Positions 1-64,000 of a stretch of DNA of 64,000 nucleotides are shown one piece after another. Within the stretch, counting starts at the first letter, position 1. The number at the start of each line of letters is the position of its first letter. The notes beneath the pieces are model-generated. The model was not told the origin of the DNA and ran no database searches. It saw nothing but the letters and a program-made list of their open reading frames with translations. The position numbers were made by a program, and so were the translations under genes. This DNA is from Nitrososphaerota archaeon (GTDB taxonomy: Archaea > Thermoproteota > Nitrososphaeria_A > Caldarchaeales > Caldarchaeaceae): the NCBI GenBank assembly GCA_041641305.1, contig JBEPYN010000002.1, positions 544,001 through 608,000 of the forward strand, in the 5' to 3' direction.

Positions 1-30
1 GCTTTCCTGAGAAAATACATGGGGATGTAG

Positions 31-903
31 ATGGATGCATCTATAATCCCGTACCTTGTTGACGGCATAGTCTTCGGGCTTGTCCTTTCACTGATAGCGG
101 CTGGGCTTACGCTGATATATGGCTTAGCGGGCGTGCTCAATCTGGCGCATGGAGAGCTTCTCGTGATAACAACTGTCACAGCAGCCGTTCTCTCACAGTC
201 ACTAGGTTTACCACTTCCACTAGCGCTGCTCGCAGGCGTTGCAGCTACAGTGGCCGCCGCCGTTGTTCTCGACCGTGTAGTATTGAATCCTGTGTACAAG
301 CTTGAGGGGGAGGAGAGGGTGTTGCTCGGTCTCTACATAACTTTAGCCTTCTCGATTTTCCTGCACAGTGGGATAATCACCACTTTCCCACTTGCTTTTC
401 TGACAGTGAATCTGCCAACTCCAAACATAGAGCTAATCGGCTTATCGTTTAGAACGGCCCAGCTGGTAGCGGCTGTAATATCGGCTGCAATACTTCTCGG
501 CATCTATCTTTTTCTGAAGAAAACGTGGAGCGGCAGGGCGATTCGCTCACTAACACAGAACGAGACAGGGGCCTTGCTGGTGGGTGTGAGCGTGAAAAAA
601 TATAGGCTGCTCGTGTTCATGATCGGAGCTGTTTTAGTCAGCATGGCCGGCATTGTTAGAAGCATCATTGCAACGGTGGCTCCCGAAAGTGGTCTCGAGT
701 TCACCATACTCGGCCTACTGGTGACAGTCATCGGCGGAATAAGAAGCGTCTCGGGAACAATAGCGGCCGGGCTCGTGATAGGTGTTGCATACACGTTTCT
801 GGTGGTCGTCGTGGGAACCTACCTCGCATACGTCGCCCTGCTTATCCTCATCATGGCGCTGCTGCTTACAAGGCCCTATGGAATACTCGGTGAGAGATGG
901 TGA
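31..903 (+). CDS. livH: Branched-chain amino acid-type ABC transporter permease (LivH family)
   Basis: GLTLIYGLAGVLNLAHGE motif; GRAIRSLTQNETGALLVGV loop; multi-TM. Confidence 0.88.
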   Translation: MDASIIPYLVDGIVFGLVLSLIAAGLTLIYGLAGVLNLAHGELLVITTVTAAVLSQSLGLPLPLALLAGVAATVAAAVVLDRVVLNPVYKLEGEERVLLGLYITLAFSIFLHSGIITTFPLAFLTVNLPTPNIELIGLSFRTAQLVAAVISAAILLGIYLFLKKTWSGRAIRSLTQNETGALLVGVSVKKYRLLVFMIGAVLVSMAGIVRSIIATVAPESGLEFTILGLLVTVIGGIRSVSGTIAAGLVIGVAYTFLVVVVGTYLAYVALLILIMALLLTRPYGILGERW

Positions 904-1865
904 CTGATAGATTCCTGAAAACCAGGTTGTATGTCCTAGCGGCGCTAGTAATAATATACATCGTGTTACCTCTTCCCTTCATCAACACGCCCTACGTGGT
1001 TTTCATACTTGCGCAGATGACCTTCTTCACAGTATTCGCCTATAGCTTTAATTTCCTGTTCGGTTTCACGCGACAGCTCTTCCTCTGCGTCGGAGCCTTC
1101 GCAGGCATAGGCGCATACATCACGGGGATAATGTTGAGGGATGGCTTAACCGGGCCAATCGAGGCTGTCGCTTTGTCAACGGTTGCAGTCGCCCTCATCG
1201 GCTGGGCTGTCAGCATTGTCTCCGTGAGACGCAGGCTCGTAGCAATCTTTACAGGAATTTTCACACTCGCCATCACACTCGTCTTCGGCAACCTCGTCAC
1301 CGGTCTCGTGGAAGTAACTGGAGGAGAAACAGGCTTCAGGATAAGAGGAGTAAGCCTATTGTTTTTAGACACCATGCCATACTACATGAGATACTACTAC
1401 ATCGCTTTAGCTACGCTGCTGTCGGTCACTACAGTGGCTTTCTACCTCATCTATTACACGAAAACAGGCTACGCGTATAGATGCATTATAGACGATGAGC
1501 TGAGCGCGGAGCTGGTCGGCATAAACGTGCAGAGGGTTAAGACTTTGACGGCCTTGCTTGCATCAGCTTTGCTCGGTTTTTCCGGGGCGTTGTACGGCCT
1601 TTTCTCACAGCTCATTTCACCATCCTATTACGCCTTTGGCTCCATAGACCTGCCCGTCCAAATAATAGTGATTCTCGGCGGCAGAACCTCTCTCCTCGGC
1701 CCGTACATAGGCTCAGCCATAATAGCGGTCGTCAACGAGTCTCTAAGGTTTCTTGGACCACTTACCCAGCTCCTATATGGTCTGATTCTGATGCTTCTTC
1801 TCGCCTTCTTCCGAAATGGGATAGTTGACTTTGTGAAAAGAAAGGTTGCGCCGTGGTTCTATTAA
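897..1865 (+). CDS. livM: Branched-chain amino acid-type ABC transporter permease (LivM family)
   Basis: TGGETG, GYAYRCIIDDELSAELVGIN and ILGGRTSLLGPYIGS motifs; overlaps livH. Confidence 0.85.
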   Translation: MVTDRFLKTRLYVLAALVIIYIVLPLPFINTPYVVFILAQMTFFTVFAYSFNFLFGFTRQLFLCVGAFAGIGAYITGIMLRDGLTGPIEAVALSTVAVALIGWAVSIVSVRRRLVAIFTGIFTLAITLVFGNLVTGLVEVTGGETGFRIRGVSLLFLDTMPYYMRYYYIALATLLSVTTVAFYLIYYTKTGYAYRCIIDDELSAELVGINVQRVKTLTALLASALLGFSGALYGLFSQLISPSYYAFGSIDLPVQIIVILGGRTSLLGPYIGSAIIAVVNESLRFLGPLTQLLYGLILMLLLAFFRNGIVDFVKRKVAPWFY

Positions 1866-2470
1866 CGGAGACCGTCCTCGCCCTTTACCTCCTCTTTACG
1901 TAGTCCACCAATCCGTGGCAAAGGCCTCCCCGAGTCGGTTACAGCGGCAATCACAACTATTTCGTCGGGCAGAGGCGCGTCGGGAACACGTGCCTCGACA
2001 GCGTCATAGTGGCTTCTCACAAACGCAGCTCTCTTAAAGTGCAGGGGGACGTCGATTGCTGTGCCAGGGGCCCCTAGCTTAGCCGATGAAGGAATTATAG
2101 CTTTGCATGCATCCTGTCCGCCGCATTCTTCCCGCAGTCCACGACCAAACTTAGGATGGAGAATAGCGTGGCCATGCTCAAGCTCTCCACCCAAACCGAT
2201 TATCGCGGCTTTGCCGTAGCTCTCCACATCGGCTGGCGCAATTCCCAGCGCCTCCCGAGCCCTCTTCGCCAAAAATCCGCCCAAGAAATCTCCAGCATCT
2301 ATGAGCAGCTGCAAATCCTCCACATATTTGCCGGCGTATGGGTTCTTGACCACAGCCGCGGCGGCGCTTTTTCTCACAGGCTTCTGCAAAACTTTCCCAT
2401 TCTCCAGGAACACCTCATCAACATAGACAGCGACTTTACGTATAGCTACACCTGGTGCAGCCTCAAGCAT
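1862..2470 (-). CDS. Amino acid synthesis family protein (DUF1185/Bb2672-like)
   Basis: NPYAGKYVEDL, ESYGKAAIIG..GELEHG, DVPLHFK..FVRSHYD, DAPLPDEI, GRPLPRIGG; ATG 2470 overlaps the upstream stop (TGATG). Confidence 0.8.
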   Translation of the reverse strand: MLEAAPGVAIRKVAVYVDEVFLENGKVLQKPVRKSAAAAVVKNPYAGKYVEDLQLLIDAGDFLGGFLAKRAREALGIAPADVESYGKAAIIGLGGELEHGHAILHPKFGRGLREECGGQDACKAIIPSSAKLGAPGTAIDVPLHFKRAAFVRSHYDAVEARVPDAPLPDEIVVIAAVTDSGRPLPRIGGLRKEEVKGEDGLR

Positions 2471-3912
2471 CACCACCACCTCGTCGTCACAATCTTGTGG
2501 TCTGTAAAGAATCTTATGGTGTCGACGCGGCTATGAGCTGTTCCGAAGAAGGATTGCTTCCTTCCACCGAGAGGAAAGTAGGCCATGGGCTGTGGGACAC
2601 CTATGTTTACACCCACGTTTCCAACGTTAACATCAAGCACAAACCTGCGTGCTGTGTTCGGGTTTGATGTGAAGATAGAGGCGGCGTTGCCGTAGGGAGT
2701 GTTTCTGTTTATCAGATCGATTGCCTCGTCCAAGCTCTCCGCATAAAGAACCGATACGACGGGGCCGAATATCTCCTCCTTTGCTAGTGGGGAGCTGGGA
2801 GACACGTCTGTGAAAACTGTTGGGCCCACGAAGTAGCCGTTCAAAGGCTTAAGCGGCTTGTTCTTCCTTCCGTCGACGAGAAGCCTCCCAAATTCTTCAC
2901 CAAGCTCGATATATTTCCAAACTCTCTCCAACCCAGCCCTTGAAGCCATCGGGCCCATCTCGGTCTCCTTATCCATGCCGTATCCAAGCCTAAGCATGGA
3001 CTTGTCCCGCACCAAGTCGACAACCTTCTCACCCCCCTTTACCACGACAAGGTTGGAGCCGGCCAGACAACGTTGACCAGACATTCCGAAAAAGGATGAC
3101 ACAGCAGCATCAGCGGCCTTGACAAAATCTGTGTCAGGCATTACAACAAGGTGGTTTTTGGCACCGGCGTTTATAGACGCGCGTTTCCCCTCTTTCGCGG
3201 CCAGCTCATACAGAAACTTTCCTGTCTTCGTTGAACCTATGAAACCCACGCCCTGTATATCAGGATGTCTAGCCAGCTTCTCCGCAACTCTACCGTCACC
3301 GTGGACAACCGACATTACACCCGCAGGAACACCGGCCTCCTTCACAATCCTGGCCACCTCGTTCGCGACAACAGGTGTCACCTCACTCGGCTTAAGCACA
3401 ACAGTGGCGCCAAGGGCTATGGCGTAGGGCACGTATGAGGACCATGCGTGCAGCGGAATGTTGAAAGGAGTTATCACGGCAAAGCATCCAAGCGGCTCTC
3501 GGATAAGCTCCTGATCTATGTCTGGGGATATGTTGACCATTTTCTCGCCCTTAGCCAAGGTGTAGGCGAGCGCAGCCGCTGCCTCGACGTTTTCCAGACT
3601 CCGTTTAACCTCTCCCACCGCCTCCGCATAGGTTCTTCCATGGTTGTCGACAAGTATTCTCGAAAGCAGCTCGGTATCCCTGTTCATCAGCTCACGGATC
3701 TTCAACAGGTAGGCGACCCTTTCCGAGGGTGTAGTTTTCCGAAACTTTTCAAAAGCGGCTACACCTGCCTCAACGGCTTTAGCAACCTCTTCCTCAGTGC
3801 TGACGGGGACGTAGGCGATGTCTGTGTCAAAAGCAGGGTTCTTTACCGGAATCCTCTCAGAAGACTTCGACTCAACAAACTGCCCAGCAATGAAGTTAGG
3901 TAGTAAACTCAT
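2470..3912 (-). CDS. mmsA: CoA-acylating (methyl)malonate-semialdehyde dehydrogenase-like aldehyde dehydrogenase
   Basis: ITPFN, LKPSE, FIGST, GAKNH (no catalytic Glu, as in CoA-acylating type), GQRCLA catalytic Cys, EEIFGPV, NIGVPQPMAYF. Confidence 0.78.
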   Translation of the reverse strand: MSLLPNFIAGQFVESKSSERIPVKNPAFDTDIAYVPVSTEEEVAKAVEAGVAAFEKFRKTTPSERVAYLLKIRELMNRDTELLSRILVDNHGRTYAEAVGEVKRSLENVEAAAALAYTLAKGEKMVNISPDIDQELIREPLGCFAVITPFNIPLHAWSSYVPYAIALGATVVLKPSEVTPVVANEVARIVKEAGVPAGVMSVVHGDGRVAEKLARHPDIQGVGFIGSTKTGKFLYELAAKEGKRASINAGAKNHLVVMPDTDFVKAADAAVSSFFGMSGQRCLAGSNLVVVKGGEKVVDLVRDKSMLRLGYGMDKETEMGPMASRAGLERVWKYIELGEEFGRLLVDGRKNKPLKPLNGYFVGPTVFTDVSPSSPLAKEEIFGPVVSVLYAESLDEAIDLINRNTPYGNAASIFTSNPNTARRFVLDVNVGNVGVNIGVPQPMAYFPLGGRKQSFFGTAHSRVDTIRFFTDHKIVTTRWW

Positions 3913-3949
3913 GACTTTTTCCTCATATAGCGGTATTTTAAACGTGAAT

Positions 3950-4381
3950 CTACTTGCCTGAAATGAGGACGAGCGCTGTGAGGGCGAGGGCTACGCCGAC
4001 AATCTGCCTAATGGTCAACACCTCTCCGAATAACAGGAAAGATAGAATCAGTGTGACAAGCGGGTACAGCGATGTGGCGACTACGACTATGGAGGATGGG
4101 TTCAGGTCTAGGGCCAGATAAAATGTCACGGCTCCGAGAAATCCCAGGGCCCCTGCGAGAAGTGCGGCCACCCAGGCCTGATTGGTCGGAGTTACATGAG
4201 CCCTCGAGCTGATTATGAACATCAGAGAGACTATCATGTGCCCTATGGCTGCGACCGCAGCATTGTCACGCCATCCAAGTGCCGATGCTCCCACACGTGC
4301 CACAACACCCCAGACCCCCCAGATAAACAGCGTCAACAAAACCAACGCAACCCATCTAACCTCCATGGCGATAGATGGCAT
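3950..4381 (-). CDS. EamA/DMT family transporter (single repeat)
   Basis: WGVWG, FYLAL, SLYPLVT..LSFLLFGE signature; 5 TM. Confidence 0.8.
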   Translation of the reverse strand: MPSIAMEVRWVALVLLTLFIWGVWGVVARVGASALGWRDNAAVAAIGHMIVSLMFIISSRAHVTPTNQAWVAALLAGALGFLGAVTFYLALDLNPSSIVVVATSLYPLVTLILSFLLFGEVLTIRQIVGVALALTALVLISGK

Positions 4382-4450
4382 ATCACCGGTTCATACCTTT
4401 TTCGGTGAAGAAGCTCAACAACTAAATCTCGGCAGAAAAACGGATAACCC

Positions 4451-4699
4451 ATGAACGTGAGAATAGTATACTGTGTTCCATGCGGCCATCTACCTAATGC
4501 TCTCGAGCTCGCTAAAGACCTTCTCAGCCGATACGGGCAAAGGCTCAACAAGAAATTCTCAGTCACTCTCGACACAAGCGACGGAGGAACCTTCGAAGTC
4601 TACATAGAAGGGGAGAAAATCTTCTCACGCCACGAGGCGCGGCGGTTCCCAACACCTGACGAAATCGCGGGGCAGATTGAAAAGAGGCTTAATGGTTGA
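4451..4699 (+). CDS. Rdx family (SelW/SelT/SelH-like) thioredoxin-fold protein
   Basis: YCVPCGH CxxC, GGTFEV, IFSR, RFP motifs. Confidence 0.85.
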   Translation: MNVRIVYCVPCGHLPNALELAKDLLSRYGQRLNKKFSVTLDTSDGGTFEVYIEGEKIFSRHEARRFPTPDEIAGQIEKRLNG

Positions 4700-4974
4700 A
4701 CCTTCGCCTAATAGTCTTCGTTGTCGCATGGTCTGCAGCGACCATAGCAGCCCTCACAATCGGACAGCTCTATGAATGGCCAGACAATGTACACATCCGC
4801 TATGGCATACCTCTGACCTATGCTGTTCACACCGTCGTCACGATATTGGGAGCTGCTGACCACTGGAGTGTGGACACAAACATTCTCGCCTTTGACTTGG
4901 CGATATGGATGGCAGGCCTCGTGACCGGAGTAGCTCTGCTATCGAGGCAGAAGACAAGAGATGGACATACCTAG
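4696..4974 (+). CDS. Small membrane hypothetical protein
   Basis: Two hydrophobic segments with a YGIPL loop; overlaps the Rdx stop. Confidence 0.55.
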   Translation: MNLRLIVFVVAWSAATIAALTIGQLYEWPDNVHIRYGIPLTYAVHTVVTILGAADHWSVDTNILAFDLAIWMAGLVTGVALLSRQKTRDGHT

Positions 4975-4986
4975 CGTAGTGGTAGG

Positions 4987-5562
4987 TCATTTTACTATTT
5001 TGAGACGCGCTGGTGCTGGCGACCTCTCAGGCAATAGCCTTATTCCTTCGTGACGTAGAAGCCAAGCCTTAACGTTCTCGTCACCCCCGTAGCGTCCGAT
5101 TGAGCCGTCGGATTTCACTACTCGGTGGCAAGGTATAATTATTGGAACAGGGTTGCGGGCGACCGCGTTTCCAACAGCTCTGTACGCTTTTGGACTGCCC
5201 ACAGAAGCAGCCACGTCTCTATAGCTCCGCGTCTCCCCAAAAGGGATGGAGGCGACAACGTTCAACACCTTCCCCGCGAAACCAGAGACACGGAGGTCAA
5301 TCGGTACATTAAAGACCCGCCTTACACCCTCGAAATACTCCCCAAGCTGTCTCTTAACCAAACCATTAACCTCTCCAGCGCCGTCGCCAACTATGAAACC
5401 CTCTCTAACGAGGCCCTTAACCAAAGCATTCAAACCCACACCCCACACCACCCTAAAAACACCACGCCTCGTAGAAGCAAAACAAACCAAACCAACAGGC
5501 GACATCAAACAACCCACCGAAACAACCTCTCCCACAAAAACCACATAAACAAAACCAACCAA
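4987..5562 (-). CDS. ogt: Methylated-DNA--protein-cysteine methyltransferase
   Basis: IPFGETRSY, AYRAVGNA, NPVPIIIPCHRVV active site; start uncertain. Confidence 0.92.
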   Translation of the reverse strand: MVGFVYVVFVGEVVSVGCLMSPVGLVCFASTRRGVFRVVWGVGLNALVKGLVREGFIVGDGAGEVNGLVKRQLGEYFEGVRRVFNVPIDLRVSGFAGKVLNVVASIPFGETRSYRDVAASVGSPKAYRAVGNAVARNPVPIIIPCHRVVKSDGSIGRYGGDENVKAWLLRHEGIRLLPERSPAPARLKIVK

Positions 5563-5757
5563 TATGCTTTAACCCAGCTCCATTTTTCCAAACAGATGCG
5601 TCGAAAACATGACTAAATTTTCCCGGTCCATTAACAAAATGAACCATAAGCATGCACAAAATAATTGAATTCGCGAGATTGTGGCTGGGCCGCTTGTTAG
5701 ATGTTGCGGTTGAAACATTCTTATTAAACATCGTATACAACATATTGGGGTAACCCC

Positions 5758-6558
5758 ATGTCTTCAACCCCTTTAACCGACCTAATTTCTCTGAAAGGTA
5801 GAAAAGCGTTGGTTACTGGGGCTGCTTCAGGGATAGGGCGGTCGGTCTCTGAGAGGTTTGCAGAAGCCGGCGCCAGCCTAGTTCTTGTGGACATCAACGA
5901 GCCCGCCCTAACGAGCGTCGCCTCATTTATTAGAGATGGATATGGGGTTGAGGTTGAGGCGAAAAAAGTAGACCTGTCCAAGAAGAGGGAGATAGACGAG
6001 CTATGGTCCGGCTTGAAGGAGCGGGCTCCAGACATTCTGGTTAATAACGCGGGCATATACGAGTTCCGAGACTTCTTAGAAGTTGATGAGGATTTCCTTG
6101 AGAGAACCCTCGATGTGAACTTGAAGTCCGCGTTTTACATGTGCCAGCACATGTTTAGGACGCGTGGTGATAGGGGTGGTGTGATAGTAAACGTCAGCTC
6201 CATCGAGGCCGTCCTCCATCTCGTCAAAGGCCTGACCCACTACGGCGTGAGCAAAATTGGCCTCGTCGCACTGACCAGGGCTCTGGCACGTGAATATGGA
6301 GGAAAGGGCTTCAGGGTCAACGCCGTTATGCCCGGAGGAATTCATACACCCGGCACAGATAAGGTCAGGAACGAAGCCCTCAAAAGACTCCAGCTCGGAT
6401 TCTTCATCACAGGTATGAATTTCATATCCAGAATACCCTTGAAAAGGCTGGGAGAACCAGACGAAGTGGCAAGGGCTATACTTTTCCTAGCCTCAGACCT
6501 ATCAAGCTACGTGAACGGTGCAGTACTAGTCGTAGACGGCGGATACCTAACAGACTGA
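5758..6558 (+). CDS. SDR family NAD(P)-dependent oxidoreductase
   Basis: TGAASGIG, NNAG, YGVSK (YxxxK), PG, VVDGG. Confidence 0.92.
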   Translation: MSSTPLTDLISLKGRKALVTGAASGIGRSVSERFAEAGASLVLVDINEPALTSVASFIRDGYGVEVEAKKVDLSKKREIDELWSGLKERAPDILVNNAGIYEFRDFLEVDEDFLERTLDVNLKSAFYMCQHMFRTRGDRGGVIVNVSSIEAVLHLVKGLTHYGVSKIGLVALTRALAREYGGKGFRVNAVMPGGIHTPGTDKVRNEALKRLQLGFFITGMNFISRIPLKRLGEPDEVARAILFLASDLSSYVNGAVLVVDGGYLTD

Positions 6559-6573
6559 GAACCTCTCGACCAT

Positions 6574-6647
6574 GGGCCGATGTATCAGTCTGGGAAAAAC
6601 TAGGCTTCGCACACCAGAGATATGAGGGTTCAAACCCCTTCCCACCA
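6574..6647 (+). pseudogene. Decayed tRNA-like element (closest to tRNA-Ala CGC)
   Basis: 74 nt: GGGCCGA-TG-TATC-AGTCTGGGA...TTCGCAC...GAGGG-TTCAAAC-CCCTT-CCCACCA. T-arm and loops look like tRNA; acceptor, D and anticodon stems mostly do not pair. Confidence 0.5.
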
Positions 6648-7029
6648 GAAAAATATTCTTATGTGTTTTTTCGGCATGGTTTAGTGTTTGAGTATCTTGT
6701 TTGCATCTAATGCGTGCGATAGAAGAAATATGCCGCAAGGAGAAAATTTCAGAGGAAATTATCACGTCTCTAACTCGGAGTTTCCGTGATGAATACTAGT
6801 GCCATCGGCATCTTGGACCAACCATCCCTCCTAGACAACCCTTCAAAGCTATTGTTGACAGTGCATGTAGTGTGTGCGTATTGGGTGGTTGTGCTTAGGT
6901 CTTACACTCCGCCTAATTCCTTAACGGCACAACAAAGGCCAAAGGTATACCCAAAAACTCACAAAAATCTATTGAGAGCTAAAGGATTTATGTCTGTGCT
7001 TCTATTGTAACTTAAATGCGGTGTGGTAG

Positions 7030-8907
7030 ATGGGGGTTATCGTCTGCGTCGGTAGAAAAGGTAATGTAAAGAAATCTATTATCGATGGAGTTCATTTGAG
7101 TGATTTAAGGATTGCTGATGAAGCGCTAGTTAGAGAATTAAGTAGCAAGCATCCAGACGGGTTTGTCCGGATGTGGGGGTTCAAGGAGAAAGTGCGTTAT
7201 CTTTGGAGACGCGCCCGTTTGAGCAAATATGCCCTATTTACTTATCACCCCCGGCAAGCATTGTATGCAGGTAAAATATCCCTTGTTTATCCTTTTAATG
7301 AAGACGATGAAAAACAGCTAGAAGTCAGTACCATAATATCCACCGATGTTTGGGGGAGAGACCTTGATGGACAGACTTGGAAGTATCTCGTATTTCTTAG
7401 TGATGTGAGAGAGGTTTTACTGGGTGTAGAGACTTTGAATGATTTGACGGGGTATAAGCTACATGTCTTTCGAAACTCTTTTTACATTACCGACAACAAA
7501 GCTATGAGACTTGAACAGTTTCTAAATCGCTACTTAGAGGAATCCGTCGAACCTTCTCGTAAAATTACGCCTTTTCAGTTAGCGCGGGAGCGACTTCGCT
7601 CACTGTTTGGAATAATGACTCCCAAGTCAGAAGACTCCTCGTTTTTACCGTCTTCAGCCACGCCATATGAGCGGATGAGAAATTTACGAATCCCTGCTAA
7701 AGAGGAATCGATAGGCACACCGTCCCGAATGATTCGAGACATCGCCGACGCAGAGACATTAAGTGAGGACGCGGAGGTTAAGAGATTAGATGAAGAGTTC
7801 ATCAACTATTTGGATTCGTTGCTAGTGGACCGACTCGAGGAAACAATAAAATTCGGGAAATGGTTATCCGTGTCAACCCTAACTCAATACTATTTTGATT
7901 TGTTCGGGCCAGAAATATTTTTCGATCACATGCTTGCTATTAGTCAGCAATATTCAATATGCGAAACAGAAATTGTGAGCGAGGAGGGCTCATCTAAAAT
8001 GACAACCGGTTTTAATTTGGCACTTTTCGGTGAGCCTGGAACTGGAAAGTCATTTACCTCTAGAGACATGATTCTCGGTAGTGAAGATAAAGGCATACCA
8101 CCCCACGGAATCCCGGGCCGTAACAGATACTGTGGAGGCATGACTCCCGCAAAGTTCATAGAGGTCGGTCAAGCATATGAAAACAAAAAATTCAATTTCA
8201 TAGTAACAGAGTTTAACGACTGGTTCAAATACAGGGGAATGGTGGAGCCGCTTAAGTTAGCCATGGAAAGGGGTTCTATACGGTATGAGACTAAGAGATA
8301 TACTGTTGGTCCGTACCGCTTCACCTCCTTCTTTAGCGTGAATTATAATACGCGAGTTTATGACAAAGGATACGGAGTCACTGTGTCGGACCCGAATTTT
8401 AACGCTATAGAAGACAGGATGTTATGCAGGTTACATAGATTGACCAAAGCAAAATATCAAGAATTGGCAAAAAGTCAGCGAGAAATGATGTTGGGCAAAA
8501 TGCAATCTAAGATGAAAATGTTTGCGCCCCGGCTTAGAGATCATTTGACGTTATGTTACGCTATTCAGACACGGAATACTAAAGTAAATAAAACCTTCTC
8601 GGAAAAGAGGGTCTTGCTGACTAAAAACTTGTTTGATATGCTTGATAAGGCCAGAGATTTAGTTTTGGAAAACCTGAGAACAGGAATAGTCCCTTTCTCG
8701 GCGAGGCTAGAAAGCAGAGCTGTTCAATTGGCTTCTGCCATGTCGCTGATGAACTATTTTAATAGGGAGCACTATATTATATCGGTAGATAATATTGCTG
8801 CTAAAATGGCGACTAGATTTTTTGTAGAAGAAGCATGGATCAGGTCAGGCGAGACATTTCCGATCCGTGAAGTCATCAGAAAACTTGACCTAGAATTTAT
8901 AGACTAA
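7030..8907 (+). CDS. YTH/EVE(PUA)-like N-terminal domain fused to an MCM-like AAA+ ATPase
   Basis: N-term NVKKSIIDGV..MWG..DVWG..TWKYLVFL..LNDLTGY pattern; C-term Walker A GEPGTGKS, Walker B-like FIVTEFND, LKLAME, IEDR; AT-rich. Confidence 0.6.
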   Translation: MGVIVCVGRKGNVKKSIIDGVHLSDLRIADEALVRELSSKHPDGFVRMWGFKEKVRYLWRRARLSKYALFTYHPRQALYAGKISLVYPFNEDDEKQLEVSTIISTDVWGRDLDGQTWKYLVFLSDVREVLLGVETLNDLTGYKLHVFRNSFYITDNKAMRLEQFLNRYLEESVEPSRKITPFQLARERLRSLFGIMTPKSEDSSFLPSSATPYERMRNLRIPAKEESIGTPSRMIRDIADAETLSEDAEVKRLDEEFINYLDSLLVDRLEETIKFGKWLSVSTLTQYYFDLFGPEIFFDHMLAISQQYSICETEIVSEEGSSKMTTGFNLALFGEPGTGKSFTSRDMILGSEDKGIPPHGIPGRNRYCGGMTPAKFIEVGQAYENKKFNFIVTEFNDWFKYRGMVEPLKLAMERGSIRYETKRYTVGPYRFTSFFSVNYNTRVYDKGYGVTVSDPNFNAIEDRMLCRLHRLTKAKYQELAKSQREMMLGKMQSKMKMFAPRLRDHLTLCYAIQTRNTKVNKTFSEKRVLLTKNLFDMLDKARDLVLENLRTGIVPFSARLESRAVQLASAMSLMNYFNREHYIISVDNIAAKMATRFFVEEAWIRSGETFPIREVIRKLDLEFID

Positions 8908-9149
8908 GAGACAAAGATAAAAGCTCCGGCTGGAAAACGGTCGAAGGACCCGAGAACCGGAAAACCATTCAAGACCAAGAAACGACTAAACCATGAGCAA
9001 GAAGTCTAACGGTTTTTTATGAAAGTTGAGTTCACAATAGAAACGAAACCACAGCCTCTCGAAGACATGACGCCGCCGCAAGCCAACACTTTCTCCATTC
9101 TTCCTTAGTCGTACAGAACCTCTAGGCTCTATCACAAAGTAATTAAATG

Positions 9150-9244
9150 TGCCCCGGGGCGGACTTGAACCGCCGACATCCCGGTCTTCAGCCGGGCGAT
9201 AGAGGAAACTTTTGTTTCTCTCTCCCAGTCTGAGCTACCGGGGC
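9150..9244 (-). tRNA. tRNA-Phe(GAA) with a 21-nt intron at non-canonical position 24/25 (intron 9199-9219)
   Basis: Reverse complement GCCCCGG TA GCTC AGACTGGGA GAG[AGAAACAAAAGTTTCCTCTAT]C G CCCGG CTGAAGA CCGGG ATGTC GGCGG TTCAAGT CCGCC CCGGGGC A; full cloverleaf once the intron is removed. Confidence 0.95.
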
Positions 9245-9318
9245 GCGGTATGAGTTTTTCATGGCTTGATTTAAGGTGTTTGCTGTTTTGTGTTTTTATG
9301 TAGGTTGTTTGGTTTAGG

Positions 9319-9858
9319 GTGGGGTTGGTGTCTAAGCAGCCTGTGGCGGCGGGGAGGTTTGTTAAAGGCTATGTTTCGGGTTTTGTGGCTAGGGTTGTTT
9401 CCGATGGTATTGTTTACTTCTTTACTTTGTCTACGCTTGAGGGTGAGGATGTGGTTTTCAGGATGCGGCAGCCCCCTGAATGGGTGTATACAGGCACGCC
9501 GGTGGAGGGGCTGTTGGTGAAGGCTGACGACGTTTACCAGATTCAGGACCTTTCTCAAGCGGCTGAGCTCGCTCAGCCACGTGTCGTCGAGGTCGACCGA
9601 TGCGATGTAACCTACGTAGGCACGGGCTCTGCGAAGAAACCTGTTGTCACTGGGTCAGCGGGTAGGATGGTGATTTCCGCGCCGGCGATAAGCATGGGTG
9701 TGGCGAGAAAAGCTGAGAAAATAGGATACACAAAATGTGTGTTGCATGTGGCTGACTTGGCGACGGGGGCGAGAATAGTGGCGGTCCAAACACCTCAAGA
9801 ACACAGACGAGACACCTCCATGAAGAAAGTGATAACTATGCTGAGTCATGGCGATTAG
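9319..9858 (+). CDS. Hypothetical protein, beta-rich (possible OB folds)
   Basis: Long ORF ending 3 nt before topA; alternating beta-strand pattern. Confidence 0.55.
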   Translation: MGLVSKQPVAAGRFVKGYVSGFVARVVSDGIVYFFTLSTLEGEDVVFRMRQPPEWVYTGTPVEGLLVKADDVYQIQDLSQAAELAQPRVVEVDRCDVTYVGTGSAKKPVVTGSAGRMVISAPAISMGVARKAEKIGYTKCVLHVADLATGARIVAVQTPQEHRRDTSMKKVITMLSHGD

Positions 9859-9861
9859 TAG

Positions 9862-11664
9862 ATGACTTTGGACAAAGGTGCGATGGGTGGAGAGAAGCTG
9901 ATTATAGTGGCCGAGAAGGCCAGCGTTGCTAGGGCGATAAAGGCGGTGGTCGCCGCAGCCAAGGCCAACGCCGTGGTCTCATCCGTTAGAGGCCACATGA
10001 TGGAGGCTGATCTGCCGGATGGCTACGAATGGGGTGCAAAGCATCCTCTAGAGATTATCAAGCTGAGGAAAGTTGTTGACAAAATTTCGGACAACCGTGT
10101 GTTTGAGCAGCTGGTCAAAGTTTTCAGCGGGGGAGGCTTGCTCGTTATAGCGACGGACAACGACTCCGAGGGAGAGCTCATCGGCTATGAAATTCTACAG
10201 GTTTACCGCCGTGTCAGGGGCGGCGAACCCGTTGTCTTCAGGATGCGTTTTAACTCTGTTGACCGCCGTGAGCTCTTCGCAAGCTTACGGAACCTCGAGA
10301 AAGGGCTTAACATGCGCTGGGTTGAGAAGGCGCGTTTCCGCCAAATCTTCGACTTGGTCACAGGAGCCGCATTCACGCGGTTGCTTACGCTGTCTACTCG
10401 AAGGCTTGCACCTGTCAGGGTGATTAGCTGGGGCTCATGCCAAACACCAACTCTAAACTTCGTCGTCGAAAGAGAGAAAGAAATACAGCGGTTCAAACCG
10501 CAAAAATACTGGGTTCTAGAAGCCACTCTGAGAACTGCAGGCGGAGAAGAGTTCAAGGCTGCGACGCAGCAGATATGGAGCAGGGAGAAGGCGGAGCAGG
10601 CTTTTGAGAAGGCTCGGAAAGCTGGTGAGGCTGTTGTCACAGCCTACAGCAAGGCTGAGAAAACCCTGCCAAGGCCGCTTCCGATGAGGACCGACGACGT
10701 TCTCAGGGATTTGACGAGGATAACGGGGGTTTCGGCTAACAGGCTGCTGGCCATGATGGAGGAGCTTTACGCCGAGGGCTACATCAGCTATCCACGCACC
10801 GACACCAACAGGTATAGACGCGGCTTCGACTTCCAAACACCTCTCAACGCCGTAACGGCCGCAGATGCCCTGCGGGACGCGAAACCAGATAAATCAGAAC
10901 CCGTTCCAAGAAACGGGTCAAGAGACGATGGAGCTCATCCGCCCATTTACCCTGTGGCCACCTACCGCGGCACCGGTGTTTTAATGCAAATATGGGAATA
11001 CATAGCCCGGCGCTTCTACGCCAACGCCTTCTTCGACGACGCTGTTCAGTCAACCTCAAGGGCCGAAATAGACATAGATGAGTTAACATTTTCAGCCGAG
11101 GGCTCGACGACCACAAAACAAGGTTACCTACAGGTCTTCACATATTTCCGGCCCCGCGATAAGCCACTTCCGGAGCTCATGGTGGGTGAAAAGCTTCGGA
11201 TAATCGACGTGGCTATTCGGGAGGATGAGACAAAGCCTCCGCCACGCCTGACCGAGGCCGACCTCCTGAAACTGATGGAGAAAAACGGTATAGGAACCGA
11301 TGCAACACGCGCATCCTTCCCTCAGCTGATAACTGAGCGCAACTACGCCGTGAGGGTTGGCAGGGTTTTCAAGCCGACGCCTCTGGGAATGGCGTTGATC
11401 GAGGCTTTAGCCGAGGCAGATACACGGCTTGTAACACCTGAGACGAGGCGGCTTGTCGAAGACTATATGGCGAAAATCGAGCGCGGGGAAACAGGGTTTG
11501 AAGAAAGCCTTGAGCAAAGCCTCCGACTCTACGAGGAGCTTCTCAAGAGATGCAGCGATAAAATAGATGAGATCAGCAGTAGCCTCGCCCAACACATCAA
11601 ACCCATGGCTCGAAAGAAAGCGGCTAAAAAGAAACATGATGGATTCACAAACCTTAATAAATAA
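9862..11664 (+). CDS. topA: Type IA DNA topoisomerase (archaeal TopA/Topo III), no C-terminal Zn fingers
   Basis: Toprim AEKAS, ATDNDSEGELIG, QTPTL, active-site GYISYPRTD, AHPPIYP, GIGTDATRA. Confidence 0.95.
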   Translation: MTLDKGAMGGEKLIIVAEKASVARAIKAVVAAAKANAVVSSVRGHMMEADLPDGYEWGAKHPLEIIKLRKVVDKISDNRVFEQLVKVFSGGGLLVIATDNDSEGELIGYEILQVYRRVRGGEPVVFRMRFNSVDRRELFASLRNLEKGLNMRWVEKARFRQIFDLVTGAAFTRLLTLSTRRLAPVRVISWGSCQTPTLNFVVEREKEIQRFKPQKYWVLEATLRTAGGEEFKAATQQIWSREKAEQAFEKARKAGEAVVTAYSKAEKTLPRPLPMRTDDVLRDLTRITGVSANRLLAMMEELYAEGYISYPRTDTNRYRRGFDFQTPLNAVTAADALRDAKPDKSEPVPRNGSRDDGAHPPIYPVATYRGTGVLMQIWEYIARRFYANAFFDDAVQSTSRAEIDIDELTFSAEGSTTTKQGYLQVFTYFRPRDKPLPELMVGEKLRIIDVAIREDETKPPPRLTEADLLKLMEKNGIGTDATRASFPQLITERNYAVRVGRVFKPTPLGMALIEALAEADTRLVTPETRRLVEDYMAKIERGETGFEESLEQSLRLYEELLKRCSDKIDEISSSLAQHIKPMARKKAAKKKHDGFTNLNK

Positions 11665-11687
11665 ATAATGTTGAGACGTGCTGAGAG

Positions 11688-12836
11688 ATGGTTGTGCTGT
11701 TTGCCGCGTTTCTGAACCCGTCGTCAGGTGGAGACAATATCCTATCCCTATTGCTGTCGCTTGTATGGTTTGCTTTTTTGATGATTTTCTTCCTTTATCC
11801 ATCGTTTGGTCAGCGTATGCAGCTCTCTTACATGCTTCGAGACCTTGAGAGGAAGTTGAACAAGCTCAAGCTCATCAAGGACGAGATTAACCAGATAACT
11901 GTTGAGACAATTAAGCGGGTTGGTAAGCCTGAGAAAGACCCCGCGCCCGACATAAACAGGCTGAGCGAGTTCTTCGTAATCCAGCCCGAATCAATGGACC
12001 CCTATGGCTTGGTCTACAAACTGGAGCATATTCTCGAGACAGGGGAATCGGTGTATGAGGAGGAGGTGGCTAAGCTGGCGCCCCATGCGACAGAGCATCA
12101 GGTCAAGTCTTTGACAAACCTTGTAGAAGTTCTCCGCGGGATCAACACAATATACCGCGTCGTCCGCCACTACTACCTGCTGGGTAAAAAGACCGCCAAC
12201 ATCTACATGGTTCTACAGATACAGATGATTCTGCCGCAGATAATAGAGATAGCCGAGTCCTATAGGCAGGCGGCTGTCGCCTTCAGCAAGGGGCAGCCGA
12301 TAGGCGACGGTGTTGGCCCGCTTGTTGCCGCGAAGCTTGTGGATGGTTCGGAGAAAGATAGGTATGAGATTGCTAAGGACACGGTTGTTCAGGAGATTGA
12401 GCTGGATAACAGGAGGGTCTATGTTGTCAGGGCCATTGGGCCGGGTGGAACGGTGGGAAGACCCGGGGAAGGCGTCAAACAGCTTGTTGAGAGGCTCGGT
12501 GAAAACCCGAAGCTCATTATAACCATCGATGCGGCCCTCAAGCTTGAGGGGGAGGAGACGGGTAAAATCGCCGAAGGAGTGGGTGTAGCGATAGGGGGGC
12601 CTGGTGTTGACAAGTATAAGATAGAGGAGCTGGCGAAGAGCCGCGGCATTCCGCTATATGCCTTCGTCATCTTCCAATCCATCACAGAGGCCATAACACC
12701 CATGCGTGAATCCATCGCCAAAGCTGCTGACCAAGTGCTTGAGAAAGTTAAGCAGCTGATTCTGGAAAAAGTGAAGAGCGGCGAGTCCGTGATAGTCGCA
12801 GGCATCGGTAACACCATCGGGGTGGGCTTGGGATGA
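11688..12836 (+). CDS. DUF1512 family membrane-anchored protein
   Basis: N-terminal TM, PESMDPYG, PIGDGVGPLVA, IDAALKLEGE, GIGNTIGVG. Confidence 0.8.
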   Translation: MVVLFAAFLNPSSGGDNILSLLLSLVWFAFLMIFFLYPSFGQRMQLSYMLRDLERKLNKLKLIKDEINQITVETIKRVGKPEKDPAPDINRLSEFFVIQPESMDPYGLVYKLEHILETGESVYEEEVAKLAPHATEHQVKSLTNLVEVLRGINTIYRVVRHYYLLGKKTANIYMVLQIQMILPQIIEIAESYRQAAVAFSKGQPIGDGVGPLVAAKLVDGSEKDRYEIAKDTVVQEIELDNRRVYVVRAIGPGGTVGRPGEGVKQLVERLGENPKLIITIDAALKLEGEETGKIAEGVGVAIGGPGVDKYKIEELAKSRGIPLYAFVIFQSITEAITPMRESIAKAADQVLEKVKQLILEKVKSGESVIVAGIGNTIGVGLG

Positions 12837-13054
12837 GCGAGCCATCAATTGTATTAGGTGGACGATCAAGAGAGAAGACACCGGAGCCTCTTACGTTCCT
12901 CAAATGCCTCAGCTGCGGTGTCGAGAACTCGAGACCATTCAGAGAAAATGACTATGTTTTGAAGATTGTTGAGGATGAGAAATGTCCCAAATGCGGCGGC
13001 ACTCGAAGCAAGATTGTGAACATCTACGTGCCCGAGAAGAAGATGTCTAAGTAA
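12833..13054 (+). CDS. Small zinc-ribbon protein
   Basis: CLSC...RPFRENDYV...CPKC; ATGA overlap with DUF1512. Confidence 0.7.
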   Translation: MSEPSIVLGGRSREKTPEPLTFLKCLSCGVENSRPFRENDYVLKIVEDEKCPKCGGTRSKIVNIYVPEKKMSK

Positions 13055-13949
13055 TCACCGTGCAGCCGTCCTTTTCCACCAAAACAGTGTGCTCGGCCTG
13101 CGCCACCGGCTTATTCAGCCTCTCAACGAGCACAGGATAGGCCTTAACCCTGCCGGTTTTGACCAGCCTTTCATGGACGGAAATGGTTTCATGTCCCAAG
13201 TCTGTAAGCCATCGCAGGCTGTAGGGGAGGCCGTCGAACCTCTCGGATAAGGTCTTCAAGAGGTTGGACTCGGGGGTGGATGCTTGGCCGGTGAAGGGCT
13301 TGCCCAGCCTGAATATTGTCGCGTTTCTATGCTCAACTACTTCTCCGAAGCCGTCGGCGACTGTTGCGAAAGGCTCTATCGCGTATATGTGGCCTTCTTG
13401 AAGCTTGGCCCCGTCTCCTGCAGCTATGTTGGGTATTGAGACGCCTGCGTGAAGGTTGTATCGCTGAATCTCATGGCCTGTGAGGTTGCGTATAGGCTTC
13501 ACACCATAACGGGTCAAAACGTTCTGCACCGCCGCCCCGACCGCGGAGACCTTTACACCCGCGGACACAGTTTTCACAGCAGCTTTCAAAGCCTCTTCAA
13601 CAGCTGTCTTCAACATTTCACCAACCGCGGTGTCGGTGACTGTTACAGCGGTGTCGGCGATGTATCCATCCAACAGTACACCGAAATCAATTTTCGCAAC
13701 AAAATTTCTATGCAGAGTTGAGGTGTCGCCTGGAGGAGGAGAATAATGTGCCGCAACACCGTCTACGGAGATGTTGCATGGGAAAGCAGGCTTGCAGCCA
13801 CTGTCAAAAATCATGTTCTCTATCTTCTCCGCTATCTGCAGCAGACTAACACCCGGAGAGACGATTAAGGGCACAGCTGCTCTGATGCGTCTCGCAACCT
13901 CCCCAGCTGTGAACAACGCATCCAGCCCAGACAACCCGTTACACAGCAT
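13047..13949 (-). CDS. map: Type II methionine aminopeptidase
   Basis: AFPCNIS, AAHY, KIDFGV..DGYIADTA, NLTGH, AIEPF, AQAEHT. Confidence 0.95.
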   Translation of the reverse strand: MLCNGLSGLDALFTAGEVARRIRAAVPLIVSPGVSLLQIAEKIENMIFDSGCKPAFPCNISVDGVAAHYSPPPGDTSTLHRNFVAKIDFGVLLDGYIADTAVTVTDTAVGEMLKTAVEEALKAAVKTVSAGVKVSAVGAAVQNVLTRYGVKPIRNLTGHEIQRYNLHAGVSIPNIAAGDGAKLQEGHIYAIEPFATVADGFGEVVEHRNATIFRLGKPFTGQASTPESNLLKTLSERFDGLPYSLRWLTDLGHETISVHERLVKTGRVKAYPVLVERLNKPVAQAEHTVLVEKDGCTVIT

Positions 13950-13982
13950 CCTGATCCAGGTTATTTACCCTAGCGCCAGCCG

Positions 13983-14750
13983 CTACTTTTTCTGACCCGT
14001 GCGCATTTTTTCCACAAGCTCAGATATCTTGGTGTTCAGCTCAGCCACGAGCTCGTTTCTCAGCTCAGGCTGGGCCACTAGGATAACAACCTCGAGCACA
14101 GCCTCGTTTTGTCCACGCTCCTTAACGGATACAATCGGTGGAAACCTTTGGTCAAGCTTGCCTCTGTACTTGTTGCAGAGCTTGAGTATCTCGGTCTCAG
14201 CATGTGGTATACTCACGCCCTGTGGAATATGGACAGTCAAAGTGGCTCTCCGCGGAGCGATTGGGGAGAGGTTTAGAGATATTTCTTTGAGTAGAACGGA
14301 GTTGGGGACGACTGCTACGGAACCTTCTTCTAGGATTAGGAGCGATGCGACTGGGTTGATTTCGACCACCTTGCCCCTGAAGCTGGAGACCTGAATTTCG
14401 TCTCCCACGTTGATGGGTATGAAGCTTCCAATCAGATATCTCGAGGAGATGTTGCTGAGAATGTCGCGGACCGCAATAATAGCTGCCACGCCAGCCAGTC
14501 CTATGAGTAGAAAAAGAACGTCGAGGTTGAGTCCAAGCTGGTTAACGATGAACAGCAGCCCTACCAGCCAGATAAAAATCGAGACACCTCTGGTTATCTG
14601 CTCGTTCAGCAGCGGGGGTGCTCTGAACAACAGTCTGCGAAGAATCGATGAGGCTATACGCGCTACGAGAGCTGTGACAAGAAGCATGATCGCTACAATG
14701 GCCAATTGTAGAGTTATCGCTGTGAGCTCGGGAAGCTCCGCCAAAATCAT
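13983..14750 (-). CDS. Small-conductance mechanosensitive channel (MscS family)
   Basis: 3 TM helices, then DILSN..PINVGDEIQV..GKV..VPNS. Confidence 0.85.
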   Translation of the reverse strand: MILAELPELTAITLQLAIVAIMLLVTALVARIASSILRRLLFRAPPLLNEQITRGVSIFIWLVGLLFIVNQLGLNLDVLFLLIGLAGVAAIIAVRDILSNISSRYLIGSFIPINVGDEIQVSSFRGKVVEINPVASLLILEEGSVAVVPNSVLLKEISLNLSPIAPRRATLTVHIPQGVSIPHAETEILKLCNKYRGKLDQRFPPIVSVKERGQNEAVLEVVILVAQPELRNELVAELNTKISELVEKMRTGQKK

Positions 14751-16096
14751 CCAACCACCTCCTCAACAATTTTCCTCTCAGCCTCGATGCCTCTTTCTAA
14801 CGTGCAGAGTTTTGCGGTTTCACGGCCTCTGTCACCCATCTCCCTAGCGAGTGAATCGTTCTCCAACAATTGTAGCATCCTATCGGCCAAGCCATCGACA
14901 TCATCGGGTTCAAAAACGTATCCGTTGTAGCCATCTTCGACGAGCTCGGCTATGCCGGCTGTGCTGCTTACTATCGCTGGTTTGCCGTACAGCCAGCTTT
15001 CCACAACCACCAGCCCGAACCCTTCGGTGACCGAGGGAAGCACCGTGAACTGGGAGAGTGTATATGCTGCCTCAAGCTCCTTCTGGGTGACATGACCTGT
15101 GAATACAACATGTCGTTCGAGGCCGAAGCTTTTCACAAGACCTGTGAGATAATCGCGCCACATCTCACCCTTAGAGAGGCCTAAACCCTGTCGGGAGCTG
15201 GAAAAGCTACCGTTACCCACGATCAGAAGCTTGGCATCATGTTTTTTCACGACCTTAGCCAAAGCCTTGATAGCCCTATCATGCCCCTTCATTGGATCCA
15301 TTCTAGCTACTATTGAAACGATTTTGTCATCCATGCTGAGTCCATGCTTGTCTGCAAAACGCTGTAAATCGCCTCGTGTAGGTGCTCCATACTGACCTGC
15401 GTCGATGTAGGGATATACGTAGTAGGCTTTGCCGCCGTAACCTATGTTGAGGAGAGTTTTCATGTAGTTTTTGGAGCTGACTACGATGGCGTCGTAGGAG
15501 TTCAAAAACCTCACCAGAAACTCGGGCCACTCGGGCGGTATGACTCGTTTGTCGAAGGGGATGTGCCACCTAAAAATTTTTGGCTTCATGGTTTTCATCA
15601 TCTCACCCATAGGTAGTTGCTGAAAATCATGAATATAGAAAACGTCAAAATCTATTTCTTTGTCAAGTGTCATCGCTGTTTCGCTGCATACTCTGTTATA
15701 CATGTTGTAGTAGATGTAGTCTTCTGACCATGCGAGTTCGAGGAGCGAGAGTGTTGACTCATTCTGCATACCGTGGAAAATCTTCCACATGCTTTCCTTC
15801 ACCGCACCATAGCCCTTCAAAGCCTCGGACCCGAGCTTTACAAAATGCAGCCACAGCCTATCCAAGCGTATCTTATCAGGTGCAGCCGGGTTGAGAGATA
15901 TCCAATGAGCCTCTTCCAGAAAATTTGATTCAAGCATGTGAGATAATAGGGGGTAAACCATTCTAGTCACCCCGCCAGGTGAGTAGATATAATCAGCGCC
16001 CTCCACAAGCTCCGAAAAATCAACAGACTCCACGACGCCTTCAACGGGCCTCAGAAAACGTATGAGCGGAGTTTGTGAACAAACAAGCATCCGCAT
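14747..16096 (-). CDS. GT4 family glycosyltransferase (TreT/trehalose-operon GT-like)
   Basis: SPGGV, IHDFQQL, FRWHIP, ARMDPMKG, EGFGLVVVESW. Confidence 0.85.
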   Translation of the reverse strand: MRMLVCSQTPLIRFLRPVEGVVESVDFSELVEGADYIYSPGGVTRMVYPLLSHMLESNFLEEAHWISLNPAAPDKIRLDRLWLHFVKLGSEALKGYGAVKESMWKIFHGMQNESTLSLLELAWSEDYIYYNMYNRVCSETAMTLDKEIDFDVFYIHDFQQLPMGEMMKTMKPKIFRWHIPFDKRVIPPEWPEFLVRFLNSYDAIVVSSKNYMKTLLNIGYGGKAYYVYPYIDAGQYGAPTRGDLQRFADKHGLSMDDKIVSIVARMDPMKGHDRAIKALAKVVKKHDAKLLIVGNGSFSSSRQGLGLSKGEMWRDYLTGLVKSFGLERHVVFTGHVTQKELEAAYTLSQFTVLPSVTEGFGLVVVESWLYGKPAIVSSTAGIAELVEDGYNGYVFEPDDVDGLADRMLQLLENDSLAREMGDRGRETAKLCTLERGIEAERKIVEEVVG

Positions 16097-16160
16097 ACAT
16101 TCTTCAGCATCATCCGACCCCTTTATACATTATCTAGTCAACCTTTCTCGAACATATGTT

Positions 16161-16234
16161 TGCGGCCGGCGGGATTTGAACCCGCGACTACCAGCGTGGA
16201 AGGCTGGTGTCCTACCAGGCTAGACCACGGCCGC
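16161..16234 (-). tRNA. tRNA-Gly(TCC)
   Basis: Reverse complement GCGGCCG TG GTCT AGCCTGGT AGGAC A CCAGC CTTCCAC GCTGG TAGTC GCGGG TTCAAAT CCCGC CGGCCGC A. Confidence 0.96.
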
Positions 16235-16986
16235 TACGTTCGGAGATTTGTTTCGGCGGGATAAAACCTTAACCTGTCTTTGACGCTGATTGTTCCAGGT
16301 TTGACCACTGTGGCGTAGAGGCCGAACGTTCCGTCGCAGGTTGTTCTCAGTGTTTTGAGCAGCTCGAGTTTTCTGCTCAGGTTTTTCTGTTTGTGGGTGA
16401 TGACTATGCATCGTTTCGTTGGCTTGACTATTTTCAGTAATGCTTCACCGGCTTCGAGGTATCCGCCTACAATTGTTTCATCATCCTGTTCCGATGAGAA
16501 AACGATGTTTGGCCTGAAGCGGGCTGCATCGTCGAGGCTGAGTCCCATTTTCTCAAGGCTTCTTAGATTGATTAGGTGGATGGGCATCGAGTCGTGGAAA
16601 CGTGTTTCACGTGTCTCTCCTGTTTTTTCGAAAACTATGTTCTTCTCGAAATCTATCTCAAGACCTCTAAAGCTCAGCGGTATGCCTGTGTTTTGGACAA
16701 GCCTCACAGGTCGTCCGAGGAAATTTGTCAGCATATCGTCATAGTTGTCATTAACTACGGCATCTGGGAAAATCAGGTTAAGGACCCCATTCGCAAGCCT
16801 GGCCCCTATTGTGAGTAGACGCGGCTCTCCCTTCGCTGATAGAGCAAAGCCTGTGAGGGTGTCCACGACGGCAAATAACCGGTCGCCATCAAACCCGTCA
16901 AAAGAAACATCAACATACTCAAGCTCTTCACCTAACAGAGACTTGACAGGATAACGGAACAGTTTCACAACTCGAAATTCATTCAA
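16234..16986 (-). CDS. MOSC domain (mARC/YcbX-like) protein
   Basis: RYPVKS, GDRLFAV, FHDSMPIHLI, RFRPNIV, PTKRC; likely TTG start 16986 (ORF track starts 17040). Confidence 0.88.
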   Translation of the reverse strand: MNEFRVVKLFRYPVKSLLGEELEYVDVSFDGFDGDRLFAVVDTLTGFALSAKGEPRLLTIGARLANGVLNLIFPDAVVNDNYDDMLTNFLGRPVRLVQNTGIPLSFRGLEIDFEKNIVFEKTGETRETRFHDSMPIHLINLRSLEKMGLSLDDAARFRPNIVFSSEQDDETIVGGYLEAGEALLKIVKPTKRCIVITHKQKNLSRKLELLKTLRTTCDGTFGLYATVVKPGTISVKDRLRFYPAETNLRT

Positions 16987-17011
16987 CCCTCGGCGAGATG
17001 GGGAATAAGCA

Positions 17012-17019
17012 TATAAATA
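17012..17019 (+). promoter_or_regulatory. TATA box for tRNA-Met
   Basis: TATAAATA about 27-34 nt upstream of the tRNA 5' end. Confidence 0.55.
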
Positions 17020-17045
17020 TTCTTCACCACCCCTACACATGGAAC

Positions 17046-17120
17046 GCCGGGGTAACTCAGCCTGGCCAGAGTGCGGGGCTCATAATCCCGTTGTCGTGGG
17101 TTCGAATCCCACCCCCGGCA
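17046..17120 (+). tRNA. tRNA-Met(CAT), elongator type, no intron
   Basis: GCCGGGG TA ACTC AGCCTGGCCA GAGT G CGGGG CTCATAA TCCCG TTGTC GTGGG TTCGAAT CCCAC CCCCGGC A; G1-C72, so not the initiator. Confidence 0.92.
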
Positions 17121-17214
17121 TGATGCCATGAAATCTATTGCAGTTTGGTTGCATAATGTGTCAGCAACTCTATCTTTACGCAAGATTTAAAAGGGGATGG
17201 GCGGGGTTGTAGGC

Positions 17215-18882
17215 ATGGTTCGCCGTTTGTATAGTCATGAAGTTACTGAGGGGCCTGAGCGGGCTCCTCACCGTGCTATGCTTAGAGCTGTTGGGCTGAG
17301 AGATGAGGACTTTGGTAAACCTTTCATCGGGGTAGCCAGCACAGGTAACGAGGTGACACCCTGCAACCTTCATCTCACAGACCTCGCGAAAGAGGCGAGG
17401 AGAGGTGTTTGGGAGAATAGCGGAGTGGGAATAGAGTTCACGACTATCGCGATAAGCGATGGAATATCGATGAACACCGAGGGTATGAAGGGCTCGCTTG
17501 TGAGCCGTGAGGTAATCGCTGACTCGATTGAGGTTATGTGTTTTGCGGAGAGGTTTGACGGTTTGGTGGGCATAGCGGGCTGCGACAAAAGCTTGCCAGG
17601 TACCGTGATGGCTATGGCCCGCCTCAACATACCGTCCATCTTCCTCTACGGCGGAACAATCCTCCCCGGAAAATACATGGGGCGGGATGTTACTCTTCAG
17701 GATGTTTACGAAGCGGTCGGCAGCTATAGCACAGGCCAAATGACGCTGCAGCAGTTGATTGAGCTGGAGAAAGTCGCTTGTCCGACGGAGGGCTCCTGCG
17801 CAGGCCTCTACACAGCCAACACCATGGCCTCGGCTATAGAGGCTCTGGGAATGTCTCTCCCCGGCACGGCCTCGATACCTGCCGTCGACCAGAGAATCTA
17901 TGACGCTGCATACAGATCGGGTGCGCAGGTCCTGAAACTCTTGGAAAACGGGATAAAGCCACGCGACATAATGACATACGAGGCCTTTGAGAACGCGATA
18001 ACAGTTGTCTGCGCGATGGGCGGCTCAACAAACTCTGTTCTTCATATACCAGCCATGGCCTATGAGGCTGGTGTAAAACTCGACATCGATGTCTTTGACA
18101 GAATCAGTAGGAGAACACCTCATATCGCCGACATGAGGCCCGGCGGCAGGTTTGTCATGGTTGACTTGGACAGGGTTGGGGGTGTGCCCGTTGTTTTGAA
18201 GAAGCTTCTTAACGCCGGTCTCCTACACGGAGACTGCCTAACAGTTACCGGAAAAACTCTAGCGGAAAACCTTAGAGAAATGAAAATAGGAGACGGCGGA
18301 GAAGTCGTAAGGCCTCTGAACAATCCTATACATCCGACAGGCGGTATAGCGATCCTGAAAGGAAACCTCGCTCCAGAGGGTGCAGTAGTCAAGTCAACAG
18401 CATCGACCGTGCAGTATTTCAAAGGCCCCGCCCGAGTGTTCAACTCCGAGGAAGAAGCCTACAGAGCTCTGCTAAGAAGGGAAATTCAGCCGGGCGAGGT
18501 CATAGTTATCCGTTACGAGGGGCCGAGAGGTGGGCCCGGTATGCGGGAGATGCTTGCTGTCACTGCAATCGTTGTTGGACAGGGCTTGAAGGAAAAAGTG
18601 GCTCTCTTAACTGACGGCCGCTTCTCAGGAGCAACACATGGGCTGATGGTTGGACATGTCTCACCCGAGGCCGCCGTCGGCGGGCCAATAGCCGCCCTCA
18701 AAGACGGCGACATCGTGGAAATCGATGTACCAAACCGCAAGCTATCCGTCGAGCTCTCCGACGAAGAGATAAAGAAGAGGATGGAGAACTGGACGCCGCC
18801 TCCGCCGAAATATACGCGGGGCGTTCTGGCCAAGTACGCCAAGCTGGTGGGCTCTGCGAGCAGAGGAGCCGTATGCGGATAA
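17215..18882 (+). CDS. ilvD: Dihydroxy-acid dehydratase
   Basis: [58 protein letters not shown]. Confidence 0.97.
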
Positions 18883-18945
18883 CCGTTTAAAACTCTTTAT
18901 AAGAGTATCAGCAGTGTTATCGCGGGTTGATGAGGTGGATGGCCG

Positions 18946-19227
18946 ATGGCTCAACAAAGCTCCGATTGGGAGTCAAAACGGCAGCAGGTTGTTCAGATAC
19001 TGGAGACAATCATAAACGACACGGACACTCCCCGCAACATCCGCAGAATCGCTAAACAGGCCTCCACAGAGCTTTTTAACGAAAAACTCAAGCCAGCAGT
19101 AAGAGCAGCAAACTCAATCGACCTCATCGAGGAAATAATTAACGACCCCAACATGCCATCATTCACGAGAACACAGCTCTGGATGGCGATAAGCATACTC
19201 GAAACAATCCGCTCGTCACAATCCTAG
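18946..19227 (+). CDS. UPF0147 family protein
   Basis: DTDTPRNIRR, VRAANSI, DPNMPSFTRTQLW. Confidence 0.88.
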   Translation: MAQQSSDWESKRQQVVQILETIINDTDTPRNIRRIAKQASTELFNEKLKPAVRAANSIDLIEEIINDPNMPSFTRTQLWMAISILETIRSSQS

Positions 19228-19298
19228 TACAGATAAAAAGGTAAAATTCCGCACCACTAAGAAAAAGATAAACAAATACAATCCATAGGTGAAGTTCT

Positions 19299-20681
19299 TT
19301 GAACAATCTGGTAAAGTATGCAGCGATAATTGCGGCGGTCGCAGCCCTAGGCTATTTTATGGGACTAAACACTAGGCAGTTGGCTTCGCTCATAGTTCTC
19401 GGCGGAATGATAGGCGCCACGTTGATGTTTTGGAGGTTTAGGCTTGTCTTCGCATTCTTCGCCCTCACAATAATGCTTGGAACAGACCTGCTTGAGACAG
19501 ATTTGCTCATAGAATTCGCTCACATAGACACCATATTGTTCCTCGCGACGATGATGGTTGTAGTGGGCTATCTCGAGGAAGCCCGGTTCTTCGAAGTACT
19601 GATAGATAAGCTTCTCGCCTTCGTGGGAAACAGACCCAGAACCCTCGTGATTTTCTTTATGGCGATGTCGGCCCTGCTCGCGGCTTTGGTAGATGAGGTC
19701 ACCTCAATCCTCATCATGACAGCTGTCCTCCTCGACTTCACATCCCGCTACAACCTCAACCCAATCAGATTCATACTACTATCCATATTCGCAACCAACA
19801 TAGGGAGCTCGGCAACGGTTGTCGGCAACCCAGTCGGAGTCGTGATAGCTTTCCAAGCTGGACTTGGTTTTCTCGACTTCCTCAGATGGGCTACGCCAAT
19901 CTCCATCGTTTCGCTTGTTCTATGCATGGCGATGGTGTTGATTGTTTTCCGCAAAGACATAGAGCAGCTTAGACAGGCTATGGCATCTATCAAATTGGAG
20001 GCCCCAGCAGCCGAAGTAGCTGATGGGGGACAGCGGGTTGATATCAGGCTGCCTGCCGTGATTTTTCTCGCAACAATCACCGGCTTAATTCTTCACACAC
20101 CTATTGAGCAAGCTTTCGGACTCGGCAAAAACTCGATGCTTCTCGGTGTTCCTTTCCTGTTCTCTGGAATAGTGCTTTTACTTGAACGACAAAGAGCAAG
20201 AGAGCTGGTTGAGCGTAGAATCGACTGGTGGACCCTCCTCTTCTTCATGATTTTCTTCGCGAGTGTTGGTACTCTCAGCCACACTGGCGCGACCGAGGTG
20301 TTCGCAAGCCTCATACTGACCAACGTTGGCGAATCATCTTTCGCGCTAACCATAGTTGTCATGCTTGCCGCGGGGCTGATGTCGGCTTTCATGGACAACG
20401 TCCTCGCCGTGGCAACCTGGATACCTATAATCAAGACGTTAGGCGAGTTAGGGGTGAACGTTTTCCCACTTTGGTGGACCATGCTCTTCGCCGGCACATT
20501 CTGGGGCAACTTAACCGTGGTGGGAAGCACGGCGAACATCGTTGCCGTAGGAATGCTGGAGCGTCGAGAACGTATACACATAACTCTCAGACAGTGGATA
20601 GGAGTCGGCGCGGCAATCACGCTACCTACCATGGCTCTTGCCCTGATACTAATTCTCCTCCAGTTACCTCTGATGACTTAG
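19299..20681 (+). CDS. ArsB/NhaD/SLC13 (ion transporter superfamily) permease
   Basis: VDEVTSI, ATNIGSSATVVGNP, SAFMDNV, GNLTVVGSTANIV. Confidence 0.85.
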   Translation: MNNLVKYAAIIAAVAALGYFMGLNTRQLASLIVLGGMIGATLMFWRFRLVFAFFALTIMLGTDLLETDLLIEFAHIDTILFLATMMVVVGYLEEARFFEVLIDKLLAFVGNRPRTLVIFFMAMSALLAALVDEVTSILIMTAVLLDFTSRYNLNPIRFILLSIFATNIGSSATVVGNPVGVVIAFQAGLGFLDFLRWATPISIVSLVLCMAMVLIVFRKDIEQLRQAMASIKLEAPAAEVADGGQRVDIRLPAVIFLATITGLILHTPIEQAFGLGKNSMLLGVPFLFSGIVLLLERQRARELVERRIDWWTLLFFMIFFASVGTLSHTGATEVFASLILTNVGESSFALTIVVMLAAGLMSAFMDNVLAVATWIPIIKTLGELGVNVFPLWWTMLFAGTFWGNLTVVGSTANIVAVGMLERRERIHITLRQWIGVGAAITLPTMALALILILLQLPLMT

Positions 20682-20923
20682 TCAGTGCTGGGCTTAGCCA
20701 CTATAACAATTTCCTCTTTCTTCTTTGTGACCCAAATCTCGTAGCCATGCTTCAGCAGAGTAGCCAAACAGTCGTGCCACGGAAAATACGCAGGGTCTCT
20801 AACAGTAATCTCGAAACCGCCGTACTCTGTTTTGACGTCACCGGTTTTTCCAACCTGCACCTCCAAACAAGTTTTGAGATCAGCTGCCGGAACCACAGAT
20901 TCTTGGTTCAAACTCCGTATCAT
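20678..20923 (-). CDS. Hypothetical protein
   Basis: ATG-start ORF filling the intergenic gap; plausible composition. Confidence 0.55.
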   Translation of the reverse strand: MIRSLNQESVVPAADLKTCLEVQVGKTGDVKTEYGGFEITVRDPAYFPWHDCLATLLKHGYEIWVTKKKEEIVIVAKPSTD

Positions 20924-20993
20924 TGACTTTATAGTCGGTATTTAACCACTACCACTTACTCTTTTATACAACAAAGTCATCATACCGGACAAG

Positions 20994-21824
20994 TTGCCGA
21001 CAACCGTGGCCTTCCAGGGTGAAAAAGGCGCCTACAGCGAAGAAGCCATTCTGCATTTTTTCGGCAGCGAGGTTCAGACGCTGCCCTGCAGAAGCATCCG
21101 CGAGGTTTTCAAGAACTGTGAGGCCAGGGTTGTGGACTATGGCGTGGTCCCGGTGGAGAACAGCATAGAGGGAAGCGTATTCGAGACATATGACATGTTC
21201 CTCAGCTCAAGCGTCAAAGCAGTTGGTGAAATCATTCTCAGGATACGTCACTGCCTAATCGCGTTACCCGATGTCTCGCTCAACGAAGTCGAGACAGTCT
21301 ACTCACATCCACAGGCTCTTGCACAGTGTCGTGGATATCTTCAGTCGCTCGGTGTATCTGTCGAGGTTACATATGATACAGCCGGCAGCGTGAAGATGAT
21401 TAAGGAGAGGGGGTTAAGGAATGCTGCTGCTGTTGCGAGCGAGAGGGCCGCGGAAATCTATGGCATGAAGGTTCTTGCTAAAGGGATAGAGGACTATGGC
21501 CACAACTATACACGTTTCCTCGTAATATCCGTGAAAGAGGCGCTTCATTCCCCCAACAGCAAAACATCCATCATCTTCTCCACAGCCCACAAGCCCGGAG
21601 CGCTCTACAACGCACTCGGAGCATTCGCGAGAAACGGGATAAACCTCACCAAGATAGAGTCACGGCCCACCCGGCAGAGGCCATGGGAGTATTACTTTTT
21701 CGTGGACTTCGAGGGTCATCAAGAAGATGAAAATGTGAAGAAAGCGTTGGCGGAGCTGGTCTCCTACGCATCCTTCATTAAAATCCTCGGCTCTTATCCA
21801 CGCGCGTCCACCGACTTATCCTGA
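20994..21824 (+). CDS. pheA: Prephenate dehydratase
   Basis: FQGEKGAYSE, VPVENSIEGSV, SHPQALAQC, NYTRF, NLTKIESRP, LGSYP. Confidence 0.95.
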   Translation: MPTTVAFQGEKGAYSEEAILHFFGSEVQTLPCRSIREVFKNCEARVVDYGVVPVENSIEGSVFETYDMFLSSSVKAVGEIILRIRHCLIALPDVSLNEVETVYSHPQALAQCRGYLQSLGVSVEVTYDTAGSVKMIKERGLRNAAAVASERAAEIYGMKVLAKGIEDYGHNYTRFLVISVKEALHSPNSKTSIIFSTAHKPGALYNALGAFARNGINLTKIESRPTRQRPWEYYFFVDFEGHQEDENVKKALAELVSYASFIKILGSYPRASTDLS

Positions 21825-22706
21825 CCCGATCCTTACGTTACAGAGTTTTTCGAGAACCTCTACCAAGGCTTGTGTACCATTTTCGCCGTGGCCCATTTCA
21901 TCCAGTGTTTTAATCAGCTCGGACACGAGCGCTATGCCTGGTAGGCAGAGGCCGAGGCTTTCGGCTGTTTCTCGGACAAACCGCAGGTCTTTCCTGAGAT
22001 GCTTGACCTTGAAACCCGGTCTCCAGTCTCTCACAACCATTCTTGGCCCGAGGTTGCTTAGCTGCCAGGAGCCGCCCGCCCCAGTTGAGATCACTTCTAT
22101 TACCCGCTTCAAGTCAAGCCCTGCTTTTGCCGCGATCATGAGGGTTTCACATACGCCGAGGAGGTTGAGCGAGACAGCCACCTGATTGCATAGCTTGGTG
22201 AAGCTTCCCGAGCCCGATTCACCCATGTAGTAGATGTTTTTCCCCATGGCTTCGAAGACGGGCCGCATTTTCTCGAAGACCTCGGGTTTGCCCCCCACCA
22301 TTATCGTGAGGGTTCCCTGCTCAGCGGCCATCGTGCTCCCCGAAACAGGTGCGTCAAGCATTTCTCCACCCCTTTCCTCGACACGGCGCATCATCTGCTT
22401 TGAGAAACCTGGAGAAACAGTTGACATATCGACCACGACACAGCCAGGTGCCATGCCTTCCAAAACACCGTTCTGCCCCAGCAGAACCTGCTCAACAGCC
22501 TTCTCATCGGGCAGCATGGTTATGACGCATTCCGAGAGCTTAGCCACCTCCCTCGGTGAACCACATGGAGTGGCTCCGAGAGAGGCCAGCTCATCAACAG
22601 GTACCCTGCTCCTGTTAAACACAGCCAGCTTGAAGCCGTGCCGCAGAAGATTCTTAGCCATCGGCTTCCCCATGAGACCAAGCCCTATGAACCCAACCCG
22701 CTCCAT
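21816..22706 (-). CDS. Beta-hydroxyacid dehydrogenase (2-hydroxy-3-oxopropionate reductase/3-hydroxyisobutyrate dehydrogenase family)
   Basis: GFIGLGLMG, DMST, DAPVSG, TKLCNQ, KDL; likely ATG start 22706. Confidence 0.9.
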   Translation of the reverse strand: MERVGFIGLGLMGKPMAKNLLRHGFKLAVFNRSRVPVDELASLGATPCGSPREVAKLSECVITMLPDEKAVEQVLLGQNGVLEGMAPGCVVVDMSTVSPGFSKQMMRRVEERGGEMLDAPVSGSTMAAEQGTLTIMVGGKPEVFEKMRPVFEAMGKNIYYMGESGSGSFTKLCNQVAVSLNLLGVCETLMIAAKAGLDLKRVIEVISTGAGGSWQLSNLGPRMVVRDWRPGFKVKHLRKDLRFVRETAESLGLCLPGIALVSELIKTLDEMGHGENGTQALVEVLEKLCNVRIGSG

Positions 22707-22782
22707 GCAAATGCATACCTGAGAGGCGGTATGTAGGTTTTTTACATGGTATTCCACGGAATTTCTTGCGCTGAACAAAGTA

Positions 22783-23478
22783 ATGAAGCAGCGTATACAG
22801 CAGCAGTACCCCCTGCCTGTTAGGGTCGAGGATTTGGCGAGCCTCGTAAGACTGGCTTCTTCTCGGTGGGACTATATGCCGCATCTCATAGCCTTTCAAC
22901 ATCTTCAGCAAACCGTGGTCGCGTATCTTCAGACGATGCCTCTGGGCAAGGTGAGCATACCTATGCTTTTCCACACCGTTGTGCAGGAACCCGTGAAAAA
23001 ATACGTCGTCTACACAGCTTTGGAGAAAGAGGAGACAAGGTTATCAGACCACCCCGAGACAGGGCGTTACGTCTCCTACCCAATAATCCACGTAGACCCT
23101 CCGCCCCGAATCATGGAAAAAGCGATAACCAGCAAACCCGGCAGAAAACTTCGCGGCATCGAAAAAATTAGAGTAAAGGGCCTTGACTCAATTATGCGGC
23201 TGGTTTCGGCGATGACTGACGAGTCGTTCAGCCCACCGGTGTGGTGCTACAGGTCCAAAAACGGCTACAGCCTCTCCGTCCTATACCCCGTCTACGAATA
23301 CTACGACTCGATAGCCCTCCCCTTCCTGTACTATATTGAAATAGCGCAGAAACCGCCAGCGCCTTTCATCGCATACTCGCCCACACTTGAACGAGAGAGC
23401 ATACGCTACACAGACTCCGTCTCCGACACACGCTATTTCTACGGACGGCTGGTGTTCCTCGAAAACTTCATCGTTTAG
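22783..23478 (+). CDS. Conserved hypothetical protein with an internal tandem duplication
   Basis: The two halves share the pattern V.V..L.S..RL.S...P..(F/Y)...(Y/F)..Y....E..R..D......Y..Y. Confidence 0.65.
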   Translation: MKQRIQQQYPLPVRVEDLASLVRLASSRWDYMPHLIAFQHLQQTVVAYLQTMPLGKVSIPMLFHTVVQEPVKKYVVYTALEKEETRLSDHPETGRYVSYPIIHVDPPPRIMEKAITSKPGRKLRGIEKIRVKGLDSIMRLVSAMTDESFSPPVWCYRSKNGYSLSVLYPVYEYYDSIALPFLYYIEIAQKPPAPFIAYSPTLERESIRYTDSVSDTRYFYGRLVFLENFIV

Positions 23479-23617
23479 ACTCCCACAGCTCCTTCCTCAG
23501 AAGGTCCCGCACAGCGGTCCTCATAAGAGCGCTACGGCTCGGATAAACACCTTTCTTAATCAACTCATCCATACCATCAATCAGTGCCTCAGGCATCTTC
23601 ACCGAGATCAGCTTCAT
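23468..23617 (-). CDS. Ribbon-helix-helix (CopG/CdrS/aCcr1-like) regulator, 49 aa; missing from ORF track
   Basis: Translated by hand: MKLISVKMPEALIDGMDELIKKGVYPSRSALMRTAVRDLLRKELWESKR*; TATATA upstream at about 23645-23650. Confidence 0.9.
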   Translation of the reverse strand: MKLISVKMPEALIDGMDELIKKGVYPSRSALMRTAVRDLLRKELWESKR

Positions 23618-23723
23618 ATCGGCAAGCGTATTACCCGGAGGCAGTATATATCTATGACGCGGTTGAGGGTAAGGAAAACTCTATAAAAAACCAGAGGACC
23701 CGCATAGTTAGGGTGAATGTATT

Positions 23724-25379
23724 ATGGCAGCAACAGTTGGAACAGCTACTCAACCTGTTATCATTTTGAAGGAAGGAGCCAAGCGGATGCGTGGAAGAGA
23801 GGTTCAGAGCGCCAACATAATGGTGGCCAAGATAATCGCGGAGACCATGAAGTCTTCGCTGGGGCCCCGTGGCATGGACAAAATGCTCGTCGACAGCTTC
23901 GGAGACATCGTCATCACAAATGACGGCGCAACCATTCTCAAGGAGATGGATGTTGAGCATCCAGTGGCCAAGATGCTGGTGGAGGTTTCCAAGGCGCAGG
24001 ACGAGGAGGTCGGAGACGGAACAACATCAACCGTCGTGCTGGCCGGTGAGTTGTTGACGAAAGCGGAGGAGCTCATTGAGAAGGAGGTTCATCCAACCGT
24101 CATCATCGAGGGCTATCGGAAAGCGGCGGTAAAAGCTCTGGAAATCCTCGACGAAATAGGTGTAAAAGTCGACCCAACCGACAAGGCTCTTCTCAAAAAA
24201 GTGGCCAAGACCTCGATGATCAGCAAGCTGGTGGCCGAGGAGGCGGACTACCTGGCCAACCTTGTTGTGGAGGCTGTGACGAGGATAGCCGAAAAAGTCG
24301 GAGACAAATGGGTTGTGGACCTCGACGACATCAAGCTGGAGAAGAAGGAGGGTCAGTCGCTTCATGAAACGCAGCTCATCGAAGGCGTTGTGTTGGACAA
24401 GGAGGTTGTCCACCCCGACATGCCCAAGCTTGTCCGCAACGCGAAAATCGCCCTCCTCGACGCGGCTCTAGAAATCGAGAAGACAGAGTTCGACGCCAAG
24501 CTGAACATCGAGTCACCTGAGCAGATGCGCGCGTTCATGAAGCAGGAGGAGGACATGCTGCGGCAGATGGTTGAGAAGATAACATCGACGGGGGCCAACG
24601 TGGTGCTGTGCCAGAAAGGTATCGATGATTTGGCGCAGTATTTCCTGGCTAAGAAAGGCGTGCTCGCCGTCAGGAGGATAAAGAAGAGCGACATGGACAA
24701 GCTGGCCAAGGCCACCAAGGGTCGCGTCATCTCCCGTATCGATGACCTTACTCCTGAGGACCTTGGCAAGGCGGCTCTTGTCGAGGAGAGAAGGGTCGGT
24801 GAGGATAAGATGGTTTTCATAGAGGGCTGCGAGAACCCGCGCTCACTAACCATTCTCATACGCGGCGGAACACAGAGGATAGTTGACGAGGCGGAGAGGT
24901 CTCTGAAAGACGCTATCAACGTTGTGAAGGACGTGATTGTCGAAGGCAAGGTGATTTCGGGAGGAGGAGCAGCCGAGCTGGAGACAGCGCTGCGGCTGAG
25001 GGATTACGCCAAAAGCCTACCCGGCAAGGAGCAGCTTGCTGTAAACAAGTTTGCCGAGGCCCTCGAGGCTATACCGTCTCAGCTGGCGGAGAGCTGCGGA
25101 ATGGACCCGATAGAGGCCATTGTCAACCTGACCTCCAAACACAAAGAGGGAAACATCAACTATGGAATCAACGTTTTCAAGTCAGAGCTCGCCGACATGA
25201 AGCAGCTCGAAGTCATAGACCCGCTTCTCGTCAAGAAACAGACCATAAAATCCGCCGTCGAAGCCGCCGCTATGATTCTGAAGATCGACGACATCATAGC
25301 TGCGTCGAGGCTGGAGACACCCGGAGCAGGTAAGAAAGGAGAGAAGGAAGAAGGCGGAGTTGGCGAGTCAGAAGACTGA
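23724..25379 (+). CDS. ths: Thermosome (group II chaperonin) subunit
   Basis: [37 protein letters not shown]. Confidence 0.97.
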
Positions 25380-25617
25380 ACAGAAAACGGCCCAGCTCCG
25401 CCTAACTAAATATGAAAAAGCCCGTATAATAGGCGGCCGGGCCCTTCAACTCTCTCTTGGCGCCTTCCCGCTAGTAGAGGTTTTACCGGGGGATAGCAAC
25501 ATCGACATAGCCAAACGAGAGTTCGAGCGCGGCATCCTCCCTATCATTATTCGGCGCAAAAGAGTCGACGGCAGCTATGTAGATATTCCGCTCAAAGAGT
25601 TGCTGAAGAATGGTTGA
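25360..25617 (+). CDS. rpoK: DNA-directed RNA polymerase subunit K (Rpo6)
   Basis: [21 protein letters not shown]...IAKREF..G.LPIIIRR. Confidence 0.93.
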
Positions 25618-25807
25618 CGTTGATGAACGTGGCTGGAGGGACGCGTTCACACTTCTTGTCGCAGTGGCTTTTCTCCTTTTTGCTCTTGATGTGTTAGCCG
25701 GGTTCCAGCTTACTTTTCAGTTTGTATTATTCGCGGTGTATTTCCCGATTTTTTTCTCAGGGGCCGTTTACCTGTTTAAGCGTTTGAAGAGATTGCGCAA
25801 GTATTAG
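25610..25807 (+). CDS. Small 2-TM membrane protein
   Basis: Two hydrophobic segments and a basic tail; overlaps the rpoK stop. Confidence 0.5.
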   Translation: MVDVDERGWRDAFTLLVAVAFLLFALDVLAGFQLTFQFVLFAVYFPIFFSGAVYLFKRLKRLRKY

Positions 25808-25863
25808 CTACAGGATTCTGTGGTAATAATAATGTGGAAATCGACATACAGTGATAAAAGATA

Positions 25864-26979
25864 GTGATTTTTCCTCCTGAACAGATGTTTCGCAGCGGGG
25901 TAAAGGACCTTAGGGGATGGAGTGGAAGAACAGCACGTTTTCACTACAACAGGTCCCGCGAGATAATCAACGAGGTTGTCCACTCTTTCCTTGACTTGTA
26001 TGGCCCCGAAGAGCTTGTCCAAGGATTCGCAGAACCTTTCTTCACAGACTTCGTCATTACAGCAGCGGGCTTAGATGACACATCTGCGGACTCGACACTT
26101 TTTATGGGCTCCGTGTTGAAAGAGGTCATCAGTCCGCGTGATGGAGCCGCTGTGCTGGGCGGCAAGTTTGCCACAAGGTTCAGAATTCCGAATGAATTGC
26201 CCGAGGTAGCGAGGCTCTTCGGGTTTTCCGACACGATGGTCGAGCGTCTTCTATACTGCAGCAGAATGGTGGCCAAAACAGATAGCGTAGCTCTACAAGA
26301 TGGCTTCGACCTCTATTTTCACATGATGATTCTGTCGAGCACCGGTGTTTGGACAGTTATTCAACAGAGCATCAACCCCTACACTTTTGCTGTCCGACGC
26401 TATCACTGGTTTTCAGGCCGTGTCAAAAGTTTTGTCGACGAGCCTCACACCGGTATAATTTGCGACGAGATAAGGCAGCGTGTTCTAGACATGACCGCCA
26501 AAGCCAGCAGCGAATCACGGCAAGCATCACTTGAAATTCTTGAGAGAGATGCGGCTAAACTTCAGCGGCTCCACATGTTCGGCCGTCTCACAAACCAGAC
26601 AACCCTAGACGACGAGGGGAAAAGTGTGGCAGATTTCCTGAAGCCGATGGAGAAGATAAACTGGGCGCTTGTCTACAAGCTGGGGGAGCAGCGGCCCGAA
26701 TCATACGAGGAGCTGCTGGCAGTGAAGCAGGTTGGCCGCGGTATTGTCAGGCTGCTCGCCTTCGGAGTCTACATGATGTATGGAGTGAAGCCCAGCCTAC
26801 GTGACCCAGCCTACCCAGCTTCACAGTATACCGCAAAATATGAAGAGTCGTATTTTCTGTGGCGTCTGCAGCAGCTGGTTGACGCGATAAAGTCGTCGAC
26901 GTTGGCGCCTGAGTTGAAGCGCTACTCTCTTCACAGACTTGGTGAGGTTTTCGGCGAGGGCGAACCTGTCTCGGCTTAA
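25864..26979 (+). CDS. DUF763 family protein, divergent paralog
   Basis: [43 protein letters not shown]. Confidence 0.82.
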
Positions 26980-28049
26980 GCTCTACCTGCTATGAAATCT
27001 TCGACCATTTGCCGGGCTACATCATCAGGGTATTGTCTCGGAGGCGACTTCATGAAATAGGCCGAGGGCCCCTCGAGTACTCCGCCTGTACCCCGGTCCT
27101 TCGCGATCTTGATGCATCTGATCGCGTCTATGACGACGCCCGCCGAGTTGGGGCTGTCCCATACCTCGAGCTTGACCTCTATGTTCAGAGGCGCGTTTCC
27201 GAAAGCAGACCCTTCCAGCCGAATGTAGGCCCATTTGCGGTCCTCAAGCCACGGAACATAGTCGCTGGGGCCGATGTGTATGTTTTCGGCCGATATCTCA
27301 TAGGGTATGAGGGATGTGACGGCCTGTGTTTTCGAGATTTTCTTCGACTGCAGTCTCTCCCGCTCCAGCATGTTGAGGAAATCTGTGTTTCCTCCGAAGT
27401 TTAGCTGATAGCTTCTCTCTATTTTTACGCCTCTGTCGACGAATAGTTTAGTCAAGACCCTGTGCAGAATCGTGGCGCCTACCTGCGACTTGACGTCGTC
27501 GCCTATTATTGGTATGTTGTGTTTGGCGAAGATTTCCTGCCATCGTTTCTCTCTCGCGATGAAGACCGGGATACCGTTGACGAACCCTGTCCCAGCCATC
27601 AGCGCCTGCTCAACATACCACTTGGTCGCCGACTCGCTGCCGACGGGGAGAAAATTGACCACGACATCTGCCCCCGTGCTCTTAAGGACATCTGCGACAT
27701 CTACGGTGGGCGAATCATCTTTGACGACCACGTCTTTGAGGTATTTGCCGATGCTGTCATGCGTCATCCCTCTCATAACCTCGACCCCGAGATGCGGGAC
27801 CTCGGCTAACTTGAGGGTGCAGTTGGGCTTCTGGAAAATGGCTTTGGAGAGGTCCAGCCCAACCTTGTTTCTGTCGATGTCAAAAGCCGCGACAAACTCG
27901 ATGTCGCCTACATGGTATCCGCCAAGCCTCGGATGCATGAGGCCCGGGATGAAGACATCGTCGTCCACGTCCTTGTAAAAGTATACGCCTTGCACGAGGG
28001 CTGAGGCACAGTTTCCGACACCTATTATGGCTGTCTTTATCTTGGGCAT
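26976..28049 (-). CDS. ino1: Myo-inositol-1-phosphate synthase
   Basis: [57 protein letters not shown]. Confidence 0.95.
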
Positions 28050-28097
28050 GGGTGTGGTGGGTTTCGGGCCGCTAAATACTTTACCCCCATAAAATAG

Positions 28098-28421
28098 TCA
28101 GCCCAGCCTCGAAACCAGCCCCTCTAAAAACATCTTAGCTTTTTTCAGGGTCTCCCTCCCTTTTGGGGTAAGGGTGTAGTATCTGCGGGCAGGGCCTCTG
28201 CTGCCCCTCGACTCTTCGGCGACCTGAATTAAGCCCGCTCTCTCTAGTCTGTAAAGAACGACGTATGAGGTTACTTCACCGGGTTTGAATCCGAATTCTT
28301 TCTCGATCAGCGCACGGATCTCGTAGCCGTAGAGCGGTCTTTTGCTGAGCAGGGTTAGGATGTAGAGCCACAGGTTTTCATGCGTAAGCTTCCTCACAAG
28401 CCTCTCGTAGGCCATCGTCAT
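28098..28421 (-). CDS. PadR family transcriptional regulator
   Basis: PLYGYEI, YVVLYRLERAGLI, RRYYTLTPKG. Confidence 0.9.
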   Translation of the reverse strand: MTMAYERLVRKLTHENLWLYILTLLSKRPLYGYEIRALIEKEFGFKPGEVTSYVVLYRLERAGLIQVAEESRGSRGPARRYYTLTPKGRETLKKAKMFLEGLVSRLG

Positions 28422-28491
28422 TTCACGGGGATGCGTGGATTAAAGGCTTGGCTGAGGATAGGTTGATATGCAGCGGCTACGGTGCGGGACC

Positions 28492-28641
28492 ATGGTTAAG
28501 ACGCTTGCGGTGAAGAAGAGGTTGGCTAAGGAGATGCGCCGCGCATGGTCAACGCCCGCGTGGGTTGTCGCCAAAACACGTCGAAGAGTCCGCGCCTCCA
28601 ACAGGAGAAGAAGCTGGCGCCGCTCGAAAATAAAGCCCTGA
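28492..28641 (+). CDS. rpl39e: 50S ribosomal protein L39e; missing from ORF track
   Basis: Translated by hand: MVKTLAVKKRLAKEMRRAWSTPAWVVAKTRRRVRASNRRRSWRRSKIKP*; P.WV..KT and RR.WRR signature. Confidence 0.9.
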   Translation: MVKTLAVKKRLAKEMRRAWSTPAWVVAKTRRRVRASNRRRSWRRSKIKP

Positions 28642-30615
28642 TCACTCTCCCCTAAACTCTGGCTTCCTCTTAGCGAAGAACGCCGATATCCCCTCCATAA
28701 AGTCCTTGGTGAATATCAGGTCTGCGAAAAGAATCCTTTCCATCGCCAGTCCTTTGCTCAGGGGAGCTTCACGGGTCATGTATATGAGTTGTTTGACGGC
28801 TCTCACAGCAAGCGGGGGCTGTGCGGCCAGCTTCTCCGCGAGAATCTGAACCTCTTCCTCGAGCTTTTCAGGCTTCACCACCCTGTTCACCAACCCAATC
28901 CTGTATGCTTCTTCCGCTGATATTCGGTTTCCGAACAACATTAGCTCCATGGCCTTGGCTACACCCACCAGCCTCGGAAGCCGCTGTGTCCCGCCCGCGC
29001 CTGGTATAAGCCCGAGGTTGATCTCTGGCTGGCCAAACTCGGACCTGTCAGTCGCTATCCGGATGTCGCATCCTTGGATAAGCTCGCATCCTCCGCCAAG
29101 GGCGTAGCCGTCGATGACCGCTATCACGGGCTTCGGCATCGACTCAATAATATTCATCACCTCCTGGAAAGCTCGTAGAAATTTTTCCGCATCCTGCTTC
29201 GTCTTTATCTCGGTGAAGGCTGTTACGTCGGCGCCGGCTGAGAAGGCTCTTTCACCAGCTCCTCTCAAAACGACCACACGTGTCTCGCTGTCGCTCCAAG
29301 CCTTCAGCAAAGCATCAGTCAACTCCTCAATCATCTTCGGAGTAATTGTGTTGAGGCGATGAGGCCTGTTAAGGATGATTTTTGTCACAGGCGGCTTTCT
29401 TTCAACAATTATCTCCTCGTAGCCTTTCTCGGCGGCTGTGTAGGTGTGAAACCCGGCCCCGGTCTTGACGCCGAGTTTGCCTTGGTTAACAAGCTCCATG
29501 ATCAGTGGGTCGGGCTTGTAAAAGTCGCCGTATCGTTCAGCCGCCTTGGATAAAGCTGCTGCAACTTTGTCGAGGCCCAGCTCGTCGGCGTATTGGAAAA
29601 CGCCCTTGGGCCAGCCGAGGCCCAGCTTCACGCCTGTTTCAACATCCTCAAGAGAGGCGACACCGTTGCGGACAATCCAAGCCGCCGAGTTTATCGCAGG
29701 AGCTATCAGCTCCACCAAGTCAACTTTTTCACCAGCCTCCCGAGGAATGCTCGGCCTCTCATACACACCTCCCCGATACTCGTAAAAGCCTTTACCACTC
29801 TTCAGCCCAAAGCTCCCCCTCTCATAGAGATGCTGAAACTGGGAGCATACCCGAGGTGTGTTCGGGTCTCTCTCCTTGATGGATTTGCTCGCCAGGACGA
29901 TGACGTCTATGCCCGTGTAGTCGGCGAGCTCAAACGCGCCCATGGGGAGGCCGAGGCGGTAACGTAGAGCCGAGTCGATTTCGGTGACGGTATAAACACC
30001 GTCTTCGACGAGCTCGCAGGCGTGGTTGAGAAGAGGCATCAATATACGGTTGACGATGAAGCCCGGCACATCCTTCCTACATATGACAACTGTTTTCCCC
30101 ATCTTTTTACCAATCTCAACAGCTTTTTCCAAAGTCTCTTGAGATGTTTTTTCACCTGCTATGACTTCGAGGAGGGGCATGAGTGGGGGCGGGTTGAAGA
30201 AATGCATGCCCACGACTTTCTCGGGCCTGTTTGTGGCTGAGGCTATCTCAGTTATGGGGAGAGTGCTCGTGTTTGTTGCGAGAATTGCGTGTTGGGGAGC
30301 TTTTTGGCTCAGGACTTGAAAGATGTTCTTCTTTATCTTGATGTCTTCTGGAGCAGCTTCGATAACTAGGTCCGCGTCAACAACCGCTTCAGCCAGATTG
30401 GTCGATGTTTTTATTCTCGCAATCGCCGCGTCAGAGGCCTCCTTCGTAATCCTTTTCTTCTCTACAAACTTCTCCAAGCTCCACCTTATCTTCTCCAGTC
30501 CTTTCGCCAAAAACTCCTCCGCAACATCCACCATCACAACATCAAATCCAGCTAAAGCAGCCACCTCGGCGATACCGTGACCCATAACACCCGCTCCAAC
30601 AACAACTACCTTCAA
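28642..30615 (-). CDS. 3-hydroxyacyl-CoA dehydrogenase / enoyl-CoA hydratase fusion
   Basis: GAGVMGHGIA, TNTSTL, GMHFFNP, PGFIVNR; C-terminal AFSAGAD, ALGGGCE, GQPEINLG. Confidence 0.93.
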   Translation of the reverse strand: MKVVVVGAGVMGHGIAEVAALAGFDVVMVDVAEEFLAKGLEKIRWSLEKFVEKKRITKEASDAAIARIKTSTNLAEAVVDADLVIEAAPEDIKIKKNIFQVLSQKAPQHAILATNTSTLPITEIASATNRPEKVVGMHFFNPPPLMPLLEVIAGEKTSQETLEKAVEIGKKMGKTVVICRKDVPGFIVNRILMPLLNHACELVEDGVYTVTEIDSALRYRLGLPMGAFELADYTGIDVIVLASKSIKERDPNTPRVCSQFQHLYERGSFGLKSGKGFYEYRGGVYERPSIPREAGEKVDLVELIAPAINSAAWIVRNGVASLEDVETGVKLGLGWPKGVFQYADELGLDKVAAALSKAAERYGDFYKPDPLIMELVNQGKLGVKTGAGFHTYTAAEKGYEEIIVERKPPVTKIILNRPHRLNTITPKMIEELTDALLKAWSDSETRVVVLRGAGERAFSAGADVTAFTEIKTKQDAEKFLRAFQEVMNIIESMPKPVIAVIDGYALGGGCELIQGCDIRIATDRSEFGQPEINLGLIPGAGGTQRLPRLVGVAKAMELMLFGNRISAEEAYRIGLVNRVVKPEKLEEEVQILAEKLAAQPPLAVRAVKQLIYMTREAPLSKGLAMERILFADLIFTKDFMEGISAFFAKRKPEFRGE

Positions 30616-30655
30616 ACTATGTCGAGGTAAACATGTGACCTGAGATATTTAATCT

Positions 30656-31885
30656 CTATTGGACGCGGAAAGTCTTCAAAGCCTGCAGCAAGGCGTCTCT
30701 TAAGACTTCCAGCTCCTCCTCTGTGTTGTAGATGTAGAAGCTTGCGCGTGTTGTTGCCGGTATTCCGAGGATTGTGTGGATTGGCATGGCGCAGTGGTGT
30801 CCAGCCCTTACGCAGATACCGTGTTTGTCGAGGTATGTCGCGAGGTCGTGTGGATGAATGTCTGCGAGTGTGAAGGAGACGAGTCCGCATCTGTGCCGCG
30901 GGTTTTCCGGGCCATAGACCTTCGCATACCTTATCTCGGACAATATTTCCAAAGCTTTTGCGGTCAACCTGTGTTCATGCTCCTGCACATTCTCCATACC
31001 AATCCTCTTCAGGTAATCAATCGCTGCGCCAAGCCCTACCGCGCCCGCTATGTTCGGTGTGCCTGCCTCAAACTTCCATGGGACATCATTCCACAGGCTG
31101 TGGTCGAGGTGGACCTCCCTTATCATCTCGCCTCCTCCTTGGAAAGGCTCCATCTCCTCGAGCAGCTCACGTCGTCCATACAGAACGCCGATGCCCGTGG
31201 GCCCAAGCATCTTATGGCCGCTGAAAGCAAGCAAGTCGCATTCCATGTCCGTCACGTTGACCGGCATGTGGGGAACTGACTGAGCCGCATCAACTACGGC
31301 CAAGGCACCATGCTCATGCGCCATTCGGCAGAGCGTTTTAGCATCGTTTATAGTTCCCAGAACGTTTGAGGCTTGCGTGAAGCTGAAAATGTCGGCGCCT
31401 CTCAGCTTCTTATCAGCTTCGGATAGGTCGAGATAGCCTTGGTCGTCGAAGGGGATGTAATCTATTTTGAGACGGTTGATTTTTGCGACCAGCTGCCAAG
31501 GCACGATGTTGCTGTGATGCTCCATCGTGGTCAGGACAATTTTTCCACCCGGCTTAACCCTGTTCAACCCGAGGCTGTAGGCCGCGAGGTTTAGAGCCTC
31601 GGTCGTGTTCCGGACGAAAACAATCTCTCTGCTACTGCGTGCACCGATAAATTCTGCAACCTTTTTCCTCGCGTTTTCATACGCCTCCGTGGCCTCGACG
31701 CTTATCCCATAAACGCCCCGGTGCACGTTGGCGTTCATCTTCCTGTAAAACTCGGCCACCGCCTCTATTACTTGGACAGGTTTTTGGCTTGTCGCGGTGC
31801 TGTCGAGATAGATGAGGTTCTTGTTTGTTTGGAAGATGGGGAAATCTTTTCTGATGCTGTAGGGGTCGAGACCCGTCGAGGCCAT
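30656..31885 (-). CDS. sufS: SufS-type cysteine desulfurase
   Basis: YLDSTATSQKP, EHHSN, DAAQS, SGHKMLGPTG, FEAGTP, RAGHHCA. Confidence 0.95.
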   Translation of the reverse strand: MASTGLDPYSIRKDFPIFQTNKNLIYLDSTATSQKPVQVIEAVAEFYRKMNANVHRGVYGISVEATEAYENARKKVAEFIGARSSREIVFVRNTTEALNLAAYSLGLNRVKPGGKIVLTTMEHHSNIVPWQLVAKINRLKIDYIPFDDQGYLDLSEADKKLRGADIFSFTQASNVLGTINDAKTLCRMAHEHGALAVVDAAQSVPHMPVNVTDMECDLLAFSGHKMLGPTGIGVLYGRRELLEEMEPFQGGGEMIREVHLDHSLWNDVPWKFEAGTPNIAGAVGLGAAIDYLKRIGMENVQEHEHRLTAKALEILSEIRYAKVYGPENPRHRCGLVSFTLADIHPHDLATYLDKHGICVRAGHHCAMPIHTILGIPATTRASFYIYNTEEELEVLRDALLQALKTFRVQ

Positions 31886-31926
31886 GCATTATCTATATCT
31901 TGGAGGGATTTAGCTTCTTGTTTACA

Positions 31927-33753
31927 TCACGGACCATATTTGGGCCTCTTTGAAAGCTCTATCGGCAGTGTCAAAGGCCTGAAGGGGTAGTCTTTCGTCT
32001 CTTTCTGAATCTGTTTGATGAGTGAGTGGAGACGCATTTGTTTGACTTCCTTCCGTCCTCTGATGCGTAGTGCGAGTGTTCCCGACTTGGCCTCCTTTGG
32101 CCCAAGTGTGGCTACATAGGGTATCCAGCTTGTCTCAGCCTCGTAGACTTTCTTGGCGAGTGTTTCGGGTCTGTCGTCTACGTCTACGCGGATATTGTGT
32201 TGTGTGATTTTTTCGGCAAGCTTGACGGCGCGTTTGTTGTATTTTTCGTTGAGCGGCAGTATGCGGAGCTGTGTTGGGCAAAGCCATGTGGGTAGTGTCG
32301 GCGGGTTCTTGCTTAACGCAGTGTCTACAACAGCGTATAGGTATCTTTCGACGGTTCCTATTAACGCCGAGTGAAGAATGACAGGATACTTCTTTTCACC
32401 GTTTTTGTCAACATATGTTATGCCGAACCTCTCGGCGTTTCCGACGTCTATCTGAACCGTGCCTATTTCACGTGGTCGCCCAAACTTGTCTATGATGTGG
32501 TACTCGATGTTAAGCACCCAGTAGTAGGAGCTGTTCTCAGGGTAGAAGGAGAGCAGCACGGGTTTCTTCTCCCTCTTGAGCAGTTTCCGGAAAAAGTCCC
32601 GGTTTTCTTCGAAGAACCTTCTCGAGGTAAGGTTATACAACGAGTAGTAGTCACGGCCGAGTTTCTCGATCTCCCGGTAAATCTTGTCATGTATTCTCTC
32701 GACCATTTGGAGGGCTTCTGGGATGTCGCGGCAGAAGACATGTAGGTCTGGCATGGACATTTTTCGCAGCCTGAAGCCGAGGACAAGCTCTCCTCTTTGC
32801 TCGAGCCTGTAGCTGTCCGCGACCTCGAACATTCCGAAAGGCAGGCTCCTGTAGCTGATCACCCAGTTACGCGCCAGAGCAAACTGCTGGAAACAAGCCG
32901 CGTAACGCATCACATAAGGCCTGCCATCCACCTCAACCCTGTACATTCTTTGGCCGAAGAGGCTGGCGTGTTCGCGGATGGGTCTGCTCTCGAGGCTGAA
33001 GAGGTTTGTTCCCTTGACAAAGTAGACAGGGAACCCGAGTTCTCTGACAATTTTTGAGGCATAATCTGATATCAGGTCGTAGACGATTGCGCCCTCGGGG
33101 CCGTAGTGCATGTGGCCGCTGTCGGAGAGCTCCTCCCAGTCGATGCCCAGCCTCTTCAAAACCTTGCCGTGCTCAGGCTCCGTCACCTCGTTCAACCCCT
33201 TGCCGAGCGCCTCTTTCTCAACAAGCACAGCCAATCCATCGGGTATGCGGGAGAGAGCCTCCTCGGGTTTGAGAAGCTCCCCATCAGGGGTCAAGACCAT
33301 GTAGCTCTTCTCAACCACGGTGGCCTGCTTCTGCTGTAGCGTGGCTTGGGTGAAGACCCTTGAACGCTCCGCAAGAGGATGGCCTTTGACGGATATTGTG
33401 AGAGTCTTGTTCCAGCCGAAAGGCGAGCGATGAACCTCAACCCCACGCTCCCTCGCCAACTTCTCCATCAGAGCAAGAACCTCCACAGCGTGCTCCGGCC
33501 TAGCCAGCTCACGGGAAAGATGCGCAAAAGGGTAGATGACGAGCCTCGGAATCTTTAGACGCTTCATGAACTCGACCGCGTCATCCACAGCGGCCTCAGC
33601 AACTCTTTCATCATCCTCGGGCTCCACAGAAGTCAACAACACATAGGCATCCTCAACCCGCACAGGCTCGGGAGAAGCCTCATCCACAACAGACGACTCC
33701 TTCTTCACAGGACGGTACTCGACAAAATCCACGTGAAGACCCAGAATCCTCAA
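31927..33753 (-). CDS. thrS: Threonyl-tRNA synthetase (archaeal editing domain plus catalytic core)
   Basis: IYPFAHLS, SPFGW, GHPLAERS, YAAC, YRLEQRGE, PDLH, ILHSA..GTVER; likely TTG start 33753. Confidence 0.95.
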   Translation of the reverse strand: MRILGLHVDFVEYRPVKKESSVVDEASPEPVRVEDAYVLLTSVEPEDDERVAEAAVDDAVEFMKRLKIPRLVIYPFAHLSRELARPEHAVEVLALMEKLARERGVEVHRSPFGWNKTLTISVKGHPLAERSRVFTQATLQQKQATVVEKSYMVLTPDGELLKPEEALSRIPDGLAVLVEKEALGKGLNEVTEPEHGKVLKRLGIDWEELSDSGHMHYGPEGAIVYDLISDYASKIVRELGFPVYFVKGTNLFSLESRPIREHASLFGQRMYRVEVDGRPYVMRYAACFQQFALARNWVISYRSLPFGMFEVADSYRLEQRGELVLGFRLRKMSMPDLHVFCRDIPEALQMVERIHDKIYREIEKLGRDYYSLYNLTSRRFFEENRDFFRKLLKREKKPVLLSFYPENSSYYWVLNIEYHIIDKFGRPREIGTVQIDVGNAERFGITYVDKNGEKKYPVILHSALIGTVERYLYAVVDTALSKNPPTLPTWLCPTQLRILPLNEKYNKRAVKLAEKITQHNIRVDVDDRPETLAKKVYEAETSWIPYVATLGPKEAKSGTLALRIRGRKEVKQMRLHSLIKQIQKETKDYPFRPLTLPIELSKRPKYGP

Positions 33754-33863
33754 GCCCTGCAATACTCGAGAAGCCACGGTATTTAAACCAGCCAACCAGC
33801 GGCACACACCCCTCAGCGAGGTTAATGACAATCCTTATGAACCTCCACCCAATTCATGTTTCT

Positions 33864-34346
33864 ATGGGTAAGCAGGGTAAAGCTATAGTAAAGGCGCCGG
33901 TTGACGAGGTGATATCAGACCTTCTCAAGGCCTATGCAGACGAGTGGCTTGCACACTATCAGTACTGGGTTGCCGCCGTGACTTTGAAGGGTGTGGACGC
34001 TGACACGTTTAGACCAGTTTTGATGGAGATGTCCCAGCACGAGCTTAAACACGCTGAGAAACTGGCCAGAAGAATAATCCAGCTTGGTGGAAAACCTGTA
34101 CTGGAGTTCGATAAACTTTTGGCCACCAGCGGATGCGGCTACATTCCCCCGCCCGAGGACCCCACCAATTACGAGCAGCTGATTAAGGATATTTTGAAGG
34201 CGGAGGAGTGTGCCATCAAGTTTTACAGCAAGATGATTGAGAAGTATCGTTTGACAGATGTCGTCACCCATGAGCTGTTCGAGGAGCTTCTAGAGGACGA
34301 GGTGGAGGATGAACAGAAATGGGAAGATTTTCTCGCCAAGCTCTAA
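33864..34346 (+). CDS. DPS-like (thioferritin) protein
   Basis: KAYADEWLAHYQY, ELKHAE, RIIQLGG, Cys pair SGC / EECAI, EDEVEDE. Confidence 0.88.
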   Translation: MGKQGKAIVKAPVDEVISDLLKAYADEWLAHYQYWVAAVTLKGVDADTFRPVLMEMSQHELKHAEKLARRIIQLGGKPVLEFDKLLATSGCGYIPPPEDPTNYEQLIKDILKAEECAIKFYSKMIEKYRLTDVVTHELFEELLEDEVEDEQKWEDFLAKL

Positions 34347-34387
34347 CCTAAATAAGCCTCCTATCCATCATTCTTGTAGGCGATGGT

Positions 34388-35626
34388 TTGAAGGTTGCGC
34401 TTGTGCAGAGGCTGGACAGCTGGGCCGATTACAACCTCGATGAGTTGGAGGAGCTGTGCAGGTCGGCTGGCTACACTCCTGTGTATAAGCTGGTTCAACG
34501 GAGGCCTCCGCACAGCAAATACATGATAGGGCCGGGCAAGGTTGAGGAGCTACGCCGCGCGGTCAAGTCTCTAAAAATTGAGAAAATTGTTACGGAAAAC
34601 GAGTTGAAGCCTGTTCAGGAATACAACCTCGCCAAGGCCTTATCAATACCAGTGATTACGAGGACACAGCTCATTCTCGAAACCTTCGCCCGACGAGCAG
34701 CCTCAACCGAGGCCAAGCTCCAGATAAAGCTGGCCGAGCTTCAGTACGAGTTGTCGAGGGCTAAGGAGAAGGTGAGGCTTGCGAAGAAGGGTGAGCAGCC
34801 CGGGTTCCACGGCCTCGGCGCATATGAGGCGGATGTCTACTACAACGAGGTTTTCAGACGAATCGTCACAATCAAGCAGAAGCTAAAGCAGATTAGGATG
34901 AGGAAGAACCTTGTGAGGCAGAGGAGGTTAGAGGGTGGGCTTCCCATAGTAGCTTTATCGGGTTACACAAACGCTGGCAAAACAACGCTGTTCAACAGGT
35001 TCTCCGGCGAAGAGCATCCCGCCGGCTCCCAGCTTTTCACCACATTATCCACGACTGCGCGAATAGTGAGGTTCAGAGGCAGAAAAGCTTACTTGAGCGA
35101 CACGGTAGGGTTCATCAAAAACCTTCCCCACCTACTGGTTGAATCTTTCCACTCAACCCTAAGCGAGTTCATCTACGCCGACCTCCTGCTACTCGTTGTA
35201 GACATCAGCGAAGAAAAGTCGGTGGTCGAGACCAAGCTAAACACGTGTTTAAAGGTGCTCGATGAAGTGGGTGTCAAAAACGTGCCGATACTTGTCGTCT
35301 TCAACAAGATAGATATGGCGGAAGATTACCGGGCAAAGATTGAGAGCATAAACCCCGAGTTCCGCTACGTGGCTGTGTCGGCTCACACGGGGCAGGGGCT
35401 TGATGAATTGGAGGAGGCTGTCGCCGATATGATGGGCGGCTACATACGTGTAAGGGCTCAGCTTGAGGATGGGCATACCACTCCGTCTCTGCTAAACGAG
35501 ATAAAACAGTTCTGCAACGTTTTGAAAATCGAGTACAACAGCTCAGGCTACGAGATCGAGTGTGAAACACCGCTTCAGCTTGCCGAGAAGATTAAGAGGC
35601 TGGCGGCCGAGTTTCATGTCGTTTAA
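34388..35626 (+). CDS. hflX: GTPase HflX
   Basis: IGPGKVEE, GYTNAGKT, LFTTL, DTVGFI, NKID, VSA. Confidence 0.95.
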   Translation: MKVALVQRLDSWADYNLDELEELCRSAGYTPVYKLVQRRPPHSKYMIGPGKVEELRRAVKSLKIEKIVTENELKPVQEYNLAKALSIPVITRTQLILETFARRAASTEAKLQIKLAELQYELSRAKEKVRLAKKGEQPGFHGLGAYEADVYYNEVFRRIVTIKQKLKQIRMRKNLVRQRRLEGGLPIVALSGYTNAGKTTLFNRFSGEEHPAGSQLFTTLSTTARIVRFRGRKAYLSDTVGFIKNLPHLLVESFHSTLSEFIYADLLLLVVDISEEKSVVETKLNTCLKVLDEVGVKNVPILVVFNKIDMAEDYRAKIESINPEFRYVAVSAHTGQGLDELEEAVADMMGGYIRVRAQLEDGHTTPSLLNEIKQFCNVLKIEYNSSGYEIECETPLQLAEKIKRLAAEFHVV

Positions 35627-36080
35627 CGAGTTTCTGCTGCGTCAGGTGAGGCAGCTCGCGTCTTTCCAGTTCGGTGTAGCTGGGGAGCTGTTTTTCCCCG
35701 AAGGCTGCGTGGTCGAGGTTTCACCTTCCACGGGGAGGCCTCGGCGAGTCTGGCTCGAGGGAAAATGCGTAGCAACCATCAGGGCCACAGATGGTTGGCT
35801 GACGCTCACGGTTTTAGGGGCTCAGCGGTTAAACGCTCTCCTCGAGAGAGGTAGGAACAGGGTTGTGGTAAGCAACGAGGGCGCTGAACGGGTTGCTGCG
35901 GGCTACGATGTACAAGCTGGTTACGTGGTTGAGGCTGATGCGTCGATTATACCGGGTATGGAGGTGCTTGTTGTTGACAGAGATTATAGGCTTCTCGGTG
36001 TCGGTAAAGCGGTTGTCGCAGGTGTTGAGATGACGGAGCTTCGCCGTGGAGCGGTTGTAAAGGTTAGGCATAAGGTTTAA
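35616..36080 (+). CDS. PUA-domain protein (ArcTGT C-terminal-like)
   Basis: FQFG, SPSTGRPR, ATIRATDG, PGMEVLVVD..LLGVGKA..VKVRH. Confidence 0.85.
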   Translation: MSFNEFLLRQVRQLASFQFGVAGELFFPEGCVVEVSPSTGRPRRVWLEGKCVATIRATDGWLTLTVLGAQRLNALLERGRNRVVVSNEGAERVAAGYDVQAGYVVEADASIIPGMEVLVVDRDYRLLGVGKAVVAGVEMTELRRGAVVKVRHKV

Positions 36081-36107
36081 ACATGGTATAGTGGGGGGTA
36101 TGGTGAT

Positions 36108-36476
36108 TTGAAGAGGCTCAGTCCCCGTGAGATGAGACGTGCACAGGAGAGGATGCTGAAGAGCCTCGGCCTCAACGTTGAGGAGATAGGGCAAGCTGAC
36201 GAGGTCGTCATCAAACTTGGTGAACGCGTGATCACGTTGAAGGGGCCGCTAGTCTATGCTGTCAAAACAGGAGGCGAAAAAGTTTTCCAGATAATTGGCG
36301 GAGAAGAGGTGGCGGCGCAGGTGGAGGAGACGAAGCCTGTTTACATGCCGTCGGAGGAAGATGTTTCGCTGGTGATGGCGCAGACAGGCGTGTCAGAGGA
36401 TGAGGCGAAGAAAGCGCTTGTCGAATCGGGAGGAGACCTAGCCAAAGCCATCCTAATACTCCGCTCAAGAAGATAA
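36108..36476 (+). CDS. nac: Nascent polypeptide-associated complex protein
   Basis: SPREMRR, NAC barrel, UBA-like EEDVSLVMAQTGVS..GDLAKAI. Confidence 0.93.
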   Translation: MKRLSPREMRRAQERMLKSLGLNVEEIGQADEVVIKLGERVITLKGPLVYAVKTGGEKVFQIIGGEEVAAQVEETKPVYMPSEEDVSLVMAQTGVSEDEAKKALVESGGDLAKAILILRSRR

Positions 36477-38042
36477 GACGACAAGCGGCCGCAGGTCCAG
36501 CAGCTCCTCGGCCTCTTTCACATTCATTTTTGCGACCAATCCGCCTGTGAAATACCGGGCAAGCTCACGGGCTTCATTTGACGAAGCAGGGACGACATCA
36601 GAGGAATACTGTGCATCACCGGTCATACGCTCGACCTCGCGCACTCCGAGAGACAGCTCATCGAGCCTCTTCATCCTGTCCGCCGCTCTTCTACTCGCTC
36701 TGCTTCCCAGAAGAACCACAACATCATCCACGCCGCTGCATTCTTGTGCAGCCTTCCTCACTAGCTCAACTCTGCCAAAGCCCTGCTTGGTGACAAGCTG
36801 CTCAACACCCACAAGAGACACAACATACGAGCCTTCTTCCCCTGGCCAGAAACGCTGCAAAAACCGTTTTTTCGCGGTGAAGGCGGCTACAACCGTCTCC
36901 ACCGTCTCGTTCAAATTGTCCCAGAATTTTCTTTCAGAGTTCCCAGACTTGAGGAAGAGGTTTAGCATGTTTATGGAGGCTTTTCCAGAAATAATCCCCG
37001 CCTCACCGAAGGGATGGCCCTCCGAGGAAACCGCCCCACGGGCCATAACAAGCAGAAAACCATCAACCGGCTGCATAACCGTTTTGTCAAAAGGCCGAAT
37101 AACGCTTATTTCCGCTTCAGCCAACCAGTTTGAAGTGTTTTCCCGCGGCTCTGAGTAGAAAATGGAGAGCCTCCTCCCAAACATGCGCACCGAATCAGAC
37201 AAGAGCATTAGCATGTCTTCGTTCATGTCAGGGTCTCGCAAAACCACCTCAGCCTCAACACCCCCAACCTCGCCGATAACCGTCCTCACCAAATCGGGGA
37301 GATACAGACGCGAATAGACGCTGAAGCACCATGTCTCCAAACCCTCAAAATCAATAGTGCCCAGGAGATATAGTCGAGCCGCTTCCCTCGGCAGAATCTT
37401 GTGAACAACATATTCTCTGAAAACCGATGCAGAGGTTGTCGCCATTAGAGACATGAAATTTCTTTGACCACGGTTCTCGCTAAGCATCCTATCGACATCG
37501 GCGACGGGCATGCCCAGCCTCGCCAGCTTATTCCTATGCTCCAGCAACCCATGCTCGACAAGTAACGCGTTGACCATCTCCCGTATTAAGGGGGCGGAGA
37601 GCTCGCCGAGCTTAAGCTCCTCAAGCTTCTCCTCAAACAGTTTAACAATCTTATCCGCGGCCTTCGGAGGCATAGACGCCTCCTCCACAAGAACTCTCGC
37701 AATCTTGTTTCTGTCAAAATCTTCAAGAAACATATCAGACCTCCGAACCTTAATCCTTTGGGAGATCCTCTCCCTCATCTCATTCAAGATTTTCAGAACC
37801 TGTGCACCCTTTGTCGTCAACTCATAGCTTTTGGTGTGACGGTTGACCGTTATCAAGCCTGCGGCATAGAGCATCTTAAGATGATGCGCAAACTTTCCGG
37901 CGTCGCTCTTCTTATCCATTCCGAGAACATGCATCAACTCGGTGTAATTCAGCGAGCTTTTCTCCAGCTGCCTAAGGATATTAATCCTATTGGGTGAAGC
38001 TAATGATTTGAATATTTTAGCGTCATCGATTGCTTCGCTCAT
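36465..38042 (-). CDS. ArsR-type wHTH + ATP-cone + degenerate class III RNR (NrdD)-like fusion
   Basis: FKSLASPNRINIL..FAHHLKML (wHTH); KVRRSD..EDFDRNKI..SAPLIREMVN (ATP cone); RLGMPV; remnants SINM, SLVGVE, YFTGG. Confidence 0.7.
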   Translation of the reverse strand: MSEAIDDAKIFKSLASPNRINILRQLEKSSLNYTELMHVLGMDKKSDAGKFAHHLKMLYAAGLITVNRHTKSYELTTKGAQVLKILNEMRERISQRIKVRRSDMFLEDFDRNKIARVLVEEASMPPKAADKIVKLFEEKLEELKLGELSAPLIREMVNALLVEHGLLEHRNKLARLGMPVADVDRMLSENRGQRNFMSLMATTSASVFREYVVHKILPREAARLYLLGTIDFEGLETWCFSVYSRLYLPDLVRTVIGEVGGVEAEVVLRDPDMNEDMLMLLSDSVRMFGRRLSIFYSEPRENTSNWLAEAEISVIRPFDKTVMQPVDGFLLVMARGAVSSEGHPFGEAGIISGKASINMLNLFLKSGNSERKFWDNLNETVETVVAAFTAKKRFLQRFWPGEEGSYVVSLVGVEQLVTKQGFGRVELVRKAAQECSGVDDVVVLLGSRASRRAADRMKRLDELSLGVREVERMTGDAQYSSDVVPASSNEARELARYFTGGLVAKMNVKEAEELLDLRPLVVLSS

Positions 38043-38127
38043 CTCGAGACACATAGACCCGTCTGCACCTGCTTATTGGCTTATCGTTTCAAGGTTAAAA
38101 TCAGACTATCTAGTCTTGGGGTGCGTG

Positions 38128-39060
38128 GTGAAGTTGAGGCATTTCTTGGAGGTCGGCGACCTCAAGCCCAAAGAAATAGACGCAATTGTTTCTGCTGCAC
38201 TGCGTTGGAGAAAACGTGGATACCCGAAGACAAAGCCTCTCCGCGACAAAACAGTTGTTCTCGTTTTTCAGAAGCCTTCGACGAGGACACGTGTATCTTT
38301 TCAGGCTGCTGTGGCTAAACTGGGAGGTGAGTCGATGTATCTCGGCTGGAGCGAGCTTCAGCTGGGCCGCGGAGAATCTGTTGAGGACACTGGCAAGGTT
38401 CTGGCGAGATATGTTGATTGCATAGTTGCGCGTGTGTTCGGCCACGGCGACTTGGTGGAGCTGGCTAAAAACGGACGCATACCTGTGGTCAACGCGCTCA
38501 GCGACAGGCATCACCCATGTCAGGCTTTGGCCGACCTCATGACCATTTACATGTATTCGAAGAAACCGTATCAGTCGAAAGTGGCTTTCGTTGGCGACGG
38601 AAACAACGTATGCGTCTCGCTTATGCAGGTTTGTGCGGCGGCGGGTGTTGACATAGCGGTGGCCACTCCACCGTCATACAGGCCGCCGGAAGAGGAGGTG
38701 AAGAAGGCTCTCAAAGTCGCTGAGGAAACAGGGTCCAGCATCATCTTGACAGACGACCCAAGTGAAGCCGTTAGAAACGCCGACTTTGTCTACACAGATG
38801 TCTTTGTCTCGATGGGTCAGGAACAGGAGCGGAACAAGAAACTAGCCGACTTCCTCCCAACCTACCAAGTCAACACCGCGTTGATGTCACGGGCCAAGCC
38901 AACGGCCAAGTTCATGCACTGCATGCCCATGCACCTCGGCGAAGAAGTCACACCCGAAGTAGCCTATGGGCCACAATCCGTGATTTACGACCAGGCCGAG
39001 AACAGGATGCACACCGAGGCAGCGCTGCTCGCCTATCTTCTGCGAGGTAGGGTTAAATAG
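38128..39060 (+). CDS. argF: Ornithine carbamoyltransferase
   Basis: KPSTRTRVSF, HPCQALAD, GDGNNV, DVFVSMG, HCMP, QAENR; likely start about 38128. Confidence 0.95.
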   Translation: MKLRHFLEVGDLKPKEIDAIVSAALRWRKRGYPKTKPLRDKTVVLVFQKPSTRTRVSFQAAVAKLGGESMYLGWSELQLGRGESVEDTGKVLARYVDCIVARVFGHGDLVELAKNGRIPVVNALSDRHHPCQALADLMTIYMYSKKPYQSKVAFVGDGNNVCVSLMQVCAAAGVDIAVATPPSYRPPEEEVKKALKVAEETGSSIILTDDPSEAVRNADFVYTDVFVSMGQEQERNKKLADFLPTYQVNTALMSRAKPTAKFMHCMPMHLGEEVTPEVAYGPQSVIYDQAENRMHTEAALLAYLLRGRVK

Positions 39061-39082
39061 GTCGCGAGACCGCTGAAAAGGC

Positions 39083-39253
39083 GTGGGCATATCGAGCTTT
39101 TTCAAGTCAGCGCTGACAACCTTAAGGATGGCGAAAAAACCATCTTGGAAAGAATATTCCATAACGCTGAGAATAACTTTGCTGGGGCTGGCCATAATAG
39201 GTGTCCTGGCTTTCATAATCAGGTTTCTGGCGATAGCTTTCCAGCCTGCTTGA
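39083..39253 (+). CDS. secE: Protein translocase SecE/Sec61-gamma; missing from ORF track
   Basis: Translated by hand: (M)GISSFFKSALTTLRMAKKPSWKEYSITLRITLLGLAIIGVLAFIIRFLAIAFQPA*; KP..EY then TM; usual position upstream of spt5. Confidence 0.92.
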   Translation: MGISSFFKSALTTLRMAKKPSWKEYSITLRITLLGLAIIGVLAFIIRFLAIAFQPA

Positions 39254-39293
39254 TGAGGGTTTTTATAAGCGGCTACGAGCATAAGTAGGCAGG

Positions 39294-40193
39294 TTGAGCA
39301 CGACTGGGATGAAGTATTTCGCGGTCAAGACAACGGTGGGTCAGGAGAGGACTGTAGCCAACGTTCTCGAGGCACGGTTCCACGGCATTTTCCTCGACTT
39401 TGTCGCCGAACCTGTAGGGACTATCACGATAAGCGACAAAACCCACGGCGCTGTGGTTTTCTCCTCACCTAAATCCACTACACTGGAGAAGGTGGCGATA
39501 TATGTATCCAAGACAGGAGAGCCGACCGAACCTCTGCACGCCCAGTTAACCGAGTACAGCGATGAAACAGGGTTTGGGTCTGAGACTCTGGGAGAAGGTA
39601 GGTACGACCCATTGCTTCTCAAAACGGAGAGCTGGGCTGAGATAGTTTTCCGCTCACCTGTAAAACTGAGGCGGGGCGCATCCTATGCTCTGAAGATTTT
39701 CAAGACGGCGGAGGAAGCAGGCGGCTATAACCTGTTTCTTGGGGATGGTGAGAAGGAGGATGTGCGGTTTAAGGTGTTTGAGCTGGGAGAGTGGAGAGAC
39801 GATGCACGTCTTCCGCTCTTCAAGCTAATTGAGAAGCCGTCTATTGCTTCAATATTCATTCTCCCAGCTCTGAAGGGCTATGTGTTTGTTGAAGCGGCGT
39901 CGAAAGAGGTTATCGCAGATGCGTTGCAGAATGTTAGACATGTGAAGGCGAGGCCGCCGATGCCTGTGAAGCTGGAGACAATCGCCTCACACTTGGTTGA
40001 GAAACCTTTGATAGAGGTTTTGTCTGCGGGGCAGATGGTTGAAATCGTGTCCGGGCCTTTAAAGGGCATCGTCGGCAAAGTCATCAGGGTGGAGAAGTCG
40101 AGGCGCGAGGTCACGCTTGAGCTGAAGGAGGCGGCTTTCCAGCTTCCCATATCAGTCTCCATCGACGCCGTCCGCCCTATAGACAAGACGTAG
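39294..40193 (+). CDS. spt5: Transcription elongation factor Spt5 with a ~150-aa insertion in the NGN domain
   Basis: YFAVKTTVGQE..VA, LKGYVFVEA, KOW GQMVEIVSGPLKG; located between secE and rpl11. Confidence 0.92.
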   Translation: MSTTGMKYFAVKTTVGQERTVANVLEARFHGIFLDFVAEPVGTITISDKTHGAVVFSSPKSTTLEKVAIYVSKTGEPTEPLHAQLTEYSDETGFGSETLGEGRYDPLLLKTESWAEIVFRSPVKLRRGASYALKIFKTAEEAGGYNLFLGDGEKEDVRFKVFELGEWRDDARLPLFKLIEKPSIASIFILPALKGYVFVEAASKEVIADALQNVRHVKARPPMPVKLETIASHLVEKPLIEVLSAGQMVEIVSGPLKGIVGKVIRVEKSRREVTLELKEAAFQLPISVSIDAVRPIDKT

Positions 40194-40227
40194 GTTTAAG
40201 AATAGCCAATCTGGGAAGGGGTTAGAC

Positions 40228-40716
40228 ATGGGTGAAAAAACTTTCCGCTTCCTCGTAGAAGGCGGCAAGGTCACGGCAGGGCCTCCCCTGGGCCCAGCCC
40301 TAGGGCCTCTAGGGCTGAATGTTATGGCCGTGGCTGAAGAGGCTAACAGGCTTACACAGGAGTTTAACGGCATGCGTGTCCCGATAGAGGTGGTGGTAGA
40401 CACAGATACTAAGAAGTTTGAGATAAAGGTTGGGACGCCGAGCACCTCGGCTCTTTTAGCCAGTGCGGCGGGCGTCCAGAAGGGAAGCGGGACCGCGGGA
40501 CGCGATTACGTGGGCGACCTCAAATTCACCGATGTTGTGAAGATCGCTAAGACGAAGCTTCCAGACATGAGGTCCAAGACATTGAAAGCTGCTGTCAAAG
40601 AGATACTCGGCTCATGCGTCAGCATGGGGATAAAGGTGGACGGCATGGACCCTAGAGAAGTCGTCAAGCTCGTCGAACAGGGAAAATACGACCAGCTACT
40701 GGGTGAAGAGAATTGA
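40228..40716 (+). CDS. rpl11: 50S ribosomal protein L11
   Basis: GGKVTAGPPLGPALGPLG, GTPSTSAL, GSCVSMG. Confidence 0.97.
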   Translation: MGEKTFRFLVEGGKVTAGPPLGPALGPLGLNVMAVAEEANRLTQEFNGMRVPIEVVVDTDTKKFEIKVGTPSTSALLASAAGVQKGSGTAGRDYVGDLKFTDVVKIAKTKLPDMRSKTLKAAVKEILGSCVSMGIKVDGMDPREVVKLVEQGKYDQLLGEEN

Positions 40717-41372
40717 TGCGCGCCGCTTTAGCCAAGGCAGTGGAAGCCGTCAAACAGGCTAAGCAGAACAAGAAGAACACAAAGTTTAAGCAATCGGTGG
40801 AGCTGGTGATCAACGTCACGGGAGTGGACCTTACCAAGCCGCAGAACAGGTTTTCAGAGGTTATTGAGCTTCCTAACGGACTTGGAAGAAAGCGGAGAAA
40901 AATCCTTGTCATAGCGTCGGGAAACCTTGCACTAGAAGCCTCTAAGACGCCGGGTGTCGACCGGGTCATTCAGAAAGAGGAGCTGGAGGCCCTTGTGGGC
41001 AGGAAAAAAGAGGCGAAGAAAATCGCTTCAGAGTATGATTTTGTCTTGGTTGAGCCCGCTCTGGTGGCGTTGGCTGCGAGAGCTCTTGGAGCAGCTCTCG
41101 GCGCGAGAGGTAAAACGCCTGTACCTATTCCACCCGGCTCCGACATACAGAAGCTCGTGAAAAGATATGAGAACAGCGTCCAAGTCACCATGAGAAAATC
41201 ACCGCAAGTCGCCTGCATAGTCGGCGTGGAGGAGGACCCTGATGAGAAAATAGCCGAAAATATAGAGACGGTGTTAAGCAGGGTTGTCGAGAAGCTTGAA
41301 AAAAAGAAACGGAACATCTCCGGCGTATACGTCAAGACAACGATGGGCAAGCCTGTCAAGGTGGAGATCTGA
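40713..41372 (+). CDS. rpl1: 50S ribosomal protein L1
   Basis: FKQSVEL, LGARGK.P, YVKTTMGKPV. Confidence 0.95.
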   Translation: MMRAALAKAVEAVKQAKQNKKNTKFKQSVELVINVTGVDLTKPQNRFSEVIELPNGLGRKRRKILVIASGNLALEASKTPGVDRVIQKEELEALVGRKKEAKKIASEYDFVLVEPALVALAARALGAALGARGKTPVPIPPGSDIQKLVKRYENSVQVTMRKSPQVACIVGVEEDPDEKIAENIETVLSRVVEKLEKKKRNISGVYVKTTMGKPVKVEI

Positions 41373-41429
41373 TGAATAACTTGATTAATCGCCGAAGGTA
41401 TGGGGCTGGCAACATGGAGCGATGAAGCC

Positions 41430-42293
41430 ATGGCCACTGCTGTCACTCGACCCAGCTTAGTGAAGAAGGCGCGGCTCGTTGAAGAGGTAGCTGAGCTTAT
41501 CAAGAGACATCCAGTTGTCGCAGTCTTTGACCTGAGAAGCACAAGAGCCAACACCATTCATGAAATGAGGAAAAAGCTCCGCGGACTGTGTGAGATAAGG
41601 ATACTGAAAAAAACCCTGTTCATGAAAGCGTGTAGGCTCGCGGGGAAGCCTGAGCTGGAGAAACTCGTGGAAAACATCAAAATTCCTGTCGGCTTCATCT
41701 TCAGCAGCATCAACAGCTTCCAGCTCGCTCTTACGCTGGAAAAGAACAAGGTTCCCATGCATGCGAAAGCAGGTGAGAAAGCCGACTTCGACATCTGGGT
41801 ACCCGAGACAAACACAGGGCTTCCGCCAGGCCCTATTCTCAGCGACTTCGGCAAACTCAAGATACCTACTAGGATTGAGGGTGGACAGGTTTGGATAGCG
41901 AAGGACACTCTTGTCGCCAAGAAGGGTGAGGAGATATCACAGCTCTTGGCGAGCCTGTTGGCGAAGCTCGACATCAAAGCTGTTCTGAGGGGTGTTAACC
42001 TGATAAGCGCTTATGAGGACGGGGTCTTCTTCAAAGCGGAGGACCTCATCATAGACCCTGCGAAGATTCGGCAGGAGATCGCGTCAGCGGCCTCGCTAGC
42101 CCTCGCTTTCGCAGTCGAAATATCCTACATAACCAAGGAAACTCTGCAGCCGCTGCTGATACGCGCCGAAACACATGCAAGAGCATTGGCTGTCGAGGCA
42201 GGCTACTACACAAAGGAGACGCTGCCACTCGTTTTCGCAAAGGCTTTGGCGGAGTCGAGTGCGTTAGCGCGGGCCGCGGGTGTCTCTGAGTAG
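41430..42293 (+). CDS. rpl10: 50S ribosomal protein L10/P0 (no acidic C-terminal tail)
   Basis: KKTLF, AKAGEKA..DIWVP..NTGLPPGP, TRIEGGQV, repeated YxTKET stalk helices. Confidence 0.93.
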   Translation: MATAVTRPSLVKKARLVEEVAELIKRHPVVAVFDLRSTRANTIHEMRKKLRGLCEIRILKKTLFMKACRLAGKPELEKLVENIKIPVGFIFSSINSFQLALTLEKNKVPMHAKAGEKADFDIWVPETNTGLPPGPILSDFGKLKIPTRIEGGQVWIAKDTLVAKKGEEISQLLASLLAKLDIKAVLRGVNLISAYEDGVFFKAEDLIIDPAKIRQEIASAASLALAFAVEISYITKETLQPLLIRAETHARALAVEAGYYTKETLPLVFAKALAESSALARAAGVSE

Positions 42294-44993
42294 GTTGCTT
42301 AGCTCGGGCAGGTTGGAGACGAGCTGCTCCGCTGGTGCGGCGCCTCTGCCGAGGGTTTTGCTGCCGCCGCCACCCCCTCCCGCGAGCTGCAGAAACCTTC
42401 TCAAAACTTCTCCAACGTTCACGCCCTCCGCCACAGCCTTGTCGTTGGCCACTGCAACCACCTTTGCAGTCGGGGCGCCCGCATACGCCAGAGCCACGGC
42501 AGGCTTATCCGTCTTCACAATCTCGGCCGCCAGCTTAATCAGGTAATCCTCGTCATCATACTCCTCTTCAGATATGTAGAGAAGAAGTTTGTCGACGGCT
42601 ATGCCGACGCTTCTTACTTCAGCAGCCCTGTAGCCAATTATTTTTTCCGAAAGGGTTTTGACCGTTTTTCTGAGTGTGCGGAGGTTTTCGTCGAGTTCGG
42701 CCACTTTCTTTACAACATCCTCGACCGGTGTCTGAAGTTTCTGCGCAACCTGGTGCAGCGTGTCCTCGATGTTTTGGTAGCGTGATAGGTTTGCGGGGCC
42801 CGCGGTGAACTCTATTCTCTCAACCCCGTCCTGTATCCTCTCGCTCGAGATGATTTTGATTAAGCCTACGTTCTCTGTGTTTTCGCAGTGTATTCCGCCG
42901 CATGCCTCGGCATCCCATCCAGGTATCTCTACAACCCTTATGACGCCGAGTGGGACTTCGCCGCCTTGGTAAAGTCCGAACCCGTATGTTTCCTCGGCCT
43001 CGTTTCTGTTCATCCAGCTTATCCGCACAGGTATGCGACGCGCCACAACTCTATTAGCCAATCTCTCTATCTCACCTATCTGTTCAGGTGTGAGCCTCTT
43101 GTGGTGATAGAAGTCGAGCCTGCCTTTCTCAGGCTCTTTCCTCGCACCGGCCTGCCATGCATGTTTACCCAGGACACGTCGAACAGCGCCAAGCAGGATA
43201 TGTGTGGCGGTGTGGTGTCTGACGATGGCGTGTCTTCTCTCCGCGTCTACATAGCCCTCCACCTCTTCACCAACCTCTGGAACAGGGCCCTCCACCCTGT
43301 GTAGAATAACGTCGTCTAAGACCTGTGTGTCAACCACTGTGGAGACCTTGTCGCGGAAAACCAGTGTACCAGTGTCACCTACTGCGCCGCCGCTCTCGGG
43401 ATAAAACAGCGTCGCATCGAGTATGACGTGTCCATCCACTACCCCGAGAACCTTTGCACGGAAACTGTAGCTGGTGGGCTGTTCGTAATAGAGTTTCCTC
43501 GTCTTCGGATAAGATGAGACATCTATTTGCTGCCGCGAAGTTGGTTTCTCAGGTGTCTCGCGTAGATGCCGTGAAGCCACCAGCTCGTAGAAGTTTTCGG
43601 GAACCGTTACCTCGACACCTTGCTTGGCAGCCATCTCTGCAACGATATCCGGTGTCAGCCCTTTGTCATCATAGTATTGTATCAGTTTTTCAACCGATAT
43701 TGTTTTGACGTTTTTCAATTCTCTGAGCACTGTTTCGGTTCCGCGTTTTATCGTCTCCCTGAACTTGTTAACCTCATGTTCCACGATGTCGAGAACCTCA
43801 TCCCGCATCTCGGACAAATGGGGAAAATCTTTCCCCCAATACTCTATTTGCATGTCAATTAGGTCGAGCAGCTTCTCTTCGGCATCAACTGTTCTCAGCA
43901 GCCTGTAAGCCCTACGTATGAGAAGCCGTGTAAGATACCCTGTTTTGACGTTGCTGGGGACAACCCCCTCAGCTACTATGAAGGCTATCGCCTTGCTGTA
44001 GTCGAGCGCTGAGTAAACCTTTTCATAGGGAACAATCAGGTCGTTTACCGTTTCGATGCCTATCCCAGCCATCGCGGCGACTTTTCTCCTCAGCTCGCTG
44101 ACCGTGGCATCGGCACCGGGTTTAACAAGTCCTGTGTATTTCGCATATTTGATGAGAAGCTCTTCATCCGGCCTGTTAACGGGTATAAGCTCCCGCACCT
44201 TGGAGAGCAGCTCGCCGTAAATGGCGTCGAAGGCGCTCGGTGTTTGCTGGGAGAACCACGCCAGCCTCTCTATGCCATAGCCTGTGTCAACGGTTTTGAT
44301 AGGTGTCTCAACCCTTCCGCCGTCGAGTGTTTTGAACTGCATGAAGACCAGGGTCGCCAGCTCAAGCCCACCCGCTATCACCTCGAGGCAGGGGCCCTCG
44401 TTGCCGCCGCCCGCCCACCAAGACTCCTTGTAAACAAGCTCGCCGCCAGAGACACCGAGAACATTTGTCATAAACTCGTGACAATACTCCGCCGTCTCCG
44501 ATTTCCAGTAGATTTTTTTATCGGGGTAGTTGAAGGCGTGGTGGCCACCCATCTCAAACACCGTGAGATGGCGGCCGAATGTAAGGCCTATTTTGTCGAG
44601 GTCCACAAGCCTTGCACAGGGCTGGCTTATCACCAAAGGGTTGGCGGGAGGAGGAGCGATACCGTTCGTGACCCAGGGCTGAAAATCAACTATTGACGCA
44701 TCGGTCAAGTAAAGGTCTGTGCGCCACCGCGCCACAATCGGATACGGCCTTATCGGAGCATGGCCTCTCTGAGCGAAAAACTCTATGAAAGCCTGCCTAG
44801 CCTCACCGACCGACAGAGGCCCGGAGCAGTATTTTTTCTCGAGAAAACTGTATTCGACGCAGGGGGATTCACCGCATACCTCTCTGTCGGGGTCGAGGCT
44901 CCAGAAAAACTCGCCGCAAACCCTGCACTGGTTCCTCACAAACCCGTTTTGTAGAAAGAACTCGAGCCTGTATTCTTGCTCGTCGTAGGGCAA
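42264..44993 (-). CDS. alaS: Alanyl-tRNA synthetase
   Basis: ASIVDFQP, FEMGGHHAFN, LELATLVFMQ, DTGYGIER, editing HHTATH and CGGIH, DHHA1 GGGG. Confidence 0.97.
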   Translation of the reverse strand: MPYDEQEYRLEFFLQNGFVRNQCRVCGEFFWSLDPDREVCGESPCVEYSFLEKKYCSGPLSVGEARQAFIEFFAQRGHAPIRPYPIVARWRTDLYLTDASIVDFQPWVTNGIAPPPANPLVISQPCARLVDLDKIGLTFGRHLTVFEMGGHHAFNYPDKKIYWKSETAEYCHEFMTNVLGVSGGELVYKESWWAGGGNEGPCLEVIAGGLELATLVFMQFKTLDGGRVETPIKTVDTGYGIERLAWFSQQTPSAFDAIYGELLSKVRELIPVNRPDEELLIKYAKYTGLVKPGADATVSELRRKVAAMAGIGIETVNDLIVPYEKVYSALDYSKAIAFIVAEGVVPSNVKTGYLTRLLIRRAYRLLRTVDAEEKLLDLIDMQIEYWGKDFPHLSEMRDEVLDIVEHEVNKFRETIKRGTETVLRELKNVKTISVEKLIQYYDDKGLTPDIVAEMAAKQGVEVTVPENFYELVASRHLRETPEKPTSRQQIDVSSYPKTRKLYYEQPTSYSFRAKVLGVVDGHVILDATLFYPESGGAVGDTGTLVFRDKVSTVVDTQVLDDVILHRVEGPVPEVGEEVEGYVDAERRHAIVRHHTATHILLGAVRRVLGKHAWQAGARKEPEKGRLDFYHHKRLTPEQIGEIERLANRVVARRIPVRISWMNRNEAEETYGFGLYQGGEVPLGVIRVVEIPGWDAEACGGIHCENTENVGLIKIISSERIQDGVERIEFTAGPANLSRYQNIEDTLHQVAQKLQTPVEDVVKKVAELDENLRTLRKTVKTLSEKIIGYRAAEVRSVGIAVDKLLLYISEEEYDDEDYLIKLAAEIVKTDKPAVALAYAGAPTAKVVAVANDKAVAEGVNVGEVLRRFLQLAGGGGGGSKTLGRGAAPAEQLVSNLPELSNLLRDTRGPR

Positions 44994-45040
44994 GGGGTCG
45001 ACACCACAAGGCCGCGGTCAAGACGCCGTTTTAACTATTT

Positions 45041-46549
45041 CTAAACAAGCACCTCCGCCGAAAAATTCTTGGAGGAATAGGCGACGAGAGCGAAAGCGAA
45101 CAGAGCATACCCAGACAACAGATAGGGCAGGAAAGCAGGGGGATTAGAGACAAGAGGCTCGAATAAACGGGACATCAGCAGCGGGAGGCTAAGCAGCTGC
45201 GAACCGAGGAGCGGTATAACAACTATGAAAATCGAAATAAAAGAGAAGGGAGAGGAAAGGCGCTTAACAGAAGAAGATATCATCAATGCAAGAAATGAGC
45301 CGAAAACGGCTGAACACAGAAACAGCAAGCCATCCACATATGTGAATGCGATAAACCCGTTGAAAACCTGTATAGCAGCCACCAACACAGATGAAAAAAC
45401 TAAAGAAACAATCACGTAGGCCGCCAATAATGTGTAGAAATAGGATGAGATACGGTATACAGAAAGCTGAACCAGCCATAGATTCTGTTTCTCGGAAAGC
45501 AGCCAATTGAATGAAAGAAGAGCCGGTATCATTGGGGTATACAGTGAGACTATGGTGAGGAAAATTGCCTCGGGCTGGGCGGTGAACGCGAGAACTCGGG
45601 GAAGAGCAGAACCTACGTAGACAAGTAAGAGCAGGACAAAAGCTGTTATCCAAAGACTGCCGTCTCGCAGAAACCTTGTCAAATGAGCTTTGACTAGCAG
45701 AGCCGCAGGACTGTTACCGGGGTTTATCGACAAAAATCTCGCCACAGGCTCCGGAAGTTTGAAAGAGGTTACGAATTTTCTCGGCGGGTCGGTGAAAACA
45801 TTGGTCAATATCGGCGCCAGACCCGCGTATTCCACTGACTTGGAGAGAAAAAGATGTACTGCAAGCAATCCGGCCATAAACAGAGAGGCCGCAGCCGTTT
45901 TGAAGCCGCCTTCCGTTATGCCGAGCAGGAGTGTGGTGGGAAACGGAAAGCCGCTAACCCATGCAAGTGATGCAAAAACATCCAAAAGAGGCATCAACAC
46001 TAATATCATCACAACCCCGCCAACAGCCATCACACATCTCCTCCCCAACCAGTTACGCAAAAGACCAAGTAAATGCGATATCAAAATAGACGAGACAACA
46101 GCCGCCTCAACAACCATAACGAAATTAAACAAATGGATGAGGTGGCGTGGGAAAGTCAATACCGTTACAACAAGCGCCATCGACGGCAGAGAAAACACGT
46201 TGAGGAAAATAAATTGAAACAAAAAATCTGACCACAAATAAGTTCTCGGCCTAACATTAGAGGTGAAAATGTAGTCTATCTCATAGCCCAAGGCCGTAAC
46301 ACCCCCCTTCAAACCAAGAAACACCCCAACCGCTAAGACACCAGACGTCGCCAGCGGCTTCAAAGCCCTGACAAAATCATTCATATCCATACCCATTATA
46401 ACGCCATAGAATCGCAGCGTTATCGAAACCAAACCCAGCACAAGTAAATAAAGCAGGTAGAACATCACAGGAGCGACTGCTCTTGAGAAGGATCTTCCAA
46501 AAGAACCGGCGAACTGCCTCACCTTTACGATAAAAATCTCAATTAACAT
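45041..46549 (-). CDS. ABC-2-type exporter permease (about 12 TM)
   Basis: Highly hydrophobic; EIDYIFTSNVRPR loop; overlaps the ABC ATPase. Confidence 0.7.
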   Translation of the reverse strand: MLIEIFIVKVRQFAGSFGRSFSRAVAPVMFYLLYLLVLGLVSITLRFYGVIMGMDMNDFVRALKPLATSGVLAVGVFLGLKGGVTALGYEIDYIFTSNVRPRTYLWSDFLFQFIFLNVFSLPSMALVVTVLTFPRHLIHLFNFVMVVEAAVVSSILISHLLGLLRNWLGRRCVMAVGGVVMILVLMPLLDVFASLAWVSGFPFPTTLLLGITEGGFKTAAASLFMAGLLAVHLFLSKSVEYAGLAPILTNVFTDPPRKFVTSFKLPEPVARFLSINPGNSPAALLVKAHLTRFLRDGSLWITAFVLLLLVYVGSALPRVLAFTAQPEAIFLTIVSLYTPMIPALLSFNWLLSEKQNLWLVQLSVYRISSYFYTLLAAYVIVSLVFSSVLVAAIQVFNGFIAFTYVDGLLFLCSAVFGSFLALMISSSVKRLSSPFSFISIFIVVIPLLGSQLLSLPLLMSRLFEPLVSNPPAFLPYLLSGYALFAFALVAYSSKNFSAEVLV

Positions 46550-47276
46550 CTTTTTTCACCCGAACAAGAGAGAGGAAGATTTCTTCAAGAGATGCATCAC
46601 CGTTCTCCATCTTAAGCTCCGAAAGGCTCGAGGAACACAAAACTATTCCATCAGCTATTATAGTTACATGGTTGCAGATTTTCTCAGCAGAATCAAGCAG
46701 ATGAGTGGAGATAAGGACGCCACCTCCATTCTTTATGATGTCGTTGATGTAGAGCCTTGTGATTTTCTGGGCCTCTGGGTCAAGTCCGTTGAATGGCTCG
46801 TCGAGAATTAGAATAGTCGGGGAGTTTACAAGCGAAGCTGCTATGGCCAATCTCTGTCGGACACCTTTAGAAAGCTCGTAAACAAGCCTATCTGAAACAT
46901 GGTGCAGCGAATAAGCATCCAACAGTTCAGAAACTTTCCTCCGCAAACCATCACCTTCAAGGCCTTTTAAACGGGCTGAGAAAATCAGAAACTCTTGAAC
47001 TGTCAAGTAGTCTGGAAGGGACGGATTTTCGGGAACATATCCTAACCTTTTTTTGTAGCCGTTGTTGGATGATGGTTTTTCGCCGAGGATGGTTACGGTT
47101 CCTTTGTCAGGTTTCAGAAGTCCGACGATGCATTTCAGGGTCGTTGTTTTTCCTGAGCCGTTGGGGCCAAGTAGGCCATGAACCTGCCCAGCCTCAAGCT
47201 TGAAAGAAACCCCCCTAACAGCGGCCACTTTACCGAAACTTTTCCAGATATCAGCAGCCTCAAGTAGGACAGGCAT
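46539..47276 (-). CDS. ABC transporter ATP-binding protein
   Basis: GPNGSGKTT, LSKGVRQR, ILDEPFNGLDP, STH. Confidence 0.93.
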   Translation of the reverse strand: MPVLLEAADIWKSFGKVAAVRGVSFKLEAGQVHGLLGPNGSGKTTTLKCIVGLLKPDKGTVTILGEKPSSNNGYKKRLGYVPENPSLPDYLTVQEFLIFSARLKGLEGDGLRRKVSELLDAYSLHHVSDRLVYELSKGVRQRLAIAASLVNSPTILILDEPFNGLDPEAQKITRLYINDIIKNGGGVLISTHLLDSAEKICNHVTIIADGIVLCSSSLSELKMENGDASLEEIFLSLVRVKKDVN

Positions 47277-47318
47277 CCGATAAACAATACAAATGAGATG
47301 GGTAAAAAATTTTTGATG

Positions 47319-47630
47319 TTATCCGAAGAGGGCGCTCAGACCAGATAGAGCCTCTTCCTGCGCCTTCTCCTCCTTCGGTTTCTCGGCGGGAGCCTCTGCT
47401 GCCTGTGGAGCTGCGGCGGCTGCGGCAGGTGCCGCTGCAACTGCTACAGGAGCTGCGGTCGCCTGTTTTAGGACCTCGTCGATGTTTATCTCGGCTAGGG
47501 CCGCGGACAGTGATTTGATTTTCGACATGTCAGGCGTGATACCCGCTGCTTCGACAACTCTCTTCAAGCTTTCCTCGTCGATTTTTTTGCCAGCCTTGTG
47601 GAGCAACAGCGCTGCGTAAACATACTCCAT
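47319..47630 (-). CDS. rpl12: 50S ribosomal protein L12/P1
   Basis: [11 protein letters not shown], Ala-rich hinge, GLSALFG C-terminus; ATG 47630. Confidence 0.96.
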
Positions 47631-47776
47631 CTTTCTATGCACCTGATGTTTTTGACAACTGCCCATTCTTAAATATTAACTGGGCTAGTTCAGCCGGATG
47701 CTGGAAAGACTTTATAAATAGTGGCCCCGGAGTTTGACAAAATATTTCTTTACGCCGAGGAATTAGGTATTGGTGG

Positions 47777-48877
47777 ATGAAGCGCACCGGCACGGCTACG
47801 CTGTGGTTGACAGAGGGTTCGGTGCCGCATTTTAGGGAGATGGTGGAGCTTGGTCGTGAGATTATGAGGGCGCTGTGTGAGCAAGTGGGTAATGAGGAGA
47901 CGGTTAGAAGGTTTGCGGACCCGTTCTGGTTAAGCAGCCTTGCATGCGCACTGGGGTTTGAGTGGAACACGAGCGGGCAGACCACGGTAACGCTGAAGGC
48001 TCTCAGCCACGGGCTTGTGGGGACAGATATCCCGGTCAGGGTTTTGGGAGGAAAGGGTGCTGAGATGCGGTCGGCTCAGTTGGAGGCGGGCAAGCTTCTC
48101 GCTGAAATCGGCGTCAGAGAGGTTGGGGAAATCCGCAGGGCCATGAGACTCACGACGTCCGTCGACAACGCAGCACTACAGGACTCTTACGACATCTATT
48201 TCCACGCCGCAATTGTGTCCGAATCCGGGCAGTGGGTCATTATCAACCAAGGCATGAACACGGATAATAAGACAGCGAGACGTTATCACTGGTCAAGCGA
48301 CCGCGGTCTCGGCGTTGTGGAGCCTCACACAGAGATTTTGAGTGAGGCTGTTGAGGATGTGGTGCTCGACCTGACAAGCACAGCATCCGCGGAAACATGT
48401 CAGACAATCCTTGAGATGCTTGAGGACACTCCGCCCAGCAGGCTTAACCAAGACCTCGCACAGATCAAGGCAATAGCTCGTAAACAACACACCCTCACAG
48501 ACTCATTCGAAGATCTTCCCACAATCCCGACGCATCTCTCCCCACCCAATAGGTTTGACGAGGAAACAATTAGAAGGGCCAAAAACGTGTCAAGCTTCGA
48601 CGAGCTTTTGACAACGCAGGGAGTAGGAGCAGCCACCATACGCGGGCTCGCCTACATAGCCGCCCTCATCTATGGCTCAAAGGTGTCGTGGCGGGACCCG
48701 GTTAAATTCAGCTACGCCTTCGGAACCAAAAGCGGGAAACCCTATCCAGTCAACAAAGCAGCCATGCTTGAGGCCGCTGAATTCATCAAACAGGCCGTTA
48801 TGGCGTCTAAGATGGGTGACGAAACAAAGCTAATGGTTCTACGTAGGCTAAACAGTTTGCTGGAGTCCAACCACTAG
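47777..48877 (+). CDS. DUF763 family protein
   Basis: MKRTGTA.L.L, DPFW, GFEWNTSGQTT, VDNAALQD, RRYHW, HhH GVGAATIR, DPVKFSYAFGTK. Confidence 0.88.
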   Translation: MKRTGTATLWLTEGSVPHFREMVELGREIMRALCEQVGNEETVRRFADPFWLSSLACALGFEWNTSGQTTVTLKALSHGLVGTDIPVRVLGGKGAEMRSAQLEAGKLLAEIGVREVGEIRRAMRLTTSVDNAALQDSYDIYFHAAIVSESGQWVIINQGMNTDNKTARRYHWSSDRGLGVVEPHTEILSEAVEDVVLDLTSTASAETCQTILEMLEDTPPSRLNQDLAQIKAIARKQHTLTDSFEDLPTIPTHLSPPNRFDEETIRRAKNVSSFDELLTTQGVGAATIRGLAYIAALIYGSKVSWRDPVKFSYAFGTKSGKPYPVNKAAMLEAAEFIKQAVMASKMGDETKLMVLRRLNSLLESNH

Positions 48878-49140
48878 ATACGGGTCACGGACTGGACATC
48901 ATATTCGCCCACAAGCTCCACCGACGAGAGATATTGTTCAAGCGCCTCACCCACCCCGTCCACCTCGGGCATTAGGAAACCAATCACGAGCGCCTTCAGC
49001 CCAAACCCTATGTCCTCAACCCTTTTGTCACTTACCTGCACATCATTCGGCAGGTTTGATTCAACAGCCTTCGCCACCTCATCCAAATCCGTGTCAGAGT
49101 CTTTTGGCAAAATCCTGACAACCATCAATACCTTACCCAT
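48874..49140 (-). CDS. ef1b: Translation elongation factor 1-beta
   Basis: MGKVLMVVRILP, EDIGFGLKAL; true start ATG 49140. Confidence 0.92.
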   Translation of the reverse strand: MGKVLMVVRILPKDSDTDLDEVAKAVESNLPNDVQVSDKRVEDIGFGLKALVIGFLMPEVDGVGEALEQYLSSVELVGEYDVQSVTRI

Positions 49141-49165
49141 GCGCGATAATCTGTTTGACCACAAT

Positions 49166-50056
49166 TTAACGCATACTTGGCAACATTTTTCGACGGATGT
49201 AGGCATCCATTCTCGCGCAGAGTGTAGCGGCCCCGGATGAGCCTGCTTTCTCGAACATTTTGGACGCATCTGTGAGAGCGTGCGTAGTTAAGTGAGCCAC
49301 CCCATGCGAGAGTAGTGCAAGCGCTTCATACAAGTATTCCTGCGCCGCTTCGTTGAACAGGTTTTCTCCAGAATATGCTGCGGCTTGGTGGAAGTGTTCC
49401 AAGCTTTCGGTGAGAAGTATGTCGTCTTTTACAAGGCTTCCCCGGTCTGGGCGTGGCTTGGGATTTACGAGGTCGTCAGCTGTGTTGATGTTGGCGAACT
49501 CGTAGGGATCTGAAGAAAGTTTGAACCCCACCACGAGCAACAACCTGTCAGCGCATCTAAGCATGTCCGAGGCCCTGTAAAGACCTCTCCTCTGAGCAAA
49601 CACTTTTTCGAGATAATGCTTCACCGTGTCGATGGACAACACCTGCACAAGCGTCTCCACCATCCCGTTGCCCCAGACAACAGATAAAGCGGAAGGGCTA
49701 TTATCGAGAAATTGTTCAACCAGTTTCTTGAACGTGGTGGGCTTTATCCTAGGCGTATCGGTTGGGCATGTAACCATCGCATCGGCTCCGAGTCTTTTAG
49801 CCGCCGTCAAAACTCCCGAGAGAGGTCCCGCGGGGAACTCGTCAACGATGTAGCCGCTCACATATGGTTCACAGGCTTTTACCAGCTCTTCACCTCTCCT
49901 GGCATCCTTTACGCTTAGCCAAACCTCGTCAACAGCTTCGTGAAGAGACTTTGCGACATGTCTAACCAAAGGCTCACCGTCGAGGAGGGCAAGAGCCTTA
50001 TCGCCTCCAAACCTTCTCGAAACACCTCCGGATAGAACAACACCGTAAACCCGCAT
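49166..50056 (-). CDS. mobA: Molybdenum cofactor guanylyltransferase with a C-terminal extension
   Basis: LSGGVSRRFGGDKA, GPLSG, PTDTP, NINTADDL. Confidence 0.85.
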   Translation of the reverse strand: MRVYGVVLSGGVSRRFGGDKALALLDGEPLVRHVAKSLHEAVDEVWLSVKDARRGEELVKACEPYVSGYIVDEFPAGPLSGVLTAAKRLGADAMVTCPTDTPRIKPTTFKKLVEQFLDNSPSALSVVWGNGMVETLVQVLSIDTVKHYLEKVFAQRRGLYRASDMLRCADRLLLVVGFKLSSDPYEFANINTADDLVNPKPRPDRGSLVKDDILLTESLEHFHQAAAYSGENLFNEAAQEYLYEALALLSHGVAHLTTHALTDASKMFEKAGSSGAATLCARMDAYIRRKMLPSMR

Positions 50057-50062
50057 GCCTCT

Positions 50063-50587
50063 TCACTTCAAACCTAGAGCCCTCCTCACATGGTTGAAAA
50101 AACTCGGCGAAAACTCCGGCCCATAGACGGGAACATGCAAAACTGGCGGCGAAAAATCTTCTATACGGTAAACAGCTATGATCGGCGGAGAAATCTCTTC
50201 AATCAACCTTAGGTCTTCTTGTTTTCTAACGGTCAATATTTTGTGAACATCTGGAGACTTTCCATAAAGAGCCGCGAACCCCTCATAGACGATGACGTCG
50301 ATTCCCTGTTCTTGGAAAATTTTTCTGAGGAACATGTGGTTCATGGGCTCCTGTGCCTGCCGAGGGATTATTATGGCTGTTTCGTTAGGTGATACACTTG
50401 TAACAATCTTGGCCCCGCTCCGGGCCATACGCCATGTATCCTTGCCCTCTGTGTCGATTGTGAATTCGTGATGAATGTGTTTAACAGCGGCGACACGGTA
50501 CCCAGCAGCCGCCAAGTCTTCGATAATCCTAGTGGCGAGGAGAGTTTTGCCGGTTTTTTTGAACCCCATTATCGCCAGATGTTTCAC
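50063..50587 (-). CDS. mobB: Molybdopterin-guanine dinucleotide biosynthesis protein B
   Basis: GFKKTGKT, VKHIHH, DTEGKDTWR, YEGF. Confidence 0.9.
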   Translation of the reverse strand: MKHLAIMGFKKTGKTLLATRIIEDLAAAGYRVAAVKHIHHEFTIDTEGKDTWRMARSGAKIVTSVSPNETAIIIPRQAQEPMNHMFLRKIFQEQGIDVIVYEGFAALYGKSPDVHKILTVRKQEDLRLIEEISPPIIAVYRIEDFSPPVLHVPVYGPEFSPSFFNHVRRALGLK

Positions 50588-50671
50588 ACAAATTGTTCAC
50601 TGACGGGGGTAATATGCATATCAATATGGTGCGCAAAAGTTATAACACCGCCGCCGAGACGCAGGGCCGGG

Positions 50672-50923
50672 TTGTACGAAGACCTCATCATTTTACTGAT
50701 TGTTTTCACCGCAACCACTATAGCGGCCTTGGTATACATTCTTCTCAAAACATCGCCACGTGCTCCGCCACCACGTCAAACCATAGTGATAAACAGCGCC
50801 GACATCCCGCCGCAAACAGATACACATCTCTCCCCGATAATTTTGCAGACTGAGAAGAATGTTGAGATGCTTGAAAAGGAGGTGGAGAGTGTTCTTGGTG
50901 GAGGCGAAGAAAAGAGCGGCTGA
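50672..50923 (+). CDS. Small single-TM hypothetical protein
   Basis: LIILLIVFTATTIAALVYILL TM followed by a Pro-rich linker; start uncertain. Confidence 0.45.
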   Translation: MYEDLIILLIVFTATTIAALVYILLKTSPRAPPPRQTIVINSADIPPQTDTHLSPIILQTEKNVEMLEKEVESVLGGGEEKSG

Positions 50924-51563
50924 GGCTGCGGTAGAGTTTGTGGAGGACGGGTTCGTGGTGGGGGTGGGCAGCGGCACAACTGTTTCGCTGATTTTGTCAG
51001 CGCTGGCTGCTGCTGGGAAAAGAGTAGTGATTATTCCAGCATCTTGGCAAAGCCGCTTCGAGGCGATTGAGGCGGGGCTAACTGTTTCGAGCTTGGATCA
51101 GCATCCTTTTCCCGATGTCTATCTCGACAGCTTCGACCAGGTGACACGAGAAGGTGTGATGATTAAGGGCGGAGGCGGCGCCATGCTGAGGGAGAAGGTT
51201 CTCGCTTCGGCGTCGAGAAAAAGGGTCTTTCTCGGCGACCAAAGCAAGCTTGTGGAGAAGCTCAGCAGGCCCGTGCCTCTGGAAATCATCCCCTTCGCGT
51301 ACAAGCTTGTGGAAAACAAGCTCAAGGAAAAAGGTGTAAAACTTGTGACGAGGACCTCGCCGGCCAAAAATGGGCCCACCATATCCGACAACGGCAACTT
51401 TCTCGCCGACGCGGACTTTGGCCAAATAGATGAACCAGCTCAGGTGGAAAATTTTCTCAGAAAAATACCAGGCGTTGTCGAGACAGGGATTTTCATAGGC
51501 TACATCGACACGTTGATAATCGCTTACGCCGATGGAATGGTTGAGCGTCTGAATTTTGGTTAA
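50898..51563 (+). CDS. rpiA: Ribose-5-phosphate isomerase A
   Basis: GVGSGTT, DSFDQV, IKGGGGAMLREK, SDNGN, PGVVETG; start uncertain (ORF track 50859). Confidence 0.93.
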   Translation: MEAKKRAAEAAVEFVEDGFVVGVGSGTTVSLILSALAAAGKRVVIIPASWQSRFEAIEAGLTVSSLDQHPFPDVYLDSFDQVTREGVMIKGGGGAMLREKVLASASRKRVFLGDQSKLVEKLSRPVPLEIIPFAYKLVENKLKEKGVKLVTRTSPAKNGPTISDNGNFLADADFGQIDEPAQVENFLRKIPGVVETGIFIGYIDTLIIAYADGMVERLNFG

Positions 51564-51587
51564 AAAGCTTATATAAATCATTCAAGT

Positions 51588-52166
51588 ATGCAAAACATGG
51601 CGGATATAAATCAGGCTAGAATGATTGGCGGTATAGGCTCTATTCTTCTTGTTCTCGCAATCGTGCCGAGTGTCGGACCTGTTCTCAGCATCGTCGGCTT
51701 CATCTTAGTATTGCTGGCGTTGAAGTATGTGGCTGATGCTGTTCAGCAGCGGGCGATTTTTCAGAACGCTTTATACGCTGTTATCGTCGGGATAATAGGT
51801 GCCATTATCGGTATTGTGCTTGGCGGTGCGACGTTTTTCGCGTTTACAGGGTTTGGCTTAGGTCCAGCAGAGTCACCGGCAGACTTTCTCTCGTTGTTGA
51901 CGGGGATTCTCGTGGCAATCGTTGTTGTGTGGATTTTCGCCGTCATCTCAGCATTCTTTTTCAGAAAATCGCTGTATTTAACGGGGGACAGCCTAGGCAT
52001 AAAACTATTCAGAACAAGCGGCCTCCTGCTGTTTCTCGGAGCCATTCTCACAATAATTCTTGTTGGGTTTATTCTATCACTTGTCGCGTACATTCTGCTG
52101 GCCGTGGCCTTTTTCCAAATTCCTCAGACAGGTGCGCAGCCTCCACCGCCTCCACCACCGCCCTAA
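51588..52166 (+). CDS. DUF996 family membrane protein
   Basis: GGIGSIL..IVGFILVL.ALK..AD, F.TSG.LL..GAIL.IILVG; poly-Pro tail. Confidence 0.8.
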   Translation: MQNMADINQARMIGGIGSILLVLAIVPSVGPVLSIVGFILVLLALKYVADAVQQRAIFQNALYAVIVGIIGAIIGIVLGGATFFAFTGFGLGPAESPADFLSLLTGILVAIVVVWIFAVISAFFFRKSLYLTGDSLGIKLFRTSGLLLFLGAILTIILVGFILSLVAYILLAVAFFQIPQTGAQPPPPPPPP

Positions 52167-52900
52167 CCCACTGCGAGATCCTCTAGAGACTTCATAAGTG
52201 AAGAGGCGAACCCTCTATCCTTCACCCAGACAACCACGGGCTCGTCGTCGAGGGGCAGACCTATAATAGCCTCGCCGCCATCAGTAACCAGAATATCCAA
52301 TAGAACAGCCTCGCTGAAATAGACTTTTGCACCGATTTTCTCGAAGAACCAGTAGTCATCTTGATTTGGCTGAACTGAGGGATGCAGTATGAAGGTGAAT
52401 GTTTTGTCCGGAAACCCTGCGACAACTTTCTTAAACTCCTCCTTAAGTTTAGCCGCTTTCTTGACCGCGAAAATGAACTTGTTACCCGTATAGACCATTT
52501 CACTAAGCTTAACCAAAACTGGCTGAAGCCCCTTCAGTATAGAGGCATGCGCCTCGACATCTTCTCGTCTCCGGAGCCTCGAGACAACTGGAACAAGTTG
52601 CTCAATCATCCTCTTTTTCTCCATCATCTGCGACTCCTGACTCGTCCGCTCCCTCTCAAGCCACATGGTGAAGGCGGAGACTGGGTCGGAAACTCCGTAG
52701 CCGTTGCTGGTCTTAGTCAAAAACCCGTTCTCATACAAACTCGATAGAACATCGTAAACACGTGTAATTGGGATTTTTGATCTGCGGGCTATGTCGGCTG
52801 GCCTGCTGTATCCCTTCAATACAGCGACATAGGCCCTCGCCTGATACTTATTGAAGCCGAAAACCTTTTGCAGCGTCTCCGCCAGCTCGTTTTCCTCCAC
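52163..52900 (-). CDS. TrmB family transcriptional regulator
   Basis: GFNKYQARAY, SKIPITRVYDVLSSL wHTH; PLD-like C-terminus. Confidence 0.88.
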   Translation of the reverse strand: MEENELAETLQKVFGFNKYQARAYVAVLKGYSRPADIARRSKIPITRVYDVLSSLYENGFLTKTSNGYGVSDPVSAFTMWLERERTSQESQMMEKKRMIEQLVPVVSRLRRREDVEAHASILKGLQPVLVKLSEMVYTGNKFIFAVKKAAKLKEEFKKVVAGFPDKTFTFILHPSVQPNQDDYWFFEKIGAKVYFSEAVLLDILVTDGGEAIIGLPLDDEPVVVWVKDRGFASSLMKSLEDLAVG

Positions 52901-52955
52901 GCAGCATGTTATGAGAGCAACCGTTTAAATTTGTCCACAGCATCTATCAGGGAGG

Positions 52956-53660
52956 ATGCAGAAACGGGAGTATGGACTAGGCCCAGATTGGTGGCCTGTT
53001 ATGAGGTCTTTGGAGAAGCTGGCCCCCGTGTATGATAGGTTGAACAAAACAATTTCTTTCAACACGGATGTGGGGCTTAGGGTTGAGTGTCTCGAGGGCA
53101 ACGTGGGTGTGGTGGATAGGGTGCTTAACGCGGGGTCTGGGCCCGGTGTCTTCACCGAGATTTTGCTCGAGACGCAGAAGTGGCAGGGTGACGCGGTCTT
53201 GCTCGACCCCCTGCCCACCATGCATATGCTTGCCCGAGAGAAGGTGCCTCATAACATATCGCATCAGGTGGCTGGGGTTTTTGAGCGGATGCCCTTTAGA
53301 GAAGATGTGTTCGACACTGTTTTGATGGGTTTCTCGCTGCGAGACGCGTCCAACATGGCCAAAGCTCTTTCCGAGATCCGGAAAATATTGAGAAAAGGTG
53401 GCCGACTGCTCGTCGTTGACCTCGGCAAGCCGGCTAACATTTTGAAAAGATTCGCGATAGGCGTTTACTGGGCTTTGGTGGCCCCTGTCCTGGCCTCGTT
53501 TAAGCTGGGGAAAACAGGGTTAGAGGCCGCCGCAATCTACAGAACCTACCGGCGGCTCCCGACAAATACGGAGCTAAAATCCCTGCTTAAGATGTTCTTC
53601 GAAACAGTTGAGGTTAGGGAGAAAATTCTCGGCGGTGTGGTGGTCGTTAGGGCCGGCTGA
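52956..53660 (+). CDS. Class I SAM-dependent methyltransferase (UbiE/MenG-like)
   Basis: YDRLN..ISF, VLNAGSGPG, MPFREDVFD, FSLRD, GGRLLVVDLGKP. Confidence 0.85.
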   Translation: MQKREYGLGPDWWPVMRSLEKLAPVYDRLNKTISFNTDVGLRVECLEGNVGVVDRVLNAGSGPGVFTEILLETQKWQGDAVLLDPLPTMHMLAREKVPHNISHQVAGVFERMPFREDVFDTVLMGFSLRDASNMAKALSEIRKILRKGGRLLVVDLGKPANILKRFAIGVYWALVAPVLASFKLGKTGLEAAAIYRTYRRLPTNTELKSLLKMFFETVEVREKILGGVVVVRAG

Positions 53661-53698
53661 AAACATTATTAAACCCTCGGGCCCACTTTATCCAGATA

Positions 53699-55162
53699 AT
53701 GGAGAGCACCGACCTGGAGAAATCGCTGTTCCCAACTGGCCATCAGGTATTCGACCGAATAGTTTACTTCAGACACGGTATGACCGTGCTTGTCACCGAC
53801 GAGACCTTCAGCGAAGCAAAAACATTCCTACGCACGCTTCTGAAGAATCATCAACAATCGCTTATAGAGCTTGTGTCAACCCGCTACCCCCAAACAGATC
53901 CCAAACAGGTTCCAGTACCGATAGAGGCGCTGCAAGACCTATCGATAAACGTGAACCAGAAAAGGAGAGCCGAGAAAAACCGGATATTCATTCACAGCTA
54001 TCTCCCAGAGCTGCTCATCCGCCACAACGGCGACGAGGTGCTCAAGCTTTTAGAGATGTGGCAAAAAGACGTCGCCAACTCCGGAAACCTTGAGTTCTAT
54101 CTCCTTCCACGCAACACCTTCGCAGACTTCGAGAGAAAAGCCAAAGCAATCGTCGACGCCGCAATAGAGATTCAGGTCATTAAAGAAAACAACCAGTTCC
54201 TCTACTACTTCACACCCATTAGATCATGCTCACCAGCCCACCACCTGAAAAACATACGATACGAAATCAAAGAAGACCAACTACTAATAGAATGGGAGGG
54301 GGTTATGTTAGAAACATTCACAACGGAACAGCTAACAAGCAAACAAATCAGAGAAAAGATTGAAACACATGAAGACCAGATAATCATAACATTGGGAAAA
54401 TTCGACCCTAAAAACTTCTCGGTAGAAGACTATGTCTTACTAACATCGCTTAACGGGGAACGCCTTTCAGACTTTAAATTACTCTACCCTGACAGATGGG
54501 ATGAGATTCTAGATAAGATAACATTCTGGACTTTAACAGGTGTCATAAAAATGGAGGAAACCCACCCGGTTAAGAGTCACAAGATACGTAACAGGTTAAA
54601 ATTCAAGAGCAAACTACTGTTAAAAGTTCCACCGAGAATTGGCTTAAAACTAGTATCGTTGTTCGAAGGCGTCCTAGGGAAGAGGCTGAGAACAGTTCCT
54701 CTTGATGCTCATTTGGCTGTATTAGATGCTGTTAAGAACATTGTTGACGTGGTTTCCGCAGAAAGGCCTGAACTAAGAAGAGAGGCTCAACTTGCAACAA
54801 GGTATTTTGGAGAATTATCAGCTAGGAGAACGGCATTAGAACATGTTATAAGGCTCGAAGGTACACCCTATACCGTTTTTAACCTCGAAGATGTACCGAG
54901 TTTAATTGCGCTCACATTAAAGATTGGATGGGGATTAGACACAAAATTCATCTCTACAACTAAAGGAAGTTGGCTCTTTGAGATAACTAAATGTCATCTA
55001 TGTGAAGGCATAATAGATAAAGAGCCATTTTGTGACAAATTTGTTTCAAGCGTAGTGGTAGGAGCTCTGTCAGTCTGTTTAAAGAGACGTTTTGAATGCT
55101 TCGAAGTCACCTGTAGGGCCGCAGGGTCCGATAAATGCCGTTTCAAAACATTCACTGTTTGA
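53699..55162 (+). CDS. Inactive KaiC/RAD55-like domain fused to a C-terminal V4R domain
   Basis: FPTGHQVFD, degenerate Walker A (DETFSEAKT) and B (IFIHS), IVDAAIEI; V4R CHLC..PFC..G.L..E..CRAAGSDKCRF. Confidence 0.75.
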   Translation: MESTDLEKSLFPTGHQVFDRIVYFRHGMTVLVTDETFSEAKTFLRTLLKNHQQSLIELVSTRYPQTDPKQVPVPIEALQDLSINVNQKRRAEKNRIFIHSYLPELLIRHNGDEVLKLLEMWQKDVANSGNLEFYLLPRNTFADFERKAKAIVDAAIEIQVIKENNQFLYYFTPIRSCSPAHHLKNIRYEIKEDQLLIEWEGVMLETFTTEQLTSKQIREKIETHEDQIIITLGKFDPKNFSVEDYVLLTSLNGERLSDFKLLYPDRWDEILDKITFWTLTGVIKMEETHPVKSHKIRNRLKFKSKLLLKVPPRIGLKLVSLFEGVLGKRLRTVPLDAHLAVLDAVKNIVDVVSAERPELRREAQLATRYFGELSARRTALEHVIRLEGTPYTVFNLEDVPSLIALTLKIGWGLDTKFISTTKGSWLFEITKCHLCEGIIDKEPFCDKFVSSVVVGALSVCLKRRFECFEVTCRAAGSDKCRFKTFTV

Positions 55163-55179
55163 AGAAAAACTTTACAGCT

Positions 55180-56025
55180 ATGAACCATAATACAATCCGA
55201 AAAATTAAGGGGTTTGTGGCCTTGTCCAAGTCGTATTTCTCCCTCCTAACCTCCACGTTTATGGCCTCAATTACTGTCCTGCTTGTTGCAAATCCTCATC
55301 CCTCACAATTCATTAACATTGTGTTGTTCTTCTTTTTATCGACATTTTTTCTGAACAGCTATAACAACTTAGCGGACATCAATTCGGATATCTTGACTAA
55401 AGAAAATTTTCCTTTGACGAAGGGAGTTATTTCACCTAGGGAAGCTGCGATATTTTCTGCATTAGTTTTTCTAACCGCCACACTCGCGCTAATTCCGTTA
55501 ATGATGCAGAATTTATTGGTATTTTTTGTTCTTTCACTCGACCTACTCCTAGGATATGTATATTCAGTGCCAAAGATTAGGTTGAAAAAGTATCCAATAA
55601 TAAAGGGCTCTGCCCTGATAACGCATACGGTTTTCTTCCCCGTATTGGCCGGCACCTTTTTGACTGGAAAGGATGTTTTCGATTATTGCGCGATAATGGT
55701 TCCCATCTATTTCATGGGGCTAGCTGTTCACACAGTTCAGGATATAGGTGATGTCCGCGGTGACTTGGCAGTGGGCGATAAAACTTTGCCATTGATACTA
55801 GGTCTCAGGAAGTCTGTCTGGTTAGTATTAGCTCTAATAACAATTGCCGCTTTATACTCATGGATACTAGTTGACACCGAATACTTGATCATAATCATGC
55901 CGCTGTTTCTCGTTCAAGGTCTTCTGTTCAGCATACTGCTCCAAAAGCCAAACCTATGGGAAAGGGTTTACAAGGGTTCAGCCCTTATTTCACTTATTGT
56001 ACTAGTCTTGTTTTTAGTTAGATGA
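55180..56025 (+). CDS. UbiA family prenyltransferase
   Basis: NNLADINSD, FPLTKG, YSVPKIRLK, QDIGDVRGD..G.KTLP; multi-TM. Confidence 0.88.
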   Translation: MNHNTIRKIKGFVALSKSYFSLLTSTFMASITVLLVANPHPSQFINIVLFFFLSTFFLNSYNNLADINSDILTKENFPLTKGVISPREAAIFSALVFLTATLALIPLMMQNLLVFFVLSLDLLLGYVYSVPKIRLKKYPIIKGSALITHTVFFPVLAGTFLTGKDVFDYCAIMVPIYFMGLAVHTVQDIGDVRGDLAVGDKTLPLILGLRKSVWLVLALITIAALYSWILVDTEYLIIIMPLFLVQGLLFSILLQKPNLWERVYKGSALISLIVLVLFLVR

Positions 56026-57178
56026 TGTCTGAATAATGCAAAATCTTATCAGAGCAGCGTGGATACAAGAAGTCAACGAAATTTACTGGGTTCTTCGACT
56101 GGTAAAACCATTTGCGAACAGAAAAGATTCTGAGAACATTCATGCTCGCTATTAGACTGTCCACATCGAAGTCAATACATTTTGAGGCTTTTTTCATAAA
56201 TTTAATCCCTTTCAGATAATAAAGGTCGCCGAGCCTAATCGTCTGACTTTTGATGAAACCATTTTTTAGTGATTCTTTCGCATCTGCCATCAACCCTAAG
56301 TCACGTCCCAGATAGACAACGCTGTTAAGTATACCTAGTTCGATGTCAACCTTTAGGTCTGCGACATCATCATATAGATTGGCTGCTTTCAGTACGTAGT
56401 CGAACCCTTTTCTCAAGTAATCAAACCCCTCAATTTCGCGTGGTGTTCTAATGCATAAGTTCTCTAACATACATAGGTCGAGTCCCACCCAGATTCTTCC
56501 CACGCCTTTCTCATTCATCTCTCTAAGATAGTCGCGGATTGTCAGGTTTTCACGCGCAAGTTGGTTTTGCTGTCTAAATGATGCTTTTTGGCCGGAAAAA
56601 TAGAGGTCAAGGTCTCTTAGAAATTCTATGCTCGACATCGTTGCAGGATTTGGAAGTGATTGGAGCCATTTGTTGACGAGGAGTGCCAGTAATATACATG
56701 AGTTTTCAGCTCGTTTTACGATGTCGTTGTTTCCAGCTGATATGTATATGCCTTCTTCGATGGCTTTTTTCTGTCTATGGAGCGAGTGCTCAGCCTCTTC
56801 GGTTGTGTGAAAGGTGTCGTTGATGTTGTCGAGGACTTTTATGCTGAGAATTAGCGCCATCTTGGCGAGAACTGTTGAGAGAATTTGTGTTCTCGTAGCT
56901 TTTTTGTGAAGAAGCGGGTAGGCTGAGATGGTTGCCATGTATGACGAGTACGGCAAATACTTCTCTTTCATGACGCCGAGGTTCATCATTTCCTCGAGGC
57001 TTGCCGTCTCCTCTCCTCCTAGGATGTTTTCCATGGTTTTGCGGAAGTAGTTGGATGTTTCCCGTATGATGCAAAGCATCTGCGACAGGTTTTTCCTGTT
57101 GCCCGCTATGTATCGTAGCATCAACAGGCCCGCGGCTTTTGTAAAGTGGTCTAACCCCTCCCCCCTATTCTGATTCAT
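56018..57178 (-). CDS. Class I isoprenoid synthase/terpene cyclase-fold protein
   Basis: Asp-rich motifs KVLDNIND and NLYDDVADLKVD..LGILN; GQ..S and EKG helix motifs; all-helical. Confidence 0.65.
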   Translation of the reverse strand: MNQNRGEGLDHFTKAAGLLMLRYIAGNRKNLSQMLCIIRETSNYFRKTMENILGGEETASLEEMMNLGVMKEKYLPYSSYMATISAYPLLHKKATRTQILSTVLAKMALILSIKVLDNINDTFHTTEEAEHSLHRQKKAIEEGIYISAGNNDIVKRAENSCILLALLVNKWLQSLPNPATMSSIEFLRDLDLYFSGQKASFRQQNQLARENLTIRDYLREMNEKGVGRIWVGLDLCMLENLCIRTPREIEGFDYLRKGFDYVLKAANLYDDVADLKVDIELGILNSVVYLGRDLGLMADAKESLKNGFIKSQTIRLGDLYYLKGIKFMKKASKCIDFDVDSLIASMNVLRIFSVRKWFYQSKNPVNFVDFLYPRCSDKILHYSDII

Positions 57179-57210
57179 GTTAAAATTATTTTGACGCTGG
57201 AAAATAAGGT

Positions 57211-57945
57211 TTAGATAACTTTCTCGGTGGGGTAAACCTCCAAGCCGCCAATCACGAATTTATAGGGATGAGGCTCTACGTCGTGGTCCACTCCCCTCAT
57301 TTTCTCGACTTGAATCGAGCTTGCAACGGTTGCATTCTTAAGATATTTTCTCAGAATTATTACACCGTCCGCCAAATACTCTTCGAACTGATAGGGTCTC
57401 TCGGCTCCGCTGTAACGTAGCTCTGTCAGCAGGAGGGTGGTGCACCTTAACGGCGTTATCCCCTCTAAAAGCTCCAGAAAAGCCGCCCGCCTCTCCGCAA
57501 CCCGTGGATACTGTATGAAGAAGGATGTTAGAGAGTCGATGACAAGTCTTTTCGCGTTGATGTTTCTTACATGGTTTCCGACGGCCGCTATCAAGGCCGC
57601 GAGGGAGAAATCTTTTTTACCGATGGATATGCCGCCGAGCTTTATCTCACCCGGTATCGTTCTAATCGGAGATGCGTCGACTATCGATAATCTGCCTTCT
57701 TTTATAAAAGGCTCAAGGTCTATGCCCAGGTTTGCCACGTTACGGAGAACGCTTTCAGGCCTCTCATCGAGAGTCACGTATATGCCGTTCTCTCCTTTTA
57801 GGCATCCGTGGTACAGGTACTGGAGGCCGAGGGTGGTTTTCCCGGAGCCGGGGGAGCCCATGACCACGATGTTAAACCCGGCGGGAAACCCCTTATTCCC
57901 CAAGAGAACGTCAAGGCCGCTGACGCCCGTGCTTATATACTCCAT
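57211..57945 (-). CDS. KaiC/RAD55 family ATPase (single domain, intact motifs)
   Basis: ISTGVSGLD, GSPGSGKT, LVIDS, EEYLADGVI, VEKMRG. Confidence 0.92.
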   Translation of the reverse strand: MEYISTGVSGLDVLLGNKGFPAGFNIVVMGSPGSGKTTLGLQYLYHGCLKGENGIYVTLDERPESVLRNVANLGIDLEPFIKEGRLSIVDASPIRTIPGEIKLGGISIGKKDFSLAALIAAVGNHVRNINAKRLVIDSLTSFFIQYPRVAERRAAFLELLEGITPLRCTTLLLTELRYSGAERPYQFEEYLADGVIILRKYLKNATVASSIQVEKMRGVDHDVEPHPYKFVIGGLEVYPTEKVI

Positions 57946-58031
57946 TCTTTCTCCATCAATCACGCATAAATTGAATGTAAGAATGATATAAAATTTTGAA
58001 GAACTCTTTTTACCGGCAGTAGGGAGGTTCC

Positions 58032-58856
58032 TTGGGTTTGCGGAGGTACTTGGTGGCCGTTTTACCGGTTTTGACGACTTTGGTTTTTGCTATGGTTTTT
58101 CAGTCGCTGTTGAGTGGTGTGATGTTGCCTCAGCCTCCGCTGGCGCCGTTGCAGGAAGAGGATGAGGATGTGGCTGTTCTAGGGTCTCCCACACCCTATC
58201 TAAACAGCCTGATTGTGATAGCGGTTATTTTTTTGGGCAGCCTCGCTATGCTCTGGCTTATACGATACCGCAGAGCCCTCGCAGTCATCGTGTCGGTGGT
58301 GCTTTTCGCCACCGCGGCTTCTGTCACTTTCCTTTTCCTGTTTATTTCGACCAGTCTGGGAGAGGATGTGTTGTTGGGTGTCTCGGTGATGGTGGGCGGG
58401 CTGGTTTTGGCGGGAGTGTTTTCGAGGCGTGAAGTGTTTAACGTGTTGGCTGCGGCTTATGTGGCTTCAGCGAGCGGCGTGATTTTCGGAATTTCCCTGC
58501 CTTTCTGGACATCGCTTGTCCTGCTTGGAGCAGTTGCGGTTTACGACGTGGTCGCGGTTTTCAGGGGCCATTTGAAGAGGCTGGGAAACATGGATATGGG
58601 GGAGCTGAGAGGACTGGTTGTTACTGTCGAGGGCCTCAGCATAGGGTTGGGCGACCTCTTCTTCTACTCCGTTGCCCAGAGCTTCGCGGCAAGCAACCTC
58701 GGTTGGATGTCGGGGATGGCAGCCTCCGCAGGCCTCATAGCCGGATACCTCTTAACCATCAAGCTTGCGGAAACGAGGCCTGTCTTTCCCGGGCTGCCGC
58801 TCACTCTGCTGGTTGCGATGGTCTGCGCTTTTCTCATCACTCTCATACCACTGTGA
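58032..58856 (+). CDS. Presenilin/signal peptide peptidase family (GxGD) intramembrane aspartyl protease
   Basis: VYDVVAVF (YD), IGLGDL (GxGD), PGLP (PAL-like); multi-TM. Confidence 0.88.
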   Translation: MGLRRYLVAVLPVLTTLVFAMVFQSLLSGVMLPQPPLAPLQEEDEDVAVLGSPTPYLNSLIVIAVIFLGSLAMLWLIRYRRALAVIVSVVLFATAASVTFLFLFISTSLGEDVLLGVSVMVGGLVLAGVFSRREVFNVLAAAYVASASGVIFGISLPFWTSLVLLGAVAVYDVVAVFRGHLKRLGNMDMGELRGLVVTVEGLSIGLGDLFFYSVAQSFAASNLGWMSGMAASAGLIAGYLLTIKLAETRPVFPGLPLTLLVAMVCAFLITLIPL

Positions 58857-58859
58857 AAG

Positions 58860-59729
58860 ATGATGACACCTGAGGAGGTTGCGAGATGCTGCACACTCGG
58901 CCTCTTGCTTGAGCTCGCGACATCGCCAAAACCCGGGCTGGTTGACAGGCTGTCCAATCCCGCTGCCTATGCACAGTTCACCGCCTCTGCCGTCGCGCTG
59001 TATAGATCTTTTTTGAATGCAGGTAAAGGCATGACCGTTGGCGAGGCCGTTCTACATTCATCCCGTGAGATGCTGAGCTGGCAGAAAGGAGGGAACACAC
59101 ATCTCGGCGCCATCCTACTTTTAACACCCATCGCAAAAGCAGCCGTCGCTGCACAAAAATTCGGGAATCTACGCCGCAGCTTATCGAAAACACTCAAGGA
59201 AATGGATCACAGAGACTTGCACAAGATCTTGACCGCCATAAAGCTGGTGCAGCCTGGTGCGCTGGGAAAGGTAGCATACCTTGACGTTAACAACGTGAAA
59301 ACATACGAATTGGTGAAGCGTCGCAAGACCTCTGTCACCGAAGCGTTTAAACCCTACACACGTGTTGAAGTCGTAGCTCATGAATACTGCACAAACTACC
59401 AAGCCAGCATAATGTATGGCTACCGGTATCTAAAAAAAAGAATAGACCACGAGGACTGGAACACGGCGGGGCTAAACACGTTCCTAAACATTTTACAGAA
59501 TCTCCCGGATAGCCACGTGTCACGCAGGCAGGGTAGACACGCCGCCAGAATTCTCTCCAGAATGGCTAAACAGGTTCTCGATGCTGGGGGAGTGGGCACT
59601 GCTGAAGGCGGCCGCAGATACACTCAGCTAATCAAAATCGTTAAGAGAGCGGGAATGAAGCCCGCTGCGGCCGCAGACATATTGGCCGTAGCCTACACCC
59701 TGCTTCTGCTAAACGGCTGGAGACCATGA
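58860..59729 (+). CDS. Triphosphoribosyl-dephospho-CoA synthase (CitG) family protein
   Basis: LEL..PKPGLVDR, NTHLGAILL, PDSHV.R..G, PAAAAD. Confidence 0.85.
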   Translation: MMTPEEVARCCTLGLLLELATSPKPGLVDRLSNPAAYAQFTASAVALYRSFLNAGKGMTVGEAVLHSSREMLSWQKGGNTHLGAILLLTPIAKAAVAAQKFGNLRRSLSKTLKEMDHRDLHKILTAIKLVQPGALGKVAYLDVNNVKTYELVKRRKTSVTEAFKPYTRVEVVAHEYCTNYQASIMYGYRYLKKRIDHEDWNTAGLNTFLNILQNLPDSHVSRRQGRHAARILSRMAKQVLDAGGVGTAEGGRRYTQLIKIVKRAGMKPAAAADILAVAYTLLLLNGWRP

Positions 59730-59734
59730 TTTCC

Positions 59735-60025
59735 TCATGCCCGTGAGAGGTAGATGAAGATTGTGAAGCCTGCGAAACCTATTACGTTGAGCATGAGCAG
59801 CGGCGTCGCGATATGCATTTCTTCGCTGTAGGCGAAGGACATCATGTAGAAAATGTATGCGGCGTATAGATGTTGAATTAGGAAAACCGTGGTCAAGGCA
59901 ACCAAGGCGTTCGTGAACTTTGTTCTCGCATATTTTCTGGTGAGGAGATAGTTGCGTAAGGAGTAGAGCAGCCCAATCACAATCATCAGCGATATCAGGA
60001 TGTTTATCAGCCAGAGCGGGCCCAT
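59735..60025 (-). CDS. 3-TM membrane protein coupled to the wHTH regulator
   Basis: Three hydrophobic segments, RNY..RTKFT.AL; overlaps the wHTH gene. Confidence 0.65.
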   Translation of the reverse strand: MGPLWLINILISLMIVIGLLYSLRNYLLTRKYARTKFTNALVALTTVFLIQHLYAAYIFYMMSFAYSEEMHIATPLLMLNVIGFAGFTIFIYLSRA

Positions 60026-60336
60026 GAAACACGCGCCCGTGAACCGCCTAAAACCTCGCTTACAACAGACTCGAGTATGTCCATGTTTTCGGAAAGCACG
60101 GGAGAGAGCCTGTATTTCACGTCATACCTTCCCTCATCCGCCTCGACTAAATTGTTCTCTATGAGAAACTCGAGGTGATGCAGGATGGTTTTGTAGTTTA
60201 GGCGCAGCGCTTTAGCGAGTTGGTTGGCGTTGGCGGGGCCGTCTCGAAGCTTTAAAATTATGAGCAAGCGGGTGGGGCCTCCGCGTGTTCCTAAAAGAAC
60301 CCAACGGAAAAAAGTCTTGATGGGCCTGTCCGACAA
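60007..60336 (-). CDS. ArsR-type winged helix-turn-helix regulator
   Basis: GTRGGPTR, PANANQLA, YKTILHHLEFL..NNLV, GRY. Confidence 0.85.
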   Translation of the reverse strand: MSDRPIKTFFRWVLLGTRGGPTRLLIILKLRDGPANANQLAKALRLNYKTILHHLEFLIENNLVEADEGRYDVKYRLSPVLSENMDILESVVSEVLGGSRARVSWARSG

Positions 60337-60363
60337 ATCAAGTACCTGAATAGTTGTCGAGAC

Positions 60364-61194
60364 TTAAGCTTTTCCCTTGTAAACGAGGGCGATGGGTCTC
60401 ACGAGAGAGCCTGTACCACCGACTATTTTCAAGGGGGTGACAACCAGCACCGAGACATATGCTTTGTCTCTGGCCAGCTCCTCGAGGTAGAGGCTTTTCA
60501 TCACATGTGTTCCGGCGTCGACGAGGAACATTAGATGGACTGTGAAGGGCTTCGGAACAGCCATGGCTAGGTTGTCGATACCGAGGAGGGAGATTTTATG
60601 GTCTATGAGCCATTTGGCCGATTCCTCAGTTATTCCTGCGAAGTCGTGCAGATACTTCTCCTTGTCTGTTGTGAAGTAGCGTGAGTACCCTGTTCTGATG
60701 AGGACTGCGTCTCCCTCGTTTATCTCCGTTTTCTGAAACTTGAGGGCCTCCTCCAAATCCTGTGCTGTTATGCCGTAGCGTGGCGGGAGAATGTCGAGGT
60801 TCTTTGACGCAGGGATGTCAAGCAGGACGGCTCTCTTGACGTAGATGGGTATTTCCTCGGTGCCGTACTTTATGTAGCCGCTGTGTTTAACAATTTCAGC
60901 TGCCTTGACACCGTTATGCAGTATCCCATCGCGGGCCATGTGGCATTTGGCATCAATATGTGTCCCGGAATGCATGCTGGTTATCACAAGCTCCATCGAG
61001 TCCGAGAACCCGGGAGCAACTTTTTCAAACAGCTTCTTAGTGTACTCGTGGTACCTGTAAATCACCATAGAGTATGGAGGGTCTTCGGGGTGGACGGGCA
61101 TGCCGTTGAAATATGGTTGCCCGAGGTCGTACACCTTCGCAGAGGAAACCATTTTCACAAAATCTTCAAGAGAGGTCATGACAAACTTATTCAT
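60364..61194 (-). CDS. Cyclase family (kynurenine formamidase-like) metallohydrolase
   Basis: HSGTHIDAKCH, GDAVLIRTG, LGIDN, PLKIVGGTGS.VRP. Confidence 0.88.
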   Translation of the reverse strand: MNKFVMTSLEDFVKMVSSAKVYDLGQPYFNGMPVHPEDPPYSMVIYRYHEYTKKLFEKVAPGFSDSMELVITSMHSGTHIDAKCHMARDGILHNGVKAAEIVKHSGYIKYGTEEIPIYVKRAVLLDIPASKNLDILPPRYGITAQDLEEALKFQKTEINEGDAVLIRTGYSRYFTTDKEKYLHDFAGITEESAKWLIDHKISLLGIDNLAMAVPKPFTVHLMFLVDAGTHVMKSLYLEELARDKAYVSVLVVTPLKIVGGTGSLVRPIALVYKGKA

Positions 61195-61203
61195 GGCGAT
61201 GAT

Positions 61204-62418
61204 TTAAATTGTTTGTGAAAATGTTTTCACAATCCCTTTTTCCTCGAGTTCGCGGATTTTTCGACGGGAGTATCCCAATTGTCTGAGAATTGTTTCTGTG
61301 TGTTCACCGAGGCGGGGCGCAGGCCCCTGACTTGTTGGAAACCCTTGGAAAAACGCTGTAAGCCTGACTGCCAAGGCCTCGCCTATCGTGGGATGATGCA
61401 TCGGCGAGAACAATCCCAAGGATGCGAGGTTTTCATCGCTTAAAACATCTCTCAGCGAATAAACCGGGCCCGCGGGAATTCCCTCATTCTGAAATAGTGT
61501 GACCCATTCTTTCGAGGTTTTTTCTACGAGGGTTTTCTGGAGTTCGGAAGCCAAGTGGCCCCTGTTCCGAGGATTTATCCTGTCTTGATTGGTTCTGAAT
61601 CTCTCATCCTGCATCAAGTCTTCGCGTCCTATTGTGGTGCATAGGCGGCGCCACTGTTCATCGTTTCCAACGGCTACGACTATCCAGCCGTCCTTTGTTC
61701 GGAAGGGTTCGTAGGGTGCAAGCGCTGGGTACTTGTTGCCGAATGGCTTAACCTCCTGTTTGGTGACCCATGTGTCGACAAGCCACTGAGAAACAGCTGC
61801 AACACCCATCTGCAGCAAGGAAGAATCAATCTTAACCGCTTTCCTGTCACGTTTCCTGAGATGAAGAGCGGCGCATACCGCGGTTGCCGCACCGTAGGCG
61901 GCGAGAATGTCTGTGATGGGAACTGGTAGACGCATGGGTTCGGCTCCTTGTTCACGGTTCATCCACATCAGGCCGCTCATCGCCTGTACAACAACATCAT
62001 AGCCCTTGTAGTCTCGGTAAACACCCTGTGAACCAAAGCCCGAGATTGAGCAGTAAATGATTCGTTTGTTTAGACGTTTCACCTCTTCATAGGAGAGACC
62101 GAGTTTGGAGAGTGTTCCCGGTCTATAATTCTCTACCAAGACATCGACCCTGCGTACCAGTTTTTTGACTATTGCGAGTCCGTCTTCCTTCTTGATGTCG
62201 ACGGCGAGGCTGAGCTTGTTTCTGTTGTAGTTGATGAAGTAAAGGCTTTCACCTTTCACGATTTTTCCAAAGTGTCTTGCATCATCTCCATGCAGCGGAT
62301 GCTCCACTTTAACCACTTTAGCACCCATTTCGGCGAGAATTGCACCACACAATGGACCAGCGATAGCGGTACCTATCTCAAGCACAGACACATCTTCCAG
62401 CGGCGCAGCTGTTCTCAT
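61204..62418 (-). CDS. Family III CoA-transferase (CaiB/BaiF)
   Basis: IAGP, GAKVVKVE, NRNKLS, ENYRPG, SISGFG, GYD..QAMSG, ITD, APRLGEHT. Confidence 0.93.
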   Translation of the reverse strand: MRTAAPLEDVSVLEIGTAIAGPLCGAILAEMGAKVVKVEHPLHGDDARHFGKIVKGESLYFINYNRNKLSLAVDIKKEDGLAIVKKLVRRVDVLVENYRPGTLSKLGLSYEEVKRLNKRIIYCSISGFGSQGVYRDYKGYDVVVQAMSGLMWMNREQGAEPMRLPVPITDILAAYGAATAVCAALHLRKRDRKAVKIDSSLLQMGVAAVSQWLVDTWVTKQEVKPFGNKYPALAPYEPFRTKDGWIVVAVGNDEQWRRLCTTIGREDLMQDERFRTNQDRINPRNRGHLASELQKTLVEKTSKEWVTLFQNEGIPAGPVYSLRDVLSDENLASLGLFSPMHHPTIGEALAVRLTAFFQGFPTSQGPAPRLGEHTETILRQLGYSRRKIRELEEKGIVKTFSQTI

Positions 62419-62486
62419 CTGAGGATGAATGTCTCTGAGGAATTTAAAATCAAAGTTAAAAGGTTCTACACATATTCTACTCTGCT

Positions 62487-63284
62487 ATGACCGAGTATAA
62501 ACACATCATCTACCAGAAATTTCCGGAAGACAAGGTGGCTGTCATAACTTTCAACAGACCTGAGGCGCGGAACGCCATGAGCGTGGCCATGTTGACTGAA
62601 TTTAATGATGCTCTGCACAAGGCTGCCGATGACCCGGAGGTTTGGTCGATTATTGTGACAGGTGCGGGTGATAAGGCGTTTTGCTCAGGAGGGGATGCGA
62701 AAGAGTTTCTAGCCAACGTTGAGGCGGGAAAAATCAGCGAGATAGAGAAGTTCAACAGGTTCAACCTCGATGTCTGGAGGTTTATGGAGAAGATGAGGAA
62801 ACCAATCATAGCCGCTGTCAACGGGTTCTGCAACATTGAGGTCATTCAGGCAGTGGATATTGTTATCACCAGCCAGAACGCGAAGTTTGGCCTTCCAGAG
62901 GTCACCATAGGCGTCAGCCCCGGAGCCGGGATAACTGTGAGAATCCCGCGTTTCCTCAGCAAATACTGGGCGAAGTATTTTCTGTTCACTGGTGAGTGGG
63001 TGTCGGCGGAGGAGGGCTACAGGCTCGGCTTCGTAAACAAGGTGGTTCCGCATGAGAAGCTGATGGAGGAGGCGATGGCCCTGGCCCGTAAGATAAACAA
63101 GAACGCGCCGCTCGCAGTCGGCGCTACGAAGGCATGCGTAAACCTCGGCGGAGAAATGCCGATAGACGAGGGAATGGAGTATCAGCTCAAGGAATCCATC
63201 CTGATGTTCTACACCGAGGACCTCAAAGAAGGAATAAGGGCGAGGTTTTACGAGAAGCGGGAGCCAAGATTCACAGGGAAATAG
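62487..63284 (+). CDS. Enoyl-CoA hydratase/isomerase (crotonase) family protein, atypical
   Basis: NRPEARNA, AFCSGGD, KPIIAAVNG, FGLPEV, TEDLKEG, REPRFTGK. Confidence 0.88.
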   Translation: MTEYKHIIYQKFPEDKVAVITFNRPEARNAMSVAMLTEFNDALHKAADDPEVWSIIVTGAGDKAFCSGGDAKEFLANVEAGKISEIEKFNRFNLDVWRFMEKMRKPIIAAVNGFCNIEVIQAVDIVITSQNAKFGLPEVTIGVSPGAGITVRIPRFLSKYWAKYFLFTGEWVSAEEGYRLGFVNKVVPHEKLMEEAMALARKINKNAPLAVGATKACVNLGGEMPIDEGMEYQLKESILMFYTEDLKEGIRARFYEKREPRFTGK

Positions 63285-63869
63285 CTATTCACGAGGAGAA
63301 GGCTCCCTCACAAACAACCTATACTTTTCATCTTTGTTTTTTATTTCCTGAACAATTCTCTTGACTATGGCTTCGACAGGGTTTGGGAGACCGGTCCTGT
63401 TTTTCACATCTTCGAAGCTTGTGAAACTTGCGTTATCCCTCTCCGTCAAAAATTTTTGGAGCATCTTCTTCCCTATTCCGGGAACGAGCTCCAAGGCATG
63501 CATCCTAGGCGTCAGCATCCCGCTGTTGTTGATAAAATCAAGAAACCTCTGCGGATGCTCTTCAACAATTTTGTGGACAGCGGGCTCGAGGTTGGCGATA
63601 GCTGTCTCCGTCAAATCCATGTAATCTATTCTCCTAACTATCCGGAGAATTTCTCTCGGCACATCTCTCCCTATGTAGAGTTTTGTGCCTGGTTTTGGCT
63701 TGAATTTTTCGTTGACGGCGACTTCGAGAAGTGTGAAGAAATCTTCGCCAAGTAATTGTACGATGTATTCGTTGCGGTCGTGGTGAAATTTTTGGAACCC
63801 TGCTCTCTGCTGAGCGGGAAAAACGTCTAAAACATATCCATAATCCTCGTAACGTTTTTGACGCTGCAT
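63285..63869 (-). CDS. DUF655 family putative nucleic-acid-binding protein
   Basis: YEDYGYVLD, GEDFFTLLE, TPRMHALELVPGIGKK (HhH), F.SFED. Confidence 0.88.
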   Translation of the reverse strand: MQRQKRYEDYGYVLDVFPAQQRAGFQKFHHDRNEYIVQLLGEDFFTLLEVAVNEKFKPKPGTKLYIGRDVPREILRIVRRIDYMDLTETAIANLEPAVHKIVEEHPQRFLDFINNSGMLTPRMHALELVPGIGKKMLQKFLTERDNASFTSFEDVKNRTGLPNPVEAIVKRIVQEIKNKDEKYRLFVREPSPRE

Positions 63870-63882
63870 GTTTTTTCCCGCT

Positions 63883-64000
63883 TTATTGAAGGCGGCCGGC
63901 TACAGCGTCTTCAACGAGCTTAACAACGGTCCGCATCTTTTCCTCTGAGAAGAGAAGGAAGGAGACAAGACGCTTGTATCCGCTTAAAATGGCTCGCAGC
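63883..64000 (-). CDS. rpoF: RNA polymerase subunit F (Rpo4), C-terminal part, truncated by the window edge
   Basis: ..LRAILSGYKRLVSFLLFSEEKMRTVVKLVEDAVAGRLQ*; rpoF usually precedes DUF655. Confidence 0.6.
   Translation of the reverse strand, partial: LRAILSGYKRLVSFLLFSEEKMRTVVKLVEDAVAGRLQ

Follow-up and report, generated by a model that had tools for sequence, protein, structure and literature searches.

What is a predicted reader of modified bases doing at the front of an MCM-like AAA+ ATPase, and does the resulting protein belong to antiviral defence? These are the questions raised by one reading frame of a Nitrososphaerota archaeon, in which the initial annotation, prepared from the letters of the sequence, had seen an acquired, modification-dependent DNA translocase. 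In the window, that is, the whole 64,000-nucleotide stretch of contig that was analysed, the 625-aa frame at 7030-8907 (+) contains every motif quoted in that annotation, and W49, W108 and W117, as well as K340 of Walker A and T393-E394 of Walker B, fall where they had been placed. The frame occupies a 2.5-kb island that adjoins the 3' end of a tRNA-Phe gene and has no other substantial gene; the layout is as follows:

6573..6647, + strand: decayed copy resembling tRNA-Ala(CGC), bounding the island on the left (alignment to the tRNA-Ala(cgc) of the genome)
6635..9140, no strand: acquired island, 2.5 kb, 42.4% GC (collinearity break with congener G009, GC content, repeat scan)
7030..8907, + strand: fusion gene P0001, 625 aa (reading of the frame and translation)
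9149..9244, - strand: tRNA-Phe(GAA), its D-arm carrying an intron-like insertion, bounding the island on the right (ARAGORN, Rfam alignment)

The gene is AT-richer than its surroundings, as had been noticed from the sequence: its GC content is 42.1% versus 51.4-51.5% in both flanks, and only 0.7% of genome windows of the same size have a GC content as low. The complete genome of the congener G009 is collinear with the window at 4452-6634 (90% identity) and 9141-11982 (86%), and between these segments it has about 75 bp in place of the 2,506 bp of the window, that is, an empty site. The right break lies 8 nt from the end of the tRNA-Phe gene and the left break, at 6634, in the T-arm of the tRNA-Ala-like copy. 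Because a profile of the ATPase found no match among 74 other genomes of the order, gain of the gene by horizontal acquisition is favoured over loss in G009. The empty site and the absence of the motor from all 74 relatives thus agree with the acquisition that had been proposed and contradict a vertically inherited core gene, the outcome that the initial annotation had named as speaking against it.

The island carries little else. No integrase was found in its list of reading frames, no att-like or terminal repeat by the repeat scan, no primase or Cdc6 gene, no remnant of a type IIG restriction-modification (R-M) gene or of the N-terminal domain usual for this ATPase, and, this being a single-gene island, no PglZ, BrxC and PglX operon. 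The reading frames of the window show no McrC or nuclease gene adjoining the fusion, as had been stated, and McrC is absent also from the 99%-complete genome as a whole (PF10117 and two McrC-like queries). A promoter scan gave results at chance level with a model that is of the bacterial type, the host being archaeal.

The two boundary tRNAs call for a comment of their own. The label tRNA-Lys, given to 9149-9244 by ARAGORN, would leave no tRNA-Phe called in the genome; we rejected it because the Rfam alignment yields a GAA anticodon loop and a D-arm insertion, which identify an intron-bearing tRNA-Phe. The position of the gene just past the 3' end of tRNA-Phe is therefore borne out: this end lies 242 nt beyond the stop codon of the fusion, in convergent orientation. 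The tRNA-Ala(cgc)-like copy at 6573-6647, undetected by ARAGORN and Rfam, aligns with a score of 69 versus a maximum of 59 for shuffled sequences. It stands tail to tail with tRNA-Phe and is present also in G009, where it has decayed differently.

The protein divides completely into two domains and a linker, with no nuclease domain among them:

[quoted passage not shown]
7543..7764, + strand: linker, aa 172-245, the last ~40 aa of which align loosely with the end of the usual N-terminal region of the ATPase family
7765..8892, + strand: MCM-fold AAA+ module of an unnamed archaeal family, aa 246-621 (homologues, model, structure alignment)

For the N-terminal domain, a profile of the reader family matched the N-domain of T. 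gammatolerans McrB (PDB 6p0f) with an E-value of 2.8e-7. The structural model (pLDDT 94.9) retrieved 6p0g as the top Foldseek match (E 7.5e-7), and VIA-align superimposed the two with Z 14.1 and rmsd 2.6 over 154 aa, the next best match reaching Z 9.9; the structural matches that follow are YTH, EVE and ASCH domains. The domain is thus a YTH-like reader of the TgMcrB type, as the initial annotation had suggested, and a fold foreign to the PUA superfamily, which would have spoken against that suggestion, is not what was found. W49, W108 and W117 align with W53, W115 and F121 of the Thermococcus protein, which we take to be the cage residues of TgMcrB-N, and are kept in 43 of 44, 44 of 44 and 40 of 43 rows of the alignment, respectively; W59 is conserved too. 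The three residues thereby form a putative aromatic cage. According to two reports, TgMcrB-N binds m6A-containing double- and single-stranded DNA better than unmodified or 5mC DNA, and RNA poorly (PMC7544203, PMC7680126). By homology, the reader of the fusion would recognise a flipped adenine methylated at N6 in DNA.

A search of 1.8 billion proteins with the reader returned 59 matches, a few of them spurious. The genuine relatives either stand alone or are fused to AAA_5 (McrB-type) ATPases, HNH, NOV_C or PD-(D/E)xK-looking domains; fusions of YTH-like readers to McrB-type ATPases and nucleases have been reported previously (PMC7641849). In the congener G005, a roughly 40%-identical copy of the reader heads an McrB gene with an internal stop, which suggests that the reader circulates in the defence gene pool of the lineage; in G022 the copy is in pieces. 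The G005 gene (L088:3237-6100), broken by a single TAA, lies in an island of 39-40% GC and is followed by a 368-aa gene that occupies the McrC position and has no library match.

The C-terminal module carries the following elements:

8029..8052, + strand: Walker A GEPGTGKS, with K340 invariant across the family (motif and family alignment)
8197..8211, + strand: variant Walker B FIVTE, with the first acid replaced by Thr or Pro throughout the family and the catalytic E394 invariant (alignment)
8275..8319, + strand: predicted pre-sensor-1 beta-hairpin, aa 416-430, its tip formed by K422/R423 (model strands 172-176 and 181-186; position relative to the host MCM)
8416..8418, + strand: R463, candidate arginine finger, invariant (alignment; role judged from the MCM motif order)
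8704..8706, + strand: R559, candidate sensor-2 arginine, invariant (alignment; corresponds to the region of the TARQ motif in the host MCM)

The model of this module (pLDDT 89.4) settles the choice between the MCM and McrB clades in favour of the former, as the initial annotation had leaned: the best 11 of 48,161 chains are all MCM, aligned with Z 17-19.7 and rmsd of about 4 over 281-331 aa at 9-13% identity, and the TM-scores to MCM clusters are 0.67-0.70. The non-MCM matches are BchI (Z 13.7), BrxL (13.6), RavA (12.9) and ComM (12.4). The McrB signatures DE[IL]NR and [ML]NxxD, present in the YTH-McrB relatives, are absent from the fusion protein, which has VNYNT at the position of MNxxDRS, the signature that, according to a published account, replaces sensor 1 in McrB (PMC7680126). 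Membership in the McrB family was accordingly rejected on the missing signatures, the MCM fold and the lack of McrC. BrxL membership was rejected as well: there was no BrxL match in Pfam, PADLOC or NCBIfam and the profile comparison gave a probability of 1%, the genuine BrxL of this genome scoring E 5e-107.

Single-protein searches of Pfam, PADLOC, NCBIfam, PHROGs and PDB sequences yielded nothing significant (the best PADLOC match is a weak one to mad8, E 0.014), and the ATPase profile matched no solved structure among PDB sequences. Neither the query nor 40 family members matched Pfam MCM (PF00493); the host encodes a separate canonical MCM, and the genome scan with PF00493 pointed to three other loci. 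The OB-fold and zinc-finger collar is missing, the N-terminus being the YTH-like domain. K422/R423 at the predicted hairpin tip are a candidate DNA contact, and the MCM helix-2-insert hairpin appears to be replaced by a helix: the segment is modelled as a helix and lacks ~8 aa relative to the host MCM, the sequence alignment being unreliable there. Invariant across the family are K340, E394, N438, N440, R463 and R559, and the fusion departs from the family at only 5 of 146 near-invariant columns, always by conservative changes. The alignment shows the Thr/Pro-Glu Walker B throughout the family, so that it is not a sign of decay.

The family to which the motor belongs comprises at least 1,351 homologues, nearly all unnamed and the top ones 52-69% identical, from Bathyarchaeia, Korarchaeota, Thermofilaceae, Nitrosocaldus and others, and has no model in Pfam, NCBIfam, PADLOC or PHROGs. 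Among the best 119 homologues, 111 share one other N-terminal region of ~200 aa and two have an AN1-type zinc finger; BLASTP with one protein (P0009) extends back to aa 207 of the fusion. None of 174 ATPase loci carries a YTH reader. No second reader-motor fusion came from word-index protein searches, which missed known relatives such as P0125, or from a metagenome scan with the reader, among the matches listed. By these comparisons, the fusion is a domain swap in which the usual N-domain of the ATPase has given way to a YTH-like reader. This usual domain shows weak winged-helix hints that are not significant (E about 1).

The motor is not specific to defence, since further branches of the family occupy stable housekeeping contexts. 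In Bathyarchaeia it comes behind a conserved coiled-coil gene (47 loci), and in a Nitrosocaldus-like group (L050, L057, L061, L062, L069, L080 and L082) the ATPase comes after a 130-aa gene in a conserved cluster that also holds a ParB-like gene and an ATPase of the HerA/TraG type. A 1,095-aa member from a Dehalococcoidales bin (L039:344-3628) has a long C-terminal extension without library match.

The neighbourhoods of the closest relatives provide a link to defence stronger than had been supposed. The query belongs to a clade supported at 99/100, with no resolved place inside it, and in 23 of the 30 non-redundant loci of this clade (at least 62% identity; L150, the R-M label of which rests on an unverified reference, is not counted among the 23) the motor gene lies beside a 1,040-aa type IIG R-M gene. 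The IIG gene is directly upstream on the same strand in 18 loci, mostly within 20 nt, and convergent in 5; four of the seven loci without it stop at contig ends, and the members from Thermofilum and Nitrosocaldus lack such a neighbour. The partner scores as REase_MTase_IIG (PADLOC PDLC03630, E 1e-92 to 1e-100) and keeps PD-(D/E)xK-like and NPPW motifs. Furthermore, distances among the ATPases co-vary with those among the IIG proteins (rho 0.64; 0 of 2000 permutations), which shows co-inheritance and is not proof of interaction. In the reciprocal comparison, only one of 12 genomes with the IIG family, the one with 57% identity, has the ATPase within 1.5 kb, so the enzyme does not need the ATPase and, given also the Thermofilum and Nitrosocaldus ATPases, the link is strong and not obligatory.

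Genes for EVE, DndB/DpdB, McrBC, Mrr, AbiE, PCNA and integrases recur near family loci, and one defence island contains IIG, ATPase and McrBC within 9 kb. More distant ATPases pair with two other large methyltransferase families: AN1-type zinc-finger variants stand behind a different, 1,100-aa IIG gene (L046, L047, L187), and others behind a 900-940-aa PglXI-like methyltransferase (L024, L033, L161, L165). The unit of the 1,040-aa IIG enzyme and the MCM-fold ATPase occurs in many hot-spring and sediment archaea (L002, L007-L009, L011, L096-L100, L102, L106, L109-L148) and is absent from the defence catalogues and papers searched; this parent pair is probably a better experimental target than the fusion. 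In L096, for instance, the IIG gene spans 4869-7994 and the ATPase gene 8001-9749.

The host genome itself encodes several N6-adenine methyltransferase-like genes, so that an m6A reader would meet self DNA too. At C2:419308-421623 lies the gene of a protein that belongs to the partner IIG family (51% identity) and lacks the nuclease region; in the encompassing region (L188:7309-10361; C2:419308-422360; 34% GC) this N-terminally shortened protein gene overlaps a type II restriction enzyme gene. Elsewhere (L189:5002-10074; C2:206001-211073), a 1,209-aa Eco57I-like IIG gene stands 4 nt ahead of the gene for a 481-aa BrxL without protease, and no other BREX genes were recognised among the reading frames neighbouring this pair. 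Over the whole genome (G000), the ratio of observed to expected counts is 0.27 for GATC and about 0.5 for GTAC and CTAG.

As the closest relatives of the motor keep company with restriction enzymes, the gene is probably a variation on antiviral defence, and we tentatively read it as an acquired derivative of a module of defence type, so far undescribed in archaea, that consists of a type IIG R-M enzyme and an MCM-fold ATPase. For its function we tentatively prefer, with a probability of roughly 45%, a methyl-directed, ATP-dependent DNA-binding ring derived from such a module. The ATPase would have lost its R-M partner and exchanged its usual N-domain for a YTH-like reader from the McrB/type IV restriction pool. 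Binding of the reader to its flipped, N6-methylated adenine would concentrate subunits, whereupon the MCM-fold module, like BrxL, could assemble on DNA into a ring in an ATP-dependent manner. This ring might clamp or track along methyl-marked DNA and obstruct replication of the invader or, alternatively, hand the marked DNA to a nuclease encoded elsewhere, the protein having none of its own. From binding onward we infer these steps, and the same applies to the term 'modification-dependent translocase' of the initial annotation. The methyl-directed ring is supported by both folds, by the retained residues of the cage and the ATPase, by the coupling of the parent clade to R-M genes and by the acquisition. 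Against it stand the singleton status of the fusion, the lack of an effector on the island and of McrC in the genome, the host methyltransferases that would expose an m6A reader to self DNA, the apparently missing helix-2-insert hairpin, the lack of demonstrated helicase activity in BrxL and the housekeeping contexts of other family branches. The bolder combination, in which the IIG-ATPase pair is an undescribed archaeal antivirus system and the fusion is its working one-gene, nuclease-free version, with an m6A reader replacing the methylase partner and the ring loaded on methyl-marked DNA to block replication, we regard as unlikely.

The singleton status, the missing effector and the adenine methyltransferase-like genes of the host keep two other readings alive. 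In one, the gene is a recent in-frame chimera that arose by recombination of neighbouring YTH-McrB and IIG-linked ATPase genes, on a remnant island and without a selected function. The possible parents do sit side by side in defence islands, as in the 9-kb example above, and the single occurrence of the fusion, an island devoid of partner, integrase and att repeat, and the frequent breakage of close reader copies in the order (the G005 and G022 copies described above) all fit this origin. However, the frame is open over 625 codons, all motif residues are kept and the 70-aa linker is in frame; moreover, although its end branch measures 0.35 substitutions per site, the fusion deviates at no more than the 5 of 146 conserved columns mentioned above, each time conservatively. 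This conservation may nevertheless predate the fusion. A functionless chimera seems to us somewhat improbable and is nonetheless the main competitor of the preferred reading. In the other reading, which we consider distinctly unlikely, the reader targets the m6A of the host itself, with methyltransferases acting in trans, and the protein either assists R-M or BREX-like cassettes resident in the genome or surveys self DNA; in the parent module, the ATPase would work at the sites of its IIG partner. The nuclease-less IIG protein and the IIG/short BrxL pair could supply such cassettes, and GATC is strongly avoided in the genome, but the cassettes are 130-340 kb away and have no linkage to the island, and the truncated IIG gene has a type II nuclease neighbour of its own. 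The swap could even preserve function if the usual N-terminus were a winged helix, since some prokaryotic winged helices read m6A (PMC11037411), but the hints to this effect are, as mentioned, not significant.

The possibility that the motor serves a mobile element as helicase in replication or partition, its gene being stranded cargo and the reader steering it to modified origins, draws on a 34%-identical homologue on an IMG/VR virus contig (L107:5605-7041), 3.7 kb from a PCNA-like gene, on one IIG-ATPase locus with two PCNA genes and an integrase, and on a fold common to viral and SCCmec/SaPI replication helicases. This viral match is, however, the single one in 2.9 million contigs, neither primase, Cdc6 nor integrase accompanies the gene, the OB-fold or zinc-finger collar is lacking, and the host has its canonical MCM, which makes this origin very improbable. 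Least credible of all is an assembly artefact joining two genes. The fusion is indeed seen on one contig only, but this contig measures 703 kb in an assembly of 4 contigs (1.66 Mb, 99% complete) and its flanks are collinear with the congener; the frame is single and open, its halves have equally low GC (41.7% and 41.1%), and neither half occurs elsewhere in the genome.

In the literature searched, in which coverage of subscription journals was thin, we found no description of an MCM-fold ATPase with a type IIG enzyme, of the ATPase family or of a YTH-MCM fusion. The reader-motor fusion, the family and the IIG coupling thus appear to be undescribed; YTH readers on McrB and nucleases have already been published (PMC7641849, PMC11037411). 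Together with the IIG-linked clade, the fusion gives a first clue to the function of a conserved archaeal family of MCM-fold ATPases that has no name and numbers over 1,300 proteins. If it is active, the restriction logic of reader plus motor would have arisen a second time, on a helicase-like motor distinct from McrB, and the protein would serve as a single-chain model for the way in which BrxL and other MCM-like ATPases of defence work on DNA. Should the gene prove to be a dead chimera, it would still be a record of domains being exchanged within defence islands of archaea, and attention would shift to the two-gene parent module.

Among characterized systems, T. gammatolerans McrB (6P0F/6P0G; Hosford et al. 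2020, as cited in PMC7544203 and PMC7680126) shares with the fusion a homologous reader, the three aromatic positions and the order of reader, linker and AAA+ module, but the motor of the fusion has the MCM fold, lacks the signature motif and has no McrC beside it or in the genome. Archaeal and eukaryotic MCM (PF00493) are the best structural match, with Walker A, catalytic Glu, pre-sensor-1 hairpin, candidate arginine finger and sensor 2 in like order; in contrast to them, the motor shows 9-13% identity, no Pfam match, a Thr-Glu Walker B and no OB/zinc collar, and is not vertically inherited here. With type IV enzymes that carry PUA-superfamily readers (YTH/EVE-HNH, YTH-PD-(D/E)xK, YTH-NTPase, CoCoNuTs; PMC7641849, PMC11037411, PMC11090510), it has in common the pool of readers and their modular swapping; unlike these enzymes it has no nuclease domain or linked subunit, and it is a modification reader by homology. 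Type IIG R-M enzymes (Eco57I-like), normally single-gene systems, are the usual neighbours of the ATPase clade, and this partner is absent from the island. BrxL of BREX types 1 and 4 is an MCM-like, ATP-dependent dsDNA-binding ring that is needed for phage restriction and has no demonstrated helicase activity (PMC10164562). The fusion differs from it in lacking a Lon-like domain and nearby PglZ and BrxC, in falling outside the BrxL family and in having a YTH reader. The two resemble each other in the MCM-like AAA+ module (Z 13.6) and BrxL, too, works in defence with an N6-adenine methyltransferase, and the IIG-ATPase pair of the parent clade mirrors the pair of IIG enzyme and short BrxL in the same genome.

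Follow-up and report, generated by a model that had tools for sequence, protein, structure and literature searches.

KaiC-like ATPases of archaea and signaling proteins with an inactivated KaiC (iKaiC) have been described by Makarova, Galperin and Koonin (2017, cited in PMC5847659). In ComQXPA, an isoprenyl transferase is accompanied by a variable sensor domain (PMC4008528). The zinc site of DmpR is composed of Cys151, Glu172, Cys177, and Cys185 (PMC7264223). Here, we analyzed a 64,000-nucleotide stretch (the window) of the genome of Caldarchaeum, an archaeon from a hot spring, and describe a locus that resembles the iKaiC systems in having an active single-domain KaiC next to an inactivated KaiC fold joined to a sensor-type domain (Table 1). 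Neither a fusion of iKaiC to V4R nor a constant pairing with a gene for an isoprenoid-synthase fold was found in the literature searched, and an earlier description is possible. We estimate a probability of about one half that the locus represents a conserved archaeal enzyme-plus-sensor module, relaying a self-made isoprenoid signal to KaiC.

Table 1. Features of the Caldarchaeum locus, with positions counted from the first letter of the window.
Feature	Position	Strand	Basis
Methyltransferase, UbiE/COQ5-type	52956-53660	+	PF01209 match, E 1.8e-17
Sensor "V4Rlong" (P0001), 487 aa	53699-55162	+	folds and V4R match
Pseudo-KaiC part of the sensor gene (conserved part)	53699-54319	+	strain comparison
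Low-GC allelic block, 2344 bp	54320-56663	no strand	GC and strain comparison
UbiA-family prenyltransferase (P0002), 296 aa	55135-56025, start probably 55180	+	PF01040, E 1.9e-26
Orphan class I isoprenoid-synthase-fold protein (P0003), 386 aa	56018-57178	-	predicted structure
Single-domain KaiC-family ATPase (P0004), 250 aa	57211-57963	-	PF06745, E 2.1e-56

All four genes of the cassette proposed in the first-pass annotation are present in the ORF list at these positions, and the UbiA and synthase-fold ORFs are convergent with an 8-bp overlap of their stops (56018-56025), as had been noted. The UbiE-like methyltransferase upstream was also correctly placed on the strand of the sensor gene. However, it is a syntenic neighbor that is also retained where the enzymes are missing, and its position is not within the variable block; therefore, no tie to the module is supported.

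The annotation had arranged the cassette as two pairs, each with one signaling gene and one isoprenoid enzyme. The linkage is not due to chance, but the conserved unit is the synthase-fold gene with the pseudo-KaiC-V4R sensor gene. In a sample of 400 Thermoproteota genomes, the synthase-fold gene is found in 26, and 25 of these also have the full-length sensor. When linkage elsewhere was checked, the two genes were located no more than 1.35 kb apart in all of the 24 testable genomes (those with both genes on one contig), which cover six families, and their order and strand vary between families. KaiC adjoins the pair in three families only; it is not adjacent in f2, f44, f59 (G377), or the metagenomic Bathyarchaeia contigs L002 and L004. 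UbiA adjoins the pair only in the window's own family, and a GGR-type reductase, which overlaps by 8 bp, or a HAD hydrolase is found elsewhere. KaiC, HAD, GGR, and UbiA are lineage-specific additions to the pair, and the neighbors of the module are isoprenoid or phosphate enzymes (GGR, HAD, and UbiA) and KaiC. Four congeners have kept the sensor and KaiC with synteny preserved but have neither enzyme; therefore, the signaling pair works without a self-made product.

The sensor had been annotated as an inactive KaiC fused to V4R. Both folds are supported by the predicted structure, but no sequence link between the N-terminal domain and KaiC was detected by Pfam or by hhalign against a KaiC alignment (probability 0.3%), and the label "dead KaiC" for this domain describes its predicted fold only. 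Residues 1-205 are modeled as a KaiC/RecA-fold domain without Walker A or B, and the Walker A position reads DETFSE. Residues 6-200 match KaiC CI/CII with Z-scores of 16.6-16.8 (8dba, 16.8; 5yz8, 16.6) and a Foldseek E of 1e-8, and the TM value with 4tlc is 0.67. The middle region (residues 208-300) is predicted to form an alpha/beta domain with a putative wHTH-like topology, and it is followed by a hydrophobic segment of low confidence (residues 302-322). Residues 308-487 match the whole sensor domain of DmpR/PoxR (Z 12.9 with 6iy8 and 5fru, 161 residues). The Pfam match of the protein to V4R is weak (24.9 bits, below the cut-off of 31), and V4R is matched by all 28 members of the sensor family, with a best E of 5.7e-12. 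C432, C435, C445, E469, C472, and C480 are invariant. An output domain was not identified.

The Bet3-like character of the V4R domain, which also matches this TRAPP protein with a Z-score of 12.2, raises the question of a non-signaling role. Modeled on the proposals for BchJ-type V4R proteins and on the lipid-binding Bet3 fold, the V4R protein would act as a carrier, a chaperone, or a regulatory subunit, passing hydrophobic substrates on to the synthase or receiving its product, and KaiC would perform ATP-driven extraction or assembly. The strict adjacency, which includes same-strand operons in family f2, agrees with such a role, and the hydrophobic segment 302-322 could be seated on the membrane. 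However, the sensor gene persists in the four congeners without the enzyme, a paralog of the sensor in the same genome is located in an unrelated gene context, and the C-terminal part is structurally closest to effector-sensing domains of transcription activators. A carrier function is considered rather unlikely.

The adjacent ATPase had been regarded as an intact KaiC, and this holds. It is a single domain with a PF06745 score of 191 bits and a Walker A sequence of GSPGSGKT, and the GxPGxGKT motif, the catalytic E67, and D143 (Walker B) are invariant in 17 orthologs. Its gene precedes that of the synthase-fold protein by 32 nt, and both are on the minus strand.

An AT-rich core had been proposed at 54.2-57.2 kb. 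It is real but narrower, with exact edges at 54319|56664; the GC content is 39-42% over approximately 54.25-56.65 kb compared with approximately 50% in the flanks. The block covers sensor residues ~208-487, the whole UbiA, and residues ~173-386 of the synthase-fold protein, its C-terminal half. In strain L068, and in contigs from two further hot-spring studies, the same flanks enclose another block between 54319 and 56664. This replacement has a length of 2339 bp and is only 49-69% identical, whereas the flanks of these near-identical strains are 97-100% identical. The pseudo-KaiC part shows 97-100% nucleotide identity to L068 and 91% protein identity to G018. Three alleles, 47-70% identical to one another, occur on 82-100% identical backgrounds, and only two alleles are known from a background that is truly identical. 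In every allele, the catalytic residues and the cysteines are preserved. The block-wise divergence is limited to one clade (G000/L068/G018) and was not seen in other close pairs or in three other lineages. The exchange as a block of the sensor half, UbiA, and the C-terminal half of the synthase fits the idea that the locus makes and senses its own product, and lends it new support. These three parts are contiguous; therefore, one recombination tract would carry them together whatever their function.

Polymorphic synthesis genes and a polymorphic ligand-binding part of the receptor on conserved flanks are also what a pherotype would exhibit. An isoprenoid that is diffusible or membrane-borne would then act between cells, the V4R domain would be its receptor, and the block would set strain specificity as in comQXP/agr; genomes with the sensor and KaiC alone would be eavesdroppers. 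The sharp edges of the block (one where the pseudo-KaiC domain ends, the other midway through the synthase gene), the diverged alleles on similar backgrounds, the low GC content, the presence of both alleles in independent hot-spring studies, and the existence of receptor-only congeners are consistent with this intercellular signal, and ComQXPA follows the same logic (PMC4008528). However, the locus has no export or secretion component, the polymorphism is confined to one clade with only two alleles on a truly identical background, and contiguity alone could explain the co-transfer. We regard an intercellular signal as unlikely.

The block could also be compared with low-GC O-antigen loci. UbiA and the synthase-fold protein would make an envelope isoprenoid on which viruses, for instance, exert diversifying pressure, with the sensor half simply hitch-hiking. 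The low GC content, the conserved flanks, and the presence or absence that varies between species agree with a variable membrane or surface-lipid locus, and the membrane protein UbiA is the most diverged part of the block (47-53% between alleles). However, the adjacency of the sensor and synthase-fold genes holds across six families, including those without UbiA, the block boundary is exactly at the sensor domain border, and the locus did not match any PADLOC defence family. This explanation appears quite improbable.

The UbiA motifs NxxxDxxxD and DxxDxxGD are intact across all alleles. The nearest types are DGGGPS and chlorophyll synthase, and no equivalog cut-off is reached; the best NCBIfam matches are DGGGPS-type models with 64-66.5 bits against cut-offs of 269-296. 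The protein is a divergent DGGGPS-like paralog, one of six UbiA copies in the genome, and shares its family and both intact Asp-rich motifs with the archaeal DGGGP synthase. A housekeeping DGGGP synthase, which the first-pass annotation had named as an outcome that would undermine its proposal, was rejected: the score is low (66 bits versus 255 for a better candidate on contig 3, 254.9 bits to PRK12884), and UbiA is absent from four of the ten congeners (G081, G144, G206, and G308). The alignment of orthologs suggests that translation starts at ATG 55180 and not at 55135; therefore, the overlap with the upstream sensor gene is doubtful.

The isoprenoid-synthase fold proposed for the product of 56018-57178 was confirmed as class I with a predicted structure (AF2, pLDDT 91.4). 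It aligns with tolypothrichol synthase (9kgb) over 297 residues with a Z-score of 22.2 and an rmsd of 3.6, and it matches 5yo8 (Z 21.4) and trans-IPPS (Z ~20). The Foldseek match to a class I terpenoid-synthase fold has an E of 2.5e-5, and TM values of 0.66/0.70 were obtained with a PF19086 cluster in the ESM Atlas. The protein belongs to a closed orphan family with 68 representatives among 1.84 billion proteins, and profile searches found no sequence-level membership in terpene synthases or IPPS. It has no Pfam match of its own to PF19086, which is detected below threshold in 6 of 33 family members over the metal-binding region (best 20.7 bits, cut-off 23.7). The hhalign probability between the family and 22 Caldarchaeales IPPS, representing the genome's own two IPPS families, is 0.2%. 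An assignment to trans-IPPS (PF00348) was rejected on this value, the missing Pfam match, and the DNxxD first motif; two canonical IPPS genes are encoded elsewhere in the genome. The family members are only ~30% identical, yet 15 charged or polar residues are invariant (K71, K73, D117, N118, D121, G196, Q197, K224, D270, D271, D274, D278, R350, R355, and K356). These include the motifs DNxxD, where class I enzymes have DDxxD, and DDxxDxxxD, in which D270, D274, and D278 are triad-spaced and all Asp, and the spacing of the invariant Asp, Lys, and Arg residues is as in class I enzymes. A non-catalytic, prenyl-diphosphate-binding or scaffold protein in a neighborhood that regulates something else would agree with the DNxxD motif and with scores below the threshold of every enzyme family, but it is most improbable because the invariant residues occupy the Mg2+/diphosphate positions and the structural matches include class I enzymes (8kih and 5yo8) that are active despite altered motifs.

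The make-and-sense reading is plausible. What the analysis shows for the module is its folds, the conserved motifs for metal and diphosphate, the close and conserved linkage of the two genes, and the exchange of the ligand-related parts as an allelic block. The synthase-fold protein would bind a prenyl diphosphate through Mg2+ that is coordinated by D117/D121 together with the D270/D274/D278 triad, and would ionize or transfer the chain; C20 GGPP, which is abundant, is the most likely substrate. In Caldarchaeum, the DGGGPS-like UbiA may add a second, membrane-embedded prenyl transfer, and a GGR-type reductase or HAD hydrolase may take its place in other lineages. The V4R domain of the sensor, which is of the DmpR/PoxR type, would bind this hydrophobic product or the pool of its precursors. 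The ligand would change the association of the dead KaiC domain with the active single-domain KaiC, presumably in a hetero-oligomer, and the altered ATPase or phosphorylation state of KaiC would pass the signal to an output. The enzyme-less congeners with the sensor and KaiC, the restriction of the block to one clade, its contiguity, the KaiC gene that does not always adjoin the pair, the negative sequence searches for membership in terpene synthases, IPPS, or KaiC, and the failure to identify an output domain are points against make-and-sense.

Compared with bacterial class I terpene synthases (PF19086/PF03936; 9kgb and the pimaradiene-type 7e4o), the synthase-fold protein has the same alpha-helical fold (Z 21-22 over 274-297 residues), an Asp-rich motif that ends one long helix, a second motif with NSE/DTE spacing (D270-x3-D274-x3-D278), a basic residue 46 positions ahead of this motif, and basic residues ~80 positions after it. 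It differs in its sub-threshold Pfam scores, the DNxxD first motif, and the all-Asp triad, and its family is archaeal and always adjoins a V4R sensor gene. The fold is also common to trans-IPPS (PF00348) and the IPPS-derived transferases ComQ and MoeN5 (Z ~20), and the order of the conserved residues (basic pair, Asp motif, GQ, K, DDxxD, and C-terminal basic residues) recalls IPPS regions I-VII; unlike in trans-IPPS, there is no PF00348 match, and the second Asp is absent from the first motif. The class IB large-terpene synthases (beta-curcumene/prene synthase, 5yo8/6loo) rank in the top three by structure (Z 21.4 over 311 residues), and no sequence match to them was found. These enzymes presumably use a DYLDNLxD motif, which LDNIND of the synthase-fold protein resembles.

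In the V4R domains of XylR, DmpR, PoxR, and MopR, ligand binding governs an ATPase module, and the C...E...C-x7-C arrangement of the sensor (C445, E469, C472, and C480) resembles the DmpR zinc site. Unlike these proteins, the sensor has an N-terminal RecA/KaiC-fold pseudo-ATPase as a partner instead of an AAA+ sigma-54 activator, shows no clear DNA-binding domain, belongs to an archaeal host, and would be expected to bind an isoprenoid rather than a phenol. The Caldarchaeum locus has no peptide gene, and its components are unrelated to those of comQXP/agr. However, as in ComQXPA of Bacillus, where ComQ is an isoprenyl transferase, and agr of Staphylococcus, a sharp-edged polymorphic block covers the modifying enzyme and the ligand-binding part of the sensor and leaves the signaling part conserved, a likeness in logic only.

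The genes for the synthase-fold protein and the sensor, a pseudo-KaiC domain fused to V4R, form a conserved enzyme-sensor module, and this conclusion is well founded. In a sample of 400 genomes from the phylum, 26 contained the synthase-fold gene and 29 the full-length sensor, with both present in 25. In 24 of the 24 genomes that have both on one contig, the distance between them is ≤1.35 kb, and at least four arrangements occur; in the two remaining genomes, the genes are at contig ends. The neighbors vary by lineage: KaiC adjoins the pair in the family of the window, Methanomethyliaceae, and family f6, HAD hydrolases of two subfamilies do so in five lineages, a GGR-type reductase gene overlaps the synthase-fold gene by 8 bp in Bathyarchaeia, and UbiA is adjacent in the window's own family only. 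Therefore, the conserved core is the enzyme and the sensor, and not the two pairs (sensor with UbiA, KaiC with synthase) that the first-pass annotation had taken as the unit; of its four families, these two are linked elsewhere, whereas the linkage of KaiC extends to three families and that of UbiA to one. No published description of the pairing was found in the literature searched, which left out the key KaiC survey (2017). In family f6, type IV pilus/archaellum-type genes and two further KaiC-like genes follow the synthase-fold gene, and a weak TrmB/HTH_36 protein is encoded near the pair in family f2.

Coordinates of the features in the window and in related genomes
Feature	Location	Strand	Remark
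TrmB-family regulator	52163-52900		divergent from methyltransferase and sensor genes
UbiE-type methyltransferase	52956-53660	+	Pfam match
Sensor (pseudo-KaiC-V4R)	53699-55162	+	V4R at C-terminal end, sub-threshold Pfam match
Allelic block	54320-56663
UbiA	55135-56025	+	Pfam match
Synthase-fold protein (P0003)	56018-57178	-	zero Pfam domains matched in Pfam search
KaiC	57211-57963	-	Pfam match
Presenilin/signal-peptide-peptidase homologue, then directly CitG-type triphosphoribosyl-dephospho-CoA synthase	58032-59729
Second pseudo-KaiC-V4R gene	parent genome (G000), contig 1: 462368-463681 (L067:6992-8341, minus strand)		449 aa
Canonical polyprenyl synthase and PRK12875-type UbiA	parent genome, contig 2: 249878-252627 (L083, L009)
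Polyprenyl-synthase-like match	genome G081, contig 17: 19436-19975 (L095)		two in-frame stops
Sensor-KaiC spacer	genome G081, L044:5132-5385		255 bp
Weak TrmB/HTH_36 protein	family f2, L057:11146-11934
Two T2SSF, one T2SSE and two KaiC-like genes after the synthase-fold gene	family f6, genome G029, L055:9712-15178

The four ORFs are present just as first drawn. The genome of the window is 1.66 Mb and 99% complete, and close homologues of the window's proteins carry the name Candidatus Caldarchaeum; the window was therefore assigned to a hot-spring archaeon of that group. KaiC is intact, as had been claimed: it has the Walker A motif, and its catalytic Glu and Walker B are kept in orthologues. 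A PADLOC search left defence families unmatched, giving only a trivial P-loop match for KaiC. The methyltransferase, which had been counted with the cassette, was rejected as a member because its gene is retained in genomes without the enzymes and falls outside the allelic block. The presenilin-CitG pair adjoins KaiC in every genus member examined, and the synteny of the TrmB-family regulator is kept across the family.

Four species of the same genus are without UbiA and the synthase-fold gene; the rest of the synteny (RpiA, DUF996, TrmB, methyltransferase, sensor, KaiC, presenilin, and CitG) is kept. Loss of the enzymes is the simpler reading because the sister genus and other families possess the synthase-sensor pair. 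In genome G081, one of these congeners, the spacer between sensor and KaiC weakly matched the conserved motif region of UbiA by blastx (E = 0.006, in a tiny database). The spacer may be what a deletion left behind, which is a hint of enzyme loss and not proof.

Homologues of the synthase-fold protein are confined to Caldarchaeum/Nitrososphaerota, Methanomethyliaceae, and Bathyarchaeia; all of them lack Pfam domains. A 33-member profile drew 68 representatives from 1.84 billion proteins, and known families were not drawn in. The AlphaFold model (pLDDT 91.4) best matched class I terpene synthases (9kgb, Z = 22.2; 7e4o, Z = 21.5); the class IB enzyme 5yo8 gave Z = 21.4, and trans-IPPS followed close behind the terpene synthases (Z about 20). 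Sub-threshold matches to PF19086 cover the metal-binding region in six relatives. The invariant residues in the alignment are K71, K73, D117-N118-x-x-D121, G196-Q197, K224, D270-D271-x-x-D274-x-x-x-D278, R350, R355, and K356. Terpene synthases have an Asp motif, a diphosphate sensor 46 residues before the NSE/DTE-type triad, and basic residues about 80 after it. The spacing of the motifs fits this scheme as well as the order in which IPPS regions I-VII follow one another. A comparison of the family with 22 Caldarchaeales IPPS by hhalign gave a probability of 0.2%, and its sole aligned stretch, suggestive and not significant, pairs GQ and K224 with the GQ and KT motifs of IPPS. Membership in PF19086 or PF00348 by sequence was rejected on this probability and the lack of a Pfam match for P0003. 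Neither P0003 nor the family profile had a usable match among PDB sequences. We conclude that the protein very probably binds a prenyl diphosphate and is active as an enzyme, be it by cyclisation or elimination or by transfer. To our knowledge, terpene-synthase-type enzymes are hardly known from archaea, and this one is testable.

The genome contains six UbiA genes: two heme O synthases, one MenA-like, one PRK12875-type, a DGGGPS-type gene on contig 3 (255 bits), and the window copy, which scores only 66 bits on DGGGPS models. Both Asp-rich motifs of the latter are intact in all alleles. The possibility raised earlier that it is the housekeeping DGGGP synthase does not agree with these scores, by which it is an accessory paralogue. 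Separately from this locus, a canonical polyprenyl synthase (PF00348, 223 bits) is encoded ~1.3 kb from the PRK12875-type UbiA (342 bits). In G081 (95% complete), the 230-bit IPPS type of the other genomes was not found, and about 14 kb separate a polyprenyl-synthase-like match from the sensor gene.

Residues 6-200 of the sensor have a KaiC/RecA fold (Z = 16.8; Foldseek E = 1e-8), in which DETFSE occupies the Walker A position and the Walker B Asp is not conserved. Residues 308-487 cover the effector-binding domains of DmpR and PoxR in full (Z = 12.9), and they also align with the lipid-binding Bet3 fold. Their invariant residues C445, E469, C472, and C480 resemble the zinc ligands of DmpR (PMC7264223). 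Read from secondary-structure order alone, residues 208-300 look like a winged helix. No usable match was obtained for residues 208-395 in a protein-atlas feature search or for the whole protein among PDB sequences, and hhalign matched the sensor family neither to a single KaiC nor to a 17-member KaiC alignment. V4R proteins that adjoin synthase-fold genes in Methanomethyliaceae and Bathyarchaeia align to the sensor over the full length with 27-28% identity. The genome encodes a second pseudo-KaiC-V4R protein (29% identical), whose gene is flanked on both sides by genes for Mrp/Nuo antiporter-like membrane subunits and has no synthase-fold gene in its vicinity; this paralogue is also present in most congeners.

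The AT-rich core noted in the first-pass annotation is an allelic replacement block, as follows from its near-identical flanks, divergent interior, and defined edges; it takes in the sensor's ligand-binding half, UbiA, and one half of the synthase. Contig L068, from another Caldarchaeum assembly, matches the window at 97-100% identity on either side but at only 49-69% between about 54,300 and 56,650. The proteins of the flanking genes are 98-100% identical, whereas the identity is 63% for sensor residues 205-487, 47% for UbiA, and 59% for synthase residues 175-386. Contigs from two further hot-spring studies bridge positions 54319 and 56664 with 2339 letters, the exact L068 length, against 2344 in the window; genome G018 has a third allele, and the window allele was found unchanged in another study. 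Reads of a further run (X4) cover the flanks without a contig across the block and were not counted for either allele. The left edge is the end of the pseudo-KaiC domain, and low GC (37-44%) is limited to the block and to the window's clade. Other close pairs in the genus lack a block-like contrast, and no contrast between N- and C-terminal divergence was found in Methanomethyliaceae or families f2 and f6.

We thus have a small, clean family in which the gene of a class I-fold enzyme always adjoins that of a DmpR-like sensor for hydrophobic ligands, itself fused to a pseudo-KaiC domain. Of the earlier make-and-sense interpretation, the enzyme-sensor module stands, and sensing through a KaiC hetero-oligomer is a proposal. 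That the sensor detects the enzyme's own product and acts through this hetero-oligomer is a reasonable mechanism, to which we assign a probability of about 0.5. We know of no inputs to archaeal KaiC-like ATPases, and for one branch of KaiC signalling this family offers a concrete candidate as the source of the ligand.

It is possible, at a low probability, that Caldarchaeum strains communicate by a strain-specific isoprenoid. The signal would be the product of the orphan class I synthase and the UbiA paralogue, and the V4R receptor, fused to the dead KaiC domain, would transmit it via the KaiC ATPase. Pherotypes would be set by the swappable 2.3-kb block, and congeners with only the receptor would be eavesdroppers. 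If true, this would be the first archaeal terpenoid quorum-sensing system with specificity groups. Since the parts of the block are contiguous, a single recombination tract would produce the co-exchange equally well. Should the exchange reflect specificity, archaeal cell-cell signalling would become open to experimental study; otherwise it still provides a clear example of recombination whose breakpoints lie at a domain border. In natural hot-spring populations, the sensor half is exchanged block-wise together with enzyme parts, as happens at bacterial pherotype loci, and the block in the window matches that of comQXP-type loci (PMC4008528).
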